Shown: positions 1 through 64,000 of the stretch, one piece after another
How the letters are laid out: each line of letters begins with the position of its first letter
How positions within the stretch are numbered: position 1 is the first letter of the stretch
The notes under the pieces: generated by a model
Seen by the model: only the letters and a program-made list of their open reading frames with translations
Told to the model about the DNA's origin: nothing
The model's database searches: none
Origin: a virus
Strand: one strand, 5' to 3'
Length of the DNA: 64,000 nucleotides
IMG/VR virus record: IMGVR_UViG_3300034198_017033
Coordinates: 32,445-96,444 of that record
Position numbers and translations under genes: made by a program

Positions 1-189
1 TATTCACCATATGTTTACTATTATCAAGGTATGTGGTATAATTCAGGATTGTTAGCAATACCTTTTGTATCAGCTGATTATAAAATAACAAAAAAATTCA
101 AGTTAAATATAAGTATAAGCGGTGTTCAACAAATAAATGATAAACCGTTATCTTACCAAATTTTAACAGGAGCAAAAGCAATATTATAA
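1..189 (+). CDS. 3' end of a plus-strand ORF that begins upstream of the window (hypothetical)
   Basis: Frame 1 is open from base 1 to the TAA at 187-189 (62 codons). Confidence 0.3.
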   Translation, partial: YSPYVYYYQGMWYNSGLLAIPFVSADYKITKKFKLNISISGVQQINDKPLSYQILTGAKAIL

Positions 190-194
190 TACAT

Positions 195-644
195 ATGAAA
201 AAAATTTTAATTATATTAACAATATTTATTTCTTTAAGAGGATATTCTCAAGAATGTTATTCAGTTAAAGATGTTAAAAACGAAGGTGAAATTGAAGGAG
301 TGAACCCTAATAGATTTTTGCTAGGTGTAAAACAAATTACCGAAGAAATTCTTTCTAATAGTTATTCTATTTGTCAAGATGGGAAACCTGTTAGTGTTTT
401 AATTGAAAGTATTGAAGCACCAACCAATAGTGTGTCTTTAGGTCCTTTTGAGAAAAAAAGAAAAAAAACAACAGTTAAATTAATAGTAAAAATAGATGGT
501 GATGAATATGAAGGTGAAGGTGATACAAATACTGATGTTAGTTCAACATTTATTGAATTACAAGATGAAACCCTACCTTTCGAAAAATCAGCTTTTTCTG
601 GTGCGTTAAAAAAAGCCTTACAAGACGCTATTTCTAAAATATGA
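195..644 (+). CDS. small secreted protein with a Bacteroidetes-type signal peptide
   Basis: N-terminus MKKILIILTIFISLRGYSQ. The ATGA overlap with the next ORF suggests an operon. Confidence 0.5.
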   Translation: MKKILIILTIFISLRGYSQECYSVKDVKNEGEIEGVNPNRFLLGVKQITEEILSNSYSICQDGKPVSVLIESIEAPTNSVSLGPFEKKRKKTTVKLIVKIDGDEYEGEGDTNTDVSSTFIELQDETLPFEKSAFSGALKKALQDAISKI

Positions 645-2284
645 TGAAAAAGTTAGTGGTATTCATATTATTATTGACTAACCAATTATTTGGTCAATTT
701 AATTATTCTGGTTATATCTACAACTCAAATAGTGTAGGTATTCCTAATATACCTATAAAACTTTTTAAAAGAACAACGTCAAATTTAGCTGGATTTACTT
801 CACAAACAAATTATAACGGTCATTCATATTATCGTTCAACAACCACCGCTAATTGGACTACAGCCCAAGCTAACTGTGTAGCTATGAATGGTCATTTAGT
901 GACAATTTCTAACGCTGCTGAAAATACCTTTGTTTTTAACACATGGCCTAGTGGATGGATAGGATATTATCAAGACAAAACAGGTAATTTTTATGGGGAA
1001 CCAAATGCTGGGTGGAGATGGACAGAAAATTATGTCACCACAAACCAACAAGCTGATTATGATGTAGCGTCCTACACATCAGGAAATATACTAACAGATA
1101 TTAAATCTAGTATTAACACTACATTAACAAACAACCCTACATATACTAATAGTGGTGGTAAATACTTAACATTCAACGGTATTAACCAATATGGTATTAC
1201 GGGTAATTTAGCCTCAAAATTTACATCAACTAAAGTTTCATTATTAGCGTGGATTTATCCAACTGGAAATGGTGTTGTTGTAACTGAATTAGGTGCTGGT
1301 AGCCCATCATCTGGTTGGCACGACGCACAAATAGAAATAACTGGTGGTAACACACTTAGATGTGGGCTTTGGAACGGTGGAATGGTACAAGTTTCTACTA
1401 GTATAACATTAAACGCTTGGCATTTAGTTGGTTTTACTTACGATGGAACAACACTTACTGGTTATAAAGATGGTGTTGCTTTTGCTACTATAAATACAGC
1501 TAGACAAGCACCATATTATTACGGAAATGGTTTATATTATGGTATTGGGTTAACCGATTTTACAAACATGGGTTCTGGCGCTTATGGTAATTTTAGATTA
1601 GGTAGTTTTCAAGTATATTCTAACGCTCTTACAGCTGATGAGATGAATCGTAATTACATGTCAACAGCATGGAGATTTGGTGTTTATCCTTATTCTAATT
1701 GGAATGGTGGTGAACCTAACAATTCTGGTGGTGAAGATTATATTCAGTTTGTTGGTAGTGGTCGTTGGAATGATTTAAATAATAACAATTCTTTAAATTA
1801 TGTCTTGGAATTTGATTATATATTTAGCACAGGTTCATGGGAGTTATATAAAACAATATACACAGATTCTAATGGAAAATATACTATCACAGAAACTACT
1901 AACCCATCAATAGAATGGTATATTCAAATTGATGCACCAACACCTAACGCTATAACAACTTTTGACGCTATTTCAGCAAACTCTAAGGTTTTAAGTAGAA
2001 ATATAAATGCTTGGGATTATTATAAATTTGATGTTAATGATGATTCTAAAATAAACATTTCAGACGTTTATTATATTTACGCTAAAAAAATAGGTAAATT
2101 TACTTCGTGGAAACCAACTTTGGTTAACACTAGGATATTCACACCGACCCAATTTTCTATAATAAACTCATCAAATAGTAATTTAAAAACCACCTATTCT
2201 GGTGTTCAATCTATTGTTATAAATTCCCCAGTGTCTGGTGGAAGTTCAAATTATTATATTGTTAATACAGGATACGCCAACTAA
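641..2284 (+). CDS. secreted protein with C-type lectin-like domains and a concanavalin/LamG-like domain
   Basis: Signal peptide MMKKLVVFILLLTNQLFGQ. C-type lectin domain hallmarks: WIGYYQD...GEPNAGWRW, then WNGGEPNNSGGEDYIQF...WNDLNN (EPN and WND motifs). LamG-like segment: GGKYLTFNGINQYG...WHLVGFTYDG. Confidence 0.6.
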   Translation: MMKKLVVFILLLTNQLFGQFNYSGYIYNSNSVGIPNIPIKLFKRTTSNLAGFTSQTNYNGHSYYRSTTTANWTTAQANCVAMNGHLVTISNAAENTFVFNTWPSGWIGYYQDKTGNFYGEPNAGWRWTENYVTTNQQADYDVASYTSGNILTDIKSSINTTLTNNPTYTNSGGKYLTFNGINQYGITGNLASKFTSTKVSLLAWIYPTGNGVVVTELGAGSPSSGWHDAQIEITGGNTLRCGLWNGGMVQVSTSITLNAWHLVGFTYDGTTLTGYKDGVAFATINTARQAPYYYGNGLYYGIGLTDFTNMGSGAYGNFRLGSFQVYSNALTADEMNRNYMSTAWRFGVYPYSNWNGGEPNNSGGEDYIQFVGSGRWNDLNNNNSLNYVLEFDYIFSTGSWELYKTIYTDSNGKYTITETTNPSIEWYIQIDAPTPNAITTFDAISANSKVLSRNINAWDYYKFDVNDDSKINISDVYYIYAKKIGKFTSWKPTLVNTRIFTPTQFSIINSSNSNLKTTYSGVQSIVINSPVSGGSSNYYIVNTGYAN

Positions 2285-2715
2285 TGAAAAAAATATTATT
2301 TATATTACTTTTGTCTATCACATCTTATGGGCAAATAAAGATTGACGATGTTGGAACTGGTTGGAAAGTTAAAGTTGAACAAGCTTTACTAATCATTCAG
2401 AACAACGATACCGAAGCTTATGATATGGTTAAAAAACATTGTAAAAAAATAAGTTATATACTTAGCACATTCTCAACAACACAAAATGGTGATACAGTAC
2501 TCATAACAACAAACGATATGAATAGCGTTTCAATAAATAATATAGCTGCTGTAATCGTACATGAATCTTTTCATCTTAAAGCATTACATGATAATTATGG
2601 GTTAACAGAACTAGAAGAAGAATCTAGAGCTTATGAAGTGGAATTGAAATTCCTAGAAAAGATACCTAACGTGGAACCATGGTTAATCAATAACGCAAAA
2701 AATAAAAAGGGCTAA
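2284..2715 (+). CDS. small secreted protein with an HExxH motif (possible mini-zincin)
   Basis: Signal peptide MKKILFILLLSITSYGQ. VIVHESFHLKALHD contains HESFH. Followed by an intrinsic terminator. Confidence 0.45.
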   Translation: MKKILFILLLSITSYGQIKIDDVGTGWKVKVEQALLIIQNNDTEAYDMVKKHCKKISYILSTFSTTQNGDTVLITTNDMNSVSINNIAAVIVHESFHLKALHDNYGLTELEEESRAYEVELKFLEKIPNVEPWLINNAKNKKG

Positions 2716-2731
2716 ATGTAGCCCTTTTTTA
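2705..2731 (+). terminator. rho-independent terminator hairpin (gggctaaatgtagccc followed by T-tract)
   Basis: Perfect stem plus TTTTTT, at the convergence of the plus-strand operon and the minus-strand genes. Confidence 0.6.
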
Positions 2732-3233
2732 TTAAATCATGTAAGTATTCAGAGTGTTCTATGTTTTTTTCGTTAGCATAACCAATACTCATGTGCATTC
2801 CAAAGAATGGTTTCCCTAAACCCAATTCAGTTCTTATGGATTGTAATGATTCTCTCTCTTCATGAGGAACGTTAAACCACCATGTTCTACCATCAGTCCT
2901 AGGGTCCAAATCAATAACGATAGGTATAGTTTTACCATGCCATTTTTGTTTTGTTATATCCCACGCATTTAGAGCCTCTTCAACGGACTTTTGTCCATTC
3001 TGGGTTAAATCCCTCATGCTGTCGTTAATAAACGAAATATGAGCCCCTCTAAGCGGTTTATTTAGTGTTAGATTGTATCTTCTTTTTATGAACCAATTGT
3101 AGTATTCGCATATCTCTCCATCTACCATAACCATGGCTATTTTTTTCCATGACGCTTGATTTAAGTGTTTTTTTGTTTTGTCCTCAGGTTCAAACTCAAT
3201 CTTACCTGTAAGGTGTAATATTTTGGTTTCCAT
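2712..3233 (-). CDS. hypothetical protein
   Basis: 173-aa ORF with no recognisable motif. Confidence 0.45.
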   Translation of the reverse strand: METKILHLTGKIEFEPEDKTKKHLNQASWKKIAMVMVDGEICEYYNWFIKRRYNLTLNKPLRGAHISFINDSMRDLTQNGQKSVEEALNAWDITKQKWHGKTIPIVIDLDPRTDGRTWWFNVPHEERESLQSIRTELGLGKPFFGMHMSIGYANEKNIEHSEYLHDLIKKGYI

Positions 3234-3660
3234 TTATTGTTATTAAATCAGTAATAATCTCTCTATCAATTTCGTTTCCATTTATAGCTATTAAATCGTT
3301 AATAATCTCTCTATCAATTTCGTTTGAAATTTCTTGTGATAACATATTAATTAGTTCAGCCTCAGCATCTATATGATGAAAAGCATGCAAGTCATCAGAC
3401 ATTTCAACAGTCCAAAATGGTTTTTTATACGCTGAACCAAACTCTTTTTTTTGCAACCCATTTGAAAACGACCATTTTCTAAATATTTTTTCACATTCTA
3501 AAATATCAAAATCAAAAACAACATGACATTCTATAACGATGTCTTGACCATATTCTAACTGAGTTGTGTTAACATGATAAAATTTGTTATTACAAACTAC
3601 ATAATGTTTATTTAAATATTTGTCTAGTATTTTTTTAATCTCAATGGGTTTCATACACAA
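3202..3660 (-). CDS. hypothetical protein with an internal tandem repeat
   Basis: ORF. About 39 nt are directly repeated at 3240-3320 (peptide repeat EIDREIINDLIAINGN / EIDREIITDLITINGN). Confidence 0.4.
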   Translation of the reverse strand: MCMKPIEIKKILDKYLNKHYVVCNNKFYHVNTTQLEYGQDIVIECHVVFDFDILECEKIFRKWSFSNGLQKKEFGSAYKKPFWTVEMSDDLHAFHHIDAEAELINMLSQEISNEIDREIINDLIAINGNEIDREIITDLITINGNQNITPYR

Positions 3661-3691
3661 TTATATGAAACCCAAGGAAATTAGTAAAGGT

Positions 3692-4450
3692 TTAAGCCAA
3701 CCTAAGTGGTTTTAAAAACTCTCTCAAGAAAGCGTTTTTAGGACCTCCAATCTTTTCAACCCATTTTTGGTAGTTGGATTCATTTCTTTCTTCCAATTCA
3801 AGTTGAGCTTTTTTGGACGGCTTACGAGTACCATAAGGTAACTTTTCTTCTTGGAACTCTGGGTAAAGTTCTCTATTGAAAACTCTCTCGTCAACCAAGA
3901 ACACAACTGCTGTTAACTGGTCCCCTAAGTCTGGTTCATGGAAAACAGCTGTAGCGACACCATTATCAGTAAGTGTTCTTAAATGTTGGTTAAGACTTCC
4001 TAACTTATCTGGTGTATTGTTAGTAGTACCACCATTAAGGATAATAAAAGTTTTATCTTCTTTGGCCCATTTATTATAAATCTTCTCTAAATTAGATAGA
4101 CCTTTAACTGTTTGACCGTACTCAACCACAGCATGACCAAATTGGATACCTTGTTGAATTGGACTTATATTGTAAGGAACCAGACCATACATTCTGTATT
4201 CCAAATACATTTCAGTTTTTCTTGGCATCGAGTTAGCTTTTACCTTGCATTGTGACAACGCTTCAAGGAATTCACCTTTAGGCATTGTAGGAAACATAAA
4301 ATAATGCATCTCCTTTGAACCGAACCACTCTAGTGGCCATTCGTTTAGGTCTAAGACCCTTATGTTAAGTTCTAAACACCATTGATAAGGTGTTTTAAAT
4401 TCTAATTCTTCCATTAGTGTTCCATTTGTATTAAGTGAGAAATTGTACAT
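3692..4450 (-). CDS. PTH2-like (peptidyl-tRNA hydrolase 2 family) domain protein with an N-terminal extension
   Basis: GIQFGHAVV resembles the PTH2 AAQCSHAAV motif. HEPDLGDQLTAVVF resembles the PTH2 DAGRTQIAPGTVT region. Paralog of 30435-30785. Confidence 0.4.
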   Translation of the reverse strand: MYNFSLNTNGTLMEELEFKTPYQWCLELNIRVLDLNEWPLEWFGSKEMHYFMFPTMPKGEFLEALSQCKVKANSMPRKTEMYLEYRMYGLVPYNISPIQQGIQFGHAVVEYGQTVKGLSNLEKIYNKWAKEDKTFIILNGGTTNNTPDKLGSLNQHLRTLTDNGVATAVFHEPDLGDQLTAVVFLVDERVFNRELYPEFQEEKLPYGTRKPSKKAQLELEERNESNYQKWVEKIGGPKNAFLREFLKPLRLA

Positions 4451-5703
4451 TGTACTGGATTGTAGATAATGAACTCGTCATTTCTAAGGTCAGCACCACC
4501 ATGAGCGTATACGCTATCAAAACCATCCTTTTGGATGTTAGAGTAACTCAAACTATAACATGATGAATCATGTTTGTGAATGTGTTTCTCGTTTCCTAAA
4601 TGTACATCGAACAATGCCAAGAAACCTACTTGAGAGTTACCTCTAGTCCAATGTGAACCTGATAGTGAACTATACCCCAATGATTTTTGACTCTTGTTAG
4701 CGAAATACACACCATCACCGAACATAGAACCAGTGTAAACAGCACCAGAAGGTCTAATCATAAGACCAGTCTGGATAATGTTAAACCAGTTCTCGTTTCG
4801 AGAACCATGCCAGTAAAGTCTTTTCTTTTTAACTTTAGCTGTTTTAAAATGGTTATCAAATTTGGCTTGTGTGGCAATATTAACAACTTTGAAAATCTTT
4901 TTGGCTTTTGACGAATTATCACCCAATAATTTGGTGATAAGGCTAAGTGTTTCGCTATCTTTCTCAACTTCAATCTTAAGACCCATTTGAGTAAGGATGT
5001 CAATATCTGACATTTCTTCACCAGTGGTTTCAATAGTTTGTTTTTGTTGTTTGATAAGTTTAACCTGACCAGCCATGGTATCCAGCGCACTTTGTTCTTC
5101 ACCCAACAATCTTTGAGCTTTTTCCAATTCGTCATCGTTATCAAGACCTTGAACCAAGTGATTTTTAACGTTATCCATTTTTCTAGGAATAACGGTAAAA
5201 AGTCTTAACAATTCGTTGTTCACTTCTTTAAGGTCACCACCAACTTTAAGCATAGCTGTAACTTTAGACAAAACCTCTTGTGCTGCTTCAACTTGTTGTT
5301 CAGAAACAGCGTCTTGAGTAACTTTATAATTCTTTTGAATAGATTTATTTGCGTATGCCATAAGGTCTTGAACTAATTTCTTAACCATAGCATCTTTTAT
5401 CGCTTCAACAGTGTTGTTTTGTGAACCACCGTTTGAATTATCAACTACTGGTTCTGCTAATAACTCTGTTACATCAGTGTAACCTTTACTAGCACCAGTC
5501 TTTTGTTTGTAAACACTACTCCATTTAGAACTATCTTTATACTCAGTAGTGAGACTTTTACCAACTCTACCGTATTCACATTTGATTCTACCGTCAGCAA
5601 GCTCTTCCATTATATAGACTTTGTTGCTATTATCTGTTTTTCCGTTATCAACCGATACGTGAATTAATTTAGCGTATTTTAAGCCGTTTTCTTTAGTTAT
5701 CAT
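4414..5703 (-). CDS. poly(ADP-ribose) polymerase-like protein (WGR domain plus PARP catalytic domain)
   Basis: WGR motif IKCEYGRVGKS. Catalytic signature LYWHGSRNENWFNIIQTGL...GDGVYFA (H-G-S), and NDEFIIYNP supplies the Y and E of the H-Y-E triad. Confidence 0.75.
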   Translation of the reverse strand: MITKENGLKYAKLIHVSVDNGKTDNSNKVYIMEELADGRIKCEYGRVGKSLTTEYKDSSKWSSVYKQKTGASKGYTDVTELLAEPVVDNSNGGSQNNTVEAIKDAMVKKLVQDLMAYANKSIQKNYKVTQDAVSEQQVEAAQEVLSKVTAMLKVGGDLKEVNNELLRLFTVIPRKMDNVKNHLVQGLDNDDELEKAQRLLGEEQSALDTMAGQVKLIKQQKQTIETTGEEMSDIDILTQMGLKIEVEKDSETLSLITKLLGDNSSKAKKIFKVVNIATQAKFDNHFKTAKVKKKRLYWHGSRNENWFNIIQTGLMIRPSGAVYTGSMFGDGVYFANKSQKSLGYSSLSGSHWTRGNSQVGFLALFDVHLGNEKHIHKHDSSCYSLSYSNIQKDGFDSVYAHGGADLRNDEFIIYNPVQCTISHLIQMEH

Positions 5704-5720
5704 ACTTCTACATTTATTTT

Positions 5721-5733
5721 TGCAAAGATATTA
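5721..5733 (-). promoter_or_regulatory. Bacteroidetes-type -7 promoter element (minus-strand TATCTTTGCA) for the PARP gene
   Basis: tgcaaagatatta lies about 20 nt upstream of the ATG at 5703. The same motif recurs before most genes. Confidence 0.55.
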
Positions 5734-5755
5734 AATCTTTTTTATACTTCCAAAT

Positions 5756-5962
5756 TTATTTCCATTTTTTTGTCACGTCTTCCAAAATACTTTGGTTTTC
5801 ATTGACAAAACGTAAGAATAATGGTTGTAGTTCTGGTTGTAATGGAAACCCATTAATATAAACCACATCCATCACAACTTCAAGTTCTTGACCAGCTTTA
5901 AGTGGCATATCTCTAGCCACTTCAACATTTTTGGTCAATCTGTATACTTTATTGGTAATCAT
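5756..5962 (-). CDS. hypothetical protein
   Basis: 68-aa ORF. Confidence 0.35.
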   Translation of the reverse strand: MITNKVYRLTKNVEVARDMPLKAGQELEVVMDVVYINGFPLQPELQPLFLRFVNENQSILEDVTKKWK

Positions 5963-6399
5963 TATACACCAAGAGATTTTCTGATTTCTTCAAGCTCCAT
6001 TTGTGCTCTAAGCTCTGGGCTGATTAATTTGTTAAGACGTTCCTCAAGCATTTCCAACTCTTTTTTCTTGGTTGTAATCTCGATTTTGTCGATTCTTGTT
6101 TTGATGTCTTCGGCCCAATCATCAAAGGTAAAACCAAACCACTTAAATTCTAGGTTTGTACCGATGATTTTTTGTGCTTCGTTAAACGCGTTACGTTTCT
6201 CACACAAGAAACCTAAAATATAAACCAATTCTTCTACCGCACTACATACTTGTAGGTTGATACTAGCTGAGGAATCTTTGCTGTATCTGAAAGCACAGTT
6301 AGTGTTCCAGTTAGGTCTTTCAGCCTTAGCGATGGCTGCTTTTTTCTCGTTAACAATCTTGGTTAACTCTTGTACTAATTTGTCGTTGTTTGCACTCAT
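5962..6399 (-). CDS. hypothetical coiled-coil protein
   Basis: 145-aa ORF. Confidence 0.45.
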   Translation of the reverse strand: MSANNDKLVQELTKIVNEKKAAIAKAERPNWNTNCAFRYSKDSSASINLQVCSAVEELVYILGFLCEKRNAFNEAQKIIGTNLEFKWFGFTFDDWAEDIKTRIDKIEITTKKKELEMLEERLNKLISPELRAQMELEEIRKSLGV

Positions 6400-6401
6400 A
6401 A

Positions 6402-7742
6402 TTAAAATACTAATACTCTATTTTTGTTATTTTTATTTATCGTAACTAATTTTAATTTCATATCCTTAATAGTTTGATATGAAATCTTTTCAATTAACTT
6501 TGGTTTGATTGTTTTCAATTTAATCTCACCGTCTTTAACCGTAACAACTTTTTTAGCTGTTAACTTGTATGTCTTAATCTTATTTTTACTATTTCTATTA
6601 TAATAGTAACTAGCGTTAGAGTATTCAACTTCGTCCGTTTCTAAAGCATACTGTTCGTATTGGTTATTACCCAATGGTAAATAACAATACCCATAATCTT
6701 CATGCGAATGGTGAGAATATGTTAATTCTGTTGGTATAAAAGCATCGATTTCTTCAAGGTTATCAATAATACCACTAAATTTTGATTTATTAAATTCATC
6801 CAACAATTCAGCGTAGTTTGAAACTGGTGTGTCATTTGTTTTAATTGCAAATTTAGCTAAACTAGTAAACGATTCAATTCTTTCACCATAATTAGGTTTT
6901 TGAACTTTATAAAACACCTGTCTTTTCCCACAACTAACTTTGTCGTATCTATCATGACTATATCTGTAATGTTCATCAAACCAGTTGAATTTACCCAAAT
7001 AGATGTATTCTTCCATTTGTTTTGTTTTGTAAGTACAACCCTCAACCAAATCCTTAACCCCGATTTTTTGTGATTGCATTTCAGTAAACTTCTGTGATTC
7101 TTGATAATCAAGACTGGTTGTTGGTAACAACACTAAATCCTTACCATCCCAAGCATACACAAAAGCCCCTTCTAGACCTTTTCCTTTCATCGCGTTACAC
7201 TCTTGAAGAATAAACAACAAATTAGGAACACTGATTTCAAACTCGAAACCTCTCGGGTCGTACACACGACAATAAGTTGACCTATGGTCCCAACCGTTAG
7301 AGTAACCACCAACTTTTTTGTTTAATACAAAACCTTCTGTTGGTACGTTGTCAAATTCAATTGGTTTAAGTGATTCGTCAGAAGAAACTCTACCAAGACT
7401 AGGTGTGAATTTATCATAAGAACCAACAAATTTATCAACATATTCTTCCTCAGTCATATCAGCATATTGCTTATACCAATTATTTTTATTTTTTGAAGAT
7501 TCTTGAACATAATAAGCATGGTCTTTTTTAGACTTAGCCACACGGTCATTGTATTGCTCTCTACGTTTTTGCTGATACGTATCATCATCCATGTGGTGAT
7601 ACCTCCAACCTTCCCATGAAGGTTCTTTACGCCATTTTTTACCGTCAAAGCCGATAACATAACCCAATTTTCCACTATAAGTATCGGTTCTTGGGTTAAA
7701 ACCAACCTTAACTTTTTCTGCAATAAATAATTTTGAATTCAT
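6402..7742 (-). CDS. hypothetical protein
   Basis: 446-aa ORF. Confidence 0.5.
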   Translation of the reverse strand: MNSKLFIAEKVKVGFNPRTDTYSGKLGYVIGFDGKKWRKEPSWEGWRYHHMDDDTYQQKRREQYNDRVAKSKKDHAYYVQESSKNKNNWYKQYADMTEEEYVDKFVGSYDKFTPSLGRVSSDESLKPIEFDNVPTEGFVLNKKVGGYSNGWDHRSTYCRVYDPRGFEFEISVPNLLFILQECNAMKGKGLEGAFVYAWDGKDLVLLPTTSLDYQESQKFTEMQSQKIGVKDLVEGCTYKTKQMEEYIYLGKFNWFDEHYRYSHDRYDKVSCGKRQVFYKVQKPNYGERIESFTSLAKFAIKTNDTPVSNYAELLDEFNKSKFSGIIDNLEEIDAFIPTELTYSHHSHEDYGYCYLPLGNNQYEQYALETDEVEYSNASYYYNRNSKNKIKTYKLTAKKVVTVKDGEIKLKTIKPKLIEKISYQTIKDMKLKLVTINKNNKNRVLVF

Positions 7743-7836
7743 CCGTTTTTTTTATTATTAATATACGTTATTTTATATAAAAATAAAGAGTTTTCACTAA
7801 AAAAAATTAACTTTTTTCAGCTACTAACTCTTTGAT

Positions 7837-8889
7837 TTACACCAACTTAAAGAACATATCTCTAACCTTAGAAGAGATGTATTTGTTCACATCTTTTGGT
7901 TCGATTTTGTTATCAGTCATGGTGTCCATTTCCTCTTTGATTACGTCGTTTACAACCCAACGAATTACATCACCCAATTTTTTGTTTTCAATTGGTTCTT
8001 CGTTAGGGAATACATTTTCAAGTGCTTGATTGAAACGACTTTCAGTTACTGCGTATTCAACAAAGCTTTGGATTGATTCCAATTTTTCAGTGTCTACAGC
8101 TGCAAGTGTTTTAACCTTTGAACTAGAGTGGCGTTCGCCCTTCACCTTGAAGCGGTGTACGTTTCCGTTAAGCGTTGTTGACCAAACAATACCTTCACCG
8201 ATTCCAGAGAACCCAAAAGCCTTAGCAACTGGACATTCTTCTTCAACAGCTAGTGTAAGTTCTGACAATTTGTTTTGAACCAATTGTGGCATGTTAAAGT
8301 CAATATCGATTTCCCAAGTTTGGAAATCTTCGATATTGTAAATGTTATCCTCAGGACTTTTCAAAAAGTGTGAAGGAATCCAATAAGCTGGTTTTTGTCT
8401 AGCTTCTTCTTCAGTTTCAGTAATCGGAGTTACTTTAACACCAAAGATAAAGAATGATTTTGGTAGATTTGAAATACCAACACCCTTCTGAATGTTACCA
8501 CCAGCCCATTCACCATAAATCGTAACGATGTTATGACGGACATCAAACATCCCCAACGAATCAATTTGACTAGCAAATTTTTTAAACGCTTCTTTATGTG
8601 ATTCAACAAAGAAAGCAAAACCAGCATTGTCTTTTTCTGGTGTGATAATGTTTTCACGAGATTGTACCCAATACTCACTAGTGTTATCATAACCGTATTT
8701 GAAAGAAACACCAGCATTGGTTCCGTGAAGTTTCACAGTGCCCTTGAAGGTAAGCGTTGGTTTTGGTTTTGTGGTGTCGTAAATCGCATCACCATTCTCA
8801 TCAAGACCAACAAAATTATATTTTCTAAGAACAGTAGCTACAACGCTTCTGAATTGTTCGATAGACGGAAATTTAATCATTTTTTTCAT
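7837..8889 (-). CDS. RNA ligase 2 (T4 Rnl2-like)
   Basis: Motif I VKLHGTN (compare T4 Rnl2 KIHGTN). IYGEWAGGNIQKGV matches Rnl2 FGEFAGPGIQKNV. EGIVW is motif IV. Confidence 0.75.
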   Translation of the reverse strand: MKKMIKFPSIEQFRSVVATVLRKYNFVGLDENGDAIYDTTKPKPTLTFKGTVKLHGTNAGVSFKYGYDNTSEYWVQSRENIITPEKDNAGFAFFVESHKEAFKKFASQIDSLGMFDVRHNIVTIYGEWAGGNIQKGVGISNLPKSFFIFGVKVTPITETEEEARQKPAYWIPSHFLKSPEDNIYNIEDFQTWEIDIDFNMPQLVQNKLSELTLAVEEECPVAKAFGFSGIGEGIVWSTTLNGNVHRFKVKGERHSSSKVKTLAAVDTEKLESIQSFVEYAVTESRFNQALENVFPNEEPIENKKLGDVIRWVVNDVIKEEMDTMTDNKIEPKDVNKYISSKVRDMFFKLV

Positions 8890-8918
8890 CTTGTTCTTTT
8901 TATTTAATTTTTACTAGT

Positions 8919-8950
8919 AAAAAAGGGTGTTATTACACACCCATTTTTGT
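8919..8950 (-). terminator. intrinsic terminator hairpin (gggtgt..acaccc plus T-tract)
   Basis: Lies downstream of the stop of 8971-9447. Confidence 0.5.
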
Positions 8951-8970
8951 TTTTATATGTTTTTTGTTTA

Positions 8971-9447
8971 TTAGAAACTTAAACTAACACTTGGTGTAAC
9001 ATAATCAACACCATCCCAATTAGAATATGATAAACCATAACTTACGTTACCAAAAGTTTTAGATAAACCAGCGCCATATTCTACAAAATGTCTATTCCCT
9101 TGATTAATGTAACCCCCAAGACCTAAAATTAAATTACCGTTTAAGTAACCTAAAGATGTAGATGGAGATATCTTAATTTCATAAAAATAATTTTGGATGT
9201 TATCACTAAAACTACCTAAATCTCTTAACGATGCTCTACCTAAAACCACACCATAAGAAATATCATTTTTTGTGAAACCAACTTCAACACTTGGATAAGA
9301 GTTATCAGAAAAAGTTTCGTCAAAATTTGACATTGATAACCCAACCGAAACATATTTAGTTGTTTTAACTTTTGTAGAATCTGTTTGACCTTGTGCTGTA
9401 ACTGTTAATGCGATAAACGCAATTAATACGTAAAATAATTTTTTCAT
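8971..9447 (-). CDS. secreted outer-membrane beta-barrel-like protein
   Basis: Signal peptide MKKLFYVLIAFIALTVTAQ. Alternating hydrophobic pattern with a C-terminal Phe (VSLSF). Confidence 0.45.
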   Translation of the reverse strand: MKKLFYVLIAFIALTVTAQGQTDSTKVKTTKYVSVGLSMSNFDETFSDNSYPSVEVGFTKNDISYGVVLGRASLRDLGSFSDNIQNYFYEIKISPSTSLGYLNGNLILGLGGYINQGNRHFVEYGAGLSKTFGNVSYGLSYSNWDGVDYVTPSVSLSF

Positions 9448-9492
9448 AATTTTTCTTTTTTTTTTAATAATTAAATTTTTTTGTTATTAGGT

Positions 9493-9506
9493 TACAAATA
9501 TACTAA
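9493..9506 (-). promoter_or_regulatory. -7 promoter element (tacaaatatactaa)
   Basis: Consensus motif upstream of the ATG at 9447. Confidence 0.5.
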
Positions 9507-9551
9507 GTTAAATTTGATATACCAAATTTTTATTGTTTATTTTTTGTTAAT

Positions 9552-10952
9552 TTATGATAAACCTAACGCAGCATTTTGAATTTCAATACACTCATCTAAA
9601 GAATTAGCCTCACTCTTATCATCTCTAAAGTGTTTAAACGCTGGATATAACAATGAATAAGCACCTGTGTTATCAAATGAAAGACCAGAACACTTAACCT
9701 CAATAATTGTACCTAACAAATTATCTTGGTTTTTAGTAATTTCTTTCATTAAGTCTTCTTTTAACCCTTGTGGTCTAGTTTTTAATTTACCACATGATGT
9801 TTCGGCGTTCAATGAACTAACAACGTTTTCGTTTTTAGTTCCTTTGGTTCCGTAGTTGAATCCAGTAATAACCAAATCTAACGTTAATTCCAATTTAAGC
9901 TTAATTTGCCATGTTGGTTTACCATCTTTCCACTCACCATCCCACGCTTTAAGGATTGTACCTTCTTCACCTAACGCTAACACTTCTTTGAAGTGATTCA
10001 TAGCTTGCTTATAGTTATGAACAATCATACTCTCAATCAAATTAACACATGTAGAACCAGCATCTTGAATCACTTTTTCTAGTGTTGCTAAACGCTCAAC
10101 ATATTTAAGTTTTGATGATTTGTTGAAGTATTCATCTACGGTTAATCGGTCCCATACTGTGTAACGGATTTTATCTAACGCTTCTTCCAACGAACCATGT
10201 TTGTCATTGAACGCTTTTAATTTCTTTTCGTTCTCTTTTTCAGTTCTAGAGTCTTTTTTACCTAAGATGTCGATAAGAGAAGCTATGATACCGTTAGACT
10301 CATATCTAGGTGTATCAACCATTGTTAACTCACCATTAAGTACACAGTCTTCAAACGATTCTAATTCTTCTAAAAATTTAGCACCAGTAAGTGTTGTTGG
10401 TTCACCTTGGCGTGATTCCATTTCAACTTCACCATTTCGGATAACGGCATTACAGTAACGGCCATCCATTTTAATTTGTGAAAAACCCTTAGCACCTTTT
10501 TCGAAGATTTTACGAGCTTTCTTCTCATCAAAAGAAACAGCACCCATATAAGGTGTGTCTTCAATAAGGTCTTTGAATACTTTGTTCATAAATGTGGTAC
10601 CCATACCAATTTTACAATCTTTCTCAATTATACGTTCTACGATATAAGCATCATCAGCTGTCATATGTGATAAAATATCTTTTAATAATAAAGTAGCATA
10701 AGAACCAGTAGTAACTCTTAATGATAAACCATCTAATCTACCTAATTGACCTATAAAATCAATACCTTCTGGATATTCTAAAATAGGTGTATATTCAGGG
10801 ATTCTTTTGATATAAAATTTAACTCTTTTAGAGTTAGCCATATAAAGAACTTTTTTCAATAGTTCGTTGTCTTGGTACTTTCTAAGAATTTCAATCTTAG
10901 CGTTGTTACCGCTTTCAGCAGCAATCTCATCAAAAATTTGTTTGATTGTCAT
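9552..10952 (-). CDS. ATP-dependent DNA ligase (T4 gp30-like)
   Basis: N-terminus MTIKQIFDEIAAESGNNAKIEILRKYQDNELLKKV parallels T4 ligase. Motif I is IKMDGRY (KxDGxR). EGTILKAWDG is motif IV-like. Confidence 0.8.
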   Translation of the reverse strand: MTIKQIFDEIAAESGNNAKIEILRKYQDNELLKKVLYMANSKRVKFYIKRIPEYTPILEYPEGIDFIGQLGRLDGLSLRVTTGSYATLLLKDILSHMTADDAYIVERIIEKDCKIGMGTTFMNKVFKDLIEDTPYMGAVSFDEKKARKIFEKGAKGFSQIKMDGRYCNAVIRNGEVEMESRQGEPTTLTGAKFLEELESFEDCVLNGELTMVDTPRYESNGIIASLIDILGKKDSRTEKENEKKLKAFNDKHGSLEEALDKIRYTVWDRLTVDEYFNKSSKLKYVERLATLEKVIQDAGSTCVNLIESMIVHNYKQAMNHFKEVLALGEEGTILKAWDGEWKDGKPTWQIKLKLELTLDLVITGFNYGTKGTKNENVVSSLNAETSCGKLKTRPQGLKEDLMKEITKNQDNLLGTIIEVKCSGLSFDNTGAYSLLYPAFKHFRDDKSEANSLDECIEIQNAALGLS

Positions 10953-10953
10953 A

Positions 10954-11265
10954 TTAATTATTTAGAATTATTGAGTCACCTACTTTTTTGTTAAGGTATA
11001 ACTCATGTGTTATTGTATAAACGTCTTCACCTTTTTTGGTTTTGATAACCATCTTGTCATCGGGTAATTTTTTGGTCACAAGACCATGTGTTGGTTGTGT
11101 TGGTTCTTTAGTGGCCATGTAGTATACACCAATAATCAACCCTATTAAAAGAATTGTCATTATTAGACACCCAATACCATTTTTTTTGTTGTTTGAGATT
11201 GAAGCGGCTTCAAACCCAACTTCAGCTACCCCCGCTATCAATTCACCAATTATTTCACCTGCCAT
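10954..11265 (-). CDS. small membrane protein
   Basis: Hydrophobic segments. Promoter motif at 11283-11297. Confidence 0.4.
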   Translation of the reverse strand: MAGEIIGELIAGVAEVGFEAASISNNKKNGIGCLIMTILLIGLIIGVYYMATKEPTQPTHGLVTKKLPDDKMVIKTKKGEDVYTITHELYLNKKVGDSIILNN

Positions 11266-11282
11266 AATGTTTTTGTTTTAGA

Positions 11283-11297
11283 TTGCAAATATACTAC
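11283..11297 (-). promoter_or_regulatory. -7 promoter element (ttgcaaatatactac)
   Basis: Consensus motif 21 nt upstream of the ATG at 11265. Confidence 0.5.
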
Positions 11298-11303
11298 TTA
11301 TTT

Positions 11304-11807
11304 TTAATCCTCCAAACTTTTTCCCAATAATTTTTCTAAGTGTTCCCACATTGGTTTGGCAGCGATTGGTGTGTTTAAGTACAAAGCACCTTTGAACTCC
11401 GCGTATTCCTTGGCATACATGTCAATTTTACCACCATGTTCAATGTTTGCGATTCTATCAGCCAACTTAAGAATAATTGCATCTGGATTGCTAGCAGTTT
11501 TAGGTAAAGTTTTCTCTTTTTTCTCTTTTCTGTTTCTCCCAAGCTCATCAGTAACACAGAAAACCATTTCAGCAACTTCAATACCGAAGTGTTTCTTTAT
11601 GTCGTTGTAGCTTATACCATCGTCCTCGATTGCATCATGCAACCAAGATGCCACGATGTATTTCCCAGAGTATCCAAATCTTTTGATTACATCCACAACG
11701 TCTTGTAAGTGTTTGTGGTATGGGAATATTTCATCATAGGATTGGTTGCTATGCGCTTTTATAGCAACCAATTTTGCTTCTTCGTAAGTTTTGTCTGTAT
11801 AAGTCAT
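11304..11807 (-). CDS. HD-domain (p)ppGpp hydrolase (SpoT/Mesh1-like small alarmone hydrolase)
   Basis: ASWLHDAIEDDG resembles the RelA/SpoT HD motif LHDVIEDT. ILKLADRIANIE resembles LADRLHNM. Confidence 0.6.
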   Translation of the reverse strand: MTYTDKTYEEAKLVAIKAHSNQSYDEIFPYHKHLQDVVDVIKRFGYSGKYIVASWLHDAIEDDGISYNDIKKHFGIEVAEMVFCVTDELGRNRKEKKEKTLPKTASNPDAIILKLADRIANIEHGGKIDMYAKEYAEFKGALYLNTPIAAKPMWEHLEKLLGKSLED

Positions 11808-11979
11808 TATCTTGCAATTAAAAGGTATTTACGTTTGTTTTCTTTTTGTTTTGGTAATTCAATTTCGGAACAAGGATTTTTAGATACCCTATCAAAATCA
11901 ATCAAAGTCTCAATATCATAATGAGGAATATAATGGTAAATCGACTTTATACCTTCATAGTTATTTTCTTTTTCCATTT

Positions 11980-12321
11980 TTATCGTATTAAAAGGTATTT
12001 ATTTTTGTTTTTTGGTACTTCTTTTTTTACATCTCCAGTGGTGTCACGTTCAGAACCGTATCGTTCAAACTTATGTGGCACGTATTTACCGTTACATAGT
12101 CTCCATTCTTTTTCAGATATTGAAAGCAATGGTTTATCATCTAACGATTTAATATCCCTACAATATGCTCGTAAAATACCTTCTGAGTCTCTATAACAAT
12201 CAACACCCCATTGACCGCCATCTCTGTAATATTTATATTTTCCACCATCGTAGATTAAACGTAACGCACAATTACCATCAACAGTTACGAATTGTGGATA
12301 TAAAGGTGTTATTTTTGCCAT
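11980..12321 (-). CDS. hypothetical protein
   Basis: 113-aa ORF. Confidence 0.4.
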   Translation of the reverse strand: MAKITPLYPQFVTVDGNCALRLIYDGGKYKYYRDGGQWGVDCYRDSEGILRAYCRDIKSLDDKPLLSISEKEWRLCNGKYVPHKFERYGSERDTTGDVKKEVPKNKNKYLLIR

Positions 12322-12331
12322 TATAAACTAA

Positions 12332-12973
12332 TTAAATGTTATCTTTATTTGTTTTTAATATAAACCTACCTTTATCGTTTCTAACGCTTTTAAGGCAGTT
12401 TCTATAATCTTGTTTTACTGTTTTTAAATCTTTATTTCTTCTATCACCATTTACTATTTTAGATATTGTTTGATGTGCAACACCGTACATTTCCCCAATT
12501 TGTACTTGAGTGTAGTTTTTGGTTTTATATAATTCTCTAATTTCTTCTACCTCTGAATCTTTTAGTTTAAAGGAAGGGTTTTTTTCACCATATTGGTCTA
12601 TCACGTTACCGAGAACTTCTCTAGAATGCTTGGATTGTTCTTTATATGTTGCTAGTTCTAAATTTGATAATTTGTTATTAGTTTTATCACCATCTTTATG
12701 GTTTATTGTTAAACCATCGTTTATATCACCGTTAAAATATTGCCAAACTAATCTATGTGCAAAACTACTATATCTTTTTCCATTAACAGAACCTCTTATA
12801 CTTAAATAACCTTCCTTGGTCTTTCTCTCAATTCTGTATGGTTCTACTTCATAAAACCCAGCACCAACCCTTTTAATTTTAGACCATATTTCACCACTAT
12901 CATTAATAGTCCATTCACCAGAATTAACGTATTCTATTAATAAACGTTCATTTAGTTTATGATTTTTTGCCAT
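12332..12973 (-). CDS. HNH homing endonuclease with a C-terminal HTH
   Basis: HRLVWQ...NHKDGDKTNNKLSNLE is the HNH_3 pattern. The C-terminal stretch QIGEMYGVAHQTISKIV resembles a helix-turn-helix. Confidence 0.65.
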   Translation of the reverse strand: MAKNHKLNERLLIEYVNSGEWTINDSGEIWSKIKRVGAGFYEVEPYRIERKTKEGYLSIRGSVNGKRYSSFAHRLVWQYFNGDINDGLTINHKDGDKTNNKLSNLELATYKEQSKHSREVLGNVIDQYGEKNPSFKLKDSEVEEIRELYKTKNYTQVQIGEMYGVAHQTISKIVNGDRRNKDLKTVKQDYRNCLKSVRNDKGRFILKTNKDNI

Positions 12974-13011
12974 TTTTTTATTTTTAAAGGTTAAGCTCTA
13001 ACCCCAAAGAG

Positions 13012-14136
13012 TTAGAGCATTTTGTATAATAATTTGTCATCGTAGTTTACAATGAAGTCTTCTACGGAACCAACTTTACCATCAACCAATCCGAAATACA
13101 ATCCAGTGAATTGTTTTAAGTCGTGTTTACCACAAACTTCAAATACAGCCGCAGCGTATCTTTTCTTTTCTTCTTTGGTTATGTTTTTTGGTTTACGAGC
13201 ACTTAACTCAACCCAAACATCATTTAACTTGTCAGTTAATTTATCGTAGTTATCTTTAAGTCTAAGCAATTCATCTTTTCTTTCTGGGAAAGTTGAAGCG
13301 AATTCTTCTATCTCGTTAGATTTAACGATAGTTATGATGTTGTGTTCAGCTGTTTTACCTTTCAAGTGGTGAACCGCAACGTAAGCTGGGTTTTTTATCT
13401 TGATACGGTTAAAATTAGCGTCTACAACAACGTAACCTTCTTCTGACCATGGCATACCTTCAAATGTACGTAACAAAGTACCCACATCTTTAGCATTCAA
13501 GTCAAATCTTTTAACCAATGGTACTCTTAACGATTCTGCAATCATAGTTAAGTTTTTCCAAGAAACCTCTTGTAATGTAACACGGTTTCTAACAGTCAAC
13601 AAAGTTGCTGATGATTCTCCGTGTGGTTTTACAACAATATTATATGGAGTTGTTAACTCAAACACATATACATGGTTTTTGTCGAACATACATGTATTCA
13701 ACGCATATTGTTTTGTTACAGTGTCCCAAAACAATGAGTTAAAAGTAGTTCCCATTTTGTTGTTAACTTCACCCTCACCCTCAGCTGTACCAGTAGTACC
13801 AGCATACCATTCTTCGTTTACCCAGTCCCAATACACTTGTATAAGAGTACCGTCAAGTTTCTCTAAAACGTGAGCTGTGTTCCAATCTATTTTAGCAGCG
13901 TTTCCTTCTTCAGCATTGAAGAATTTTGTGAAAGCCAACGACATAACATCCCATGTACCTTTTTCAAGGATAAGACCTCTACATTCTTGAACTTCTATGT
14001 TCGACATAATAGTTGGTGACACTAATTGGTCATATTTCAATAACACTTTGTGTTCGTATTCACGAGTTTTTAATTGAAACTCTTTAACAGCTTTTTCAAA
14101 ACCGTTTTCTTTTATAAATTTTTGTATTTTTAACAT
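13012..14136 (-). CDS. RNA ligase 1 (T4 RnlA-like)
   Basis: ECRGLILE matches T4 Rnl1 ECRGIMFE. Nucleotidyl-transferase motif I is EKLDGTLIQVY. EGYVVVDANFNRIKIK matches Rnl1 EGYVAVMKDGSHFKIK. Confidence 0.75.
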   Translation of the reverse strand: MLKIQKFIKENGFEKAVKEFQLKTREYEHKVLLKYDQLVSPTIMSNIEVQECRGLILEKGTWDVMSLAFTKFFNAEEGNAAKIDWNTAHVLEKLDGTLIQVYWDWVNEEWYAGTTGTAEGEGEVNNKMGTTFNSLFWDTVTKQYALNTCMFDKNHVYVFELTTPYNIVVKPHGESSATLLTVRNRVTLQEVSWKNLTMIAESLRVPLVKRFDLNAKDVGTLLRTFEGMPWSEEGYVVVDANFNRIKIKNPAYVAVHHLKGKTAEHNIITIVKSNEIEEFASTFPERKDELLRLKDNYDKLTDKLNDVWVELSARKPKNITKEEKKRYAAAVFEVCGKHDLKQFTGLYFGLVDGKVGSVEDFIVNYDDKLLYKML

Positions 14137-14149
14137 AACATGTATTTTT

Positions 14150-14165
14150 TGTGCAAATATATGTG
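14150..14165 (-). promoter_or_regulatory. -7 promoter element (tgtgcaaatatatgtg) for the Rnl1 gene
   Basis: Consensus motif upstream of the ATG at 14136. Confidence 0.5.
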
Positions 14166-14196
14166 TTTATTTTAATGCACAAAATATTTGCGTTAA

Positions 14197-14583
14197 TTAA
14201 TCATTATCATCGTCATCATCTTGGTCAAAATTGATTTCATCCTCATCATCCAATTTACCTCTCTTAGCATCATCAATTAAACCATCAATCCCATCTAAGA
14301 TGTTTTCATAAGTGTCAGCTTCAGCTTTTCTTCTGATAGCCATAATTTCAGGGTCATTGTTTTCTTCTAAAGATTCAACCAATTTTTTTGCTGAATACAT
14401 AGAAACCAATTCACCAAATTTTGTGACATCTTCATCATCAAAACAAATCCCACCTAAAAAGATTATCATACTACCCAACTGAGCGATAATTAAATCATTG
14501 GATTCTCTACCCTCTTCAACTAGAGCTTTACCCATCTGTACAAATTTTGACGTTAGTTGAAGACGTCTTTCAGCATTTTTCAT
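14197..14583 (-). CDS. hypothetical protein with a strongly acidic C-terminal tail
   Basis: Start MKNAERRL sits just downstream of the promoter motif at 14593-14608. The tail is DDEDEINFDQDDDDDND. Confidence 0.5.
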   Translation of the reverse strand: MKNAERRLQLTSKFVQMGKALVEEGRESNDLIIAQLGSMIIFLGGICFDDEDVTKFGELVSMYSAKKLVESLEENNDPEIMAIRRKAEADTYENILDGIDGLIDDAKRGKLDDEDEINFDQDDDDDND

Positions 14584-14592
14584 ATTTATAAG

Positions 14593-14608
14593 TTTTTGCA
14601 AATATACT
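14593..14608 (-). promoter_or_regulatory. -7 promoter element (ttgcaaatatactaat)
   Basis: Consensus motif 15 nt upstream of the ATG at 14583. Confidence 0.55.
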
Positions 14609-14629
14609 AATTAATTTCTATTGTTACAA

Positions 14630-15268
14630 CTATTTTGTATAATAATGATGTGGTAATTGAACACCAACCCCATATTTTTTACCAATAGCTTCCAAACCAA
14701 TTATAAAGTCATTGTCAAAATCCCACAAAAATTCATCGTAATCTATATCAAAATAAACAACATAAGAAGTTTTACCAGTAAAACCATACTGTTTATAAAG
14801 ATGGTCAACGTTAAAAGTCATCCCCAACAGCTTATTATTAGCAGCATACTCTTTAACTTCGTTAGTTAAACTATCCAAATCAACATCCAATTGATAATCA
14901 ACACCCAAATCCGTAAGTGATTCAGACACCATTTGATTGTATCTACCGAAGCTTCCGTTAATTAGAACTTCCATAGCCACCCATTTAACTACATGTGGTT
15001 CGTTATGGTTTATTTCACCAGAATACTTAGCCAAATAAGTGTAACCCATGTTACCATTTTTATGGATAGCAAAAACTAATTGTAAATTAAAAATATCCAA
15101 ACCAGTTTCTTCTTTACATTCTCTTATTGCCGTTGTTGTAGGGTCATTGTCGTCTTCTGGGTCCATCTTACCTCCAGGTAATCCGAAATCAGAATGGTTG
15201 TCTTTTCTAGACACTCCAAGAATTAAACCTTCTTCGTTAATTAATACTACTTGCGCTGTTATCATAAT
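14630..15268 (-). CDS. NUDIX hydrolase
   Basis: Nudix box GGKMDPEDDNDPTTTAIRECKEETGL. Start MITAQVV sits just downstream of the promoter motif at 15277-15290. Confidence 0.7.
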   Translation of the reverse strand: MMITAQVVLINEEGLILGVSRKDNHSDFGLPGGKMDPEDDNDPTTTAIRECKEETGLDIFNLQLVFAIHKNGNMGYTYLAKYSGEINHNEPHVVKWVAMEVLINGSFGRYNQMVSESLTDLGVDYQLDVDLDSLTNEVKEYAANNKLLGMTFNVDHLYKQYGFTGKTSYVVYFDIDYDEFLWDFDNDFIIGLEAIGKKYGVGVQLPHHYYTK

Positions 15269-15312
15269 ATATTTTTTACAAAGATACAACATATTTTTAT
15301 TATATGCAAATA

Positions 15313-15337
15313 AAAAAGGGTCTTTACGACCCTTTCT
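15313..15337 (-). terminator. hairpin terminator (gggtc tttac gaccc) overlapping the stop of 15324-16262
   Basis: Stem-loop flanked by A and T runs. Confidence 0.45.
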
Positions 15338-16262
15338 TAATTTCAGTAACTCTACCCTTAATGGCAAAGTTCTTTATTTTTTGCCATTTGGTGATATCAT
15401 TCGACATCACTGGTTTTCCACCATCTGGGTTTATCGCAATTGTTATATGTGGAATCGCATTGGTTGATGGATAACCTTCAACCCTAACAGCCATAGCCAT
15501 ATCGCTAATCCCTATAGCTTCAACATACAAAGTAACTTCTTTACCTAAATCTTCTTGGTTTGGTACTGGTTTACCAAACACTATAGTCATGTGGTGCGCA
15601 ATTACTTTCCAACCATCAGGTATCATACCCTCAATTCTTGACAACAAAGCTGCTCTAGACCCACCATCCAATACAACAGCAGAATACAAAATGTTTGATT
15701 CTTTGTACATGTCTTTCGATTCTAAAACGCTTTTAAGCGTTAATGGACCTTGACCCTTGTGTGATTCAATCATTGATTGTATTTTTTCAAGCGGTACACC
15801 ATGAGTGTTTCTTTCAGCTAATTGCTCAGCTGTAAGACCAGCTGTACCTATATCCACAAACTTTATGTTGTTGTCAGCCAACCCCATTTCCAAAGCAGCC
15901 TTAATAGCGGCCTTTGATTCGTTTTGTTTGATGTTTGTGTTATCTAGGATAACTGGTGAAACACCTTCTTTTAACGAACCAACAACGTTTTTTAAATTGG
16001 TAGAGTGAGCTCTTGACAATGGTGTAAAGTCTTTAGATTCAAACATTAATTGAAAGAATTTGTTGTAATCACCTTGTGACTCTATAACAGCATCAGTTGA
16101 ATGGATTACTCCTTCACCTACTAGTTCTTTGGCTTTTGTTGATTTACCCGAGCCTGGTATACCACGCATCACGATAAGCACTTGGTCTGGTCTTGAAACC
16201 GCAACCCCTAATGAATTCTTTAACATACCTTCTCTTAATATTGTTCTTATTTCTTTTTTCAT
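15324..16262 (-). CDS. polynucleotide 5'-kinase fused to a 2H (LigT/CPDase-like) phosphoesterase domain
   Basis: P-loop VMRGIPGSGKST as in the T4 Pnk kinase domain. The C-terminal half carries two H-x-T-x motifs (HMTIVF and HITIAI) typical of the 2H superfamily. N-terminal motif MKKEIRTILREG. Confidence 0.7.
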   Translation of the reverse strand: MKKEIRTILREGMLKNSLGVAVSRPDQVLIVMRGIPGSGKSTKAKELVGEGVIHSTDAVIESQGDYNKFFQLMFESKDFTPLSRAHSTNLKNVVGSLKEGVSPVILDNTNIKQNESKAAIKAALEMGLADNNIKFVDIGTAGLTAEQLAERNTHGVPLEKIQSMIESHKGQGPLTLKSVLESKDMYKESNILYSAVVLDGGSRAALLSRIEGMIPDGWKVIAHHMTIVFGKPVPNQEDLGKEVTLYVEAIGISDMAMAVRVEGYPSTNAIPHITIAINPDGGKPVMSNDITKWQKIKNFAIKGRVTEIKKGS

Positions 16263-16263
16263 G

Positions 16264-16278
16264 ATGCAAATATACTAC
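16264..16278 (-). promoter_or_regulatory. -7 promoter element directly abutting the ATG (leaderless arrangement)
   Basis: gatgcaaatatacta. Only about 5 nt separate the -7 box from the start codon at 16262. Confidence 0.45.
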
Positions 16279-16300
16279 TTATTTTTTAACTATACAAAAA

Positions 16301-16978
16301 TTATTTATAATAGTCTTGCCAAACATCATTATTTAATCCGTAATCAATCATAACAATCGTGTCTTCACCATTTCTTTTTACAAGACCATATGTGTTAAGT
16401 TTACACAAATCACCAACTGGAATATCATAACCACCAATAAAACTTAACATTTCATAAGTAAATTCATCTTCCCACATAGCTTCATAAACTTCTTTGCTTA
16501 CATCAGAACTAAACCATGAACCTCTTTTTGGGTTTATTTCATCATGATGTTTTCTAAGGCCAGCACAATAATCAGCAAATGTAAAACCAACAACTCTTTC
16601 AAATATTGCTGGCGTTACTTTTTTAGCCAACTCCATTTCAACCCATAAATTATTTTGGTCATAAGCAAATACTTGTGCTGTGATGTCTTTTAAATCATAG
16701 TAATTTGAATAATCAATTTCAATTTCGTTTTGTGCAAGACCCTTTTTATTTCTCGCAATCTTAAGCACTTTAGTATCGTCAACCATATAGACAATCCTAG
16801 ATGAGCCAGATGATATTCTTTTAAGTCTTTCTTGACAGTATTGGATTCTTTTGTTAAAACTATTTAATTTTGAAAATTCTTCTAAATCAAAATTGGATGG
16901 GTAATCCTCTTCTAAATAAGATTCGATTACCTCATGTACTAAATTCTCTGATAATTTTTGTTTAATAAAATCTTTCAT
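16301..16978 (-). CDS. hypothetical protein with the shared N-terminal motif
   Basis: 225-aa ORF beginning MKDFIKQKLSENL. Confidence 0.5.
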   Translation of the reverse strand: MKDFIKQKLSENLVHEVIESYLEEDYPSNFDLEEFSKLNSFNKRIQYCQERLKRISSGSSRIVYMVDDTKVLKIARNKKGLAQNEIEIDYSNYYDLKDITAQVFAYDQNNLWVEMELAKKVTPAIFERVVGFTFADYCAGLRKHHDEINPKRGSWFSSDVSKEVYEAMWEDEFTYEMLSFIGGYDIPVGDLCKLNTYGLVKRNGEDTIVMIDYGLNNDVWQDYYK

Positions 16979-16980
16979 AT

Positions 16981-17775
16981 TTACACTTGTTTTCTATATT
17001 GAACGTAATTTCTTAAAACCCATACAACTACATTGTCAAAATCATCGTTCTCATATAAGATACGACCACTCTTTGTGCTATAAACCGCCCAATCAGCATT
17101 CTCACCTCTTATTATTGGTATTATGTTTCTAGCTGTATTACCATAAAAAATAACTTGTGGTTCCTCATCACTATAATGCCATAATTCTATACCAGATGCT
17201 CTAAATATAACAGCTTCTTTACCATATTTAAAACCAGAACCACGATTGCTATGTGCATATCTATCATATCTCTCAATATCATAAGCAAAATTATAACCAC
17301 CATATTTTTTTTCGAACTCTCCCAAATGTGTTGTTAACGCCAATTTATCAATTTCATCAACACCATATTTAAAACCTTGTCTTGCAATACTCTCAGCATT
17401 ATCAGTGAAATGAATTAACCATTGATTCTTAACAAGTCTTGGGTTATCAAAATAGGCCCATGCTGGATAATCAGAGTCTGGAACGTTTAGTGTGTTTTGT
17501 TCAATTTCTCTAAATAACCATTCAGCAAATCTATTGTATAATTCTGGGTTTTTATCAAATAGAATATCTGATATTTCATATGTTTCACCCTCAATATCTG
17601 TTTCTATACCTTCTTCATCTAAGAACCTATCAAATTCATATGGATATTCATGTGGTAAATAAGACTTCTTTTGTTCATCTGACATAGAAAAATATCTCTT
17701 AAGAGATACCATGTCTTGATTGATATACTCTTTTAAAATATTTTCTCTAAGCAAATTTTTAATATATTTTTTCAT
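16981..17775 (-). CDS. hypothetical protein with the shared N-terminal motif
   Basis: Start taken at MKKYIKNLLREN (ATG at 17775). The longer ORF-track version would overlap tRNA-Ser. Confidence 0.5.
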   Translation of the reverse strand: MKKYIKNLLRENILKEYINQDMVSLKRYFSMSDEQKKSYLPHEYPYEFDRFLDEEGIETDIEGETYEISDILFDKNPELYNRFAEWLFREIEQNTLNVPDSDYPAWAYFDNPRLVKNQWLIHFTDNAESIARQGFKYGVDEIDKLALTTHLGEFEKKYGGYNFAYDIERYDRYAHSNRGSGFKYGKEAVIFRASGIELWHYSDEEPQVIFYGNTARNIIPIIRGENADWAVYSTKSGRILYENDDFDNVVVWVLRNYVQYRKQV

Positions 17776-17819
17776 TATCAATATTTTTAAATAAATATCT
17801 AGAAATAATGAATAAGACG

Positions 17820-17906
17820 TGGTGGAGAGTATGGGATTCGAACCCATGGGCCGAACTAACGACCACGGATTAGCAATCCGCTCCATTACCACTCTGGCAA
17901 CTCTCC
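17820..17906 (-). tRNA. tRNA-Ser (anticodon GCT), class II, CCA encoded
   Basis: Acceptor GGAGAGT/ACTCTCC. Anticodon loop TTGCTAA. T-arm GGTTCGAATCC. Long variable arm. Confidence 0.8.
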
Positions 17907-18110
17907 ATAAATAAAATAACAATCCCGCCCTTGGGTCGTGACGGGCTACAAAGGGATTAGTGGAATTCCGTGTGTAAGTCACCACTGTACCAGTCCGTAT
18001 CTACCTTGAATTTAATCAGTCACTGTTGGGAGGCTACCCCTATCAACACACCTAGTTTCTTTTCAGGAATATCTTGAAGGTGAAACAAACCTTGATTGCT
18101 ATTTTATTTG

Positions 18111-18183
18111 TACCCCCACAGGGATTCGAACCCCGATTGGACATCTTAGAAGGATGTTGCATTTCCATTTATGCTATGGAGGC
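18111..18183 (-). tRNA. tRNA-Arg (anticodon TCT)
   Basis: Acceptor GCCTCCA/TGGGGGT. Anticodon stem ACATC/GATGT with loop CTTCTAA. T-loop TTCGAAT. Confidence 0.7.
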
Positions 18184-18232
18184 ATATTGTTAGCCAAATG
18201 ATACATATAAATTATAGATTTGACTGATGTTG

Positions 18233-18305
18233 TGACTCTAACAGGATTCGAACCTGTATTTTCGATTTCGTAGACCGAGGTCCTATCCAGTTGAACGATA
18301 GAGCC
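18233..18305 (-). tRNA. tRNA-Arg (anticodon ACG)
   Basis: Acceptor GGCTCTA/TAGAGTC. Anticodon stem TCGGT/ATCGA with loop CTACGAA. T-arm ACAGG-TTCGAAT-CCTGT. Confidence 0.75.
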
Positions 18306-18310
18306 AATTT

Positions 18311-18383
18311 TGGTACCGAGTATCGGAGTCGAACCGACTTGACCATCTTTATGAGGGATGGCTCTTTTCCTATAAGCCTCGGC
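18311..18383 (-). tRNA. tRNA, probably anticodon CAT (Met/Ile2 type), CCA encoded; the fold is imperfect
   Basis: T-arm GTCGG-TTCGACT-CCGAT. The anticodon region CATCC-CTCATAA-AGATG has a C-A mismatch at the loop-closing pair. Confidence 0.5.
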
Positions 18384-18650
18384 ATTTGTGAATGTGGTAG
18401 GGTATTCTCCTACAATTGTGGTGGTTAACTAGTCCCATGCTCCACGCCAGTTTTTCGTCTGGTGCTGTTGTAGTTTATCAGCATTAACACATTCTTATTT
18501 TTTTGTTCTTTTCAATTTGTGCTTTGATTCTAGCAATCTTTTCTGGACTTGGATTTCGGTCTACCGTATAAGATACACCCATTTTATCCAAGTAATCATA
18601 AAGACGCTGCATATCAGCTTCACTTGTCTTTTCCATCTTCTTTTATTTTG

Positions 18651-18724
18651 CGGGGCCGATGGGATTCGAACCCATGTAAAAGGATTAACAGTCCTCCGTA
18701 TTAGACCGCTGCTACGACAGCCCC
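18651..18724 (-). tRNA. tRNA-Asn (anticodon GTT)
   Basis: Acceptor GGGGCTG/CGGCCCC. Discriminator G. Anticodon stem-loop GAGGA-CTGTTAA-TCCTT. Confidence 0.75.
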
Positions 18725-19266
18725 TTGTTATTTCTTTCTTCTTCGTGTACTTCTCTGTGACAATTAGCACAAACTAAAATACATTTATCTAATTCTTTTT
18801 TTATTTTTTCCCAAGATGTACAATGACCTTTTCTGCTTATTAAAAAATCTTTTTCATTTGGGTCCATATGGTGAAACTCTAAAGCACCTATGTATTTATT
18901 ATAACCACATCTCTGACATGAACCGCCTTTGTATTCAACTGCCATCTCTTTGACTTTTTGTCTTCTTTTTACAACGGCTTTAACAGCTTTTTCTTTCCTC
19001 TCTTCTTCGCTTAAATAGACTCTTTTATTTTCAGTATATTTAGTTACAGTTGAAGCTCCAATCCCGAAATGTTTAGCTGTTTCAGCTTTACTATGAGTTA
19101 AATAATACTCATTAATTTTAGAAATTAAACTGTCAGTTATAACCTTACCACCTAAACCATTATTGTTAATGTGATATGATACGGTGCTTTTAGCACAACC
19201 CAATTCTTTAACAATTTCATCAATTTTTAAACCTTTTTTTCTTAATTCTAATATTTTTTCTTTCAT
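18712..19266 (-). CDS. HNH endonuclease with an N-terminal HTH (homing-endonuclease-like), inserted in the tRNA array
   Basis: HNH motif CQRCGY...EFHHMDP...LVCANCHREVH. N-terminal HTH IDEIVKELGCAKSTVSYHI. Confidence 0.6.
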   Translation of the reverse strand: MKEKILELRKKGLKIDEIVKELGCAKSTVSYHINNNGLGGKVITDSLISKINEYYLTHSKAETAKHFGIGASTVTKYTENKRVYLSEEERKEKAVKAVVKRRQKVKEMAVEYKGGSCQRCGYNKYIGALEFHHMDPNEKDFLISRKGHCTSWEKIKKELDKCILVCANCHREVHEEERNNKGLS

Positions 19267-19333
19267 AATTTGTTTTTATTATAAATATAATAAATTCGAA
19301 CAAAAAGTCAATAGATTAACAAAAAAATTTTCG

Positions 19334-19419
19334 CTCTGGCTGTAGGATTCGAACCTACGTTGAGGGTGTACCCTAGCAGATTAACAGTCTGCTGCCATCG
19401 TCCACTCGGCCAAACCAGA
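19334..19419 (-). tRNA. class-II-like tRNA (long variable arm), anticodon GTT, discriminator G
   Basis: Acceptor TCTGGTT/AGCCAGA. D-arm GCC-GAGTGGACGAT-GGC. Anticodon arm GCAGA-CTGTTAA-TCTGC is one base from the E. coli tRNA-Tyr arm GCAGACTGTAAATCTGC. Variable hairpin GGGTACACCC. T-arm GTAGG-TTCGAAT-CCTAC. Confidence 0.5.
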
Positions 19420-19525
19420 ATTTTATATTTTTATCAATACACCGAGTACCACAATTACGGTGCGCCTCTGGTCCATTCGCCAGCGTTGCTGTTTTTACCC
19501 GTGGTTACACCATTTGATAGGGTGT

Positions 19526-19598
19526 GGTCCCCTCGGGACTCGAACCCGAAACCGTCGCGTTATGAGCGCGCTGCGCTAACCAATTGCGCCAGAGGACC
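19526..19598 (-). tRNA. tRNA-Met/Ile2 (anticodon CAT)
   Basis: Acceptor GGTCCTC/GGGGACC. D-arm GCGC-AATTGGTTA-GCGC. Anticodon loop CTCATAA. T-arm TCGGG-TTCGAGT-CCCGA. Confidence 0.7.
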
Positions 19599-19832
19599 TT
19601 ATTTACGTTTTTCAACAATATACTTGATGTAATCTTCGTATCCATCATCATCGTCTTCATCTTCATTTTCTTCTGGTTCAAAGTCTTCATCTAACATTTC
19701 GTCCAGAATTTTAAAAGCAATTTTCATTATTTCTTGTTCTTTACCCTTCAATTGTGGGTTAGGAAGCAAAATGAACAATCCAACTATGGCTTCTACCAAT
19801 CCTTTTTCATTTTCACTATATTGTCTTTTCAT
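19599..19832 (-). CDS. small protein with an acidic C-terminal tail
   Basis: Start MKRQYSENEKG (ATG at 19832), wedged between two tRNAs. The tail is EENEDEDDDDGYEDY. Confidence 0.4.
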   Translation of the reverse strand: MKRQYSENEKGLVEAIVGLFILLPNPQLKGKEQEIMKIAFKILDEMLDEDFEPEENEDEDDDDGYEDYIKYIVEKRK

Positions 19833-19834
19833 AG

Positions 19835-19918
19835 TTGTGACGGTGGGACTCGAACCCACATTGTGTTATAAACACCCAGCGTATCAGGCTGGTGACTAAA
19901 CCATTCATCCACATCACA
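19835..19918 (-). tRNA. class-II-like tRNA-like gene, anticodon GAT; the D-arm is poorly formed
   Basis: Acceptor TGTGATG/CGTCACA. Anticodon arm CCAGC-CTGATAC-GCTGG. Extra hairpin GTGTT-TAT-AACAC. T-arm GTGGG-TTCGAGT-CCCAC. Confidence 0.4.
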
Positions 19919-19924
19919 GTTTGT

Positions 19925-19995
19925 AGGCATGTCGAGACTCGAACTCGAAATACAAAAGTATCAGTCTTGCGTGATAACCAATTTCACCACACGCC
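19925..19995 (-). tRNA. tRNA-Ile (anticodon GAT)
   Basis: Acceptor GGCGTGT/ACATGCC. D-arm GTGA-AATTGGTTA-TCAC. Anticodon stem-loop CAAGA-CTGATAC-TTTTG. T-arm TCGAG-TTCGAGT-CTCGA. Confidence 0.7.
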
Positions 19996-20005
19996 TATGT
20001 TTTAG

Positions 20006-20077
20006 CACTACGCTCAGGACTCGAACCTGAAACCTTGGTTTTGGAGACCAAGATGATAGCCATTTCACCAGCGAAGT
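20006..20077 (-). tRNA. tRNA-Trp (anticodon CCA)
   Basis: Anticodon stem-loop TTGGT-CTCCAAA-ACCAA. T-arm TCAGG-TTCGAGT-CCTGA. The D-stem pairs U11 with A24. Confidence 0.7.
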
Positions 20078-20084
20078 ATAAAAG

Positions 20085-20157
20085 GGTGACTAAGGAGAAT
20101 CGAACTCCCATTTCCAGAACCACAATCTAGCGTGTTAACCGTTACACTATAGCCACC
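20085..20157 (-). tRNA. tRNA-His (anticodon GTG) with G-1
   Basis: Extra 5' G opposite discriminator C. Acceptor GTGGCTA/TAGTCAC. Anticodon stem-loop CTAGA-TTGTGGT-TCTGG. Confidence 0.8.
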
Positions 20158-20171
20158 ATGTTTAATTTACA

Positions 20172-20196
20172 ATCACCGCATTTTTGCGGTGATTAT
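20172..20196. repeat. perfect palindrome aatcaccgcatttttgcggtgatt
   Basis: A 9-bp stem with a 5-nt loop. Related tgcggtga and tcaccgca copies lie at 20219-20230 and 20684-20695, flanking the nuclease gene. Confidence 0.5.
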
Positions 20197-20210
20197 CTTT
20201 TCTATTCGCC

Positions 20211-20645
20211 TTATTTTTGCGGTGAATATTTTTCAATGTAATTTATTAAATTTTTTAGGTAATTAACATCTTCTTTTACGTTACCCAATAATTTATTACA
20301 TTTATCACATAAAATATCTCTAACAACACCAGTCAAATGACAATGGTCTACGTGTGTTTTTTTATCATTTTTTAAAACATCACTACAGATAGAACATTTA
20401 TGTTCTTGTTTATCTAATTTTAATAAATATTCTTCTTTAGTAAGACCATAATTTCTTAAAATTGAATTATACTTTATTTTTTCTTTTTGAATAGGGTCTT
20501 GATATCTAACCTTATTCCTATTATTTTCACATTCTTTACAATAATGATTTAAACCATCTTTATTATAATTTTTTACACCAAATAAATCAATACTTTTTTC
20601 TTCTTGACATTTGGAACACCTTTTAACGTTTATATTTATTTCCAT
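20211..20645 (-). CDS. endonuclease VII-like (T4 gp49 family) HNH/zinc-finger nuclease
   Basis: HVDHCHLTGVVRDILCDKCNKLLGN resembles the T4 endo VII core HLDHDHELNG...RGLLCNLCN. An N-terminal Cys pair is also present. Confidence 0.6.
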   Translation of the reverse strand: MEININVKRCSKCQEEKSIDLFGVKNYNKDGLNHYCKECENNRNKVRYQDPIQKEKIKYNSILRNYGLTKEEYLLKLDKQEHKCSICSDVLKNDKKTHVDHCHLTGVVRDILCDKCNKLLGNVKEDVNYLKNLINYIEKYSPQK

Positions 20646-20715
20646 ACTAATAAATATATTACATTTTGTAAAAGTGCGGATAATTTTTACTATTCACCGC
20701 ATGTGTAAATTTTTG

Positions 20716-20803
20716 CGGAGGAGACAGGACTCGAACCTGCAACCCACTTTCGCGAGACTAGTTTTCAAGACTAGAGCGGTCAACCATTACGCTTTACTCC
20801 TCC
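20716..20803 (-). tRNA. tRNA-Ser (anticodon TGA), class II
   Basis: Acceptor GGAGGAG/CTCCTCC. Anticodon stem-loop CTAGT-CTTGAAA-ACTAG. Long variable arm. T-arm CAGG-TTCGAGT-CCTG. Confidence 0.8.
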
Positions 20804-20985
20804 AAATTATCGTCCGTTTTAATATCTACAAATATTACGGTGAACCCACCTTCTTTTTGAAATTTTAGCTCTCCGTGATATCCACTGGCATCTGCTATTT
20901 TTCTGTACTTGTCAACTATTAGGTTAAAGTCTTTAACTAAGTTGACACTTTTTTCAGTTCCTAATTTTCTTACTAATTCACCCAT
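20794..20985 (-). CDS. hypothetical small protein
   Basis: 63-aa ORF. Confidence 0.3.
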   Translation of the reverse strand: MGELVRKLGTEKSVNLVKDFNLIVDKYRKIADASGYHGELKFQKEGGFTVIFVDIKTDDNLEE

Positions 20986-20991
20986 AGTTTT

Positions 20992-21030
20992 AAAATAAAA
21001 AACCCGACTAAGCTTTTAACTAGTCGGGTT
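20992..21030 (-). terminator. intrinsic terminator (cccgactag..ctagtcggg with a U-tract on the minus strand)
   Basis: Strong stem followed by TTTTTT in minus orientation. Confidence 0.55.
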
Positions 21031-21210
21031 GTGTATTGTTATATGTGTTTCTGAATTATACTTCAGTCCCACCTTGGCAATTAGACATACCCGACATTTG
21101 GTGACTATTGCGTCTCCAATTCGAAATCGATATCATATGTATGTTAATTGTTCTCATTTTGTTTTATTTTTGTATTTGTTTATAAATATATCCTTGTTTT
21201 AAAAAGTTAT

Positions 21211-21225
21211 GCAAATATACTAACT
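21211..21225 (-). promoter_or_regulatory. -7 promoter element (gcaaatatactaac) driving an ORF-poor ~190-nt unit that ends at the 20992-21030 terminator
   Basis: Consensus motif. No ORF of 60 aa or more lies between it and the terminator. Confidence 0.45.
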
Positions 21226-21238
21226 ATTTTAATACAAG

Positions 21239-21595
21239 TCAAGTTTTTATTAATTTTTTTTCTATTTTTTTTATTTTTTTACCATTTTCAACATATGTTA
21301 ACGTTATAACATATTCACCTTCAATCAATTTACCACCAAAAAAAACATTGCTATTATTAACATGTTGTTTTATATTAAAAACTTCCACAAAATGTTTTTC
21401 CTTTTTATAGTCTAGAATTATTTTAGAACACTTAATTTCAACTTCAACTTGTGATTTATTTTCATCTATATCACCAACCCTAACTATAAACTCTTTGTTT
21501 GTATAATCAACATTAAACGTAAATAATTCATTCTTTAGTTTTTGGGCTTTAATCGATAAAGAAAACATTAAAAAAGCAATAAAAAATACTTTCAT
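21239..21595 (-). CDS. small secreted protein
   Basis: Start MKVFFIAFLMFSLSIKAQ (signal peptide). Promoter motif at 21620-21634. Confidence 0.45.
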   Translation of the reverse strand: MKVFFIAFLMFSLSIKAQKLKNELFTFNVDYTNKEFIVRVGDIDENKSQVEVEIKCSKIILDYKKEKHFVEVFNIKQHVNNSNVFFGGKLIEGEYVITLTYVENGKKIKKIEKKLIKT

Positions 21596-21669
21596 GGTTT
21601 TTTGTTTTAAAATTAATAGTGCAAAGATATACATTTTTTTTTAATAAAAAAATGTTTTATGGTTTTTTT

Positions 21670-22863
21670 TTAAAAACCATAAAATGAAAAACCTTTTTTG
21701 TTGTAAATTCCTTTAATTTTTTGATTATTACTACCATTAATTATAACACTCCCCTCAGTATCTTTATCACTGGTTACAACTTTAATCGTTACAAAACCTA
21801 AATCACTTAAATCTAAAGTCTTTGGGGTGTGTAAGTCATATAAGTAAATAGGTTTATTGTTATTATACCTATCTATTAATATTTTTAAAGCATTATTATA
21901 ATAAGTGTCGTTATCCGCTAAGGGTTGTGTCAATAAAGTTTTTAATTCATCTAAAGTACCTTCAAAAAGTTTAGTATTATTTCCCAATTCATTATCTTTA
22001 ACAATTCCCATCGTTGTTGACACCAAATAATGTGGATGGTATTTGTCACCATCACCAAAAAAACCAGTACTGGTAATTAATTCACCTCTAGAATTGTATA
22101 CTAATAAATTATCTGGATTCTTACCTGGGGAGATAATAATCGAATTAAAATAACCATTTAAATTACCACCAAAACTAGCAACAATGTTTATAGAAACACC
22201 TTGTTCTTTCGTAAACTTTTGAGAATCTTTTGAATCCAAACCACTAATATATTTGGTATCACCTATTTTAGTCGTGATATTTGACACAATTACTTTATTA
22301 CCATATTTAGCTTCAATATATTCTTTAGCTTTTTCCGCTCTTTTTGTTGCTAATTCTTCATTTGTCATACCTGCTGGTGGTGTTACTAGGGAAGCTTTAC
22401 CAACAATCTCAATAATTATTTGGTTAACACCTTTATCTTGATTAAGATACCTGTTAATAGTTCTAGAAACATCTAATTTTATATTATCCGATAACTCAAC
22501 TTCAGCACTTTTATTTACAGAAGATATATTAATTGAGTTATCTATTTTTGATTGTGCTTGTGTATTAGTCATACCTAAAGCCATCAAACCACTTATTAAA
22601 GCAATTTTAGCATAATCAAATACCCCTTCAACTATTTTATTTTCATCAATAGAATCGTCTTTTAAAACTAATATTAACTTATTTATTACATTTTTAAGTT
22701 CATTTTCTAAATTTTCACCTGAATTTACTCTTTTTGTTAAATCATTAACCTTGTTTGTTAAATCATTAATCATTGAGTCTTTACCAATTTTTTCTTCAAT
22801 GAATTTATTTTCTAATAAAATATTAGCTTTGTTAATAATGGATATTTTATTTTTTCTATTCAT
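21670..22863 (-). CDS. hypothetical protein (N-terminal coiled coil)
   Basis: 397-aa ORF. Confidence 0.5.
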   Translation of the reverse strand: MNRKNKISIINKANILLENKFIEEKIGKDSMINDLTNKVNDLTKRVNSGENLENELKNVINKLILVLKDDSIDENKIVEGVFDYAKIALISGLMALGMTNTQAQSKIDNSINISSVNKSAEVELSDNIKLDVSRTINRYLNQDKGVNQIIIEIVGKASLVTPPAGMTNEELATKRAEKAKEYIEAKYGNKVIVSNITTKIGDTKYISGLDSKDSQKFTKEQGVSINIVASFGGNLNGYFNSIIISPGKNPDNLLVYNSRGELITSTGFFGDGDKYHPHYLVSTTMGIVKDNELGNNTKLFEGTLDELKTLLTQPLADNDTYYNNALKILIDRYNNNKPIYLYDLHTPKTLDLSDLGFVTIKVVTSDKDTEGSVIINGSNNQKIKGIYNKKGFSFYGF

Positions 22864-22906
22864 TTGTTAAAAATTGTTTGTTTTTCATTTTTTTTTTATG
22901 TTTGAC

Positions 22907-23182
22907 TTAAAAAGTTATTCTAACACTAAAAATTTTACCATTTTTAGTTATTTCACCAACTTTAGCGTCTGGTTTTTCTTTTTTTAGTTTAGCTATGTCT
23001 TGTTTCAAATCATTTTTATCTGTAGACGTTAAAACTGTTGATTCGTTATTTTCCGTTATTTCAGCTTCGTCAACACGTTTAATAGAATTAAATGTCTTTG
23101 CAAAGTTTTCTAATATGGCTTTCTCTTTATCAGCTAGTATTTGTTTTCTGTCTGATTCTGTTAAAAATTGTTTCTTTTTCAT
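22907..23182 (-). CDS. hypothetical protein
   Basis: 91-aa ORF. Confidence 0.4.
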   Translation of the reverse strand: MKKKQFLTESDRKQILADKEKAILENFAKTFNSIKRVDEAEITENNESTVLTSTDKNDLKQDIAKLKKEKPDAKVGEITKNGKIFSVRITF

Positions 23183-23221
23183 TTGTTTGTATATTCTTTT
23201 ATATAATGTAATTATTGTTTT

Positions 23222-23821
23222 TTATTTAAAATCATCAAAAAAACCGTTTGGTGGTAAATCATTATCTTTTCTAAAATTACCCAATTCAAAATTATGTCTG
23301 TCCATAAATTTTTCAAATTCTTCACTAAGATTACCATAACTTAAAGGATACATATTATCTATTAAAATTAAAACATCTTGATGGTATTCACCACCAAATT
23401 GAATTTCATCTTCTACACCCTCTTCCAATTTTATAATCACAAAATAAACACCATCTGGTGATTTGCGTAATGATGGGAAAACATAACCAATTTTCCCAGC
23501 GTTTTCAATTGAATATCTTTGTGTTATTGGTTGTTCATTCACTTCTTTTACTTTAACTCTTAATTTCAAATCACCGAATGTGTTTCCGTTATCTCTATAA
23601 AATTTTATTAAATCAATTTTTTTTAACTTTTCAATATCGTTACCAGCTGATAACAATACAACTTTATCAACTTCTGATAATTTATCAAAATCAGCAGTTT
23701 TTAATAAGTTATCTAAAGCTGTGTTGATATTTTCTTTTAAGAACCCTTTAGATTCTAAGTATCTTTGTTCAGATAGTAAATTAGCTTTTTTAATATTTTT
23801 AATTTTATCAAATTTTCTCAT
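23222..23821 (-). CDS. hypothetical protein
   Basis: 199-aa ORF. Confidence 0.45.
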   Translation of the reverse strand: MRKFDKIKNIKKANLLSEQRYLESKGFLKENINTALDNLLKTADFDKLSEVDKVVLLSAGNDIEKLKKIDLIKFYRDNGNTFGDLKLRVKVKEVNEQPITQRYSIENAGKIGYVFPSLRKSPDGVYFVIIKLEEGVEDEIQFGGEYHQDVLILIDNMYPLSYGNLSEEFEKFMDRHNFELGNFRKDNDLPPNGFFDDFK

Positions 23822-23853
23822 CTTTAATTTTATTTATAAATATCTAAATAAAA

Positions 23854-24297
23854 TTAAAAAATTTCAGCAGTTATATAAACTTCACCAGTTGTTGCAACCA
23901 ATTCTCTACGCTTAAGCCAATCATTTAAGTTATTAAGACCCTTAAACTGCTGACCCCAGATATAATCATATCCAAGTGTCCTTGGATAGTCTTTAAGTTT
24001 ATTACCGTAACCTAACCCTCTTATTGATGAATCGATAAACAATAGAACACCTTCAACACCTCTTAAAACTTCATATTTTGGTGCATCGACATAATCGGTT
24101 AATTGAGTATCACCCAACAAATAAACACCTAATATTGTATCATCGTCTGTTACAAGCATCGCTGATATACCCCAATTTGTAACACCTTTTAAATAAAAAT
24201 CATAACCTTGTCTGGACATTAAGTGTTTAAAATTTGGGTATGTAAAATCCAAAACATATTGGATTAAGTCTTCTGGGATTCCTTGTTTAATTTTCAT
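23854..24297 (-). CDS. GNAT-family N-acetyltransferase (putative)
   Basis: VEGVLLFIDSSIRGLGYGNKL resembles GNAT motif A (the R/Q-x-x-G-x-G/A acetyl-CoA loop). Confidence 0.45.
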   Translation of the reverse strand: MKIKQGIPEDLIQYVLDFTYPNFKHLMSRQGYDFYLKGVTNWGISAMLVTDDDTILGVYLLGDTQLTDYVDAPKYEVLRGVEGVLLFIDSSIRGLGYGNKLKDYPRTLGYDYIWGQQFKGLNNLNDWLKRRELVATTGEVYITAEIF

Positions 24298-24766
24298 CGG
24301 TTATTATTTCAAAAAATTGATATTGTCTTGGTGACCAAATGTAGTCTAGTTGTTCTTGTGTGTATTGTATTTGCCCAAGCCATGGGTCAAGTATATTGTA
24401 TTTTTCATCATCAAATCCATTTACTATTATCCAATGTGGAACACCTTGTGTGATTGTTCTAACAATTGGAATGTTGTCTGAATCGATAACGCTTCTCAAT
24501 AACATATATGGGTTAGGAGAGTGTGTGTATTCCACATATTTCATATCATACTTATCAAAACCTTTAATCATTCTTTCTGGTGGTGTTCCTACCACCCAAT
24601 CAGTTCCGCAATCATCGGCTATTTCTTCTATGGGTTTTGTGATGTATACGTCAAAGGGTAAGTCGTTTGGTTTGTTGATTATGTAGTTTAGTGCCATGTA
24701 GATACATGTTGGTCCACATGTATTGCCAGTTGGTTGTTGTTTATAACTAATCGTAATCTTCTTCAT
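24287..24766 (-). CDS. C39-like papain-fold cysteine peptidase (putative)
   Basis: QQPTGNTCGPTCIYMALNY (a Q...CG Cys motif) with a later VPHWIIVNGFD candidate His. The start is uncertain among several Met codons. Confidence 0.45.
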   Translation of the reverse strand: MKKITISYKQQPTGNTCGPTCIYMALNYIINKPNDLPFDVYITKPIEEIADDCGTDWVVGTPPERMIKGFDKYDMKYVEYTHSPNPYMLLRSVIDSDNIPIVRTITQGVPHWIIVNGFDDEKYNILDPWLGQIQYTQEQLDYIWSPRQYQFFEIITDEN

Positions 24767-25124
24767 CACCGTAATTGTCGTACATATCATCCATATCATC
24801 TTCATCATCAAAATCAGAATCATCTTCATCACCAATAACTTCTTCTAAGAACGCTTCATCAATAAATACTCCGAATGAGTCACCAAATAATTTTTTAAGT
24901 GATTTAGCTTCTTCATTTGTAATTTCTTTAAAATCAACTCTAGATAAGAAATCATCTCCACTTGAGAATTCTAATTCATCTTGACCCATGGCGTAAATAA
25001 AAGGCCATGTAATGCTCATCGCAGTTTCTTCAAAGCTTTCAACTTCTTTTTCTGTCATTACGGTAAAACCGTTAATTTCAATGTCATCTAACGTGTCGGT
25101 AAATGTTACTAAAAATTTTGCCAT
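24747..25124 (-). CDS. hypothetical protein with an acidic C-terminal tail
   Basis: The tail is DEDDSDFDDEDDMDDMYDNYGDEEDYD. Confidence 0.45.
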   Translation of the reverse strand: MAKFLVTFTDTLDDIEINGFTVMTEKEVESFEETAMSITWPFIYAMGQDELEFSSGDDFLSRVDFKEITNEEAKSLKKLFGDSFGVFIDEAFLEEVIGDEDDSDFDDEDDMDDMYDNYGDEEDYD

Positions 25125-25176
25125 ATTCTTTTTGTTTATACGAATAAATATACTAATACACTAAACGAAATCAATA

Positions 25177-26349
25177 TTATTTTAATAATTTTTCAAAGTT
25201 AGCTGTTTCCATTTTTTGGATGGCTTTTCCCAACTCAGGACTTGGTTTCAAATCAAATTTTTCCATAGCCTCTGGTCCGCTAACGCTAAGTCTATATTGT
25301 TCAAAAGCGTTTAACAATTTTTCTGGTATGTTTTCTTTCTCACCAAATTCTCTAATTTGTTTATCAGAAACACCAGCAGTTTGTTGCATTTTTTTCAACA
25401 AGTATGCGGTATCAACACTCAATTTTAAGAATGAAATTAAAAACACAATCGCTTTTATTTCGTCTGCTGAGTATTTCAATTCATTTAATTTTCTTCTTAA
25501 CAAATCAATTTCGTTATCTTTTAATAAACTAGCCAATTCAACAATGTAATTGTCAACTTTACCAGAGTTTCTCATGTATGATTTTTTATTCAATAACATG
25601 TTAGGTAACACCCATTTGAATAAGTCATATTTATCTAACATTTCCATGTATTTTTTAAATGACTTAGCTGAGATTAATCCTTTGATAAACTCATCTCTAA
25701 TACGCTCACCAGAAATACCTTCAAGACTTGCATCTTTTTGTAATGCCATATCTGTTGCTGGGTCTAAATCAGAACCAAATCTACCAGCAAATCTAATCGC
25801 TCTTAGAATTCTAAGCCTATCTTCACCAAATCTATCTTCTGGGGCACCAACAGTTCTCACAACACCGTTTTTAAGGTCGTCTACACCACCTACAAGGTCA
25901 ACTATTTCTTTTGTGTCTATATCATAGAACAAAGCGTTGATTGTAAGGTCACGTCTTTTTACATCACCATCTATATTTGTAAATTCAACACTGTCTGGTC
26001 TTCTACCAGAACCAATATCATTTCGAAACGTAGCTACTTCATATTCTCCTTGGTCAGTGAATACGTTGATAACACCAAAAGCTTTACCAGTTGGTAGGGT
26101 TCTGAACCCAGCATCTTGCATCATTTCTTCTACTTTGTCAGGAACAGCATCTGTAGCTAAATCAAAATCCTTAGGTGTTTTTCCTAATAGGGCATCGCGC
26201 ACAGCTCCACCAACCACATATAATTTATATCCGTTTTTGGTGAACACCTTTTGGATTTCAATTATATCTGATGGTATTTGGAAGTCAAATTTAATTCTTT
26301 CTTCCATTGTAAGTCCTTCTCTAAGTATTTGTTTTATCTGTGTTTTCAT
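25177..26349 (-). CDS. CCA-adding tRNA nucleotidyltransferase (class II)
   Basis: Head-domain motifs GGAVRDALLGKTPKDFDLAT and RRDLTINA. Start MKTQIKQILREGL carries the shared N-terminal motif. The -7 box abuts the ATG. Confidence 0.75.
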   Translation of the reverse strand: MKTQIKQILREGLTMEERIKFDFQIPSDIIEIQKVFTKNGYKLYVVGGAVRDALLGKTPKDFDLATDAVPDKVEEMMQDAGFRTLPTGKAFGVINVFTDQGEYEVATFRNDIGSGRRPDSVEFTNIDGDVKRRDLTINALFYDIDTKEIVDLVGGVDDLKNGVVRTVGAPEDRFGEDRLRILRAIRFAGRFGSDLDPATDMALQKDASLEGISGERIRDEFIKGLISAKSFKKYMEMLDKYDLFKWVLPNMLLNKKSYMRNSGKVDNYIVELASLLKDNEIDLLRRKLNELKYSADEIKAIVFLISFLKLSVDTAYLLKKMQQTAGVSDKQIREFGEKENIPEKLLNAFEQYRLSVSGPEAMEKFDLKPSPELGKAIQKMETANFEKLLK

Positions 26350-26350
26350 T

Positions 26351-26363
26351 TTGCAAAGATACA
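26351..26363 (-). promoter_or_regulatory. -7 promoter element (ttgcaaagataca) only 4 nt from the ATG
   Basis: Consensus motif immediately adjacent to the start codon at 26349. Confidence 0.45.
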
Positions 26364-26386
26364 ATTTTATTTTTAAAAAACAAAAA

Positions 26387-28339
26387 TTAATACATATTTT
26401 TACCTAACAAGCCTTCACGATACATTCTAGTTTTTAAATCTCGAACCCATCTGTTTCTATATTTTAAAGGTAAATTATTGTAAACAACTCTAATCGTTAC
26501 TGACATATTCATCATTTCATTAAAAGTTAAATTATCCCAAACATCTTGATATTTTCTTTTTAATTGATGAATATTATGTATTTGTGCTTGTATTTCTAAA
26601 GTATCAGCATCAATTGGTATGTTATTTCTACCAACTTTTTTATTTTTTTTGATGAATTTATCAACAGCTCTTTTTATTCTATTGTTGTTAAACGTATCAT
26701 CTAACCAATGTGTTAATTCATGATGTATAGAACCTTTGATTTTTTCTTCCGATAAATCTGATTTTATTTTTTTAGCATCATCCCATTCTAAATTATCTAA
26801 AGCTTTATCAAAATCATTATTGTTATCTTTTATAAATTCTAACGCTCTTTTAGATGCTGTAATTGAAATTGTTTTAGTGTTTGGGTTATAAATATTGTTG
26901 TCAAAGTTAATTAATATTTTACAAGGGTTTATTTCATTTGCTTTAACACATAATGGATTACTTAAAATACTAGTGCTTATAATTGTGTTATAAAACATAC
27001 TATTATTTAATTTTCTAGTTTTAAGTAATGTATCTAAATCCTCAGCAAAAAAATTATCATAAATTAAATCTACATCATCGTCTATATTGTAAAGAGCTTC
27101 AGTTATCAAACCTTCTCTGAGTGTATTTTTTACTTCGTTTAAATCTAATGATAACTGGTTAGGGTCAACGAATTTTTGTTTTTTCTTTTTTTCTTTTGGT
27201 TTTTTTACTCCAAAGTTCATTACTTTCATTGCAGTTGGTAAATCAATTAGGTACTCTATGTATTCGTTAACACTTCTACCATAGTCCTCATCGTCATCAT
27301 GAATATCTCTGTTTGACATAGTATAAAGTCTTTCATCACCAGTTTCACCATAATCTGAATAATCATATCTAAGTGGTTTTGTAAGGACATGCATAAACAA
27401 TTCAGAATCTGAAGGCTCTGAAAAATCTATTATTATATAACAATATCCGTTAGTTGAATTCCTAGACCAATCTTCCCAATTAGTAGAACCACCTTTTCTA
27501 TTATAAGTAAAACACCAAAGAGAATTACAACCAATTTCTTTTATCCCATTTGGACCAGAAACTTCAATAATCATTATGTTACCTTTATTATATTTAACTT
27601 TTAATTCGTCATAGTTTTCTTTATCATGTTTAAGTATTTGTCCTATTTGTTTTCTAGTTAAGTCAACACCACCAAGTAAGTTTTCTTTCTCTTGTACAAA
27701 ATCCAATACATCATCAAGTGTTGTGTTGTTAGTAAACATCTTTCTTAATATGCTGTTTCTAGCTTCTTCGTTTCTATTATTCAACTGACTAATATGCGCA
27801 TCAGCATGTTCTAAATCATCTCTATAACTATTCATTTGGGAGCTATCTCTTTCAGTTCTAATATCAGTTTTCATATTACGTTTAGCTATTGAAGGCCATT
27901 CATTAAAGATATTAAGTATTTTTTCACGCTGAATCAACCCTCTAATTAAATCATTTGTATCTTGAACACCATTGATGTTGAAACCTTTGATGGGGAATAC
28001 ATTTTTATCGTATTCTTTTAATTGGTTGTATATTGGTCTTAATTTTTGCAAATCAGGTGTACTCATCACATCATTTTCTGGTTTTTCAGTTTCTTGATGT
28101 TCTGGGTCTAATTGTTTAAGAGCCCATTCACCAGTTCTATGATTATTGGTTAACATCGTATAGTAGATGTCAGTCATTATTTTGGTATATGGGTCACCAT
28201 TGGTGATACGTGTAATTATTTCTCTAACTCTAGGTGATAACTTCCCAGAATTGAAATAAACCTTATCAGCCAATTGTAAGTTTTCTCTAAGTAATTGTTT
28301 AATTAAATTCTTCATTTTTTTTAAAAGGGTTTGTTTCAC
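26387..28339 (-). CDS. large hypothetical protein with the shared N-terminal motif
   Basis: 650-aa ORF. The N-terminus contains MKNLIKQLLRENL. Confidence 0.5.
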   Translation of the reverse strand: MKQTLLKKMKNLIKQLLRENLQLADKVYFNSGKLSPRVREIITRITNGDPYTKIMTDIYYTMLTNNHRTGEWALKQLDPEHQETEKPENDVMSTPDLQKLRPIYNQLKEYDKNVFPIKGFNINGVQDTNDLIRGLIQREKILNIFNEWPSIAKRNMKTDIRTERDSSQMNSYRDDLEHADAHISQLNNRNEEARNSILRKMFTNNTTLDDVLDFVQEKENLLGGVDLTRKQIGQILKHDKENYDELKVKYNKGNIMIIEVSGPNGIKEIGCNSLWCFTYNRKGGSTNWEDWSRNSTNGYCYIIIDFSEPSDSELFMHVLTKPLRYDYSDYGETGDERLYTMSNRDIHDDDEDYGRSVNEYIEYLIDLPTAMKVMNFGVKKPKEKKKKQKFVDPNQLSLDLNEVKNTLREGLITEALYNIDDDVDLIYDNFFAEDLDTLLKTRKLNNSMFYNTIISTSILSNPLCVKANEINPCKILINFDNNIYNPNTKTISITASKRALEFIKDNNNDFDKALDNLEWDDAKKIKSDLSEEKIKGSIHHELTHWLDDTFNNNRIKRAVDKFIKKNKKVGRNNIPIDADTLEIQAQIHNIHQLKRKYQDVWDNLTFNEMMNMSVTIRVVYNNLPLKYRNRWVRDLKTRMYREGLLGKNMY

Positions 28340-29510
28340 TTATGTTATTTGCTTCGTAGTATAAATCCCAATCTAAAATAGATTCATTGGTTGTTCTAGC
28401 GTTTATTTTTTGCATTACATCTGACTGGTTATCATCTTTTGCCATAGCGTATAATTTATGAATTTTCTTTAATAACTTATCGGTTACGGTTTTAAAGTTT
28501 TTTTGTTCATAATTGAAGAACTGTTGATAATTATCAAATCGTTTTAAAGTGTCAACATAATCTTTAATTTCTTTTCTAGAAACCGAATCACCTTGTAATA
28601 ACATAGCAACAAAAGGGACATTTAATCTAGCAGCGGCTTTATAAGACTCAAATTTACGCTTTTGTATTAATTCATATGTAAGTTTCAATAAAAGACTAAT
28701 TAAATCATCCTCAGATGAAGGTATTTTGTACCCAGCATCATCCAACACCTTAATTATCCTATCTTTGTGTTGTTTCAATTCATTTATCAACTCATCTAAA
28801 GAGAATGAATTTATCCTTTTTAGGTTTTGATACGTGTCATCAGTTTCCAAAAAATTTAAAAATTGTTTTTTGGTGATACCTACTTGTTCTATATTTGATG
28901 CTACTTCTGTTGCTCTAACTAAATTTTCAGCATTAGTAGTAAAATATAAATCATGTATAAATTGGTCCAAAGGTGGTATGTTTGTTCTCATATCGGTAAA
29001 AACACCATATTCACTATTTCTATGTATTTTAGACACTTTCTTTTTATACATATCGTAAGCATGTTTTAACTCATGAGTTAAAGCCATTGTTAATTTAATC
29101 TTTTCTTTAGCAAATTCTTCTAATACTTCTTCTACCGTTGTTGTTTTGTTTATTGCAATTTCAATGAATAGATAAACAGAGCCGTCTTTACCTACAGAAA
29201 TATTTCTAAATAATTGAACATCAAACTCGCTTTTATTTCTAAAAGCCATACCATAAACTTTAGGTAAATTGTTGTCATGACGGTTTAATACCTTAGTATT
29301 TAATTTAAGTTTAACTTTATTAAACACAGCATCACCAACTTTATACTCACCAGTTATTTTAATTTTATTTGGAATATCAGTCATAAGCATATCTGCTGGT
29401 TGTTGGTTTAAATAATCTAAAACTTTATTATAAACTTCAACACCAACATTTGTTATATTGTCTGGCACACCTAATGCCTCTCTAAGTAATTGTTTAATCG
29501 TATCTTTCAT
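28299..29510 (-). CDS. hypothetical protein with the shared N-terminal motif
   Basis: 403-aa ORF beginning MKDTIKQLLREAL. Confidence 0.5.
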   Translation of the reverse strand: MKDTIKQLLREALGVPDNITNVGVEVYNKVLDYLNQQPADMLMTDIPNKIKITGEYKVGDAVFNKVKLKLNTKVLNRHDNNLPKVYGMAFRNKSEFDVQLFRNISVGKDGSVYLFIEIAINKTTTVEEVLEEFAKEKIKLTMALTHELKHAYDMYKKKVSKIHRNSEYGVFTDMRTNIPPLDQFIHDLYFTTNAENLVRATEVASNIEQVGITKKQFLNFLETDDTYQNLKRINSFSLDELINELKQHKDRIIKVLDDAGYKIPSSEDDLISLLLKLTYELIQKRKFESYKAAARLNVPFVAMLLQGDSVSRKEIKDYVDTLKRFDNYQQFFNYEQKNFKTVTDKLLKKIHKLYAMAKDDNQSDVMQKINARTTNESILDWDLYYEANNISETNPFKKNEEFN

Positions 29511-29530
29511 ACCTATAAATATTCAATAAA

Positions 29531-29555
29531 ATAAAAAAGGGCCTCAGTGGCCCTA
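29531..29555 (-). terminator. intrinsic terminator (gggcc tcagt ggccc with a U-tract on the minus strand)
   Basis: Hairpin followed by TTTTTT in minus orientation after the stop of 29561-29974. Confidence 0.55.
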
Positions 29556-29560
29556 ATTTA

Positions 29561-29974
29561 TTACGCTACATGTAGCTTTTCAATTAAATCTTTTTTGTAT
29601 TGTTCCATCACTCTCCAATTTACATCTGGAGCGTCCATTGACGCAACAATTTCTTTTAAACTATCAATGATAGGTTGTGTTTTTCTTTTAAGTCTAACAC
29701 TCATGTAACCTTGATTCAAAAACATAAGGTGTTTAAGACCATTCTTAGCGTTAGAACTTGACCAACCATCAATATTGACTTGGATGTTTATTCTGTTTGG
29801 GGTTAAATCTTCATTTAATAATAAACCCATCCAATAGGTTTTACCATCTTTTGTTTTAACATCAAAAAGTCTAAATACTACTTTTTTATCGTTTATTGTT
29901 TTTACAAACACGTGTTGTGCTGTTTTGTTTAAATATGTATTCAATTCTTGTTGAACTTGTTCTTGTGTTTTCAT
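29561..29974 (-). CDS. hypothetical protein
   Basis: 137-aa ORF. Confidence 0.45.
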   Translation of the reverse strand: MKTQEQVQQELNTYLNKTAQHVFVKTINDKKVVFRLFDVKTKDGKTYWMGLLLNEDLTPNRINIQVNIDGWSSSNAKNGLKHLMFLNQGYMSVRLKRKTQPIIDSLKEIVASMDAPDVNWRVMEQYKKDLIEKLHVA

Positions 29975-30108
29975 TTGTTTTCTTTTTAAATTTATTATAA
30001 TTGTTAGTAGTTGGACAAGTTGTCCAAGATAATGTCCAAGTTATAATAAACTTAATTCGGTGGTCTTGCAATCTACATCATGATTTCTATGTTTTAAATT
30101 ATTATTAG

Positions 30109-30178
30109 AGGTTTGGGGTGGATTCGAACCACCGTGCCAGTTCTTGCGGAACTGTACCTACCACTCGGTCACCAAACC
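30109..30178 (-). tRNA. tRNA-Cys (anticodon GCA), discriminator U; atypical C33 in the anticodon loop
   Basis: Acceptor GGTTTGG/CCAAACC. Anticodon stem-loop CAGTT-CCGCAAG-AACTG. T-arm GGTGG-TTCGAAT-CCACC. Confidence 0.5.
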
Positions 30179-30184
30179 ATTTAA

Positions 30185-30442
30185 TTAAGGGTAAATCGTT
30201 GCGACTACCCTATTGTTTATTTTTTCAATTTTCAATTTAGCTTTGAATTTAATAGAACCCTTTGTACTTGGGTTGTCTGGTGTTTCTTTGGTAGTAAAAC
30301 CTACACCAGATTCCATATCTACGTGGTCTACATAATATGTTTCACCCTTGGCTTTGATTACCCACATAGGTATACTAGGGTCTTGTAAAGACATTTTGTT
30401 AAAATGGAAAATGATTTCTGTTCTGGATTGAATATTAAGCAT
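30185..30442 (-). CDS. hypothetical protein
   Basis: 85-aa ORF. Confidence 0.4.
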   Translation of the reverse strand: MLNIQSRTEIIFHFNKMSLQDPSIPMWVIKAKGETYYVDHVDMESGVGFTTKETPDNPSTKGSIKFKAKLKIEKINNRVVATIYP

Positions 30443-30785
30443 ATTGAACCTCCTTTCCTAATAACGGACATGAACTGGTAAGTTTTTTAGCCGCGTCTGT
30501 TGGTTCAAAGGCTACTGCTGTAATCACGTTACCCAAATCTGGTTCACGGAAAATAGTGTGTTTGATACCAATAAAGATAGCTTTGGTAATCAATTTGATT
30601 AACTCTTCTTCATCAGCGACAGTTAATAATGCTAAATAATTTGATTTTGTTTGCCATTGTGATGCCACTTCTGGGTGGTCATGTTGAAAATCAATGGCTG
30701 CGTGTGCCGATTGCACCGCTTGTGTGGAAATTGGTAAGTCACGTCTTGTGACAACTCTTAATTTTTGATTGTTAATCTAAGTCAT
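30435..30785 (-). CDS. PTH2-family peptidyl-tRNA hydrolase homolog; full length only if the in-frame TAG at codon 3 (30777-30779) is read through (otherwise GTG start at 30716)
   Basis: LRVVTRRDLPISTQAVQSAHAAIDF aligns with human PTH2 [42 protein letters not shown] aligns with [20 protein letters not shown]. The frame reads ATG ACT TAG ATT AAC. Confidence 0.45.
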
Positions 30786-30845
30786 TTGTTCTATTTGTTT
30801 TTTGTTTATAAATATATCATTTTTCTAAAAAATGTAAAGTGTTTG

Positions 30846-30918
30846 TAGTTCTAATCGGACTCGAACCGATATTTCTCCGTTTTAGAGGCGGGCGTATTCA
30901 CGTTAATACTATAGAACC
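30846..30918 (-). tRNA. suppressor-type tRNA with anticodon CTA (reads UAG), 73 nt with standard numbering, discriminator A
   Basis: Acceptor GGTTCTA/TAGAACT. D-arm GTAT-TAACGTGA-ATAC. Anticodon loop positions 32-38 are CTCTAAA (U33, A37). The anticodon stem is weak (3 GC pairs flanked by C-A pairs). T-arm ATCGG-TTCGAGT-CCGAT. Confidence 0.55.
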
Positions 30919-30926
30919 TTATTGTG

Positions 30927-30939
30927 ATACAAAGATACC
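30927..30939 (-). promoter_or_regulatory. -7 promoter element (gatacaaagatacc) about 12 nt upstream of the CTA-tRNA 5' end, with caactttttt A-tract repeats further upstream
   Basis: Consensus motif. The tRNA has its own promoter. Confidence 0.5.
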
Positions 30940-30968
30940 ACAACTTTTTTAATTGTGCAACTTTTTTT

Positions 30969-31472
30969 CTAATTTTTTTTCAAAAATTTTCCAAGTCTTA
31001 AAACTTTCTCTTTGAATTCTTCGAAAGTTCCATTGTTTTCAATGATGATATCAGCGCATGTTTTGTCAATATCAAATGATGAAGGGTCTTCCAACGGTAA
31101 TCTTTCTGATGCGTCAACCCAAATGATTATATCAAACAACCCTTGGCGCATACACTCGTTTATTTCTTCTCTATCACGCATACCTACATAACAATCTGAT
31201 TGTTCTAGTATACTCTTAGCTAATCTAGCTCTGTCGTCTTTGTTGTAATCACAAATCAATTGTTTCCATTCAGCTCTGTGGTTTACTCTATCCTCGAAAC
31301 ATTCTTCTGGTGTTGTATAACCATACTTGTCTTTTAAGGTGTCATACAAGAAAATATCAGCAGCAGCTTGTGATGATGATTTGAACGTAAGACCATAATT
31401 ATCTCGCCATATTTCAGCTAACGTATCTTTCGCGTGGCGAGCGTGACCTATAATAAGCATTTTTTTAAACAT
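30969..31472 (-). CDS. putative deoxynucleoside monophosphate kinase (T4 gp1-like)
   Basis: LIIGHARHAKDTLAEI and overall spacing resemble T4 gp1 LIFLSGVKRSGKDTTADFI (degenerate P-loop). Confidence 0.35.
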   Translation of the reverse strand: MFKKMLIIGHARHAKDTLAEIWRDNYGLTFKSSSQAAADIFLYDTLKDKYGYTTPEECFEDRVNHRAEWKQLICDYNKDDRARLAKSILEQSDCYVGMRDREEINECMRQGLFDIIIWVDASERLPLEDPSSFDIDKTCADIIIENNGTFEEFKEKVLRLGKFLKKN

Positions 31473-31525
31473 ATCTATTTTTTTAAATTAGAAGAAACCC
31501 TACCTTTCACAGTAGAGTTCTTGGT

Positions 31526-32464
31526 TTATTTAAGTTGGTTTAACACTGCTGTGCTACCCACAACTTGTGGTACCCTTGGTGTGTTAGGGTTGATGTCAAT
31601 CCATTTTAAGTATTCAACATACAACGGAGTGATTTCTTGTTTTCTAATTCTCATAGCTTCTGCTTGTGCTTTAGCCGCGATAATTGTTTGTTGTGCATCA
31701 CCATTAGCAATAGCCACTTTCTTTCTAGCTTCAGCTTCAGCTGTAAGAGCTTTTTGGTCCTCAGCTTGTGCTTGTTGAATCGCTCTAGTTTTAGCTATAA
31801 TTGTTTCTTGTAAGGATTGTGGTGGAACAATGTTTGTTCTTAATTGTGACACGGTAAACCATTTAGATAAACGCTTGTTACATTCAGTTTTAATCGCAGC
31901 TTCAAATTGTTCACGCTCGTTAAAGATTTTATCAACCTCCCATTTATTAGCAACGTCATTAATAGCACCAACTATGGCTGTTTGTAACCAACCTTGTTCT
32001 ACTGATTTAATATCCAAACGTAAATTCTGGAACATATCACCAACAGCACCAGCTTTTAATGAATAGTTAAAACTTGGGTGAATTGTCGCTGGGAAACCAC
32101 CTTTGGTTATAACTTGTTGTTTTTCATATCCAATAGTTTGTTGGAAAACTGGAAACTGATAAAGTTGTTCAGTCCATGTATTGAATACTACCCAACCAGT
32201 TTTGTATTCATACTTTGATACACCGCGTGCATCACCAGATAAGTTGACTTTGATACCTACGTTACCAGCATCGACCCTATCTAATTTGTAAGGTTGAGTA
32301 AAACCTAACGTAAGGCCCAAAACTAATATTAGTATTGGTTTAATTAACCAAACACTATTAAATTCTGTTCCCCAGTTGGTTTGTTTTGTGCTCGATTCCC
32401 TTGTGGAAAGAGCGATTACTATCGCCATTATTAGCGATAAAACAATAATAATTGTTGAAATCAT
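31526..32464 (-). CDS. SPFH/band-7 (prohibitin/stomatin-like) membrane protein
   Basis: N-terminal TM helix, SPFH core, and a C-terminal Ala/Glu-rich helix (TAEAEARKKVAIANGDAQ). Confidence 0.6.
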   Translation of the reverse strand: MISTIIIVLSLIMAIVIALSTRESSTKQTNWGTEFNSVWLIKPILILVLGLTLGFTQPYKLDRVDAGNVGIKVNLSGDARGVSKYEYKTGWVVFNTWTEQLYQFPVFQQTIGYEKQQVITKGGFPATIHPSFNYSLKAGAVGDMFQNLRLDIKSVEQGWLQTAIVGAINDVANKWEVDKIFNEREQFEAAIKTECNKRLSKWFTVSQLRTNIVPPQSLQETIIAKTRAIQQAQAEDQKALTAEAEARKKVAIANGDAQQTIIAAKAQAEAMRIRKQEITPLYVEYLKWIDINPNTPRVPQVVGSTAVLNQLK

Positions 32465-32469
32465 GGTTT

Positions 32470-32664
32470 TTATTTATTTAAATTGTTAATAATATACAAA
32501 TAAGTCTTTTTAACTAACAATACAGTCATTGCTAATACAAAGATTAAGGATAAGAATTGAACAGAACCGTCTGTTGGTCTGCTAATCACATACTCGGAAA
32601 TGTAATCTAACCCAACCACCCATAATATCCAAAAAATAACAATAATTAAAGGATTGTTTTTCAT
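32470..32664 (-). CDS. small membrane protein
   Basis: Start MKNNPLIIVIFWIL lies downstream of the promoter motif at 32683-32699. Two hydrophobic helices. Confidence 0.4.
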   Translation of the reverse strand: MKNNPLIIVIFWILWVVGLDYISEYVISRPTDGSVQFLSLIFVLAMTVLLVKKTYLYIINNLNK

Positions 32665-32748
32665 ATTTAAAGATTTTTTTACAAAGATACCGATTTTTTT
32701 ACTTATGTACAAATAAAAAAGGGTGAAAATTTCACCCTTTTTTTTTTA

Positions 32749-33426
32749 TTACGATAGTAATTGTATTTTACCTCTGTATATGTCTTTTATATTTGCAGTC
32801 TTTTCTGTGATATGGTCGATTACAACACCATCTTTAACTCTGTAGGTTCTTCGTTTATCACCTCTATCACCCTTCCCGATTTGGTCTTTTCTTTGTTCAC
32901 TAGCTTCATTATCATGACCGCTTCTATAAAAATCGTTTACTCGTTTTTTTAATTCGACAAGAGCTTCTTCTTTATTTTTATGTTGGCATCTTCCGTTTCT
33001 TACAACTTTAATACCTGTTGCTTCATGAGTTACAATTACTGTAGAGTCAGTAGTGTTGCGGTGCTGCCCACCTGGACCAGTCCCTCTAGTTGTTTCTAAA
33101 CGATATTCACTTGGATGTATCTCTACTTCTTTGTAATCGTTTTCTTGCATAAGTGCTACTGTTATTGAACTAGTGTGGACTCTTCCCTTACGTTCGGTTG
33201 GTGGGACTCTTTGCCACCTGTGGTTACCAATTTCGTTTTCGAAGATTTTTTTGACATTTTTACCAGTTAGTCATATGCTAACATAGCCATCTCTTTCTTC
33301 ATCGGTTATTCATCCGATGTTATTAATGTTTGCTGCTTTGGTGTAAATGTCTTTCATTTCACACACCAATAGCTTTGCATCGGTCCCGCCCTCTGCACCA
33401 CGAATTTCAAGTTTAATCTTTTCCAT
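32749..33426 (-). CDS. class I peptide chain release factor, RF1-like (domains 2-4 only), frame interrupted by two in-frame TGA codons (33312-33314 and 33270-33272)
   Basis: Conceptual translation [14 protein letters not shown]...[23 protein letters not shown]...[25 protein letters not shown]...GPGGQHRN...[15 protein letters not shown]. It has the PxT (PPT) and GGQ motifs. The first TGA aligns with the conserved Trp of the RF1 RRWRVEI block. Confidence 0.55.
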
Positions 33427-33467
33427 TGGTTTTTGTGTTTTAAATTAATTATTAGTTTAAATAGAAA

Positions 33468-33496
33468 AACCCATATTGCTATGGGTTTTAATTTTT
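33468..33496 (-). terminator. intrinsic terminator (aacccata ttgc tatgggtt plus U-tract)
   Basis: Lies immediately upstream of the RF1-like start, separating it from the tRNA/GIY-YIG unit. Confidence 0.5.
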
Positions 33497-33552
33497 ACAG
33501 AATAGTCTTTTTTGTATCCTAAACATTAAATTGCTGAATCTATTCTTCTAGT

Positions 33553-33638
33553 TGCGGAAGTAGGATTCGAACCTACAACACAGTGTTACTGCTCCTCTAG
33601 GTTATGAGCCTAGCATGTTACCATTTCCACCATTCCGC
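33553..33638 (-). tRNA. class-II-like tRNA-like gene, anticodon CAT; D-arm and acceptor are imperfect
   Basis: Anticodon arm CTAGG-CTCATAA-CCTAG. Extra hairpin CAGT-AAC-ACTG. T-arm GTAGG-TTCGAAT-CCTAC. The acceptor has about 6 bp. Confidence 0.4.
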
Positions 33639-33646
33639 GATGTATT

Positions 33647-34306
33647 TTATTTTCTACCCTTAACCCAACCTTCGTTCAGATAAGTTTCAAGGTTTTCTTT
33701 TTTTATCTTTTTGTTAGCACCGTCTCTGGTTATCCAACACGTACCGTATTGACTATTTGTTTCACCAATACCAGTACCTTTTCTTTTTTCAGAGATTAAA
33801 CGTTTAGATTCTTCAGCATGATTTTTACCAGTCCAATCTAGATTTTTTAATTTATTCTGTCTGTATTCTTCATTTTCCCAAGCTATTTTATTAACATGAG
33901 AATTGAATCTACTTAACCAGTTTTCATCACCACCGAACTTTTCTTTTAAAACTTCGTCAGTTTTTTTTCTACCAGCTTTAACACATTTAAACATATGTTC
34001 TTCATTGATAAAACCACCACCTTCACCACCAAGAGCCAAATTCATACATTTGGAATCTGAAATTAATTCTTTATTAACAATTTCTTTTTCTCTTTTAGCT
34101 AATTCTTCTCTATTTTCTAAAAATTCTAGAATCTCTTTTGTGTGATTTTCTTTACCGTATTTTCTAATAGAACGTCTTAATGTTTTACCACTACCTATAT
34201 AACCATCTTCTAAGTTATACGTGCTATGCATTCCGATGTACCATCGTCCTGTTATATTACACGTTGTTTTATAAATGTAGTGTATGTTTTTTTCTTTTCT
34301 TGCCAT
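33647..34306 (-). CDS. GIY-YIG homing endonuclease
   Basis: IHYIYKTTCNITGRWYIGMHST...GYIGSG is a GIY-YIG core. The C-terminus carries NUMOD3-like repeats (GKNHAEESKRLISEKRKG). Confidence 0.7.
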   Translation of the reverse strand: MARKEKNIHYIYKTTCNITGRWYIGMHSTYNLEDGYIGSGKTLRRSIRKYGKENHTKEILEFLENREELAKREKEIVNKELISDSKCMNLALGGEGGGFINEEHMFKCVKAGRKKTDEVLKEKFGGDENWLSRFNSHVNKIAWENEEYRQNKLKNLDWTGKNHAEESKRLISEKRKGTGIGETNSQYGTCWITRDGANKKIKKENLETYLNEGWVKGRK

Positions 34307-34365
34307 TTCAATTTCTTTAATAATAAATATCTCAGAAAACTGAAAAGTACAAAAAAGTCTCCAGT

Positions 34366-34436
34366 AGCGGGGGCCCGACTCGAACGGACGACCTCAAGGT
34401 TATGAGCCTTGCGAGCTACCTACTGCTCTACCCCGC
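34366..34436 (-). tRNA. tRNA-Met/Ile2 (anticodon CAT)
   Basis: Acceptor GCGGGG/CCCCGC. D-arm GAGC-AGTAGGTA-GCTC. Anticodon stem-loop CAAGG-CTCATAA-CCTTG. T-arm GTCCG-TTCGAGT-CGGGC. Confidence 0.65.
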
Positions 34437-34856
34437 AATGTTAGTGCGGTAGGCTGGCTATGAACCAGCTATCCTAGAAAATGCTTTTTAAGGCAATCTT
34501 TCAGATAAAGACTTAACTTCTACCACTTTTGGTCAGAATCTCTTTTTTTCTGTGTTTTTTATCAAATTAAAAATAGAGTTTTAGTTTGCTGAAAAGATTC
34601 TTTAACCATATAAGTTATCTCAAGATGATAGTTCGCTTTGTTTTACGTGACTAACGTGCTCACGGTAGTAGATTTAAAGTGTCCTCACAACACTCCCAGT
34701 TTTTTTCACTTTCGTGTGACAATAGCGACTCATGGTATTTCAATGTTGTCAGTAATGTCCGATGGAGACTAGTTACTCCTTCTCATAGTTGTAGATATCT
34801 GTTTGCAGAAATCATCTTTTTAGATATGTTGTTTAAGAACGTATTGTAATAAATAT

Positions 34857-34874
34857 ATGCAAAGATACTAAAAG
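34857..34874 (-). promoter_or_regulatory. -7 promoter element (atgcaaagatactaaaag) pointing into a ~400-nt ORF-poor region upstream of tRNA 34366-34436
   Basis: Consensus motif. gtcaagtttttttacaacttttttt follows, shared with 41661-41700. Confidence 0.45.
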
Positions 34875-34908
34875 TTTCGACTCATGTCAAGTTTTTTTAC
34901 AACTTTTT

Positions 34909-35133
34909 TTATTTTTTTTTATTTAAATCATATTTTTCCTCAGTTTCTTCTATAACAATATGTATTTTATGTGTTTTATCAATCGAATGAATCACGTTGA
35001 TAACATCGTAATATTTATTATTAATGTAAATATATTCGTTTCTTTGTGGAATTGAGATTAATTTGACATTAGATTTTACAATTTCCCATTTACTATTTAG
35101 GAATGTGACAGTATATTTTTTATCGAAAAACAT
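34909..35133 (-). CDS. hypothetical protein
   Basis: 74-aa ORF. Confidence 0.35.
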   Translation of the reverse strand: MFFDKKYTVTFLNSKWEIVKSNVKLISIPQRNEYIYINNKYYDVINVIHSIDKTHKIHIVIEETEEKYDLNKKK

Positions 35134-35257
35134 AATTAATATTTTTTATAAGATATTTATAATTGTTATAACACTTCATTAAATAATTAGTACTATGAAA
35201 AACAAAGGATGTGGATGCAAACCACCTAAAAAATAAGGTATTGCATTAAAAAGTTAA

Positions 35258-35292
35258 ACCCCTAGTAAGCGACAATTTACTAGGGGTTTTTA
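35258..35292 (+). terminator. strong intrinsic terminator (cccctagtaagcgacaatttactagggg plus TTTTT)
   Basis: A 9-bp stem with a T-tract, directly after a 13-codon plus-strand ORF (MKNKGCGCKPPKK, 35197-35238). Confidence 0.55.
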
Positions 35293-35377
35293 TTTCAGTA
35301 TGTTTTCGGTAAAATTAACTGAATCTTTTTAAAGAGTTGAGTATAATAAGAATTAACCTAATACACCCAAAAAAGTA

Positions 35378-35410
35378 CTCGAGGAGCTGACGGGAATCGA
35401 ACCCGCGTCT
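35378..35410 (-). other. tRNA 3'-half-like fragment (T-arm GCGGG-TTCGATT-CCCGT plus an acceptor 3' strand) with no recognisable 5' half
   Basis: Canonical T-loop sequence. No pairing 5' acceptor strand was found within about 400 nt. Confidence 0.3.
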
Positions 35411-35805
35411 TGAGTATTCTTCAAATGTTTTCTACATGTTTAGCTACAATTTTTCTTCTAGCGCCAGAATATATTATCGATGGCATCCAATAATAAAGAT
35501 GAATGGTGTACCATTATTTAGTGAATTATCACTATCAAGTGGATTACCACTATTTGCAGTTTTAAGCTACTGCTAACTCTCCGTTAGAAACCATTACAGC
35601 TTCATCAAGGAAATTTTCAGATACGATAAAATCGTTGTCAATTCAATGTTTAATAGACAGATTAAAGTGCTTCCAATCTAGCACTACATGCTTACAGTTT
35701 ACGACTATACCCAATCAAAACCAACCAACCCCATATTTTTCTAAGAACTTGTGATTTATAAATATGCGGGCACACATTAAAAAACCCGCATATCCTAAAT
35801 CTTTT

Positions 35806-35820
35806 TACAAATATACTAAC
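35806..35820 (-). promoter_or_regulatory. -7 promoter element (tacaaatatactaac) pointing into the 35140-35800 ORF-poor region
   Basis: Consensus motif downstream of the clpP stop. It is followed by the hairpin atatgcggg..cccgcatat. Confidence 0.45.
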
Positions 35821-35850
35821 ATTTTTTATAAAATGCAAGTTTATTTATAA

Positions 35851-36546
35851 TTATTTTTTCTTTTTGTTTGTTATAACACCATCAACAATACCATAAGCCA
35901 ACGCTTCTTCACCATTCATCCAAAAATCTCTTTCAGCATCTTTAAGAACTTGTTCTGGTGTTTTGTCAGTAAATTCTCCAAGCATGTTAAATAATGTTGT
36001 GTTATATTTTTCACCCTCAGCGATTGAACGTCTGATATCTTGAATGTTACCTTGGGCACCTGTTGATACTTGGTGTAACATTACTCTACTATTTGGTAAT
36101 GTGAAGCGTTTACCTTTGGTACCAGCACCTAATAAGATACTACCCATACTTGCAGCCATACCAGTGTTTACTGTAATGATATCAGATGAAACATAGTTCA
36201 TTACATCAACGATTGAAAGACCTGATTTTACTGACCCACCTGGTGTATCAACATGTAACGTAACATCCTTAACTTCTAAATTGTCTAAGAACATTAACTG
36301 TGCTTGAACAACAGTACTCATTCTATCGTTAACAGGTCCAGCTAACCAAATGATTCTATCCATCATAAGTCTGGAAAAAATATCCATTTGTGTAACACGC
36401 AATTCTCTTTCTTCTAAGATGTAAGGTGTTAGTGAAGCTGATGGACCATATATTCTAGTTTGAACATCTTCCCATGCTTGAAATTGACATGAGCTAATAC
36501 CCATGTGTTTGATAGCGTAATCTTTAAATTCTTGTGCGTAATTCAT
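35851..36546 (-). CDS. clpP: ATP-dependent Clp protease proteolytic subunit ClpP
   Basis: Active-site region TGMAASMGS. Ser-His-Asp context. Overall ClpP architecture. Confidence 0.8.
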   Translation of the reverse strand: MNYAQEFKDYAIKHMGISSCQFQAWEDVQTRIYGPSASLTPYILEERELRVTQMDIFSRLMMDRIIWLAGPVNDRMSTVVQAQLMFLDNLEVKDVTLHVDTPGGSVKSGLSIVDVMNYVSSDIITVNTGMAASMGSILLGAGTKGKRFTLPNSRVMLHQVSTGAQGNIQDIRRSIAEGEKYNTTLFNMLGEFTDKTPEQVLKDAERDFWMNGEEALAYGIVDGVITNKKKK

Positions 36547-36551
36547 TTTAT

Positions 36552-36848
36552 TTAATTTTGTAGTTTACTAATAAAAATTGGTGTGTAGTCACCCATCCAA
36601 GCTCCTTGGATATTAAAATAAAAATATTCGTAAGCCATACTAATTTGAACTTCTTCAATTGATTGACCATCCGTAATGTCGTCAATATCAACTTCCATGT
36701 CTTTAGCAAGTATTTCGATTATTTTTTCTACGTCATAGGCAACAACAGGGCCGAGATTTATTCTCTCGGCCATGCCTATAATAGCTTCGTCAAACCCATC
36801 AACTAATAACGCTTCTGGGTTTATTTCAGCAATCTGTTCTTTGAACAT
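36552..36848 (-). CDS. hypothetical protein
   Basis: 98-aa ORF. Confidence 0.4.
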   Translation of the reverse strand: MFKEQIAEINPEALLVDGFDEAIIGMAERINLGPVVAYDVEKIIEILAKDMEVDIDDITDGQSIEEVQISMAYEYFYFNIQGAWMGDYTPIFISKLQN

Positions 36849-37273
36849 TACTCAGCGTTTTCTGCCTCTGTTTGTTTTTCTGATTCGAATAACAAACTTA
36901 TAGTTTCTCTAACTCGATTCCATTTATCGAAACCGTGTTTAGATAAAATACCACTAAACGTAACAACGTCTGGTTTAGAAATCTCAATTCTGTCTTTTTC
37001 AGTGTTATAGTGGATTGAAGAAATAGATTCTTCAATCACCATTTCTTTATCAGCGTCATCAAGTTTATCTAAGACGTTTTCGTTGATAACGATGATGATA
37101 TCATCACCAGTTCTGTATTTTAACAATTCGTTAGCTTTGTTTACCTTGTAAACGTCTTTAGCTTTATTGTTAGTTAACACAGTAATGTTAATGAAATTAG
37201 ATAGACCTGCTCTTTCTATGTGTTTAGTATACAAGTCTGTTGTGTCTTCAAATGGTTCTTCGTATCTAGCCAT
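36848..37273 (-). CDS. hypothetical protein
   Basis: 141-aa ORF. Promoter motif at 37307-37325. Confidence 0.45.
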   Translation of the reverse strand: MARYEEPFEDTTDLYTKHIERAGLSNFINITVLTNNKAKDVYKVNKANELLKYRTGDDIIIVINENVLDKLDDADKEMVIEESISSIHYNTEKDRIEISKPDVVTFSGILSKHGFDKWNRVRETISLLFESEKQTEAENAE

Positions 37274-37334
37274 TGTTTTTAAAAAATTTTATATAATGTT
37301 ATTGTTTTACAAAAATACTAATTAATATTCTAAT

Positions 37335-38366
37335 TTACAAACTTTCCGTTTGTTTTTTTTCGTACTCTTCTTTTAAATCGATTATAATAGCTTTTAAGCT
37401 ATCATCTAGAGTTTTTGGTATATTCACATCCAAAGTAACAATTAAATCACCACGTTTGTCTGTATTTAGCTCTCTGAGACCTTTAAACGGTATTTTAAGG
37501 TTTTGCCCAATTTGACTGTATTCTGATATTGGTATTCTAATTTTACCACCTTCTATGGTGTTTATTTCAACTTTATCACCCAATACCAACTGATGGTATT
37601 CTAATTTAAGTTTTAATTTTAGTTCCGAACCAACTCTAGTGAATTTTTCGTGTGGTAATTCGGATATTCGTATAATTAAATCACCTTCTCTTCCGCTTTT
37701 AACACCATGGCCTTTACCACCCATAACAAATGCCATACCATCTTGGATTCCAGTTGGTATGTCTACTTCAACTAGTTCTTGTTTTTTTACTAAACCACTA
37801 CCACTACAAGTTTTACATTCGTTTTTAAAAGTTGTTCCAGTACCACTACAAACATGACAATCATTTATGTTTTCCATAAAACCAAAAGGTGTTCTAGTGA
37901 CTTGTCTAATCTGACCACTTCCATTACATGTAGAACATTCTTGTGGTTCAGAACCACCATGTCCAGAACAGTCAGTACAAGAAACATTTCTATTGTAGTT
38001 ATATTTCTTTTTAACACCTGTAAAAATTTCTTCTAGTGTTAATTTTACAGTTAAGGTCATATTTTCACCAACGCGTTCTCTAGCTTGTTTTTGTCTAAAA
38101 AATTGACTGAACATATCATGGAAACCATTTTGCATATCATCATACCCACCTATATTATCATGAGAATGACCAAATCTATCGTATTTGGCTTTTTTATCTT
38201 TATCAGATAAAACTTCATAAGCTTCTGAAATTTCTTTAAATAGTGTTTCATCACCGCCCTTATCTGGATGGTGTTCTTTTGCTAATTTTCTATAGGTTTT
38301 TTTGATTTCTTCAGCAGTAGCAGCCTTATTAAGACCTAAAACTTCATAATAATCTTTTTTGCTCAT
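37335..38366 (-). CDS. dnaJ: DnaJ-family chaperone
   Basis: J domain KKDYYEVLGL...HPDK. Four CxxCxGxG zinc-finger repeats. C-terminal substrate-binding domains. Confidence 0.8.
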   Translation of the reverse strand: MSKKDYYEVLGLNKAATAEEIKKTYRKLAKEHHPDKGGDETLFKEISEAYEVLSDKDKKAKYDRFGHSHDNIGGYDDMQNGFHDMFSQFFRQKQARERVGENMTLTVKLTLEEIFTGVKKKYNYNRNVSCTDCSGHGGSEPQECSTCNGSGQIRQVTRTPFGFMENINDCHVCSGTGTTFKNECKTCSGSGLVKKQELVEVDIPTGIQDGMAFVMGGKGHGVKSGREGDLIIRISELPHEKFTRVGSELKLKLKLEYHQLVLGDKVEINTIEGGKIRIPISEYSQIGQNLKIPFKGLRELNTDKRGDLIVTLDVNIPKTLDDSLKAIIIDLKEEYEKKQTESL

Positions 38367-38383
38367 AGTTTGTATTTATTTTT

Positions 38384-38400
38384 TAGCAAATATACTTAAA
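38384..38400 (-). promoter_or_regulatory. -7 promoter element (tagcaaatatacttaaa) for dnaJ
   Basis: Consensus motif 25 nt upstream of the ATG at 38366. Confidence 0.5.
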
Positions 38401-38421
38401 TTATATTAAAAATGCAAATAG

Positions 38422-39081
38422 ATGACATATAGAGTTGTATTATTGTGTAACGGCGAATATAAAAAGACAATTCATAGAGCTAGAACCCTAGAAACTATTT
38501 TTACACGTTACCATAAAATAAAAGAAGAAAATAATGTTTTGTTTCCTAAACGTTTTGTTAATAGTAATAAAATTATACCTGTAAAATACGAGATTGCTGT
38601 GACAAAACCAACTGAAGAGGGTGATACATTTAGAACCCTTAGAGATGGTTATGGTAAGTTATACACTGAAGAACCCTTGGGTGATTGGACTATTTTAACA
38701 TCTCAAGATTATGAGCTTGAAGAAACATTTATGATTTATGGTATTGGTTATAAAAACGGTGAAAGACCAACAATACGTGAAATAGTTAAAAGACTTATGC
38801 TTAACGCACATTCTAAAAAAACTGTTAAACAAATCATAGTTGTTTATAACAAATTGTTAATATATAATGAGGACCAATTTGATATGGTTTTATGTAAGAA
38901 TTTAGAAGAAGCTCAAAGGTTACACCATACACTTGCTAAAATAGCTAAAAAACAAAAAATAAAAAGTCTTTTATTTATGGGGACAGCAACTAAGTCTAAT
39001 ATAGGTAGATTATATGATGTGATACATGATGAAACAGGTTGGCCTTACCCTAAAATACGAAGACAAAGTACGTTACATTAA
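38422..39081 (+). CDS. hypothetical protein (plus strand)
   Basis: 219-aa ORF followed by a terminator at 39081-39112. Confidence 0.5.
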   Translation: MTYRVVLLCNGEYKKTIHRARTLETIFTRYHKIKEENNVLFPKRFVNSNKIIPVKYEIAVTKPTEEGDTFRTLRDGYGKLYTEEPLGDWTILTSQDYELEETFMIYGIGYKNGERPTIREIVKRLMLNAHSKKTVKQIIVVYNKLLIYNEDQFDMVLCKNLEEAQRLHHTLAKIAKKQKIKSLLFMGTATKSNIGRLYDVIHDETGWPYPKIRRQSTLH

Positions 39082-39112
39082 AAAACCCAGAAAATTTCTG
39101 GGTTTAATTTTA
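39081..39112. terminator. bidirectional intrinsic terminator (cccagaaaatttctggg flanked by A and T runs)
   Basis: Stem-loop between convergent genes. Confidence 0.55.
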
Positions 39113-39298
39113 TTTAAATAAGTTTTCTAATTTTGTTACCAACTCAGCTATTCTCTTATCATTTCTATCTATTTGTTGTTGAATATTATTTGGTATATTA
39201 CCAGCATATTCAGATTTTAATTTAGAATTTTGTCTTTGAAGTGAATCACTTTCTCTAAGACAATTGTCATATATTATTGCTTTATCTTGATTATTCAT
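39110..39298 (-). CDS. hypothetical small protein
   Basis: Start MNNQDKAIIYDN. Confidence 0.35.
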   Translation of the reverse strand: MNNQDKAIIYDNCLRESDSLQRQNSKLKSEYAGNIPNNIQQQIDRNDKRIAELVTKLENLFK

Positions 39299-39629
39299 AT
39301 TTACCACAATTACAATCTCCACCGCATTCGCATGGATTATTTTCAATTTCAATATCTTCAATATCCATATCAACACCTACTGAAAACTGTTCTTGAATCT
39401 CTTTAATCATTTGTTGTACTTTCTCCATATCTGGTTCTGAAAGCATTACTGGGTTGATACATTCTACTCGTTCTTCACCAGTAGTTGGTAAAAAGAATGC
39501 CATCATGTTAGAATTTTTTTGTTCAATCATATGATTTACCGATTCGGCAAATGGTTGAATAATTTGTTGGTTTTGCATCATTTCAGCGTCCAAGTAAAAT
39601 ACTAGGATAAGTGGGTGGTTGTTTTCCAT
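39291..39629 (-). CDS. hypothetical protein with a C-terminal Cys cluster
   Basis: C-terminus NPCECGGDCNCGKYE. Confidence 0.4.
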   Translation of the reverse strand: MENNHPLILVFYLDAEMMQNQQIIQPFAESVNHMIEQKNSNMMAFFLPTTGEERVECINPVMLSEPDMEKVQQMIKEIQEQFSVGVDMDIEDIEIENNPCECGGDCNCGKYE

Positions 39630-39630
39630 T

Positions 39631-39873
39631 TTAGTTTTTATTAAATAATGTTATTTCTTCTATTGAATTAAGGATTTCTTTTGTGTTGTAATCGTAAAAA
39701 TGTATTAAAATTAGTTCGTTAACAATTTCTTTTTTTTCATTATCACCAATAGCAGTTTCACATTTTAAATTTTGGTCATCAATTTTAACATAGATTAAAA
39801 ATTCACTAATATATTTACCTTTTTTATTACTACTATAATAACGGTCTACCTCTTTAATTAATAGTTTTTTCAT
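39631..39873 (-). CDS. hypothetical protein
   Basis: 80-aa ORF. Confidence 0.4.
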   Translation of the reverse strand: MKKLLIKEVDRYYSSNKKGKYISEFLIYVKIDDQNLKCETAIGDNEKKEIVNELILIHFYDYNTKEILNSIEEITLFNKN

Positions 39874-40151
39874 TTTATTTTAAATATACCGAAAAATAAA
39901 AAATATGTAAATAATATAAAACAAAAAAACCCTCCATATATGGAAGGTTTTATTTTAATTGTCTCAAGATGTTGGGGCTTTTACTTCTAAACCCTGTTTG
40001 AAGTTTCCCAACATTAAAAATAAATTTAGAGGTTGCTGGGAAGACCTACATTAACTAAGTACTGAATCATAAATATTTGTAGATAGCTTGCGGTATACAT
40101 CTTTCAATGACAATCTTGATAAAAATGAGGCAGTTTCCCACCTCACCCTTA

Positions 40152-41606
40152 TTAAACAGTTACGCTAGCGTAACGCTCTGAGCCGATAACTGACATCATC
40201 ATTGCTAATGGTGTCATTTCTTTACCAGCCAACAAGTTGGTAAGTAAAGCTGGACTGAACCCAGATACAAGCGCAGTTCCATTTTTATCAAAGTGAACTG
40301 GTTTGTTGTTATCACCTCTTGATTGAATGTTCCAGAAAACGATTTTTGGCACTTCGTACCCAGCATCGTTATACATTTTTTCAATCATTTGTTGAGCAGT
40401 TGGGTTCCAAGAACCTTGACCACCCCAACGACTACCTACAGCAGAGTCAAACTCCATATCTGATAGGATTAACATCATTGTTGGCATTTCCTCAGGTGCA
40501 ACATTAGAAGCAACAGCTTTATTTAAAATCAACTTGAAAGCTGCTTCTAAATTAGTACTACCACCCCATTTTGAACGTGCCATTTGACGGTATCTTTCTG
40601 ACAAACTACCTTTCACTATTTCTAATGATGGTGATTCGTGGAAAGTAATAAACGCGTCTTTGAATGGACCAACGTTTCTTTCTGAAATGTATAACCCCAA
40701 TGAGATTGATACATCCATACAAGTAACATTAGCGTTACTACCCGCTGGTGTTTCCATAGAACCAGATACGTCAACCAATGGCAACACTCTTTCGTTGTTG
40801 TTTTCCATGTAGTTTGGTAACGCGTTCCATTGAACATCAGCACCTTTGGTATTACCTTGTTTAAGGTTTTTGATGATGTCGTATGGGTATACGGCACCAG
40901 CATTGATTTTGGTTTCACCTTTTTCAACACTTGTTAAGTATTCTTGAAAACGAGCTAAGTCGTTTTTAGAGAACGCTTTCATGTAATCACTCATAGCTTT
41001 TGAAGGCAATTTAGAGTAATCAATTAAAGAGAATTCTCTAGAACACATTAATTGCTCAACTGTGTTAGAATTTTCAACTAACATTTTACGGTAGTCTTTT
41101 GGTGACATACCCATATATTTTCTTAAAGTGGTTGCCCATCTTTTTTTCTCACGATTACCAACATTTGGACGTGGAGCCCATTTTGCAGCTAAACCATTTT
41201 TACTAGTCAAACCTTCAGCATATAAACCTAACGCTTGTGTTTCTAAAGGTGTTCCAATCATCATAAATAAATCATCCCAACGACCAAACTCACTAATCAA
41301 ATGTAAGTTCTTAGCAAGAACCTCTGTACGGTTTTTACCTAAATATTCAATTATGTCTCTGAAAATTTGTCTCTCACCAGCACCACCACGAACATCACGA
41401 GCCCAAAAAAGCAAACGCATAGCGTTTAACGGGTTCTCACCAAAAGCTTTGGTAAACACATTGATAAGTCTAGTTTTATCTTGACCTCTCATTGCACCAA
41501 TTTGAAAAAATAAATCAACACATAAATTCAAAGAACTTGAATTTGTAGTCATTCCGTTTTCAGTTAAAGAATTGTTAGTTTGCATAGCTTTTAATAAAGT
41601 GCTCAT
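40152..41606 (-). CDS. vWA-domain protein (DUF2828-like phage protein; possible distant Ro60/TROVE-like architecture)
   Basis: MIDAS-like PLVDVSGSME. Large alpha-helical N-terminal region. Confidence 0.45.
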   Translation of the reverse strand: MSTLLKAMQTNNSLTENGMTTNSSSLNLCVDLFFQIGAMRGQDKTRLINVFTKAFGENPLNAMRLLFWARDVRGGAGERQIFRDIIEYLGKNRTEVLAKNLHLISEFGRWDDLFMMIGTPLETQALGLYAEGLTSKNGLAAKWAPRPNVGNREKKRWATTLRKYMGMSPKDYRKMLVENSNTVEQLMCSREFSLIDYSKLPSKAMSDYMKAFSKNDLARFQEYLTSVEKGETKINAGAVYPYDIIKNLKQGNTKGADVQWNALPNYMENNNERVLPLVDVSGSMETPAGSNANVTCMDVSISLGLYISERNVGPFKDAFITFHESPSLEIVKGSLSERYRQMARSKWGGSTNLEAAFKLILNKAVASNVAPEEMPTMMLILSDMEFDSAVGSRWGGQGSWNPTAQQMIEKMYNDAGYEVPKIVFWNIQSRGDNNKPVHFDKNGTALVSGFSPALLTNLLAGKEMTPLAMMMSVIGSERYASVTV

Positions 41607-41645
41607 AATATTTGTTTTTAAAGTTTATTATTTATTTCAGTGATG

Positions 41646-41660
41646 CAAAGATACGAAGTT
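41646..41660 (-). promoter_or_regulatory. -7 promoter element (tgcaaagatacgaag) with an upstream gtcaaatttttttgcaactttttttt A-tract
   Basis: Consensus motif about 40 nt upstream of the ATG at 41606. Confidence 0.5.
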
Positions 41661-41729
41661 TTTTAGTCCGTGTCAAATTTTTTTGCAACTTTTTTTAAAA
41701 TATTTTTTTGTTTGTTGATTTTCAGTGAT

Positions 41730-42329
41730 TTAGGATACAAAGTTTTTTATATATTGTGTCCTATGATACCTACATGAGCCGTATTGTTTTATAGCGGCTA
41801 TGTGTCCAGCACTTAAATAACCCTTATTACCACTCCATTCGTATTGTGGGTGTAGTTTGTGTATTTTACCCATGTATTCATCACGTCTAACTTTAGCTAC
41901 TATAGCAGCTGCTGCTATACATGTGTATGTATCGTCACCCTTAGGTACTGTTGTTACTGGCGTATCTGAGTATTTTTCCCATACGGTGCCATCCACAAGT
42001 ATGTGTTCTGGTGTTTTGGTTAGTTTATCTAAACATAGGTGCATTGCTTTGAATGTTGCTGGGTTGATACCTATTTCGTTGATATCAATGGCTGAGACAG
42101 CTTCGCATACAACATCAATCGCATTATCCATAATTAATTTGTATGCGTCTTTGCGTTGTTTTTCGGTAAGTTGTTTGCTATCTCTTATTAGTTCTGATTT
42201 AAAACCCTTAGGCATTATCACAGCTGCTGTTACAACTGGCCCAGCGCCAGCTCCACGACCAACCTCGTCTAATCCGACTACATAATCGTAATCACCAAAG
42301 TCTTCAAGTATTTTCTTTGTCTTTGCCAT
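41730..42329 (-). CDS. rnhB: ribonuclease HII
   Basis: VVGLDEVGRGAGAGPVVTAAV matches the RNase HII N-terminal catalytic motif. DSK and later D/H residues are conserved. Confidence 0.8.
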   Translation of the reverse strand: MAKTKKILEDFGDYDYVVGLDEVGRGAGAGPVVTAAVIMPKGFKSELIRDSKQLTEKQRKDAYKLIMDNAIDVVCEAVSAIDINEIGINPATFKAMHLCLDKLTKTPEHILVDGTVWEKYSDTPVTTVPKGDDTYTCIAAAAIVAKVRRDEYMGKIHKLHPQYEWSGNKGYLSAGHIAAIKQYGSCRYHRTQYIKNFVS

Positions 42330-42360
42330 TAATTATTTTTGGCAAATATACTACTTTTTT

Positions 42361-42594
42361 TTATTCTTCGTAATTTTTTTTAACAAATTTTATTAAAATA
42401 CCACTAATTTCAACTTCAAATTCATCAACTGGTTCAAAATTGGTATTAACACCTTGTGTTTTTTGTAGTAATTCTAAGTTCATCGACAAGTGGGCTTTTG
42501 GATGTAATTGGTAGGTTAGCACCAGACCATTTTTTTCTATTTTCTCATTTTCGAATATTTCGGAAACTGTTTCAATTAATTTATCAAAGTTCAT
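42361..42594 (-). CDS. hypothetical protein
   Basis: 77-aa ORF. Confidence 0.4.
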   Translation of the reverse strand: MNFDKLIETVSEIFENEKIEKNGLVLTYQLHPKAHLSMNLELLQKTQGVNTNFEPVDEFEVEISGILIKFVKKNYEE

Positions 42595-42595
42595 A

Positions 42596-42811
42596 TTAAA
42601 ATTTAGTAAACACTTTTTTTATTGCTGATATTATTTTTGATGTGAAGCTTTTTTTAATCACTTTAGGTTTTGGGTTCTTTTTAATCTCATCACCAAGGCC
42701 GTTTTTAACTTCGTTTATAAATTGTGTTTTTTTAAGTGCTGTTTTATATTTTTCAACCAACACATCTTTATCAGCCAACGACTGTTCTCTACTTATTATT
42801 TTATCGTCCAT
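42596..42811 (-). CDS. hypothetical basic protein
   Basis: 71-aa ORF. Confidence 0.4.
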   Translation of the reverse strand: MDDKIISREQSLADKDVLVEKYKTALKKTQFINEVKNGLGDEIKKNPKPKVIKKSFTSKIISAIKKVFTKF

Positions 42812-42831
42812 ATTTTTTTTTATTAAATATA

Positions 42832-43005
42832 CTAGTTATTTTTGTTTTTGTCAATATAATTTGATTCATTATCAAACCCACATTTATGACAAACATACAA
42901 ATCTTCTTTTGAAGATTCAGATTCTTTCCAAGACCAACCACATTTTTTACATTTTATGATTCTATCTATGGTTTCTCTAAGTAATTTTTTTATAAAATTC
43001 TTCAT
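42832..43005 (-). CDS. small zinc-ribbon protein with the shared N-terminal motif
   Basis: Not in the ORF track (57 aa). Sequence MKNFIKKLLRETIDRIIKCKKCGWSWK...YVCHKCGF. It ends at a TAG. Confidence 0.4.
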   Translation of the reverse strand: MKNFIKKLLRETIDRIIKCKKCGWSWKESESSKEDLYVCHKCGFDNESNYIDKNKNN

Positions 43006-43065
43006 GTTTTTTTTTATTATAAATATTGACTAATTTATATATTATGTTTATATTTAATAAAAATT

Positions 43066-43401
43066 ATGAATACAATTGTTTTTTTACTGATTTGTTATGG
43101 GGCATGTAATAATTTAATTTATGGGTCTTTATTCGAAAGTTTCAGAAATTTCTTAAGTAAATATGGGACTGGTGGTTATAGTTTACATAAACTATTCACT
43201 TGTTTTATGTGCTTAGGTACATGGATGGGTTTTGCGATATCGTTCATTTTTATTTATTTTGGTTATTCAGATTTAACACCTGTTGGCTCTATGGGCGTAA
43301 CCGATTTTTATTTAGTGATTTTCCTAAACGGATTATTATCAGCTGGAGGAGTCTGGTTGATACATACTTTTCAAGAGTTACTTGAAAGAGCATTTTCTTA
43401 A
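43066..43401 (+). CDS. small multi-pass membrane protein (holin-like candidate)
   Basis: Three hydrophobic helices. Followed by a strong terminator. Lies two kilobases upstream of the endolysin. Confidence 0.4.
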   Translation: MNTIVFLLICYGACNNLIYGSLFESFRNFLSKYGTGGYSLHKLFTCFMCLGTWMGFAISFIFIYFGYSDLTPVGSMGVTDFYLVIFLNGLLSAGGVWLIHTFQELLERAFS

Positions 43402-43417
43402 TGTTATTGTTTTAATT

Positions 43418-43455
43418 AAAAAAGCCTTAGAAATTTCTAAGGCTTTTTTTTATCT
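43418..43455. terminator. bidirectional intrinsic terminator (agccttagaaatttctaaggct plus T-tract)
   Basis: An 8-bp stem followed by TTTTTTTT. Confidence 0.6.
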
Positions 43456-44118
43456 AGGTGGTAACTCTATTTTGCTAGCCATCCCGTTTTTTTTGTTTTT
43501 AAACATTTTTCGATTTCTTTCAGCTCTCGCTTCTTCTTCCATCATTTCCAATTCTTCTTCTGTAAATTGAATTGGTTTTCCGTTTTCATCTAAGTATTGT
43601 GGAGTTGTCATTGTTTCAGACATTTCTTCAACACCCATATTGTCTATCATTTCAGAAGTATAGATAATAGGTTCTTGATAATTTTCACTTGGTTGGATGT
43701 CTTGTGGTTCAACATCTTCGTCTATGTTTAAATCAAACTCACCTAAAGACGGCACTATGTCTTCTTCTGAAAAACTAAATTTTAATCTAGAAAGTTTTGT
43801 TAATGAATTTTCTTTAAATAATTTTTTAAGTTCTTCAACTTTAACTCTTAATAATTCATGTTTTTTTTCTCTTTCAAGATTTAATTTAATTGTTTTATCA
43901 ACAAAAGACAATAATTCATCAATCCCAATCCCTTTTTTTTCACTATAAATCATATAGTAATTCATTCCTTCATCACCCTTAACTTTAGTGATTGCTGGGT
44001 CCTCTGGAACTGTCCACCCTTCTTTAAACACTGTATCAATTAAAGGTAATCCTTCTAGATACCTAATACCTATAACATAAGGCTGTAATGAATCTAAAGC
44101 TTTTTGAATACTTGACAT
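43450..44118 (-). CDS. hypothetical protein
   Basis: 222-aa ORF. Confidence 0.5.
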   Translation of the reverse strand: MSSIQKALDSLQPYVIGIRYLEGLPLIDTVFKEGWTVPEDPAITKVKGDEGMNYYMIYSEKKGIGIDELLSFVDKTIKLNLEREKKHELLRVKVEELKKLFKENSLTKLSRLKFSFSEEDIVPSLGEFDLNIDEDVEPQDIQPSENYQEPIIYTSEMIDNMGVEEMSETMTTPQYLDENGKPIQFTEEELEMMEEEARAERNRKMFKNKKNGMASKIELPPR

Positions 44119-44122
44119 ATTT

Positions 44123-44335
44123 TTAAATTTTAATACCTGTAAAAATAACAGATAAAATATATCCTATTGATAAACCTAACAATATTAATGATGTTTTTGA
44201 AATCACATATTTTAATTGTTGTTCCTCAGTTGATGAAACAATTGCTTGGATAAAATAATATGCATGTCTAATTGAATTTAGTAATGAAACGAAAAACAAA
44301 AACATAAATAATTTATTAAGTAAAACTTCAAACAT
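44123..44335 (-). CDS. small membrane protein
   Basis: Two hydrophobic helices. Confidence 0.4.
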   Translation of the reverse strand: MFEVLLNKLFMFLFFVSLLNSIRHAYYFIQAIVSSTEEQQLKYVISKTSLILLGLSIGYILSVIFTGIKI

Positions 44336-44342
44336 ATTTTTA

Positions 44343-44522
44343 TTATTTAGATTCTTTATTTTTAGTAGAAACGTCTACTCTAATAGTTTGAGCCATAGCT
44401 TTGATATCTTGCAATCCTTTTCTAAGTCTTACACCAGCTGCTTTATTGTTTTTTTCATAAAATTTATTAACATCTTCTTCTAATGCTAATAATGTTTCTT
44501 TTAATTCGTTAAAATTTTCCAT
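44343..44522 (-). CDS. small basic alpha-helical protein (not in the ORF track)
   Basis: MENFNELKETLLALEEDVNKFYEKNNKAAGVRLRKGLQDIKAMAQTIRVDVSTKNKESK. Confidence 0.3.
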   Translation of the reverse strand: MENFNELKETLLALEEDVNKFYEKNNKAAGVRLRKGLQDIKAMAQTIRVDVSTKNKESK

Positions 44523-44524
44523 TT

Positions 44525-44752
44525 TTAATCTTTTTTTAAATCATTATTATTGTTATTTTGTAGCATAGCTTGTAGTTTAACCACGCTTTGTTCAATTGTT
44601 GTTAATTTTACCAACAATCGTTTAACCTCAATTAATTTTTCAGTTAGAGGTTTATTTTTATCATTGATAGCTCTTTCCAAATCATCTTCAACCATAAGTT
44701 GGTCAGTGGAATAACTCATCAATAAAGCTTGTATTGTTCTATTAGTTTCCAT
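44525..44752 (-). CDS. hypothetical protein
   Basis: 75-aa ORF. Confidence 0.4.
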   Translation of the reverse strand: METNRTIQALLMSYSTDQLMVEDDLERAINDKNKPLTEKLIEVKRLLVKLTTIEQSVVKLQAMLQNNNNNDLKKD

Positions 44753-44798
44753 AATTACCTAAAACTAAACATTTATTTTTAAAAATAAATAGTAAAAC

Positions 44799-45275
44799 TC
44801 ATTTTTTATTGGTTTTTAATGAAATATCCATTAATGAATATATCTCAACCAACGCATCAACATCTGAATTTGTTTTTGTTTTATTGTAATTAAATAGGTC
44901 ATTCCAAATATTTAAAATACCTATTTCAAATCCTTGTTTTGATTTATCTTTATTGGAATAAAATACTTCAAAACAAAATTCTAAAAAATAATGATATAGA
45001 TTATCATTATTAAATAAAAAACCTTCACCTTCAAAACCCTCAAGGGTTTTAACCCAACACCAATTAAAATGGTTAAGTTGTTCGTTTTGATTCGTAACAT
45101 CATCGCCCATGTAAGTTTCGAAAACCTTCAATAATAAACTCTTAACAAAATCATTAAAGAGTTCACACTTTTGAAATAGTATATTATTTTTAGTGTATAT
45201 CATTTGAATGGCTTCCCAACTCATGGGCTGATGTATGTACGCTAGAAATCTAGATTTATCGTAATTTTCATTCAT
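44799..45275 (-). CDS. hypothetical protein
   Basis: 158-aa ORF. Confidence 0.45.
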   Translation of the reverse strand: MNENYDKSRFLAYIHQPMSWEAIQMIYTKNNILFQKCELFNDFVKSLLLKVFETYMGDDVTNQNEQLNHFNWCWVKTLEGFEGEGFLFNNDNLYHYFLEFCFEVFYSNKDKSKQGFEIGILNIWNDLFNYNKTKTNSDVDALVEIYSLMDISLKTNKK

Positions 45276-45329
45276 TCTAATGTTTTATTATAATATATGA
45301 ATAACATTAGAAAAATAAATACTTTTTGG

Positions 45330-45944
45330 TTATGCTGTTAACCAACCGTAGTATTTTTTTGTTTTCTCAGTTCTATCATCTAGACCGTGAGTTCCACCGT
45401 TAATTCTTTTGGTTAACGCTAAAATTGAAGCATCGTTAACACCTTTGTCGCAAATATCCCATAATTTGTTTTTATTGAAAAAGAAAATAGCTGATTCAAA
45501 AGCTAACTCTCCAGCAACTAAATCTGGGTTTGTCATAATTTCAGGTCTTTTAAGGCTTTCAGAGAATAATTTGTAATTATCCTTACCAGTTAATTGAAGC
45601 GCTCCTCTACCTCTGAATTTCCATCCATCGCCAGATTTCTCATCTCCGTTACCCATTCTAGATGCGTAAACTCTGTTTGCAATCTTTTCTGGTTGACGAG
45701 CGTAAGATTCCTCAAGCGTACCTGGGAAATACTTACCAAAGATACCTTGTAATCCTTGTGCTGAATAATTTAAATTTTCGCTGAATTTTGCGAAACCACC
45801 AGTTTCATGTGAAGTTTGCCCAAAGAAATGTGCTGCTCTTTCTGGTGTCATGTTATAAAACGCCATTGCTTTTTTTAGCGTGTTAGGCCCGAAGGCTCCA
45901 TCGGCTTGTACACCGATTTTTTCTTGTAGTTTTGAGATACTCAT
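45330..45944 (-). CDS. endolysin: N-terminal peptidoglycan-binding domain plus a GH19 (chitinase-like) lysozyme domain
   Basis: PG_binding_1-like GVQADGAFGPNTLKKAMAFY. GH19 motifs FFGQTSHETGGF and RGRGALQLTGKDNY. Confidence 0.75.
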   Translation of the reverse strand: MSISKLQEKIGVQADGAFGPNTLKKAMAFYNMTPERAAHFFGQTSHETGGFAKFSENLNYSAQGLQGIFGKYFPGTLEESYARQPEKIANRVYASRMGNGDEKSGDGWKFRGRGALQLTGKDNYKLFSESLKRPEIMTNPDLVAGELAFESAIFFFNKNKLWDICDKGVNDASILALTKRINGGTHGLDDRTEKTKKYYGWLTA

Positions 45945-45980
45945 AATATATATTGTTTTTATATAAATATTTTGTAAAAC

Positions 45981-46020
45981 AAAAAAAACCCTCTAAATTT
46001 TAGAGGGTTTTAATTTTTTT
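45981..46020 (-). terminator. intrinsic terminator (ccctctaaattttagaggg flanked by A and T runs)
   Basis: Strong hairpin after the stop of 46021-47790. Confidence 0.6.
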
Positions 46021-47790
46021 TTATTCTTCGTCTTCGTAGTCTTCTTCGTCTTCTTCTTCACCTTCCATCAATGAATCCATTTCATCCATGTCTTTTTCTT
46101 CTTCTTCAAATTCATATAAAGAATCCATTTCTTCATCCATAGGGATATTAAGTTCTCTTGGAGGGTTTGGTAATTGGTCTTCATCGTCTCTACCCATTGT
46201 GTAATCAACGTATTCTTCTTCTTCACCCATGTAGTTTTCACCCATACCACCATTCATCATTTCTTCCATCCATGCTTCATCCATTGGTGCGAAATAACTT
46301 TCACCTAATTGGATACCTTCTTTCATGTGAACATGTTTTTTAGCGTCTGCCGCGTGAGCTGGTTTAGCTTTATCCCATTCACCTGTAGCTGGTTTTGCAG
46401 CATATGTAGTTTTTGATGGATTACCATGAGCAGCTGCTTGTGGTACATCTATTTGGTCCCATTCACCTTCACCTTCAGATTGGTCACCAAGACCTAATCC
46501 TACTTTTTTCTCAACACTACCTTGTACGTGTTTTTTAGCGTCTGGTGCTTGTTTTTTAACTTTTTCTAATGAATCAGCTGAACCAGTTTTAGCAGCAGGT
46601 GCTTTTGTGCCTTTGTCAGTGGTTTCTGAACCCTTAACATGTTTTTTAGCTTCACCAGCTTGAGCAACTTTTTCGTCAGTTTTTTTCTCTGGAGCTTTTT
46701 GTGATTCAATATCTTCACCTTCAATAAGAACTACAGATTTTTTCCAGATATCAGAGAAAATAACATTTTCATCAATTCTAGATTTACCTTTAACTGTTCC
46801 AAGAGTATCTTGAGATTTATACCCCATAAGGTGTTTCATTTTTTGCATATCCTCGTTAACCAAGGTTTTGTCAGAAGCCATAAGCACAATCGCTTTACCT
46901 TCAGTAAGTGTTCCCTCCCAACGCATTCTATATGACTCAACACCGTCAGTCATTTCAAATACTTTGTTATCAACTCTATATGATTCAGGGATAAGCTTCA
47001 AAGCGTTTCCAACACCTTTGAATTCTTGTTTGAATTTTAATCTTTTCATTCCTTCTTTTATTTGTGATTTATTGTTAGTTTTATCTTTCATAGCGATTTC
47101 TCTGCTAGCTTTTTCGTAGTCATCACCAGAAGCGTCTGATTGTGACATATCATCTGGGTCATCCATTTTTGTTTTGTCTTCACTCTCAGACAAAGATGAA
47201 AATTTAGCCATTGGTGCATAATTATCTGGTACTGTTTCAATGTCGTCACCAAAACTAATAATACCCTTAACAGCGTCTTCTCTCTTTTTATTTGAGTCTT
47301 TAATAGCTTGAACCAATTTTTTACCAAAAGTTGGTCCTGTAAACCCTTGTTGTTCTGGAACAACATTAGCATAGTCTGGACTATTACCCATAGTTGGGTG
47401 ACCTTCTATTGCTCTTTTTGCTCTTTCTTTGAACATTTTGTCTGGGTCTCTATCATATTCATTCATTTCTGGACCATTCATTATCTCCATTTCTTGGTGA
47501 TACTCTTTCTCAAAATCAGAATTGTAGTTGAATTTGTTTTGCGCCATGTCCTTGGTTTTAGAAGCAGATTTCTTTTGACCTTTATCAGCAGCTTTAAGAT
47601 TTTTCTCGATGTCTTTTAAACCTTCATCATTAAACGCTTTAGATTTAGTTAAAATAGCTTTTGTTACATCAATACCAGGAGTAGCTTCGTTTACAAATCT
47701 TTTAACTAATTGTTTTTTAATGTTATTTTTATCCATTTCAATGTATTTTATAATAAATATCACAGTTTTATATAAAAACTGTGATATCAT
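46021..47790 (-). CDS. large hypothetical protein, Lys/Glu-rich with an acidic C-terminal tail
   Basis: 589-aa ORF. The tail is EEEDEEDYEDEE. Confidence 0.5.
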   Translation of the reverse strand: MISQFLYKTVIFIIKYIEMDKNNIKKQLVKRFVNEATPGIDVTKAILTKSKAFNDEGLKDIEKNLKAADKGQKKSASKTKDMAQNKFNYNSDFEKEYHQEMEIMNGPEMNEYDRDPDKMFKERAKRAIEGHPTMGNSPDYANVVPEQQGFTGPTFGKKLVQAIKDSNKKREDAVKGIISFGDDIETVPDNYAPMAKFSSLSESEDKTKMDDPDDMSQSDASGDDYEKASREIAMKDKTNNKSQIKEGMKRLKFKQEFKGVGNALKLIPESYRVDNKVFEMTDGVESYRMRWEGTLTEGKAIVLMASDKTLVNEDMQKMKHLMGYKSQDTLGTVKGKSRIDENVIFSDIWKKSVVLIEGEDIESQKAPEKKTDEKVAQAGEAKKHVKGSETTDKGTKAPAAKTGSADSLEKVKKQAPDAKKHVQGSVEKKVGLGLGDQSEGEGEWDQIDVPQAAAHGNPSKTTYAAKPATGEWDKAKPAHAADAKKHVHMKEGIQLGESYFAPMDEAWMEEMMNGGMGENYMGEEEEYVDYTMGRDDEDQLPNPPRELNIPMDEEMDSLYEFEEEEKDMDEMDSLMEGEEEDEEDYEDEE

Positions 47791-47793
47791 ACT

Positions 47794-49122
47794 TTATATG
47801 TTATTTTTTTTAACAAGTCTATCTAACTTATAAATCGTGTATTTTTTACCTTCAGATAATGATGGTGCGTTAATATTACTTTTGGTGCTCTTTAATTTAA
47901 CAACATTGTTAGCAGCCCCTGTACTACATTTACCCTTCTGCGCTTCTTTGTTATTATTTAACTTCGTACAATCATCGAATTCAACAAATGAACCACCAGC
48001 CCATTGTGTGTTTTTTTGAGCTTTAGTTTTTTTTGGGTTGGTTGGGAATTTACCATCTCTTGAAATACCAACAAAACCTGGGTTATCATAACCTATATTA
48101 CCAACACTTGCTGTGTCTGTTTCAGTAACTACTGGTGGTAATTTTTTTTCATTGTATTCTTCTGGTTTTTGATTTGAAGGTGAGAATAAAGCAGTATAAG
48201 CACCAGAAGATGCTGCTCCAGTACTTTCAGCTATCGGTTCTAAAACCATAACTAATTTACTGTCTTTGTCGTATAAATACAATAACTCATCTTTTAATTC
48301 TTCATCAATTAACACTAAATCCATTCTGTTTTTTTCAAAGTCTTCAACACCCTCACCCTTAGACATTTCTTGAAAATTATCGTTAACATAGTTTTCTAAT
48401 ACCTCATCATCAATATCAAAATCATCGTTAAATTCTATATCACCAACAGAATCTAATTCACCATATTTATCAACATATGGTTCAAATATTTTTGGGTCCA
48501 TTTGTCCATAATCAAACACATATAATTCACCAGTGTTTAAATCTTTTAATATAGCCATTTCTAAGTTCATATATTGTAAATCAACATATTTTTTAGTAGA
48601 TTTTTGTCCTGACATTTTGTTTAATTCACCTCTATTGTATGGTGCTTTAGAATCAAATTCAGCTCCAGCTGGATAATCTTCATCGATTGGTGTAATCATT
48701 TCTGAAAGTGTTTGTGATATAGCTTCTTTTACGGAATTAACATCACCCATTTTTTTAGATACTTTGTAAGAACCTTCTTTTTTTACTAAATAACCCTTAG
48801 ATTCTAATGCTTCACATAAGTCTTCGTAGGTTAAATTATGATTTTCCCAAAATGTTGAGAATTCTTCATTTAAACCGTAGATGTATTCTAATAAAGAATT
48901 AACTTCTTCATGTATTGAGTTTTTTATTCCTGGTAATGGTTTTTTTAAATTAAGTTTATCACCAAAAATAACTTTCTCTTCTGGTACATATTTTAAATTA
49001 CGTATATCCTTACCAGCCATACTTCTCCTAAAGCTTTTAGTTATTACATCTTCACCTTCTTTTATGATACCTATTTTAGTTAGGTTCTCATATTGTTCTT
49101 TTGTTATTTTTATTTTTTTCAT
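47794..49122 (-). CDS. hypothetical protein
   Basis: 442-aa ORF. Confidence 0.5.
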   Translation of the reverse strand: MKKIKITKEQYENLTKIGIIKEGEDVITKSFRRSMAGKDIRNLKYVPEEKVIFGDKLNLKKPLPGIKNSIHEEVNSLLEYIYGLNEEFSTFWENHNLTYEDLCEALESKGYLVKKEGSYKVSKKMGDVNSVKEAISQTLSEMITPIDEDYPAGAEFDSKAPYNRGELNKMSGQKSTKKYVDLQYMNLEMAILKDLNTGELYVFDYGQMDPKIFEPYVDKYGELDSVGDIEFNDDFDIDDEVLENYVNDNFQEMSKGEGVEDFEKNRMDLVLIDEELKDELLYLYDKDSKLVMVLEPIAESTGAASSGAYTALFSPSNQKPEEYNEKKLPPVVTETDTASVGNIGYDNPGFVGISRDGKFPTNPKKTKAQKNTQWAGGSFVEFDDCTKLNNNKEAQKGKCSTGAANNVVKLKSTKSNINAPSLSEGKKYTIYKLDRLVKKNNI

Positions 49123-49124
49123 GG

Positions 49125-49376
49125 TTATGCGTTTTTATTTGATAATGAGTCTCTCCAGACACCTCTTTTAACCCAAAGAGTTTTATATAATTGTGTCAAT
49201 ACGTTTTTAGTAATTTCAACAACTTTATCTTCTAATTCTTTATCATTTTTAAGTCTATCTTTAACTATTTTTTCAACTTTATTTTTAAAAGTTGTTGAAT
49301 CCATGTAGACCTTAATCTCTTTTGAAATATCAGATTTGGTAATATCTTCGTTTATTTTTTTACTATTTTTATTCAT
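49125..49376 (-). CDS. hypothetical protein
   Basis: 83-aa ORF. Confidence 0.4.
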   Translation of the reverse strand: MNKNSKKINEDITKSDISKEIKVYMDSTTFKNKVEKIVKDRLKNDKELEDKVVEITKNVLTQLYKTLWVKRGVWRDSLSNKNA

Positions 49377-49453
49377 AGTTATATTTTATTAATAAATATT
49401 TACAATAAATAAAAAAAGCCCAAAACGGGCTTTATTTTTGTTTTCATTTAATT

Positions 49454-49855
49454 TTATTTTATCAAAAGGAAAGATGTTGTTATAATACCTAAAAAAGTAC
49501 CAGCTTTCCAAAAAAATGATTTAACCTTTTGACCTTTTAATTCTTTGTGTAAATCATCAGTTAAATGTTCGTATTGGTTTATTTGCAAATCTTTTTGGTG
49601 AATGATAAACTTATTGTTTTCATCTTTATCTTTATACAATGAAATTATAGTATCTTTTTGAGCTTCTCTTTCTTGAAGTTTTAAGATTTTTTCTTTAGTC
49701 AATTCTAACTCAATTTTGCAACCGTCGTATCTAAGTAAATCCTTAGCTACTAACCTTAGAATTTTATTTGGTAAAATTGTTTTCGTTGTATCTACTTGTG
49801 AAAAACTGCTCAAGCTCAGCATTAGAAAGCTTATCAATATTATTAACTTTTTCAT
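49454..49855 (-). CDS. small secreted protein
   Basis: Signal peptide MKKLIILISFLMLSLSSFSQ. Overlaps the next ORF by 92 nt. Confidence 0.4.
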   Translation of the reverse strand: MKKLIILISFLMLSLSSFSQVDTTKTILPNKILRLVAKDLLRYDGCKIELELTKEKILKLQEREAQKDTIISLYKDKDENNKFIIHQKDLQINQYEHLTDDLHKELKGQKVKSFFWKAGTFLGIITTSFLLIK

Positions 49856-50126
49856 TTGTTTGATTTTTTACTATTGTTATTGTGTTATCTATATGTTGTA
49901 TTTCTTTTGTAATAGAAATCACATTTTCTTTTACTGAATCTATTTTGGTCGATATGTTTTTATCAACAACTTGAGCTGAGTCAACCTTTGTTTGTATTGA
50001 TTCTATTTTATCTTTATACGCTTTTACATCTGTTTTAATACCATTGGTGTTAATAATGTTGTATAACGCTAAAACGATTATAATACCTAATAAAACGTTT
50101 TGTTTGTTTAATTGTAATAAATTCAT
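49764..50126 (-). CDS. membrane-anchored coiled-coil protein
   Basis: N-terminal TM helix. The overlap with 49454-49855 makes one of the two boundaries uncertain. Confidence 0.35.
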   Translation of the reverse strand: MNLLQLNKQNVLLGIIIVLALYNIINTNGIKTDVKAYKDKIESIQTKVDSAQVVDKNISTKIDSVKENVISITKEIQHIDNTITIVKNQTNEKVNNIDKLSNAELEQFFTSRYNENNFTK

Positions 50127-50133
50127 AATACTA

Positions 50134-50631
50134 TTATTTTAAATAATCATCAATATTTTGTTTAGCCCATTCTGTTGCCCAAACATCATAATAACCTTCT
50201 AATTTATTTAATATTTCTGGTAATTTAGGGTTAGAAACGTTTTTAACAATAGGGTCCTCAAAACCTTTAATTAAATCCATTTCAAAATATACACCAGAAC
50301 GATTATCTTGGTTAACCCAAGTTGGCATTTGTTGTCTGTCTGATTGGTTATTGTTTACACCACTACCTTCATCACCTTCTAAAAACACAACTTTCATGTT
50401 AACGTTTCTAGAATCACCTTGTTTTGAAACCGTGATAGATTTTATCACAGCAATAGGGTAAACTATCTCTTTTAATTTTTTTAACTCATCTTTATAAATC
50501 GGTGTGTTTTTTTCAATCTCGACAGCTTTAACGTCATCGCTATTTTCTTTTACCAAAACATTTTGATAACCACCTCTTATCATAGACATCATTTTTTTTG
50601 TCATGTCATGTTCGTTTATACGTTCTTTCAT
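50134..50631 (-). CDS. hypothetical protein
   Basis: 165-aa ORF. Confidence 0.45.
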   Translation of the reverse strand: MKERINEHDMTKKMMSMIRGGYQNVLVKENSDDVKAVEIEKNTPIYKDELKKLKEIVYPIAVIKSITVSKQGDSRNVNMKVVFLEGDEGSGVNNNQSDRQQMPTWVNQDNRSGVYFEMDLIKGFEDPIVKNVSNPKLPEILNKLEGYYDVWATEWAKQNIDDYLK

Positions 50632-51239
50632 AGTTCTTCTAGTTTTTCTTTAAATATCTCAAAACCCCATGATGGGTTTAAATCTGTAAAATTTTTATCC
50701 AAATTGCTTTTATATAACACACCAGAATAATCAAAAAAATTATCTATTTTTGTATTATGACTAATAACTTTTTTAGGTATATTAAACTCATCACACAAAT
50801 CTTTAATTAATTCTAAACACGAATTAAATTGTTCTGTAGTATATGAATCCCAATATTTGTTATTTCTCCAGCGCTTATCTATTACCTCTTTTGGTTTATT
50901 ATAAATATCACCTAACCACGTAATGTATTGATTTTTTTCAACAACTTTGCTTAAAGAACCATAGTTTTCTAAAAGGATTATAATTGATTTGTCGTTTAAA
51001 TCGTCTGAATTAAAAAAATCAGATTTAAATTTTGGTTCGAAATGTTTATAAACAAAACCAGCCGCATCTATAGTAAATGCAGCTGTTTTTTTATATTTTC
51101 CATTATATCGGTGTTTCCACCCAAAAAAATGTTTCATTTGGTCATTAAACGTATGACCTATTACTATTTGTGTTTTTTTTGTTTCCTCTTTAATATAATT
51201 ATTTTCAGATAACACATATGTTTTTTCATCTAAAACCAT
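50628..51239 (-). CDS. hypothetical protein
   Basis: 203-aa ORF. Confidence 0.45.
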   Translation of the reverse strand: MVLDEKTYVLSENNYIKEETKKTQIVIGHTFNDQMKHFFGWKHRYNGKYKKTAAFTIDAAGFVYKHFEPKFKSDFFNSDDLNDKSIIILLENYGSLSKVVEKNQYITWLGDIYNKPKEVIDKRWRNNKYWDSYTTEQFNSCLELIKDLCDEFNIPKKVISHNTKIDNFFDYSGVLYKSNLDKNFTDLNPSWGFEIFKEKLEEL

Positions 51240-52651
51240 TAACGTTTCCCAGTTATTCTTTGAATTAAATTATTTCTTTTTGGTTCTGGAATGTTTACCG
51301 AAAAACCTCTATTTCTTTCTTTAACTTCTTTAATTTCTTCTAAGGTTATCTTACCTTTAGCGTTTAAATTTTCTTCTTCAATTGGTAAAATCTCTTCTTC
51401 AACTACAGCAACTTCTTCTTCTACTTTAGCAACTTCATTTTCAACTTCAACCACTTCTTCATAATCACCTAAAATGTGGTTCATAACCATATCTAACGCA
51501 TGTGATTCATCATATTCTTCCTCATCTTCTTCTTTTTCTTGTGGTGATGGTAAGAACACTTCTTGATTTATTTCTAAAGGTTTTTCTGGGAATTTAATTT
51601 CTCCAGATTCTCCATCTATGATAAGTTCATCAACTGGGTCTATTATATTCTCAAAAATTGGTTGTTCAATTGTTTCATCATCTGAAAATTCGATTGGTTC
51701 TTCTAAAACATCGTTATCATGCTCTCTAGTAGATACTCCAGGTGATTTATATTCGAATTTATTATAATTTGGTTCATTTTGTACTTCAACATTTTTTTCA
51801 TCTTCATTATTTAACACTTCAACTATATCTTCTAATATTTTTTTAGTTTCATCTTCTTCTTCTTTTTCAATTTGAAAAACTTTGTTTGTAATAAGAACCA
51901 AAGCAACTGCTAATGGGTCAAAAACAAAAATTAAAAGTAATATCAAATAATTAACAACACTAGCCATAGAGATACCAGTTAATTGGGCAATGTATTTTAA
52001 AGGACCAACTTCAGCAGCGACTGAACTACCAGATTTCAATTCAATTGCTTTAACATTGTATGCGTTTATAGAATCTGAAAGTACAATGTTTTTAGCATTT
52101 AACACATCTATTTCAGTGTTTAATTTTTGTATTTCACTATCAGCAGACTTAATATCACCTCTAACGCTATTTTTAGCTCTATTAGAACCAGAATTATCTA
52201 ATCTAGATTCTTGACTACTTCTTAAGTTAGATAGTTGGTCTAAACGCTTTGTTTTAGTGTCTATTAATTTTTGATTATCAACTACACTTTTTTCAAAGGT
52301 TGCTTTTTTAGCATCTAAAACACCTAACTCACCTTCATGGATTTCTAACTTATTTGCTGTTGATTGGTAAGCGTTTGAAAGAAACCCATAGATACCAGCG
52401 GATGTGATAACCATTAATATAACAACACTTATCGCTAAATAAATTCTAAGTGTTTTGGCTAACTTGTTCCAATAAGTGTGTAAGGCTGTTGTTGTTACTA
52501 ATTTACCTAATTCTAATACTGACGCCATTATAATAACAGACACGCTAGCACCTGCAAATAGTTGGCTAAGACCCCATACTGAAAAGTATGCTGCGCAACC
52601 AGCAACAGCGAGAGCTAGACCTAACATGACATATTTAAGTTTGAACTTCAT
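51239..52651 (-). CDS. membrane protein with an acidic C-terminal region
   Basis: Multiple N-terminal TM helices. Glu-rich C-terminal half. Confidence 0.5.
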   Translation of the reverse strand: MKFKLKYVMLGLALAVAGCAAYFSVWGLSQLFAGASVSVIIMASVLELGKLVTTTALHTYWNKLAKTLRIYLAISVVILMVITSAGIYGFLSNAYQSTANKLEIHEGELGVLDAKKATFEKSVVDNQKLIDTKTKRLDQLSNLRSSQESRLDNSGSNRAKNSVRGDIKSADSEIQKLNTEIDVLNAKNIVLSDSINAYNVKAIELKSGSSVAAEVGPLKYIAQLTGISMASVVNYLILLLIFVFDPLAVALVLITNKVFQIEKEEEDETKKILEDIVEVLNNEDEKNVEVQNEPNYNKFEYKSPGVSTREHDNDVLEEPIEFSDDETIEQPIFENIIDPVDELIIDGESGEIKFPEKPLEINQEVFLPSPQEKEEDEEEYDESHALDMVMNHILGDYEEVVEVENEVAKVEEEVAVVEEEILPIEEENLNAKGKITLEEIKEVKERNRGFSVNIPEPKRNNLIQRITGKR

Positions 52652-52681
52652 ATTTAATAAATATAGATTTAAACTTATTTG

Positions 52682-53503
52682 TTATAAATTAATAAGACTT
52701 TGTAACTTTTTTGTGTTATGTCTTAATTTTCTTATTGCTTTTTCTTTGATTTGTCTGATTCTTTCTTTCGTTAAATCATATTTGTCACCGATAGCTTCAA
52801 GTGTCATACCATCATGTTCGTTATTAATACCAAAATAAGATTCAATTATCATTCTTTCTCTTTCATCTAAAATAGATAGTATGTTGTTCAATTCTATTTT
52901 AACTATGTCTGATATTTCAACATCTTCTAATTTATTTTCTAACTCATCACCAATAATTAAATCGATTATCTCACCACCGTCTTCATTTACATTTTGATTA
53001 AGAGATGATGTTTTAGGGTAATTTAATAACGACTCATCAAAACTAGACATTTCACGCATTAATTCATCTTCATTATCCTCACCATTACCAAACTCTTTAT
53101 TTAGTTTTGAAATTTTATTGATAACATTTGCTGGTAATCTTACAACTCTAGCGTTATCATTTAAACTTTGAATTATTGATTGTTTAACCCACCAAACAGC
53201 ATAAGATATAAATTTAAAACCTCTTGTATGGTCAAATCTAGTTGCAGCTTTAATTAATCCGTAATTACCCTCACTTATTAAATCAGATAACGTTAAACCT
53301 TGACCTTGATAATCTTTGGCAATTGAAATAACAAATTTTAAATTTGCATTAACTAATTCATCTATCGCTAACTGGTCACCTTTTTTTATTCTTATTGCTA
53401 ACTCAACTTCTTTGTCTGGAGTTAACACAGTTGATTTTTTTATTTCTTTAAAATATTTTGATATGGTATCATCTGCATTGTAGTTTAAAAATTTTTTACT
53501 CAT
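52682..53503 (-). CDS. sigma-70 family RNA polymerase sigma factor
   Basis: Region 2 (DLISEGNYGLIKAATRFD, FISYAVWWVKQSI) and region 4 (LDERERMIIESYFGI...TLEAIGDKYDLTKERIRQIKEKAIRKLR). Confidence 0.75.
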   Translation of the reverse strand: MSKKFLNYNADDTISKYFKEIKKSTVLTPDKEVELAIRIKKGDQLAIDELVNANLKFVISIAKDYQGQGLTLSDLISEGNYGLIKAATRFDHTRGFKFISYAVWWVKQSIIQSLNDNARVVRLPANVINKISKLNKEFGNGEDNEDELMREMSSFDESLLNYPKTSSLNQNVNEDGGEIIDLIIGDELENKLEDVEISDIVKIELNNILSILDERERMIIESYFGINNEHDGMTLEAIGDKYDLTKERIRQIKEKAIRKLRHNTKKLQSLINL

Positions 53504-53585
53504 TAATACTTTTCTTTTTTCTGTTTATTGTTATTTAACAATAAATTATAATGATAAAACCCTTAAAAGTCAAGGGTTTTATCAT

Positions 53586-54095
53586 TTATTTTACTAACAA
53601 ATCCAATATTTTTTTATCTTCTTCTGTTAGATTTTCAACCCCAGCATCAATTATCTTGTCGAATAATGCTTGCTTTTGGTTTTTGGTCATTTTCTCTATT
53701 TCTTTCTCAGTGACCACACATTTAGTTATTATATTTTCTGTTTTCGCTGTTACGATAACATCTTCATTTTTTAATACATTTAAAAAATCTTCCGATTTAT
53801 GTTTTAATGTTTCTTCATCCATATCCCTTAAAAAACCAAATAAAGATTCATGAATATCTTTTTTGTTTATACAATATCCTGAATTATCTTTGTTTAAATC
53901 AAATAATAAAAAATTCCTATTATTAAAAGTAAAATAATCGGTTAATTCTATTGGGTCCATAAAAGAAGTGAAGGTTGATATAATCATACCCTTACCATCT
54001 AAAAAATTTGGTTTACCTTCACTTACCTTGTCAACTTCAGGATAAACAGCTTTAGTATCACCAATAACAACAATACAATAATTTCTGAATTTCAT
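53586..54095 (-). CDS. hypothetical protein
   Basis: 169-aa ORF. Promoter motif at 54109-54124. Confidence 0.45.
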   Translation of the reverse strand: MKFRNYCIVVIGDTKAVYPEVDKVSEGKPNFLDGKGMIISTFTSFMDPIELTDYFTFNNRNFLLFDLNKDNSGYCINKKDIHESLFGFLRDMDEETLKHKSEDFLNVLKNEDVIVTAKTENIITKCVVTEKEIEKMTKNQKQALFDKIIDAGVENLTEEDKKILDLLVK

Positions 54096-54157
54096 AATAT
54101 AAGTTTTTTTACAAAGATATGATTTTTTTCTTTAATTTACAACTTTTTTAGTGTAAA

Positions 54158-56533
54158 TTATGATATCTTAACTGTTGAAATGTTATTGTTTTTCACTACC
54201 GTGATATTTTTTGTCGACCAGTCTTTAACTAAATCGTTATGTGTTATAAAGAAAACAATCTCATACATGTCTTTTATTTTATCAAATAATGTTTTTAATT
54301 TCTCTAAGTTCTCTGGCGCTACTTTACCTAACACTTCATCAAAGGTTATAAAATTAGGCATAGGTAATGTTGATAATTTACCTAATACGGCTCTTAGCGC
54401 TAAACTAGCAGCTGTTTTTTCAAACCCAGACCCAGATTTTAATAATTTTTGAACATTATCCTTGGTTAACATGAAATGAACATCATTCTTATCATTAATA
54501 AATATCTCAACTTCAAAATCTACAACATCTTCTAACAATCTTTGTAATTCAGAATTAATTATCGGCAATACAGAACGTAAAACTAATTTACTAATACCTT
54601 TTTTACCAACTAATTCAATGTATAGTTTGAAAATTTTATCAATTTCTTCTTCTTTCTGAATCGTTGTTATTAACTTATTTTTGTTAACTATGCTTTCAGC
54701 GTTAATTTTTAAGTCAGATTGGATTCTTTCAATTTTTTTAATAGTTTCATCTTTAGAATAATTCTCAACATTCAAATCTGTTTTTATTTTAGTAATCTGA
54801 ATATCTAATTTTCTATTCAAAGTAATTGAATCTAAATTTAAATTGTATTTTTTAAGGTCATTTTTCTTTTCTATGATTTTATTTCTTAAACCACCCATTT
54901 CAACCTCAAACCTATCAATATCTAACTCTTTTTTATTTTTTTCATCAACTAATTTTTTAGTTGTGTTTAACGATGTTAGTTCAGATTCAGTTAATTTTAA
55001 TTCTTTTTCGGTTTGTTCAACCTCTTTTAATAATTTTTCAATCTCTAACTCATGACTCGCTATGTGTTCTGAATTATCTACATCATCAAGTTTTCTATTA
55101 CATGACTGACATATACCACCAGCTATTAAACTTGAAATAACTTTTTGTAATCTTTTAATCTCAGCTTCTTTTAAAGCTAATTTTGTATTTAAAGAAGCTG
55201 AATGTTTTGTTAGCTGGTGATGAATGTCTTCGTTAAAACTTATATCACCTATTTTAACCAATTCTTCTTTGATTACAGACACTTTATTGTTAATCGTGAC
55301 ACCTTTTTTAGTTAACACCTTAATAGTCTCTTCTAGGGACTCTGGATTCATTTCTGATATAGTTACATCAATTGTTTGTTTATTTGATAATAACCCATCT
55401 CGTTCATCTTCTAGCTCTTTAATTTTATTTTTATAAGTTTCTAGACTTTCGTTAAGTGTTTGTTCTAAATCTTGTAAATCTTGAATTTTAGTTTCGTGGT
55501 CTTCAATTTCTTGTTTTAATGTAATAACATCATATTCGTTAGATTTTTTCTTTTTAGCAAATTCATTATACATTGAACGAGAAATGGTTTCTTTCAATTC
55601 TAAAACTTCTAAACCAATTAATCTAGTTAATACTTTACCAGATTCAGTTGTTGTAAGACCAATAAGTTCATCTAAGTTTTTTTCAGTTGCTAATACAAGC
55701 ATTTCAAAATCTTTTTCAGAACCAATACTATCTTTTATTTTTTTAGTCGTTTGTTTAGCGTCCTCTTCATTTAATTCTTCCTCATCACCATCTGGTAAAA
55801 TCTTATAGTAGTTTACTTTATTGGTAACTGTCCAACCACCACCTTTTTTGGCGGTTCTTCTCATTTTACGCTCAATGATTGTTTCTTCATTTTCAATTTC
55901 AATCATACCTCTAACAACCAATTCATTCTTATCTGAAAATTGATTAAATATTTGTTCGTTGGTATCGGTCTTAGTTGTGTTACCATGTAATAAAAATTTA
56001 ATAGCGTCAATTGTAAGTGACGTTTTACCACCTTGATTACTAGGGACTGAATTAACAATAGTCAACCCTTTAAGTTTTGTAAATGGAACATAATTTTGTT
56101 CACCAAAAGATAAAAAATTATCAATCATTATCCATTTTATAGACCAAGTCTTATGTTGGATATTATTTAAATCGATATTTAACTCACCGTTTACTTTCTC
56201 ATCTAAAGCAACGATTCTATTAAAATCAATGTTTTTACCCTCTCTGTCTAAATACTCTCGCATAAGACTTCTTTGGTAATTAACATCCATGATGTTTTCA
56301 ATACCAGCACCAGTAATTTCAATAACGTCACCATTTGCCGTTCTTTTAACTGGACGGTAAACAATATTTATATTGTTTTTGTTAAAACCATACTTAGAAG
56401 CAAAATAATTTTTAATTTTATTCTTAGCTTCGCGACTATAATTATGAGGTAAATCATCCCAATAGATTTTAATCTTAGCGTTTGATGATAACAAATTTAA
56501 ATTGTCAGTCATGTGTTGTGTGTTATTCGCCAT
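54158..56533 (-). CDS. SbcC/Rad50-like recombination ATPase (T4 gp46-like)
   Basis: N-terminal Walker A NQGGKTS. Long coiled coil with a CxxC zinc hook (CQSCNRKL). C-terminal signature SGSGFEKTAASLALRA and Walker B ITFDEV. Confidence 0.75.
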   Translation of the reverse strand: MANNTQHMTDNLNLLSSNAKIKIYWDDLPHNYSREAKNKIKNYFASKYGFNKNNINIVYRPVKRTANGDVIEITGAGIENIMDVNYQRSLMREYLDREGKNIDFNRIVALDEKVNGELNIDLNNIQHKTWSIKWIMIDNFLSFGEQNYVPFTKLKGLTIVNSVPSNQGGKTSLTIDAIKFLLHGNTTKTDTNEQIFNQFSDKNELVVRGMIEIENEETIIERKMRRTAKKGGGWTVTNKVNYYKILPDGDEEELNEEDAKQTTKKIKDSIGSEKDFEMLVLATEKNLDELIGLTTTESGKVLTRLIGLEVLELKETISRSMYNEFAKKKKSNEYDVITLKQEIEDHETKIQDLQDLEQTLNESLETYKNKIKELEDERDGLLSNKQTIDVTISEMNPESLEETIKVLTKKGVTINNKVSVIKEELVKIGDISFNEDIHHQLTKHSASLNTKLALKEAEIKRLQKVISSLIAGGICQSCNRKLDDVDNSEHIASHELEIEKLLKEVEQTEKELKLTESELTSLNTTKKLVDEKNKKELDIDRFEVEMGGLRNKIIEKKNDLKKYNLNLDSITLNRKLDIQITKIKTDLNVENYSKDETIKKIERIQSDLKINAESIVNKNKLITTIQKEEEIDKIFKLYIELVGKKGISKLVLRSVLPIINSELQRLLEDVVDFEVEIFINDKNDVHFMLTKDNVQKLLKSGSGFEKTAASLALRAVLGKLSTLPMPNFITFDEVLGKVAPENLEKLKTLFDKIKDMYEIVFFITHNDLVKDWSTKNITVVKNNNISTVKIS

Positions 56534-56942
56534 ACAAATCTGTTTTCTTTTTCTTTTTTTCTTGTTCTAATTCTATTTTTAACTTTTTGTGTTCAATTTC
56601 AAGAGCAGCTAATTCACCTATAGCTTTATCTTTGTTTTCAGCTGTTGTTTTTATCACACCGTTTAACTTATCAATCTCTTTGGTTAGTTTTTTCATTTCT
56701 TTGTTATCAGTTATGAAAACTTCTTTCTCAACAATTACTTCTACAATTTTTTCAATAGGTACTTCTACAATCTTTTCAACCTCTTTCTCAACAATTTTTT
56801 CTTTTGTGGTTGGTGTTGCACCAAACTTTTCAGATGTGAAACCTTGTTTTAAACATTTCAACATAAATTCATCTATATTCGTTATATTGTTTGCTCTACA
56901 ATAGTTCCAGATTTCATCGTTTAATTCTTTATTCACCTCCAT
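56523..56942 (-). CDS. hypothetical protein with EKIVE repeats
   Basis: Repeat run EKIVEKEVEKIVEVPIEKIVEVIVEKEV. Confidence 0.4.
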   Translation of the reverse strand: MEVNKELNDEIWNYCRANNITNIDEFMLKCLKQGFTSEKFGATPTTKEKIVEKEVEKIVEVPIEKIVEVIVEKEVFITDNKEMKKLTKEIDKLNGVIKTTAENKDKAIGELAALEIEHKKLKIELEQEKKKKKTDLYGE

Positions 56943-57159
56943 CTAACATATTTGTTACATCTTCTTGCGTTTGATGGAATAAACATATCTCTTGTGAGCT
57001 TTGGTCCACAAACAAAGCAATTATTGGTTTGTCAATTCTATATACCATAGAATTATCATCACTAGGGTCTAAATACCCAACTTCTCCGTTTACAACAGAC
57101 CATTCACCCATTTCTTCTGGTAGTCCATTTACAAACTTTTTTAATTCGTTTAATGTCAT
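56929..57159 (-). CDS. hypothetical protein
   Basis: 76-aa ORF. Confidence 0.35.
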   Translation of the reverse strand: MTLNELKKFVNGLPEEMGEWSVVNGEVGYLDPSDDNSMVYRIDKPIIALFVDQSSQEICLFHQTQEDVTNMLDGGE

Positions 57160-57971
57160 TATAAATTAGTTAATACCTCTGTCCCGTTATCGAGGTCTTC
57201 AAGGGACTTTATTTTAAATTGATAGAATGGTGCTTTGTTTTCAACATCATGCTCTGTAAATGTTTTGGTTTTAACATCCCATAATAAGAATCCATGTTTA
57301 CTTACATTCTCACCAAAGTTTTGTTGTATCAGACTTGATGGATATGCTATTGGTATCCCCTTATGGTTGAACGATTGTCTTTTGTGAATATCACCAAGCA
57401 TAACCATATCACAACCCTCGAACTCTTCCAACGCAGCACCATGGTCAATCTCGTAACCTATATCTGTTTTAGCGTTGAGTACTGGTGCGTGATATAAACC
57501 GATATATGTTTTGTCATCACCAAATTGAGCTCTAGCACCTTCAATATCTGGTCTAGAATTTTCTTCAAAAATAGAATAAACACACCATACGATGTTATCA
57601 TCTAAATAACACTTTGATTCTTTGAAGTAATTCACATTTTTGTCGAATAAAAATTGAACCATTGGTGATATAGAATCCATACGGTCTTTATTATTTTCTA
57701 ACAAATCATGATTCCCAGCTATTATAATAACTGGTGCTATTTCTTCAAGTTTTCTAATAAACCATGTTCCAAGCATAAGTTGCTCATTCGAGATTACAAT
57801 TTTTTGGTGAACTAAGTCCCCAGCAATTACCACCCTAATTTCTTCTTTTTTATATTCTGTTAACAAATCTGTTAAATCAGAAATTAATTTTTTGAATACT
57901 GACATATACTCTTCGTGCATGCGAAAAGTTCTAATGTGAATATCAGCGAGATGTATTATCTTCTTTACCAT
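57159..57971 (-). CDS. SbcD/Mre11-like nuclease (T4 gp47-like)
   Basis: Calcineurin-like phosphoesterase motifs LADIHI, AGDLVH and IAGNHD. Confidence 0.75.
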   Translation of the reverse strand: MVKKIIHLADIHIRTFRMHEEYMSVFKKLISDLTDLLTEYKKEEIRVVIAGDLVHQKIVISNEQLMLGTWFIRKLEEIAPVIIIAGNHDLLENNKDRMDSISPMVQFLFDKNVNYFKESKCYLDDNIVWCVYSIFEENSRPDIEGARAQFGDDKTYIGLYHAPVLNAKTDIGYEIDHGAALEEFEGCDMVMLGDIHKRQSFNHKGIPIAYPSSLIQQNFGENVSKHGFLLWDVKTKTFTEHDVENKAPFYQFKIKSLEDLDNGTEVLTNL

Positions 57972-58212
57972 TTTCTTCGTTGTATTTATTTAATTTGTAA
58001 ATGTATTTATCCATTAAACCTATCATATCTAATAATTCTTCTCTATCCATTATTAGAATACTAGCAGTGCTTTGCATTAATAACGTTAATACTTGGTCGG
58101 TACCATGTTTTAATTCATGAGTTAAAGCAACTTTAAATTCTGACCAACCATCATGAACAATTTTATATAATTGTTCATCATTAAAGGGTTCATATAAACT
58201 TCTGTTATGCAT
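57943..58212 (-). CDS. hypothetical protein
   Basis: 89-aa ORF. Confidence 0.35.
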   Translation of the reverse strand: MHNRSLYEPFNDEQLYKIVHDGWSEFKVALTHELKHGTDQVLTLLMQSTASILIMDREELLDMIGLMDKYIYKLNKYNEENGKEDNTSR

Positions 58213-58987
58213 TTTTCATTAAGTTATAGTGGTGCATCTCAATAAGCTTCTTGGCTTCATGTTTAAGATACATTATTTGTATTTTTTGGAAACTCATTTT
58301 TTCTTTATCCCAATAACCAATACAGATTTGTCTACATTTTCTATGTGGAAATTCTAATTCATACATGTAAGCATACACACTTAATTGTAATGTATAAATT
58401 GACCATTGACATGCTTGTAAGTGGTCGAATGGTTTGAAAAGAGTTTCATAACCGTATTGGTTAAAGAAGTTGAATTCTCTGTTGGTTTTCCAGTCCCAAA
58501 CATCAAAGTAAGTATCATCAATATCAATAATAAGGTCAGACATACCAGCTAATTCATATTGTTCAGAGAACATAATTCTTTCTGGCCACATTGCAATACC
58601 TTCATCAATTTTCAAGTCATTAAAACCATCAATCACTTTTTGTTCAAACTTACCTTCTTCTGTGTCATCTGGAAAATACCATTTGTTGGCCAACAAATAT
58701 CTTTCAACAATATCGTGAACCTTTGTACCATACACATTCGCTTCATCATTAAGCATTTGCCAATAATCAAGTATTTGTTGTTGCGTTAAACCAATATATC
58801 GTTCTTGTTTTACATTGTTTGGTTGATTGACAATAGCGGCCGATACAGCTTCAGAGTCAAAGTGTGGTTCGATTGATGTAAGTGTAGTTGTAACTGATTT
58901 ATAAATTTTACCAGTTTCTCTGTGATGATATTTGTGTTCAATTGGTTCCAAGTAGACTGGACCAACCCATAGTTTAGCATTTGACAT
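58205..58987 (-). CDS. PD-(D/E)xK-superfamily nuclease (RecB/Cas4-like exonuclease candidate)
   Basis: MSDLIIDIDD...DVWDWKT fits the D...(D/E)xK pattern. Confidence 0.5.
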   Translation of the reverse strand: MSNAKLWVGPVYLEPIEHKYHHRETGKIYKSVTTTLTSIEPHFDSEAVSAAIVNQPNNVKQERYIGLTQQQILDYWQMLNDEANVYGTKVHDIVERYLLANKWYFPDDTEEGKFEQKVIDGFNDLKIDEGIAMWPERIMFSEQYELAGMSDLIIDIDDTYFDVWDWKTNREFNFFNQYGYETLFKPFDHLQACQWSIYTLQLSVYAYMYELEFPHRKCRQICIGYWDKEKMSFQKIQIMYLKHEAKKLIEMHHYNLMKNA

Positions 58988-59001
58988 AATTTTTAGTTTA
59001 T

Positions 59002-59016
59002 TACAAATATACTAAA
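59002..59016 (-). promoter_or_regulatory. -7 promoter element (tacaaatatactaaa)
   Basis: Consensus motif 21 nt upstream of the ATG at 58987. Confidence 0.5.
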
Positions 59017-59035
59017 TTTTTATACCAAATGCAAA

Positions 59036-59977
59036 TTATTCTTTTAATTTGTGACTACTCATTAATAACTTAACAATACCACTATTACCCAAATATTGAA
59101 ATACACTGGAAGGGTCATAACCATCTGGTGGTGTACATATTTTTATACGGTCTTTTAAATCACCAGTATTTAATTCCCAATAAAGTCTTTCAGCATCATC
59201 ATAAGCGTCACTATCTAATAATATAACAACAAACGCTTTAGCTTTTTCGTGTAATAGATATTTTAATTTATCACTAATAAATTTACCTAATAATGGTATT
59301 GAATTAGGTACAACAATATGGTCAGTCGCACCTTCAACTAAATAAATCGTTGTGTCCCAATTTATTTTATTCTCATTAAATATTATTTCATATTTTTCAG
59401 CATGAGGGTTAAGATATTTTACTTTGGTTTTTTTATTTAAAAACCATCTAGCTATAAAATAATTAACATTACCATCAGAATCATAAGAAGGTATTATTAT
59501 CCTATTTTGGAAGTCACCAGATATTGTATAACCGATATTATATTCTTTTATAATTTCATCGGTAATACCTCTATCTTTTAAATATTTTATAGCTAAATCT
59601 GATTTGTAATCAAGTTTGGTACATTCTGATAATTTTTTATAACCTTCTGGTAATCTAACAATTATTTTTTCTGAATTTTTAGAACCATTGTAGTTGTATT
59701 CTGGTTTGAATAAATTATATTCTCTTAGGTGACTTTTAGTTCCGTATTTTTTAACTAGATTTTCTAAAGAACCGTACATGTGATTTGTTTCGTAACAAAC
59801 CCAGCATTTATATACACCTTTATGGTAATTGAGTTCTAAATTACCCTTACCATCACCATTATATAAACCTTTATCAGCAGAGCATGCTGGACAGTCAAAG
59901 GCTATCTGTCCAGTATCGTGGTTGTGTTTTCTAGGGTCACCTAAAAAACTTTCAAATATGCTAGCTAAGTAATTCAT
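59036..59977 (-). CDS. DNA primase (zinc-finger plus TOPRIM, T4 gp61/DnaG-like)
   Basis: Zinc finger CPACSADKG...CWVCYETNH. TOPRIM IYLVEGATDHI...ILLDSDAYDD. Confidence 0.7.
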   Translation of the reverse strand: MNYLASIFESFLGDPRKHNHDTGQIAFDCPACSADKGLYNGDGKGNLELNYHKGVYKCWVCYETNHMYGSLENLVKKYGTKSHLREYNLFKPEYNYNGSKNSEKIIVRLPEGYKKLSECTKLDYKSDLAIKYLKDRGITDEIIKEYNIGYTISGDFQNRIIIPSYDSDGNVNYFIARWFLNKKTKVKYLNPHAEKYEIIFNENKINWDTTIYLVEGATDHIVVPNSIPLLGKFISDKLKYLLHEKAKAFVVILLDSDAYDDAERLYWELNTGDLKDRIKICTPPDGYDPSSVFQYLGNSGIVKLLMSSHKLKE

Positions 59978-59978
59978 C

Positions 59979-59994
59979 TAGCAAATATACTAAT
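59979..59994 (-). promoter_or_regulatory. -7 promoter element (tagcaaatatactaat) abutting the primase ATG (about 6 nt)
   Basis: Consensus motif almost contiguous with the start codon, the same leaderless geometry as at 16262 and 26349. Confidence 0.45.
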
Positions 59995-60016
59995 AAAAAA
60001 TTATATTTACAATAAT

Positions 60017-60673
60017 TTATTTATTTTCATTTTCTAAATTTCTTTTGTTGAAATAAGCTAGACCACATACGTAGGCATCTGAAGTATCAAAAGTTTCTTT
60101 TTTAAGTTTGTTGTTTTTATCATAAAACCAACTAATCTGTGGTTCTAATTCAGCAACTTTTTCCCATAAAACATATTTTTTATCAATATCAAAAGGGTAA
60201 CCACCAAAAAGAACTGGTGTGTTTTTTGATATTTGTTTTTCTGTTAAGGGTGTACCATCTTTTTTAGTAGTTCTAACCGCCATTAAATCTGGAAAAGCGT
60301 ATTTACGAGCATCATAAGATGAAATAAATTCTGGAACAACACCCAATGTATCGTATACCGATTTAGATATCATACCATTGAACCTTAAAAGAGTTGCAAT
60401 TGTATATACGTTATTTGATTGAAGAAGAGGTTCTTCAATGATTACTTTAGTTATACCAAAATCAGCATAATTTGATAAGAACTCACTTTCAAAAATTTCA
60501 ACTTTTCTAAAAAGTTCTTCCATTTTATCTGTAGGTTTTGGTTTAACTTTAGGACTGACATGGTGTAATAGTTTAATATCACCCTTATTACCTTTGTCCT
60601 CAAAAAGTGCAATACCTATAGTAGATGTAGATACATCCAATGCTAATAAAAATTGTGGTTCTTTTTCTTCCAT
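60017..60673 (-). CDS. RuvC-like Holliday junction resolvase (phage/poxvirus A22 type)
   Basis: LALDVSTSTIGIALFE (first catalytic Asp), IIEEP (Glu), and TSDAYVCGLAY (C-terminal Asp). Confidence 0.55.
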   Translation of the reverse strand: MEEKEPQFLLALDVSTSTIGIALFEDKGNKGDIKLLHHVSPKVKPKPTDKMEELFRKVEIFESEFLSNYADFGITKVIIEEPLLQSNNVYTIATLLRFNGMISKSVYDTLGVVPEFISSYDARKYAFPDLMAVRTTKKDGTPLTEKQISKNTPVLFGGYPFDIDKKYVLWEKVAELEPQISWFYDKNNKLKKETFDTSDAYVCGLAYFNKRNLENENK

Positions 60674-60720
60674 ATAACTTTTTTATAGTAATTTAAGACT
60701 TTATTGTGAAAAATAAAGTC

Positions 60721-61923
60721 TTAAACACTAATTTTTATTGAAAGAGCTAAAAATTCATTTATATTTTTAGATATTTGTCGGTCAGGTTTAGCATAAGCTA
60801 TTAAATTACCAACATCATCATATAAACCAACTTCAGAAATTCTAGGGATATCATCAAATTCAAATGTAGGGTTAGTTGATGACCCAAATTCACCTCTATC
60901 AGCAATACAATTAACTATTTGGTAAACACCTGTTGATTGACTATCGAAACTAACTGTTGTTGCTGTACTAGCTGATGATGTAAAATTATTAACGATTGTA
61001 GGGTCCGTAATAACGATAAAACCTTTATCTAAATACGCTATACCAACTAAGGTATCCGCTGTTAATGATAAATTTGTATTTGTTTGATAATTATATGCTT
61101 TTTTACCGTTATAACTAAAAGGTCTGTTTGTGTTGTAACCAGTAGCCCAACTTAAACTAGAATCACCACCATTTGGTTTTTTTATTGAATCACAAACTAA
61201 CATAGATACATTGTTACCAAACATACTACTTTTAAGGTTACCATCGGTTAACAAACTATCCATTATATTTAATGGTTGTGTGTTATACTGATAAGTAGAA
61301 TAAATAGTATATGTTCCAGCACTAGTTGGTAATTCAATTTTTAAAGATTTACCATCTATCAATTCACCATAAGTAGAATCGTTAATAGCAATTGCCACAA
61401 TTTTATTAACCGCGAACCCACTAAATGCTGTATTCGCGTATCCGTTATTTGTTGCCGTTGTTGATGTAAATGTGGTAAAGTTTGTATCGTTTATCGGTAA
61501 CCCGAAAGAATAATATAAATTTGTTTTACTATCAGTAGTATAATCTGTTCTATTGATAACAGAAAAATTTAAATTACTACCACTTATTGTTGTGTAACCA
61601 ATTAATTCTGATTCTGTTAAAATATTTGTAGATTGTGTACCTACAGATTTAGTTAGTAATCCACTAGTATTAACTATAAGTGGATTTTTAATACCTGTAA
61701 CTTTAGTTGTACTATTATTGTTAGTGTTATTAACACCTATATCACCAGCTATACTAGGTACTTCACCTGTTCCTAATAATAGATTGGTGTAGTAGTTAGC
61801 ATCTGAATCACCCAAACTAAAAGTTTTTATTAAACCATTATTTGTTGAAATCATTTTTTGTCTGCCTATCGGTGTTAATTTAGCAGTTAATGTAAGTGTT
61901 GTGGCTGTATTGTTATATCCCAT
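60721..61923 (-). CDS. virion structural protein (Thr/Asn-rich; paralog of the next ORF through a shared C-terminal domain)
   Basis: C-terminus EVGLYDDVGNLIAYAKPDRQISKNINEFLALSIKISV parallels the C-terminus of 61936-64000. Confidence 0.4.
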   Translation of the reverse strand: MGYNNTATTLTLTAKLTPIGRQKMISTNNGLIKTFSLGDSDANYYTNLLLGTGEVPSIAGDIGVNNTNNNSTTKVTGIKNPLIVNTSGLLTKSVGTQSTNILTESELIGYTTISGSNLNFSVINRTDYTTDSKTNLYYSFGLPINDTNFTTFTSTTATNNGYANTAFSGFAVNKIVAIAINDSTYGELIDGKSLKIELPTSAGTYTIYSTYQYNTQPLNIMDSLLTDGNLKSSMFGNNVSMLVCDSIKKPNGGDSSLSWATGYNTNRPFSYNGKKAYNYQTNTNLSLTADTLVGIAYLDKGFIVITDPTIVNNFTSSASTATTVSFDSQSTGVYQIVNCIADRGEFGSSTNPTFEFDDIPRISEVGLYDDVGNLIAYAKPDRQISKNINEFLALSIKISV

Positions 61924-61935
61924 TTTTTTATTATA

Positions 61936-64000
61936 TTAAAAATCCATACTTAATTCTAGCATTATTGTGTTACCTCCAGATAAAGGAATAGGTGTTGATA
62001 ATTTACCAATACAAACTAAATTATTACTAGAATCATAAATACCAACCTCAGTTATTTTTATTGTAGCTGGGTTAGTAGCTGGATTAGTACTTCTAGTTGG
62101 GTTTGTAGTAGAGTTAAACTGACCCGCATTTACCGTAATGTTAAAAATTGTTTTGTAAATTGTTGCACCAATGTACGTTGTTAAATTACCATAGAAAAAT
62201 CTTTCATCACCAAATTGTAAATAAGTAGGGTTTGTATTTGCTGGTAAATTTAAAGATTGTATCGCATTGTATGTTGTTGCGTTGTTATCTTTTAATTTAT
62301 CTAAAATAAAACCAGTAATATTAGAGTTTTGATTTTCTAATAATTTAGGGTCTATCGTTTTGTTAGCAACAGATGTGATAGCTGTTGATGTAAAATCATA
62401 TTGTTTCCAACTACCAGATGCTGGTCTTGTTGTTGATTCAGCAACTATTTGATACAATAACTTAAATGTATCAGCATAAAAACCATACCCATCATAACCA
62501 ACGTTTTCTATCTTACGCATATAAGTTAATAAATCAGTCCCATTTATTCTAAATGCAACATCTTTTGCTGTTGATGTGTTGTTTGTAATTTTTATGTATT
62601 TTTGACATGATAGTGAAGTAGTTAAACCGCTATTATAATTGTTTTCTAATGCGTATGAAATATACATAGTTTCACCAACTGCTAACACACCTGTAGAAGT
62701 ACCACCAGATGGTGCTTGTAACACTGCTGATAATTCTGGTAATGTCCAGTTTCTATTTGATTTGTATGACATAGCTGAAACAATTTCATCATCAGTAAAC
62801 ACAACTGTTTTTAGTTGTGGGAATACTTTACCAACAACATTAGCTGTTAACCCAGTGTTTATTTTTGTTGGGTCTTCTATTAAATCAATATATTCAATAT
62901 CAGTATTTGTTATGTATTTAGTACTACCAGACCCTATAAAATTCATACCCATACTAGTACCACTAGCAGTGGCACCTGTTGTTCTATGATACATCAAGTC
63001 AGGTAATGTAATGTTTAAATATTTACCTGACGTTAAATCGGTGTAAAAATATTCACCATATAAATTAGAAATTGTGTTATTTGTATAATGAACTATTGAT
63101 ATAGATTTGCTTACATCGTCTAAATAACTTAAGCCAACACCATCACATGTTGCTGGACCTGTTGTGCTATCAGATTCACAATCAATTTCAAAATATGGTT
63201 GTTTTTGTCCTAAGAAATTATAAGAACCAAATTTAGTGTAATCTTCATATAAATTTGTAGATGTTAAACCAGTGATACCAGCTATATTTTCACACCAAAC
63301 ATTATTCATATTCCAAACGGGAACATCTGAACATGTTACATTGTTAGCTGAATCAAAAGATAAAGTACCAGTATCCCAATAAGCTGTTGTATTACCAGTT
63401 GCTATTGTATTATAAACCTCACCACCTCTATAAACAATAACTTGATTAGTGGTTGTTTGTGAAGAAAAATTAGGTAAGTTTCTATCTAAAGTTAAAGTAT
63501 TCGTACCTACTGATTGAACCTTATACCATAAATTAGGTAGTGGTTTTGTGTTCGCGTTAACTGTTATGTTACCAGCACTAGTATTAGACGATTTTAACAA
63601 AATTAAATCACCAACGTTAATTGTGCTTCCAGTTGGTATTGTTATGTTTAATACAGTGCCACCAGTTAATACATTATTTGACACAGTGGTTGTGAATGGT
63701 GTATAAGTACTACCAGTTAAAGTTGTATATGTACCACCAGAATTAGAGAAAAACCCTCTTTCTGTCGCAGCATTGTTTACTTGTGCTTTGATAACATTTA
63801 AAACGCTTGCATCTATAGTGTTTAAAGGACTAGACGCATTGCTAGGTTTAACAAAATATTTAAGATTAGGTTCTCTATCTACTGGTCTCATAACAACACT
63901 TGTTGCAGATAATGAAACATCTGTTGGGTTTGCGTCTACGTTAGCTTCCCTAACATAATTTAATTCAGAATCACCAACAGCCCAATATGTAAAATTTAAT
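61936..64000 (-). CDS. virion structural protein (Thr/Asn/Gly-rich), probably 5'-partial
   Basis: C-terminus EVGIYDSSNNLVCIGKLSTPIPLSGGNTIMLELSMDF. The frame stays open upstream of the Met at 63891 to the end of the window. Confidence 0.4.
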   Translation of the reverse strand, partial: LNFTYWAVGDSELNYVREANVDANPTDVSLSATSVVMRPVDREPNLKYFVKPSNASSPLNTIDASVLNVIKAQVNNAATERGFFSNSGGTYTTLTGSTYTPFTTTVSNNVLTGGTVLNITIPTGSTINVGDLILLKSSNTSAGNITVNANTKPLPNLWYKVQSVGTNTLTLDRNLPNFSSQTTTNQVIVYRGGEVYNTIATGNTTAYWDTGTLSFDSANNVTCSDVPVWNMNNVWCENIAGITGLTSTNLYEDYTKFGSYNFLGQKQPYFEIDCESDSTTGPATCDGVGLSYLDDVSKSISIVHYTNNTISNLYGEYFYTDLTSGKYLNITLPDLMYHRTTGATASGTSMGMNFIGSGSTKYITNTDIEYIDLIEDPTKINTGLTANVVGKVFPQLKTVVFTDDEIVSAMSYKSNRNWTLPELSAVLQAPSGGTSTGVLAVGETMYISYALENNYNSGLTTSLSCQKYIKITNNTSTAKDVAFRINGTDLLTYMRKIENVGYDGYGFYADTFKLLYQIVAESTTRPASGSWKQYDFTSTAITSVANKTIDPKLLENQNSNITGFILDKLKDNNATTYNAIQSLNLPANTNPTYLQFGDERFFYGNLTTYIGATIYKTIFNITVNAGQFNSTTNPTRSTNPATNPATIKITEVGIYDSSNNLVCIGKLSTPIPLSGGNTIMLELSMDF

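What the first reader, a model, noticed from the sequence alone, without database searches (positions are those of the whole stretch)
30716..30939. tRNA with anticodon CUA immediately upstream of a PTH2 homolog whose frame begins ATG-ACT-TAG
The tRNA at 30846-30918 folds into a canonical 73-nt cloverleaf whose anticodon loop positions 32-38 read CUCUAAA. That makes the anticodon CUA, which decodes UAG.

About 60 nt downstream on the same strand, a PTH2-family ORF has its only ATG (30785) followed by ACT and then TAG (30777-30779). The frame stays open and aligns with the PTH2 N-terminal beta-strand (LRVVTRRDLPISTQAVQSAHAA versus [26 protein letters not shown]). The only alternative start is a GTG at 30716, which would delete that strand.

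The tRNA has its own -7 promoter. A suppressor tRNA paired with a target gene carrying an amber codon at codon 3 looks like a built-in translational switch. The target is itself a peptidyl-tRNA hydrolase, which could clear drop-off products of suppression.

Stop-codon recoding is known in phages infecting Bacteroidota, but an isolated, gene-specific amber switch next to its tRNA would be unusual.
Basis: partly seen in the sequence, partly recalled or inferred. Interest (0 to 1): 0.85.

Follow-up and report, generated by a model that had tools for sequence, protein, structure and literature searches.

The report
Amber-gated PTH2 with its suppressor tRNA
A phage peptidyl-tRNA hydrolase gene carries a stop codon (TAG) at codon 3 and sits next to the phage tRNA that can read TAG; the same pairing recurs in large phages of three bacterial phyla and may explain why standard-code phages carry "orphan" suppressor tRNAs.

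Summary
ARAGORN and Rfam both call a tRNA with anticodon CUA at 30845-30918 (-). Sixty nt downstream, a PTH2 gene starts ATG-ACT-TAG, and its first beta-strand lies between the TAG and the next start codon (GTG 30716).

The TAG is a conserved feature. All 49 non-identical PTH2 loci I examined start with ATG, then 0-7 sense codons, then TAG. None has TAA, TGA or a sense codon there. These loci come from metagenomic jumbo phages, 460-735 kb huge phages, and cultured phages pT24, XacN1, Xoo-sp13, RAS14, GAP32, fHe-Yen9-04 and ME3. A tRNA(CUA) usually lies within 0.05-2.5 kb.

The genomes are not TAG-recoded. The complete pT24 genome has one tRNA(CUA), about 34 genes ending in TAG, and exactly one gene with this leader-TAG layout, the PTH2 gene.

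One phage shows covariation. Atu_ph07 has an opal suppressor (UCA), and its PTH2 leader ends in TGA.

Best reading: PTH2 is made only when the phage suppressor tRNA outcompetes the release factor. The gate is well supported. Its purpose is inferred. I found no description of it in the papers searched.

The parts
30845..30918 (-). Suppressor-type tRNA, anticodon CUA, anticodon loop CUCUAAA, discriminator A73
   Evidence: ARAGORN. Rfam tRNA 50.2 bits. A syntenic tRNA(CUA) is present in nearly all related loci.
30930..30960 (-). Bacteroidota-type promoter for the tRNA: TTG (30960-30958), 20 nt, TATCTTTG (30937-30930)
   Evidence: Read directly from the sequence. The TAnnTTTG box is kept in L001-L006. 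Function is inferred from the known Bacteroidota -33/-7 consensus.
30809..30838 (-). Promoter-like element between the tRNA and PTH2: TTTACA, 16 nt, TATATTTA
   Evidence: Consensus scans. The TATATTTAT core is conserved in relatives. Function not shown.
30780..30785 (-). Leader: ATG ACT (Met-Thr), preceded by an A-rich, SD-less leader typical of Bacteroidota
   Evidence: The leader varies among relatives (MT, MK, MN, MTH, MKN, MKKPFYY and others) but always starts with ATG. In Proteobacteria phages a Shine-Dalgarno sequence is spaced correctly for this leader ATG.
30777..30779 (-). In-frame amber codon (TAG) at codon 3, followed by A (TAG-A context)
   Evidence: TAG in 49 of 49 non-identical loci. 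The base after TAG is a purine in all but one locus.
30435..30776 (-). PTH2 (peptidyl-tRNA hydrolase 2) coding sequence after the amber codon, 113 codons plus TAA
   Evidence: Pfam PF01981. NCBIfam Pth2. PDB Pth2 chains. 291 homologues.
30714..30716 (-). GTG, the first canonical start after the TAG. Rejected as the real start.
   Evidence: It lies inside helix 1, after beta-strand 1. The codons upstream of it evolve as coding sequence.
30185..30442 (-). 85-aa ORF whose ATG overlaps the end of PTH2 (ATGCTTAA). Conserved partner of unknown function.
   Evidence: Equivalent 83-89 aa genes overlap PTH2 in L047, L049 and L051. No Pfam or NCBIfam hit.
32749..33426 (-). Context: RF1-like release factor lacking domain 1, with two in-frame TGA codons (33312-33310 and 33273-33271)
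   Evidence: It belongs to the same translation-termination gene neighbourhood. A link to the PTH2 gate is inferred.
35379..35732 (-). Context: phage tmRNA
   Evidence: Rfam RF00023, 72.4 bits. tmRNA is also present in relatives L013, L047 and L049.

Best explanation
This is a two-part translational gate. The phage transcribes a suppressor tRNA (anticodon CUA) from a host-type promoter. The neighbouring PTH2 mRNA starts AUG-ACU-UAG. A ribosome that initiates at the AUG meets UAG while it holds only a dipeptidyl-tRNA. If release factor 1 wins, a dipeptide is released and no enzyme is made. If the charged suppressor tRNA wins, the ribosome reads on and makes full-length PTH2. PTH2 output therefore follows the ratio of working suppressor tRNA to RF1 activity.

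The gate sits at the very start of the gene, ahead of the first conserved strand. A failed attempt costs almost nothing there, and any inserted amino acid is tolerated.

Shown by sequence and comparison: the parts, their strict conservation, the absence of genome-wide recoding, and the matching of stop codon to anticodon.

Inferred: that read-through occurs and depends on this tRNA.

Inferred more weakly (the purpose): the gate makes PTH2 only once the phage's own tRNA system is expressed, matured and charged, and in proportion to suppression. Under this reading PTH2 recycles peptidyl-tRNAs from ribosomes that stall or drop off when UAG termination is disturbed. It would work alongside the phage tmRNA and the RF1-like factor encoded nearby.
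For: 1. The parts are real.

2. The TAG is under selection. Of 49 non-identical PTH2 loci, down to about 31-40% identity, 47 start with ATG (the Myrna-type pair with GTG), then 0-7 sense codons, then TAG. None has TAA, TGA or a sense codon, although leader length and sequence vary. All 120 listed database homologues are either truncated calls or carry a 'Q' there. In the three contigs (two proteins) I checked, that Q is a code-15 translation of TAG.

3. Read-through is needed. In many loci no ATG, GTG or TTG lies between TAG and beta-strand 1; the next codon is GTA, GTT, CTT, AAT or ACC. That stretch evolves as coding sequence. In Proteobacteria phages the Shine-Dalgarno sequence is spaced for the leader ATG. 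The leader MTH matches the true N-terminus MTHK of an ungated PTH2 paralogue.

4. The tRNA is linked to the gene. A tRNA(CUA) lies 45-200 nt upstream in close relatives. It lies about 0.9-1.2 kb downstream in distant ones, on the opposite strand in one, 2.5 kb away in pT24, and 450 nt away in ME3. The pairing has survived rearrangement.

5. The amber codon is gene-specific. In the window plus 543 kb of relatives, TAG codons with long open frames on both sides number 6, against 50 for TAA and 12 for TGA. The complete pT24 genome has one tRNA(CUA), one leader-TAG gene (PTH2), and about 34 genes that end in TAG, including the terminase. The XacN1 authors found no target for its two tRNA(CUA) genes.

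6. Covariation. Atu_ph07's only suppressor tRNA is UCA, and its PTH2 leader MIGEHF ends in TGA, again with no start codon before beta-strand 1.

7. The codon context fits efficient suppression. The tRNA loop is CUCUAAA and a purine follows TAG in all but one locus. That this context favours suppression is from memory of the classic E. coli work.
Against: There is no expression, proteomic or ribosome-profiling data, so read-through is inferred.

The amino acid carried by the tRNA is unknown. Similarity to other tRNAs is weak and mixed.

The window's own tRNA has a weak anticodon stem.

In some phages a canonical start follows the TAG closely: GTG directly after it in mycobacteriophages, where the SD is better spaced for that GTG, and ATG 4-5 codons later in XacN1 and Xoo-sp13. 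Those phages could make PTH2 without suppression.

A few loci show no tRNA(CUA) within the short flanks I could read: L077, L094, LR745206, LR756511, GAP32, Yen9-04 and RAS14.

TAG also ends ordinary genes in these genomes, so strong suppression would extend them. This limits how efficient or long-lasting suppression can be.

The covariation rests on one phage and on the anticodon as reported in a paper.
Confidence: 0.75

Rival explanations
1. Leader mini-ORF without suppression. ATG-ACT-TAG is a separate two-codon upstream ORF. PTH2 is made by termination and re-initiation at the adjacent codon (ATT here, GTG in mycobacteriophages), or by RF1-sensitive near-cognate read-through. The UAG acts as a sensor of RF1 activity, in the manner of prfB, and the nearby tRNA(CUA) has another job.
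For: ATT, a weak start codon, follows TAG in 32 of 49 loci. GTG follows it in mycobacteriophages, with the SD spaced for that GTG. ATG follows within 4-5 codons in XacN1 and Xoo-sp13. UAG is the one stop codon read only by RF1, which could by itself explain why the codon is always TAG. Relatives carry an RF1-like gene with a CTT-TAG-C frameshift site, which shows that these phages do sense UAG termination.
Against: In many loci the codon after TAG is GTA, GTT, CTT, AAT or ACC, with no start codon before beta-strand 1. The tRNA(CUA) stays linked to PTH2 through rearrangements and across phyla. Atu_ph07 pairs a UCA suppressor with a TGA leader, which an RF1 sensor does not predict. The leader MTH is homologous to the real N-terminus MTHK of an ungated paralogue.
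Confidence: 0.15
2. Ordinary genome-wide recoding. The phage reads TAG as an amino acid (code 15, as in crAss-like and Lak phages) in late genes outside the window, and the PTH2 TAG is just one recoded codon among many.
For: The phage encodes a tRNA(CUA). Public gene callers chose code 15 for small contigs carrying this gene. Some relatives have 2-3 tRNA(CUA) genes (L047, L069, L097). The LR756501 PTH2 has a second, internal TAG. Only 64 kb of a genome likely to be about 350 kb was available.
Against: No other credible in-frame TAG exists in the window or in 543 kb of relatives. TAG ends 4-6 window genes. The complete pT24 genome is standard-code throughout, including its structural genes. If TAG were simply a sense codon, it would be expected to alternate with synonymous sense codons at this position across 49 diverged loci, and it never does.
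Confidence: 0.05
3. Decayed or shortened gene. The TAG is a nonsense mutation and the gene is a pseudogene, or it makes a truncated 93-aa protein from GTG 30716. The tRNA(CUA) is a neighbouring tRNA gene that mutated by chance.
For: Standard gene callers, JGI among them, annotate the 93-aa product.
Against: The TAG is conserved in 49 of 49 loci from three host phyla. There is strong purifying selection on the region between TAG and GTG. The truncated product would lack beta-strand 1 and part of helix 1.
Confidence: 0.03

Closest known systems
Stop-codon recoding in phages (TAG to Gln in crAss-like and Lak phages; Borges et al., bioRxiv 10.1101/2021.08.26.457843; Peters et al., PMC9523058)
   Same: A phage-encoded suppressor tRNA(CUA) lets in-frame TAG codons be translated in a standard-code host. 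This is proposed to delay expression until the tRNA is made.
   Different: In those phages tens to hundreds of genes, mainly late and lysis genes, carry many TAGs at variable positions, and TAG is depleted as a stop. Here one gene carries one TAG at a fixed position near the start, and the rest of the genome uses TAG as a normal stop. Borges et al. do not mention peptidyl-tRNA hydrolase.
'Orphan' suppressor tRNAs of standard-code jumbo phages (XacN1, PMC5852040; RsoM2USA, PMC8504454; Atu_ph07, PMC6102473)
   Same: The same class of phages and the same tRNAs. XacN1 and Atu_ph07 are among the genomes in which I find the gated PTH2.
   Different: Those papers looked for C-terminal extensions or simply counted stop codons, and reported no specific target. 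The conserved target proposed here is at the N-terminus of a PTH2 gene whose start is mis-annotated (XacN1 ORF364, Atu_ph07 AUZ95035).
prfB (RF2) autoregulation by an early in-frame stop codon
   Same: An in-frame stop near the 5' end of a translation-termination gene makes its synthesis depend on how well that stop is recognised.
   Different: prfB uses a +1 frameshift at CUU-UGA-C and senses its own product. Here decoding stays in frame and is done by a dedicated tRNA, and the product is a hydrolase, not the factor that reads the stop. A true prfB-like site with UAG (CTT-TAG-C) does occur in the RF1-like gene of relatives.
Pyrrolysine decoding (tRNA-Pyl CUA with UAG in methylamine methyltransferase genes)
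   Same: Gene-specific in-frame UAG read by a dedicated tRNA(CUA). ARAGORN labels any CUA tRNA as 'tRNA-Pyl'.
   Different: The tRNA here has a normal cloverleaf with a GTTCGAGTC T-loop. No pylS or pylBCD genes appeared among the window proteins I scanned. The UAG lies in a non-conserved leader, not at a catalytic residue.
Lambda bar minigenes and Pth
   Same: A 2-3 codon ORF (AUG-NNN-stop) is the classic source of peptidyl-tRNA drop-off, the substrate of peptidyl-tRNA hydrolase. The leader here has that form when suppression fails.
   Different: bar minigenes are free-standing and toxic to Pth-deficient hosts. Here the mini-ORF is fused in frame to the hydrolase gene itself.
Phage-encoded PTH2 in jumbo phages (Iyer et al. 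2021, PMC7824862)
   Same: [quoted passage not shown]
   Different: That survey has no occurrence of 'suppressor', and its PTH2 passages mention no in-frame stop.

Membership tests
PTH2 (Pfam PF01981, archaeo-eukaryotic peptidyl-tRNA hydrolase) | Profile match above the curated threshold, covering the whole domain | tested here: met
   33.1 bits against a cut-off of 23; residues 5-95 match profile positions 2-102 of 115. The NCBIfam Pth2 models hit but fall below the equivalog cut-offs (30 bits against 82 and 126). This is a divergent subfamily.
PTH2 (Pfam PF01981, archaeo-eukaryotic peptidyl-tRNA hydrolase) | Similarity to solved Pth2 structures, including the N-terminal beta-strand | tested here: met
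   phmmer hits to 1q7s, 1rzw, 2zv3 and 1wn2, with E-values from 5e-4 to 9e-3, aligned from query residue 7-10. No structure prediction was run.
PTH2 (Pfam PF01981, archaeo-eukaryotic peptidyl-tRNA hydrolase) | Peptidyl-tRNA hydrolase activity and catalytic residues | not testable with these tools
   The REPD...ITA(V/I)A motif is invariant in the family, but I did not map it to the catalytic residues.
Amber suppressor tRNA | tRNA cloverleaf with anticodon CUA in a 7-nt loop after U33 | tested here: met
   ARAGORN and Rfam at 50.2 bits. 35 of 40 distinct syntenic tRNAs share the loop CUCUAAA.
Amber suppressor tRNA | Is aminoacylated and decodes UAG on the ribosome | not testable with these tools
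   Indirect support only: conserved pairing with a TAG-containing gene, and UCA paired with TGA in Atu_ph07.
Genome-wide TAG-recoded phage (code 15) | Many genes interrupted by in-frame TAG, and coding density rises under code 15 | tested here: not met
   In the window, ORF coverage is 0.87 under the standard code, 0.90 with TAG recoded and 0.895 with the TGA control. There is no excess of TAG with long open flanks in 607 kb. pT24 has one such gene in 234,670 bp.
Genome-wide TAG-recoded phage (code 15) | TAG avoided as a terminator | tested here: not met
   TAG ends 6 of 81 ORF-genes in the window and 34 of 268 in pT24.
Pyrrolysine system | pylS/pylBCD genes and the atypical tRNA-Pyl architecture | tested here: not met
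   The tRNA shape is normal. No Pyl genes appeared among the window proteins scanned, although not every ORF was scanned.
prfB-type programmed frameshift | Slippery CUU-U followed by a stop, with the downstream frame shifted +1 | tested here: not met
   PTH2 continues in frame 0 after the TAG. The motif is met instead by the RF1-like gene of L006, L049 and L010/L011.

The most novel reading that the evidence does not exclude
Large phages of at least three bacterial phyla share an ancient two-component 'stop-codon interlock'. A suppressor tRNA (CUA, or UCA in Atu_ph07) has as its conserved and perhaps only dedicated target the start of a PTH2 gene. PTH2 is therefore licensed only when the phage's own tRNA system is working. 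This would be a natural tRNA-based gene switch acting in trans. It would explain the orphan suppressor tRNAs of standard-code phages, and it could be the seed from which genome-wide TAG recoding later evolved. In this lineage it is joined by a second unusual element, an RF1-like factor gated by in-frame UGA codons or by a prfB-like +1 frameshift on UAG. Together these would form a phage circuit that senses and resets stop-codon decoding.
Probability: 0.4. Interest if true: 0.92.

Novelty: new variant of a known kind. Interest (0 to 1): 0.85.

Why it matters
Suppressor tRNAs turn up repeatedly in phages that use the standard genetic code, and their targets have been unknown. The XacN1, RsoM2USA and Atu_ph07 papers say so or imply it. 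A conserved, testable target changes that: the first codons of a peptidyl-tRNA hydrolase gene.

If this reading is right, several things follow.

- It is a natural example of a gene controlled by a dedicated tRNA and stop-codon pair, the design that synthetic biology uses for amber-gated expression.
- It suggests a first step on the route to full stop-codon reassignment in phages: tRNA first, then one tolerated in-frame stop, then many.
- It corrects the annotated start of PTH2 genes in many cultured phages, including pT24 gp293, XacN1 ORF364, GAP32_397, ME3 gp266 and Atu_ph07 AUZ95035.
- It warns that 'Q' residues in public protein databases can be code-15 artefacts.
- It can be tested directly in cultured systems such as Tenacibaculum, Acinetobacter, Xanthomonas, Agrobacterium and possibly M. 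smegmatis.

Tried and rejected
1. Genome-wide recoding. I compared ORF coverage under the standard code, with TAG recoded and with TGA recoded. I also counted stops with long open frames on both sides, in the window, in 30 related 12-22 kb loci and in the whole pT24 genome. There was no signal for TAG.

2. Other leader-TAG genes in the window. The candidates at 26406 (CCA-adding enzyme) and 24847 were rejected. The first has a normal ATG start behind a -7 box. The second is a low-complexity alternative frame.

3. Using database homologues that begin 'MTQINN...' as evidence that TAG means Gln. Rejected, because their DNA has TAG and the Q comes from code-15 gene calling.

4. Inferring the amino-acid identity of the tRNA from similarity to 116 other phage tRNAs. 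Inconclusive: the best matches are weak and spread over Trp, Arg, Cys, Met and others. Lys sits at the equivalent position in ungated paralogues (MTHK, MTVK), which is only a hint.

5. Finding the window's genome in the cultured-phage collection by DNA. The only result was a weak hit to Flavobacterium phage FL-1. An identical IMG/VR contig exists (L017).

6. Looking for structural genes next to the window to test for late-gene recoding. PHROG hits were weak or absent.

7. Using BLAST with the ME3 tRNA(CUA) to map suppressor tRNAs across phages. Uninformative.

8. Searching for more Atu_ph07-like loci to extend the TGA/UCA covariation. Only Atu_ph07 itself turned up in IMG/VR.

9. Literature searches for a prior description, eight searches and several papers read. 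None found. The library lacks most subscription journals.
Full report
**1. What is in the window**

On the minus strand, ARAGORN finds a tRNA with anticodon CUA at 30845-30918. Rfam's tRNA model scores it 50.2 bits at 30846-30918, against a gathering score of 29. The anticodon loop is CUCUAAA. The anticodon stem of this copy is weak, with three Watson-Crick pairs between two C.A mismatches.

A Bacteroidota-type promoter precedes the tRNA: TTG, 20 nt, then TATCTTTG at 30960-30930.

Sixty nucleotides after the tRNA comes ATG (30785) ACT TAG (30779-30777) ATT AAC..., which stays open to TAA at 30435. The first ATG, GTG or TTG after the TAG is GTG 30716.

The post-TAG protein matches Pfam PTH2 from its residue 5, at profile position 2. 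It also aligns with human and archaeal Pth2 structures from their residue 4. The first beta-strand, KLRVVTRRDL, is therefore encoded between the TAG and the GTG. Across 28 distinct relatives those 16 codons differ mostly at third positions: 1819, 740 and 2664 differences at positions 1, 2 and 3. They are translated in this frame.

**2. The genomic setting**

The window is 31% GC, and almost all genes are on the minus strand. It carries 15 tRNA genes and a tmRNA at 35379-35732. It also has a ClpP-like protease, RNA ligases, a polynucleotide kinase-like protein, a CCA-adding enzyme and a DNA ligase, plus an RF1-like factor (see section 10).

An IMG/VR contig is identical over the part compared (L017). 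Relatives sit on contigs of 230-370 kb. This is the translation and RNA-repair region of a jumbo phage. The TAnnTTTG promoters point to a Bacteroidota host.

**3. The TAG is conserved**

Thirteen IMG/VR loci found with the protein, 43 found with an alignment of relatives, and contigs from ENA, NCBI and Logan all show the same start: ATG, a few sense codons, TAG, then the PTH2 frame.

The leader varies: MT, MK, MN, MI, MS, ML, MTH, MKN, MNN, MKH, MKQH, MKKPFYY. The stop is always TAG. After removing identical sequences, 49 of 49 loci have TAG. The codon after TAG is ATT in 32 loci, GTT, GTA or GTG in 13, and CTT, ATC, ATA or AAC in one each. The base after TAG is thus a purine in all but one locus.

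The 120 best database homologues are of two kinds. Some are truncated calls. The others carry a Q at that place. In the three contigs (two proteins) I checked, the DNA has TAG, so the Q comes from code-15 gene calling and says nothing about the amino acid.

**4. Reach beyond this lineage**

The same layout occurs in these genomes:

- The huge phages LR756500 (MK-TAG), LR756501 (MS-TAG), LR745206 (MNN-TAG) and LR756511 (AGGAG, 7 nt, ATG ACT CAC TAG).
- The cultured Tenacibaculum phage pT24 (ATG AAA TAG).
- Cultured Proteobacteria jumbo phages: XacN1 (ATG AAG TAG), Xoo-sp13 (ATG AAG AAG TAG), Stenotrophomonas RAS14 (ATG AAG TAG), Cronobacter GAP32 (ATG GCA CAA TAG), Yersinia fHe-Yen9-04 (ATG TCT CAC TAG) and Acinetobacter ME3 (ATG ACT TAG).
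- Sinorhizobium phage Phosso (ATG AAG TAT TAG).

In the Proteobacteria phages a Shine-Dalgarno sequence lies 5-8 nt before the leader ATG, not before any later codon. RAS14, GAP32, Yen9-04 and ME3 have no start codon between TAG and the conserved strand. Public annotations start these genes downstream or split them.

Mycobacteriophages of cluster C have a start codon, then TAG, then GTG: ATG TAG GTG in Bxz1, Catera and Cane17, and GTG TAG GTG in Myrna and Phabba. A tRNA that ARAGORN reads as CUA lies about 120-310 nt after the gene. In these phages the SD fits the annotated GTG better, and the records label the tRNA 'other', Arg or Ser, so this case is only suggestive.

Counter-examples exist. 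The PTH2 homologues of Lak-A1 and the T4-like phiAS5 start normally. RaK2 keeps CAT TAG GTA but has lost the leader ATG and has an ATG after it. The canonical PTH2 paralogues of RsoM2USA (MTHKQ...) and XacN1 ORF295 (MTVKQ...) are ungated.

**5. Linkage to the tRNA**

A tRNA(CUA) lies 45-200 nt upstream of the leader in close relatives. It lies 670 nt upstream in L051, about 0.9-1.2 kb downstream in distant relatives, and on the opposite strand in L092. The distance is about 1.1 kb in LR756500 and about 2.4 kb in LR756501, which has two copies. It is 450 nt upstream in ME3, where it is annotated 'anticodon CTA', and 2.5 kb upstream in pT24, where it is annotated tRNA-Sup.

The tRNA bodies are very diverse (40 distinct sequences), but 35 share the loop CUCUAAA and most have A73.

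Loci without a tRNA(CUA) in view are short or had only 0.6-3 kb of flank. XacN1 has two tRNA(CUA) genes in its terminal repeats, and its authors could not find their targets.

**6. Not genome-wide recoding**

In the window, the only credible in-frame TAG is the one in PTH2. TAG ends 4-6 genes there.

Across the window plus 30 related loci (607 kb), TAG codons with at least 70 open codons on both sides number 6, against 50 for TAA and 12 for TGA. That is what adjacent same-frame genes produce. ORF coverage gains nothing specific from recoding TAG.

I assembled the complete pT24 genome from five fetches. It has one tRNA(CUA) among three or four tRNAs. It has no long gene interrupted by TAG. About 34 of 268 ORF-genes end in TAG, including the terminase, ligase and helicase genes. 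Exactly one locus fits the pattern of ATG, at most 8 codons, TAG, then at least 90 open codons with no nearby start, and that locus is the PTH2 gene.

More distant huge phages may use TAG more widely. LR756501 PTH2 has a second internal TAG.

**7. Covariation**

Agrobacterium phage Atu_ph07 is reported to encode 33 tRNAs, with a single suppressor whose anticodon is UCA. Its PTH2 (AUZ95035) is annotated from an ATG that lies after beta-strand 1.

In frame upstream I find GAAAGG, 7 nt, ATG ATT GGC GAA CAC TTT TGA ATT AAT TAT GAA... continuing to ...DKLRIYSIVRDDLE-MTAGK. There is no start codon between the TGA and the strand. The post-TGA protein matches Pfam PTH2 at 73.9 bits from residue 23. 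Its 72%-identical relative Phosso has TAG instead, and I could not check Phosso's tRNAs.

A switch of the leader stop that matches the switch of the suppressor anticodon is what a tRNA-codon partnership predicts. A pure RF1 sensor or a plain mini-ORF does not predict it. It is a single event, and the anticodon comes from the paper.

**8. Mechanism**

Shown:

- the parts are present and the TAG is strictly conserved;
- the coding stretch upstream of the next start is essential;
- the ribosome-binding site serves the leader ATG;
- the gene is linked to, and in one case co-varies with, the suppressor tRNA;
- TAG remains a normal terminator elsewhere in these genomes.

Inferred: ribosomes start at the leader ATG and reach UAG with a 2-8 residue peptidyl-tRNA. 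Either RF1 ends translation cheaply or the suppressor tRNA carries it into PTH2. Output then follows the suppressor-to-RF1 balance. The CUCUAAA loop and the purine after UAG match contexts known, from memory of the classic E. coli work, to favour suppression. Because the codon lies in a variable leader, the identity of the inserted residue need not matter.

Purpose is a weaker inference. PTH2 recycles tRNAs from peptidyl-tRNAs. Suppressing natural UAG stops, or attacks on tRNAs, would raise stalling and drop-off. The gene sits among a phage tmRNA, an RF1-like factor, tRNA-repair enzymes and a CCA-adding enzyme. Gating PTH2 on a phage tRNA makes it appear only after the phage tRNA set is expressed, processed and charged, and in proportion to suppression.

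A more speculative idea rests on memory. Archaeal-type Pth2 may not spare fMet-tRNAfMet as bacterial Pth does; the bacterial property is described in PMC3488237. If so, the interlock would protect initiation until phage initiator-like tRNAs are in place.

**9. Rivals**

A leader mini-ORF with re-initiation, or RF1 sensing without the tRNA, remains possible. This applies mainly where a start codon follows the TAG, as in the mycobacteriophages, XacN1 and Xoo-sp13. It does not explain loci that lack any start codon there. It also does not explain the tRNA linkage or the Atu_ph07 switch. Genome-wide recoding and pseudogene readings are contradicted by sections 3 and 6.

**10. A second recoded gene nearby (side finding)**

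Window 33426-32749 (-) is one frame encoding a 225-residue RF1-like factor. NCBIfam scores RF1 at 190 bits, RF2 at 102 and PrfH at 75, matching profile positions 105-333 of 347. The protein therefore lacks domain 1. It has a PPT tripeptide where RF1 has PxT, and it has the GGQ motif.

Two in-frame TGA codons, at codons 39 and 52, interrupt it. The same two TGAs occur in L001, L002, L004, L005 and L047.

In L006, L049 and L010/L011 both positions are Cys codons (TGT or TGC). There, the codon after the second Cys begins CTT TAG C, and the rest of the protein continues in the +1 frame. This is the prfB frameshift heptamer with UAG in place of UGA. L051 and L052 carry a fragment copy with TGA then TAG at the two positions, and a second copy with Cys then a stop (codon not read).

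These phages thus also place stop codons inside a release-factor gene. I did not resolve how the UGAs are read. The neighbouring tRNA-Cys(GCA) has an unusual C33.

**11. Novelty**

Eight full-text searches and several papers turned up no mention of an in-frame stop in phage PTH2 or of PTH2 as the target of phage suppressor tRNAs. The papers read included Borges et al., the jumbo-phage survey of Iyer et al., a 2026 jumbo-phage survey, and the XacN1, Atu_ph07 and RsoM2USA papers. The library is incomplete, so an earlier description elsewhere cannot be excluded.

I class this as a new variant of a known kind: suppressor-tRNA-dependent decoding of in-frame stops in phages. Interest is high because it is conserved across phyla, explains an acknowledged puzzle and can be tested directly in cultured phages.

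Noticed in passing
window 32749-33426 (-); TGA at 33312-33310 and 33273-33271; relatives L001, L002, L004, L005, L047, L006, L049, L010/L011, L051/L052: An RF1-like release factor gene lacking domain 1 (PPT and GGQ motifs) is interrupted by two in-frame TGA codons. In some relatives both positions are Cys codons, followed by CTT-TAG-C and a +1 frame change. That is a prfB-like programmed frameshift site built on UAG, in an RF1-type gene.
   Followed up: partly
L120 38553-39073 (-), which is MF403008 198552-199072: Agrobacterium phage Atu_ph07 PTH2 (AUZ95035, annotated truncated) has the leader ATG ATT GGC GAA CAC TTT followed by TGA. This phage's only reported suppressor tRNA has anticodon UCA. 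The stop codon and the anticodon co-vary.
   Followed up: partly
L102-L106 (mycobacteriophages Bxz1, Myrna, Phabba, Cane17, Catera): Cluster C mycobacteriophage PTH2 genes have an in-frame start codon plus TAG directly before the annotated GTG start (ATG TAG GTG or GTG TAG GTG). A tRNA that ARAGORN reads as CUA lies about 120-310 nt after the PTH2 gene end; the records annotate it as 'other', Arg(tct) or Ser. tRNA-Met and tRNA-Cys follow it in the Bxz1-type phages.
   Followed up: partly
L099/L110 (pT24 record about 194083), L112 (XacN1 ORF364), L113 (RAS14), L114 (GAP32_397), L115 (fHe-Yen9-04), L117 (ME3 gp266), L101 (Xoosp13_327): The public annotations of these cultured phages start the PTH2-domain gene downstream of the leader-TAG, or split it into several 'hypothetical proteins'. 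In several of them PTH2 is fused to or adjacent to an HD-motif domain.
   Followed up: partly
proteins P0001, P0014 and about 90 others; loci L014-L016: Database proteins beginning MTQINN, MKQINN and similar carry a Q that is a code-15 translation of TAG. Public protein collections contain such artefacts for standard-code phages.
   Followed up: yes
window 35379-35732 (-): A phage tmRNA (Rfam, 72.4 bits) that ARAGORN missed in the window. Relatives L013, L047 and L049 also have tmRNAs, next to ClpP-like and DnaJ genes.
   Followed up: no
window 30108-30178 (-): The tRNA-Cys(GCA) just downstream of PTH2 has C33 instead of the near-universal U33 (loop CCGCAAG), and Rfam's tRNA model does not report it at E <= 0.1. 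At the same position in some relatives ARAGORN reports tRNAs with 2- or 4-base 'anticodons'. Any link to the TGA/Cys positions in the RF gene is unexplained.
   Followed up: partly
window 33551-33639 (-); also 19333-19419 and 19834-19918: A tRNA-Met(CAT) of 89 nt with a long extra arm and a C1/A72 end like an initiator tRNA. tRNA-Asn (87 nt) and tRNA-Ile (85 nt) are also unusually long.
   Followed up: no
window 30809-30838, 19282-19311, 25145-25174 (all -): The promoter-like motif TTKACW, 16 nt, TATATTTA occurs before PTH2 and before two other genes (18712-19266 and 24747-25124). Both of those ORFs end in TAG. The sample is small and this may be chance.
   Followed up: no
L047 9837-9913, 10666-10739, 18569-18654; L069; L097: Some relatives carry two or three different tRNA(CUA) genes, including an 86-nt long-arm type. 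UAG may be read by tRNAs of different identities.
   Followed up: no
L097 (LR756501 about 688.2 kb): The PTH2 of the 735-kb huge phage has a second, internal in-frame TAG (EFP*IYEQW). That genome may use TAG as a sense codon more widely.
   Followed up: no
L051 3602-5314 and L052 6612-8324: The RF1-like gene is present as an N-terminal fragment copy plus a full copy, separated by a 268-aa ORF. This looks like an insertion or duplication.
   Followed up: no
window 30185-30442 (-): A conserved 85-aa ORF overlaps the PTH2 stop (ATGCTTAA), so it is probably translationally coupled. It matches no known family.
   Followed up: no

Follow-up and report, generated by a model that had tools for sequence, protein, structure and literature searches.

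Recoding within a release-factor gene is the textbook case of translational autoregulation, and in the literature that we searched it is described only for RF2, whose gene, prfB, carries an early in-frame stop (CUU UGA C, with an SD-like element upstream) at about codon 26, within domain 1, and requires a +1 frameshift. According to a survey published in 2025, which covered over 12,000 genomes, programmed frameshifting is shown for prfB but not for prfA, RF1 escapes this mode of regulation, and TAG is absent from 8,164 prfB motifs (PMC12421855); likewise, the passages of the GeneTack survey that deal with release factors name only prfB (PMC3711429). Synthesis of a termination factor is also coupled to the efficiency of stop-codon readthrough in the case of plant eRF1, in a eukaryotic, NMD-linked setting where the stop is the factor's own terminator (PMC5397192). 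Class-I release factors linked to suppressor tRNAs are known from the recoded Jade, Lak and crAss-like phages, where they are reported to be full-length and written in the standard code, with the stop recoded in many genes (bioRxiv 10.1101/2021.08.26.457843, which cites Ivanova 2014 for phage-encoded release factors in recoded phages). The release factors of huge phages have simply been listed (PMC7162821). Finally, PrfH (RF-H), a paralogue paired with RtcB, consists of about 200-230 residues, lacks domain 1 and retains GGQ without a PxT/SPF codon-reading motif. Our search of the literature, which was incomplete so that a prior description is possible, returned nothing relevant on frameshifting or readthrough in the release-factor genes of phages or jumbo phages, and no case of an RF1-type gene with a prfB-like +1 frameshift.

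The gene analyzed here lies in a 64-kb stretch of phage DNA (the window, by which we mean the whole of that stretch), which has 31% G+C and is tiled by about 84 genes, nearly all on the minus strand; the features of interest are collected in Table 1. On the basis of sequence analysis, we propose, with a probability of roughly 0.6, that this gene encodes a functional RF1-type class-I release factor devoid of domain 1, the synthesis of which would depend on the programmed readthrough of two UGA codons, an event specific to this gene. As in prfB, a release-factor gene carries early in-frame stops that need recoding, and the architecture of the prfB cassette is identical in many relatives of the window gene; in contrast to prfB, however, the window gene stays in frame 0, with two UGA readthroughs and neither CTT nor SD, the site lies in domain 2 of a protein without domain 1, TAG and TAA are also used within the family, and the protein is of the RF1 type, so that UGA would not be its own codon. 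Unlike the stop of plant eRF1, those of the window gene are internal, belong to a bacterial/phage system and are non-cognate for the encoded factor. Unlike the recoded phages, the window genome is standard-coded, with in-frame stops in the release-factor gene alone and with domain 1 missing; an RF2 of the Lak-B4 phage that we examined is ordinary and full-length. In contrast to PrfH, the window protein retains the full set of RF1 decoding residues, and its gene is not accompanied by RtcB. A gene considered as a possible RtcB that would complete a PrfH-like pair (40152-41606, phrog_850) was rejected, being a DUF2828/DUF7788 protein.

Table 1. Positions of the release-factor gene, its motifs and the associated RNA features in the window
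Feature	Position	Strand	Remarks
RF1-type release-factor gene without domain 1	32749..33426	-	225 sense positions + TAA; two UGA readthrough events would be needed
In-frame TGA no. 1	33310..33312	-	codon 39; context GGA TGA A(TA); conserved 'GW' Trp of RF1
In-frame TGA no. 2	33271..33273	-	codon 52; context ATA TGA CTA
PPT tripeptide, RF1-type PxT 'anticodon' motif	33196..33204	-	within a stretch of 18 residues
GGQ catalytic motif	33064..33072	-	codons 119-121
Terminator-like hairpin + T-run, directly upstream of the gene	33466..33489	-	hairpin scan
Terminator-like hairpin + T-run, directly after TAA	32715..32743	-	palindromic; scan gave + strand reading
tRNA-Met(CAT), 89 nt	33551..33639	-	immediately upstream of the gene; position conserved in relatives
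tmRNA	35379..35732	-	about 2 kb upstream; Rfam RF00023, 72.4 bits vs gathering score 47; missed by ARAGORN
Amber-suppressor-type tRNA, anticodon CUA	30845..30918	-	1-4 kb downstream of the gene; conserved in AT-rich clade
tRNA-Cys(GCA)	30108..30178	-	release-factor gene module
Phage tRNA-Trp(CCA)	20005..20077	-	G10.U25 / U11-A24 D-stem; candidate near-cognate UGA reader

Direct reading and translation of the minus strand yield a single frame from an ATG at 33424-33426 to a TAA at 32749-32751, within which there are exactly two stops, both TGA. With Trp placed at the stops, the product scores above the cutoffs of both Pfam families of class-I release factors (PF03462 PCRF, 55.8 bits; PF00472 RF-1, 82.2 bits), the PCRF match spanning only positions 101-194 of the 194 in the profile. 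Among the NCBIfam models, prfA (190 bits) scores far above prfB (100) and prfH (73.5, against a cutoff of 166.65 for the PrfH model TIGR03072); the full-length prfA equivalog models give 190 and 180 bits, below their cutoffs of 400 and 423. On E. coli RF1, which has 360 residues, the product covers positions 113-340; because the match begins only at RF1 residue ~105-113, domain 1, with its roughly 100 residues and the RF3/L11 interface, is absent; all relatives begin at the same start position. Sequence matches to RF1 in the PDB reach an E-value of 7e-38 and, in a Foldseek search with the structure predicted for a database protein 98% identical to the product, the top 17 matches are RF1 or mitochondrial RF1-like chains. 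The residues that read the stop codon, namely the PPT tripeptide together with the third-base readers Gln72, His84 and Thr85, are all present, and from the PPT, Gln and His-Thr motifs a UAA/UAG specificity can be predicted. The terminator-like hairpins on either side of the gene belong to four such sites in the region, against 0.6 expected from shuffles. The preliminary description of this DNA had presented the gene as an N-terminally truncated RF1-like factor, with a frame that continues unbroken into the GGQ-bearing ORF and a terminator directly upstream, and these points are borne out: the profiles favor RF1, domain 1 is not encoded, the frame runs over 225 positions with no frameshift, and a hairpin with a T-run, followed by a tRNA-Met gene, lies upstream. 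That description had also placed the first of the two in-frame TGAs at the conserved Trp of RF1 and the second before a C, as we find; its coordinates for the two codons (33312-33314 and 33270-33272) were off by 2 and 1 nt, respectively.

A gene interrupted by two stops could be a dead copy acquired from an organism in which TGA encodes Trp, or else a sequencing or assembly artefact. In apparent agreement with the former possibility, the code-4 RF1 genes of Mycoplasma and Ureaplasma spell this very 'GW' Trp as TGA. However, the comparison with relatives, for which loci were fetched from viral (24), metagenomic (80) and genomic (80) sources along with GenBank huge-phage records, yields dN/dS values of 0.07-0.29 on both sides of the stops. 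For codons 1-38, the comparison with eight relatives that share 60-80% of their protein residues gives a dN/dS of 0.15-0.23, and for codons 53-225, where dS is estimable, one of 0.07-0.16; the proportion of synonymous differences reaches 0.5-0.98, that is, saturation, and yet both TGAs are invariant. No further stops or frameshifts appear in the gene in this eight-relative comparison, and the start and the architecture are conserved as well. All close relatives whose DNA was inspected have both TGAs, in independent assemblies, and the loci that retain the first TGA include L001-L005, L025-L030, L033, L048, L125, L126 and LR756501.1. The 225-residue database 'proteins' that show Trp at these two positions stem from gene calling with alternative codes, and the DNA behind them reads TGA, or TAG where the call shows Gln. 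The conservation of the TGAs exceeds chance, and conserved in-frame stops flanked on either side by sequence under purifying selection in the same frame are the pattern expected of programmed readthrough. We accordingly reject the suggestion, made in the preliminary description, of a decaying pseudogene from a TGA=Trp source, on the strength of the dN/dS values and the conserved stops, and give practically no credence to an artefact.

The same reasoning bears on the possibility that translation yields just the portion downstream of the second TGA, starting for instance at Met93 (ORF of 133 aa, 32749-33150), which would be an ArfB/ICT1-like GGQ protein that does not read stop codons. Gene callers produce just such fragments, of 133-184 aa. 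However, codons 1-92, with the decoding motif included, are under purifying selection in the same frame, Met93 is unconserved (L or I in relatives), there is no start codon after the second TGA, and the ArfB profile matches only 38 residues; this reading is hardly credible.

With respect to the genetic code of the phage, we looked for other genes in which a stop joins two coding segments, using a coding-potential score based on codon usage and trained on the window. Total ORF length ratios under codes 11, 4 and 15 were discarded because they were confounded by base composition (GC). A BLAST comparison of 'permissive' ORFs across loci, intended to reveal other recoded genes, returned mainly antisense or off-frame matches among near-identical loci, and coding-potential tests took its place. 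The release-factor gene is the only coding-strand ORF in the window where TGA joins two segments with positive coding potential; another TGA-joined candidate is antisense to a highly biased gene (46021-47790), and on the coding strand of the 64-kb window no TAG joins two coding segments. Apart from the release-factor genes, the flanks of 30 relatives contained two TGA-joined candidates, one of which consists of adjacent in-frame genes (a TGA-terminated gene followed by AAGGAG-N-ATG), whereas the other was judged spurious. The predicted genes of the window (84) end in TAA in 73 cases, TAG in 6 and TGA in 5. A complete relative of 634,780 bp is available among the huge phages of Al-Shayeb et al. 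2020 (LR745206.1); its release-factor gene has TGA at codons 44 and 52 (window numbering), and it carries 59 tRNAs, among which there is one tRNA-Trp(CCA) and neither a UCA nor a CUA anticodon. The stops of this genome are 445 TAA, 102 TGA and 48 TAG, and the RF1-like gene is the only credible TGA-interrupted gene in it: the 35 raw TGA candidates are mostly antisense frames of long genes (e.g., a cluster at 152-158 kb) or adjacent same-frame genes. A tRNA(UCA) was detected neither in the window nor in LR745206.1, nor in those flanks that were scanned for tRNAs. The recoding is thus gene-specific: the window, the flanks of the relatives and LR745206.1 show no other credible TGA-interrupted gene.

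These observations lend no support to a code-4-like island, another of the possibilities originally raised: TGA functions as a stop in other genes of the window and terminates 102 ORFs of LR745206.1, a genome without tRNA(UCA). What stood of the original proposal that UGA is read as Trp is leaky or programmed readthrough, the best-supported mechanism. A stage-specific code switch would differ from an island in that a tRNA(UCA) or the removal of RF2 would be encoded elsewhere in the genome and TGA would occur in late genes, making the RF1-like gene one of several TGA-containing genes, as in the code-4 'Jade' phages. Phage RF1 genes are indeed known from TGA-recoded phages (bioRxiv 10.1101/2021.08.26.457843), the amber-suppressor tRNA suggests that the phage does interfere with stop decoding, and the window represents 64 kb of a probably much larger genome, outside which a UCA tRNA or TGA-containing late genes could lie. 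However, the searches of the window and of the 30 flanks revealed no further TGA-interrupted gene, the 635-kb relative combines the double TGA with the use of TGA as a stop and no tRNA(UCA), and the Jade phages write their code-change genes in the standard code. We consider such a switch very improbable.

In the relatives with a single TGA, the spacing to the 'GW' Trp is identical to that in T. maritima RF1. Following 64 distinct in-frame TGAs of the family, the +4 base is A in 41 cases, C in 20, G in 3 and never T, that is, A or C at 61 of the 64 sites, against a background, among the first bases of codons, of.37 A,.105 C,.32 G and.21 T. When a Leu codon follows the TGA, it is CTA or CTG in all 21 cases; TTA accounts for 58% of the Leu codons in the window. 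The codon before the TGA mostly ends in C across the sites of the family. A following C is stated to weaken termination at UGA in a passage of PMC10798248 that cites Poole 1995, and the contexts of the stops are of the weak-termination type. Where sense codons replace the stops, they are near-cognate and a single step away: L127 has TGG at site 1b, and the frameshift clade has TGT at the two sites. Among the readthrough sites of the family, 64 of 66 are TGA. UGA is the leakiest stop codon, and its predominance may reflect this leakiness rather than the factor's own specificity.

Several other modes of decoding were set aside. RNAalifold detected no conserved RNA structure over codons 33-80 of 18 double-stop genes; a 6-bp hairpin with the first TGA in its loop (33300-33319) was dismissed as a stimulator, since it is not conserved. 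Bypassing in the style of T4 gene 60, from GGA-TGA, was dropped because the 12 intervening codons align with RF1 and with the relatives, and it is further disfavored by the variable take-off codon (GGA, GCT, GAC or AAC). Selenocysteine was likewise set aside, the sites being Trp/Cys/aromatic positions and a conserved downstream structure being absent.

A candidate reader of the UGAs is encoded by the phage itself. Its tRNA-Trp has a G10.U25 / U11-A24 D-stem, which recurs in the tRNA-Trp of L027 and LR745206.1. The Hirsh suppressor change in E. coli tRNA-Trp is A24 (G24A), and wild-type B. subtilis tRNA-Trp also has U11-A24. The U11-A24 pair, to which attention had been drawn at the outset as a Hirsh-type feature, is real, and it is compatible with suppressor activity, but not diagnostic of it, because an ordinary B. 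subtilis tRNA-Trp has the same pair. The candidate decoding is thus the same as in the Hirsh suppressor and in natural low-level UGA-to-Trp readthrough; what differs is that the window gene represents a natural, conserved and gene-specific two-site requirement, and that the suppressor activity of the phage tRNA is putative. The second candidate, tRNA-Cys(GCA), is retained where the release-factor gene has an in-frame TGA, whereas a GAA-anticodon variant takes its place in relatives with no TGA. The tRNAs are part of a conserved module in the order tmRNA, tRNA-Met, one ORF, tRNA-Met, release-factor gene, SPFH-domain gene, tRNA(CUA) and tRNA-Cys(GCA); the tmRNA module, with ClpP adjoining the tmRNA, recurs in relatives. 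The CUA tRNA had been taken as a further sign that the phage manipulates termination; its linkage with the release-factor gene is conserved in the AT-rich clade, and an in-frame TAG as its target was not found in the window.

With regard to the likely host, an SD precedes only 2-4 of the 70 window genes considered, and A predominates in the upstream regions, as is usual in Bacteroidia. F. johnsoniae contains much less RF2 than RF1, and its stops are used in proportions of.79 UAA,.14 UAG and.07 UGA (PMC10798248), to which those of the window (.87,.07 and.06, respectively) are close. In an F. johnsoniae-like host, termination should be weakest at UGA, and the UAA-ending phage genes should be terminated mainly by RF1.

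The wider family comprises 95 distinct genes with an intact 5' end (97% threshold), of which 9 are uninterrupted; in the other 86, a signal for the recoding of a stop lies within the first ~55 codons. One in-frame TGA, usually exactly at the 'GW' Trp of RF1, is found in 29 members, two TGAs in 19 (including the window, the 735-kb phage LR756501.1 and LR745206.1) and a TGA with an in-frame TAG in 2. The remaining signals are +1 frameshifts, at site 1 in 25 members and at site 2 in 11 (two of which also have the site-1 TGA), so that 36 distinct relatives have CTT and an in-frame stop with the ORF continuing in +1. The site-1 frameshift is the prfB cassette: GGAGG or GGGGG, 3 nt, CTT, a stop (TGA 16, TAG 7, TAA 2) and a final C or G. 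Nearly all of these members have the SD-like stimulator, at a distance of 3 nt from CTT. The site-2 frameshift sites, one codon downstream of the window's second TGA, all read TGT CTT TAG CGG, and no SD-like element was found near them in this AT-rich clade. The family is not limited to phages: members are present on 800-kb Variovorax replicons, in numerous MAGs of Polyangiaceae and in two complete chromosomes, those of Archangium gephyra and Minicystis rosea; in Thiobacillus denitrificans DSM 12475, the gene lies within an array of 26 tRNAs. Megablast of the window locus against GenBank phages gave no match. PGAP splits the Variovorax gene into two CDS, a 'hypothetical protein' and a 'peptide chain release factor-like protein'.

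This diversity of signals bears on the mechanism that we propose for the window gene. Termination by RF2 at either UGA would release a fragment of 38 or 51 residues; at each UGA, a near-cognate tRNA would compete with RF2 and insert an amino acid. The most likely reader would be tRNA-Trp(CCA), possibly the phage's own U11-A24 species, with tRNA-Cys(GCA) as the alternative, and UGA would be decoded probably as Trp, possibly as Cys. Full-length output would vary roughly as the square of UGA leakiness, being very low under efficient RF2 termination and rising steeply once UGA termination is weak or phage tRNAs accumulate. The relatives would achieve this with one UGA or with a CTT-stop +1 frameshift, in the same two places. 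Which tRNA decodes the UGAs, how sensing would operate and whether the factor is specific for UAA/UAG are matters of inference, and two UGAs in series imply a very low yield unless readthrough is unusually efficient.

It could be argued that the stops are never 'sensed' and act as a fixed attenuator that holds a potentially toxic release factor 100- to 10,000-fold below the level of a heavily transcribed tRNA array. In many relatives, the gene indeed lies within tRNA or tmRNA arrays, uncontrolled overexpression of a release factor is toxic in B. subtilis (PMC12421855), two serial stops suit a very low output, and all three kinds of stop are in use across the family. However, the site-1 frameshift members carry the complete prfB cassette, a known sensor, expression would be more simply lowered by a weak start site, and the sense alternatives and the +4 context are constrained as expected of a tuned competition with termination. 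Sequence analysis does not distinguish sensing from fixed attenuation; on balance, we regard the latter as rather unlikely.

The preliminary description had drawn a parallel with the autoregulation of prfB. The regulatory part of this proposal is strongly supported, a true prfB cassette being present at the same site in relatives, whereas the 'auto' part is doubtful, because UGA is an RF2 codon and the decoding motifs are RF1-type. Since these motifs predict UAA/UAG specificity, the UGA gate would report on RF2 rather than on the factor itself. The TAG-using relatives, in contrast, would have a stop that matches the encoded factor, and the TAG gate in the sister clade could represent true RF1 autoregulation. 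For the window gene, negative feedback in the manner of prfB would require that the PPT-type factor itself reads UGA, through an omnipotent or RF2-like reach. Such altered specificity is suggested by the middle Pro of PPT, an RF2-like feature, by the occurrence of SPT in some members and the replacement of the third-base-reading Gln and His in some huge-phage members (GSHCFIRVPPTERNGRTQTS), and by the GC-rich members, which mostly have a TGA sensor and presumably reside in TGA-rich genomes. However, the RF1 determinants are all present in the window protein (Pro as the first and Thr as the last residue of the tripeptide, Gln in HRWQR, and His-Thr in HTS), the RF1 profile score is nearly twice that of RF2, and the tripeptide type is uncorrelated with the sensor codon, save for a weak enrichment of SPT among TAG members. 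Thus, we view true autoregulation by a UGA-reading factor as unlikely, and return to readthrough of two UGAs under competition with RF2 as the preferred account of the window gene.

More tentatively, and at somewhat less than even odds, the window gene might exemplify a large, hitherto unrecognized class of recoding-gated, domain-1-less RF1 paralogues in huge phages, Variovorax megaplasmids and myxobacteria, a class that would include RF1-type genes with a prfB-like +1 frameshift, some of them on the RF1-specific UAG. In the window lineage, the gate would be a two-UGA 'AND gate', decoded by phage tRNAs and acting as a sensor of termination stress.

The RF1-type family uses gates of the kind known from RF2; they involve all three stop codons, and readthrough as well as +1 frameshifting, at times together in one gene. 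It provides a natural series for studying how termination is balanced against readthrough and frameshifting, both in hosts that recognize SD sequences and in hosts that do not. The analysis also flags a systematic annotation error, in that pipelines split such release-factor genes or call them under code 4. The idea can be tested in cultured carriers, namely Variovorax sp. SRS16 and WDL1, with the locus at NZ_LR594667.1 61520-62224, Archangium gephyra SDU49, Minicystis rosea DSM 24000 and Thiobacillus denitrificans DSM 12475. If it is correct, the AND gate of the window lineage would be decoded by a tRNA-Trp with U11-A24 or by the linked tRNA-Cys of the phage translation module, and the sensor would let the element top up termination at UAA and UAG when that of the host falters.

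A hint as to how the in-frame TGA of the release factor (RF) gene is accommodated comes from the small tRNA that accompanies this gene in the conserved module of tmRNA, tRNAs and RF gene. Wherever the RF gene contains an in-frame TGA, the small tRNA of the module is invariably tRNA-Cys(GCA). In the pure frameshift clade, where a CTT-stop +1 frameshift is used, the RF genes are free of TGA and carry the cysteine codon TGT at both recoding positions (site 1 and site 2), and the orthologous small tRNA reads GAA in the anticodon position and is shortened in a stem. That the anticodon covaries with the in-frame TGA suggests that the small tRNA is tied to the decoding of the RF gene. The tRNA-Cys(GCA) of the window also has C in place of U at position 33.

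The first TGA lies in the loop of a 6-bp hairpin (CATCGG...CCGATG) that is partially retained in the closest relatives and is not conserved across the wider clade; RNAalifold found no consensus structure.

Two further module components accompany the RF gene. The tRNA with the amber-suppressor-type anticodon CUA remains a neighbour of the RF gene throughout the AT-rich clade. It shows G1.U72, A73 and a weak anticodon stem that contains two C.A mismatches. No gene that needs TAG as a sense codon was found within the 64-kb window; the RF gene itself has an in-frame TAG at site 2 in a few relatives (L035, L037, L045 and L127). The phage-encoded tmRNA, which matches Rfam RF00023 and was not reported by ARAGORN, adjoins the ClpP gene and precedes the RF gene by ~2 kb; tmRNA and RF gene are arranged in this way also in relatives L005, L008, L028, L029 and L128.

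Coordinates of features in the window and in related loci
Feature	Location	Strand	Remark
RNA ligase, T4 Rnl1-like	13012-14136		
tRNA-Asn, long class-I	19333-19419		87 nt
tRNA-Ile, long class-I	19834-19918		85 nt
CCA-adding enzyme	25177-26364		
tRNA-Cys(GCA) of module	30108-30178	-	
tRNA(CUA), amber-suppressor-type	30845-30918	-	
Hairpin at first TGA	33300-33319		
tRNA-Met, long class-I	33551-33639		89 nt
tmRNA	35379-35732	-	RF00023, 72.4 bits
ClpP gene	35851-36546		
DUF2828/DUF7788 protein	40152-41606		phrog_850 'RNA-binding'
Small module tRNA, relatives	L008 5958-6027; L010 9838-9907; L012 8050-8119		
Tandem RF1-like genes	L085 952-1608; 2914-3582		same contig
RF family member	L208, NZ_LR594667.1 61520-62224		Variovorax sp. 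SRS16 plasmid 2

The three long class-I tRNAs (Asn, Ile and Met) exceed the usual length by 10-15 nt and may contain inserts or introns. The RNA ligase, the CCA-adding enzyme and the DUF2828/DUF7788 protein share their region with 15 tRNAs; this region is rich in functions for tRNA repair and maintenance. With respect to the host, the rarity of Shine-Dalgarno motifs (only 2-4 of the 70 predicted gene starts in the window), together with A-richness at -14 to -3, points to a host of the Bacteroidia type. Such a host is consistent with the kinship to the huge phages described by Al-Shayeb et al. (2020).

The family extends to cultured bacteria. Variovorax sp. SRS16, which uses the standard code, encodes a member with in-frame GGC TGA CTC that RefSeq splits into two separate CDS, and frameshift-type copies reside on the chromosomes of Archangium gephyra SDU49 and Minicystis rosea DSM 24000. 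Furthermore, both recoding types occur within a single RF gene in L038/L039 and L042 (gene ~6001-6676), where site 1 holds the in-frame TGA and site 2 a CTT TAG C +1 frameshift, and in each of the two tandem copies of L085 the Trp position is occupied by an in-frame TGA. Finally, L107 (LR756502.1) and L108 (LR756501.1), which belong to the largest phages known, have different decoding residues (GSHCF[IV]R[VI]PPTERN.RTQTS): Ile or Val replaces the Gln that reads the third base, and Gln replaces His. These replacements hint that stop-codon specificity is altered in part of the RF family.
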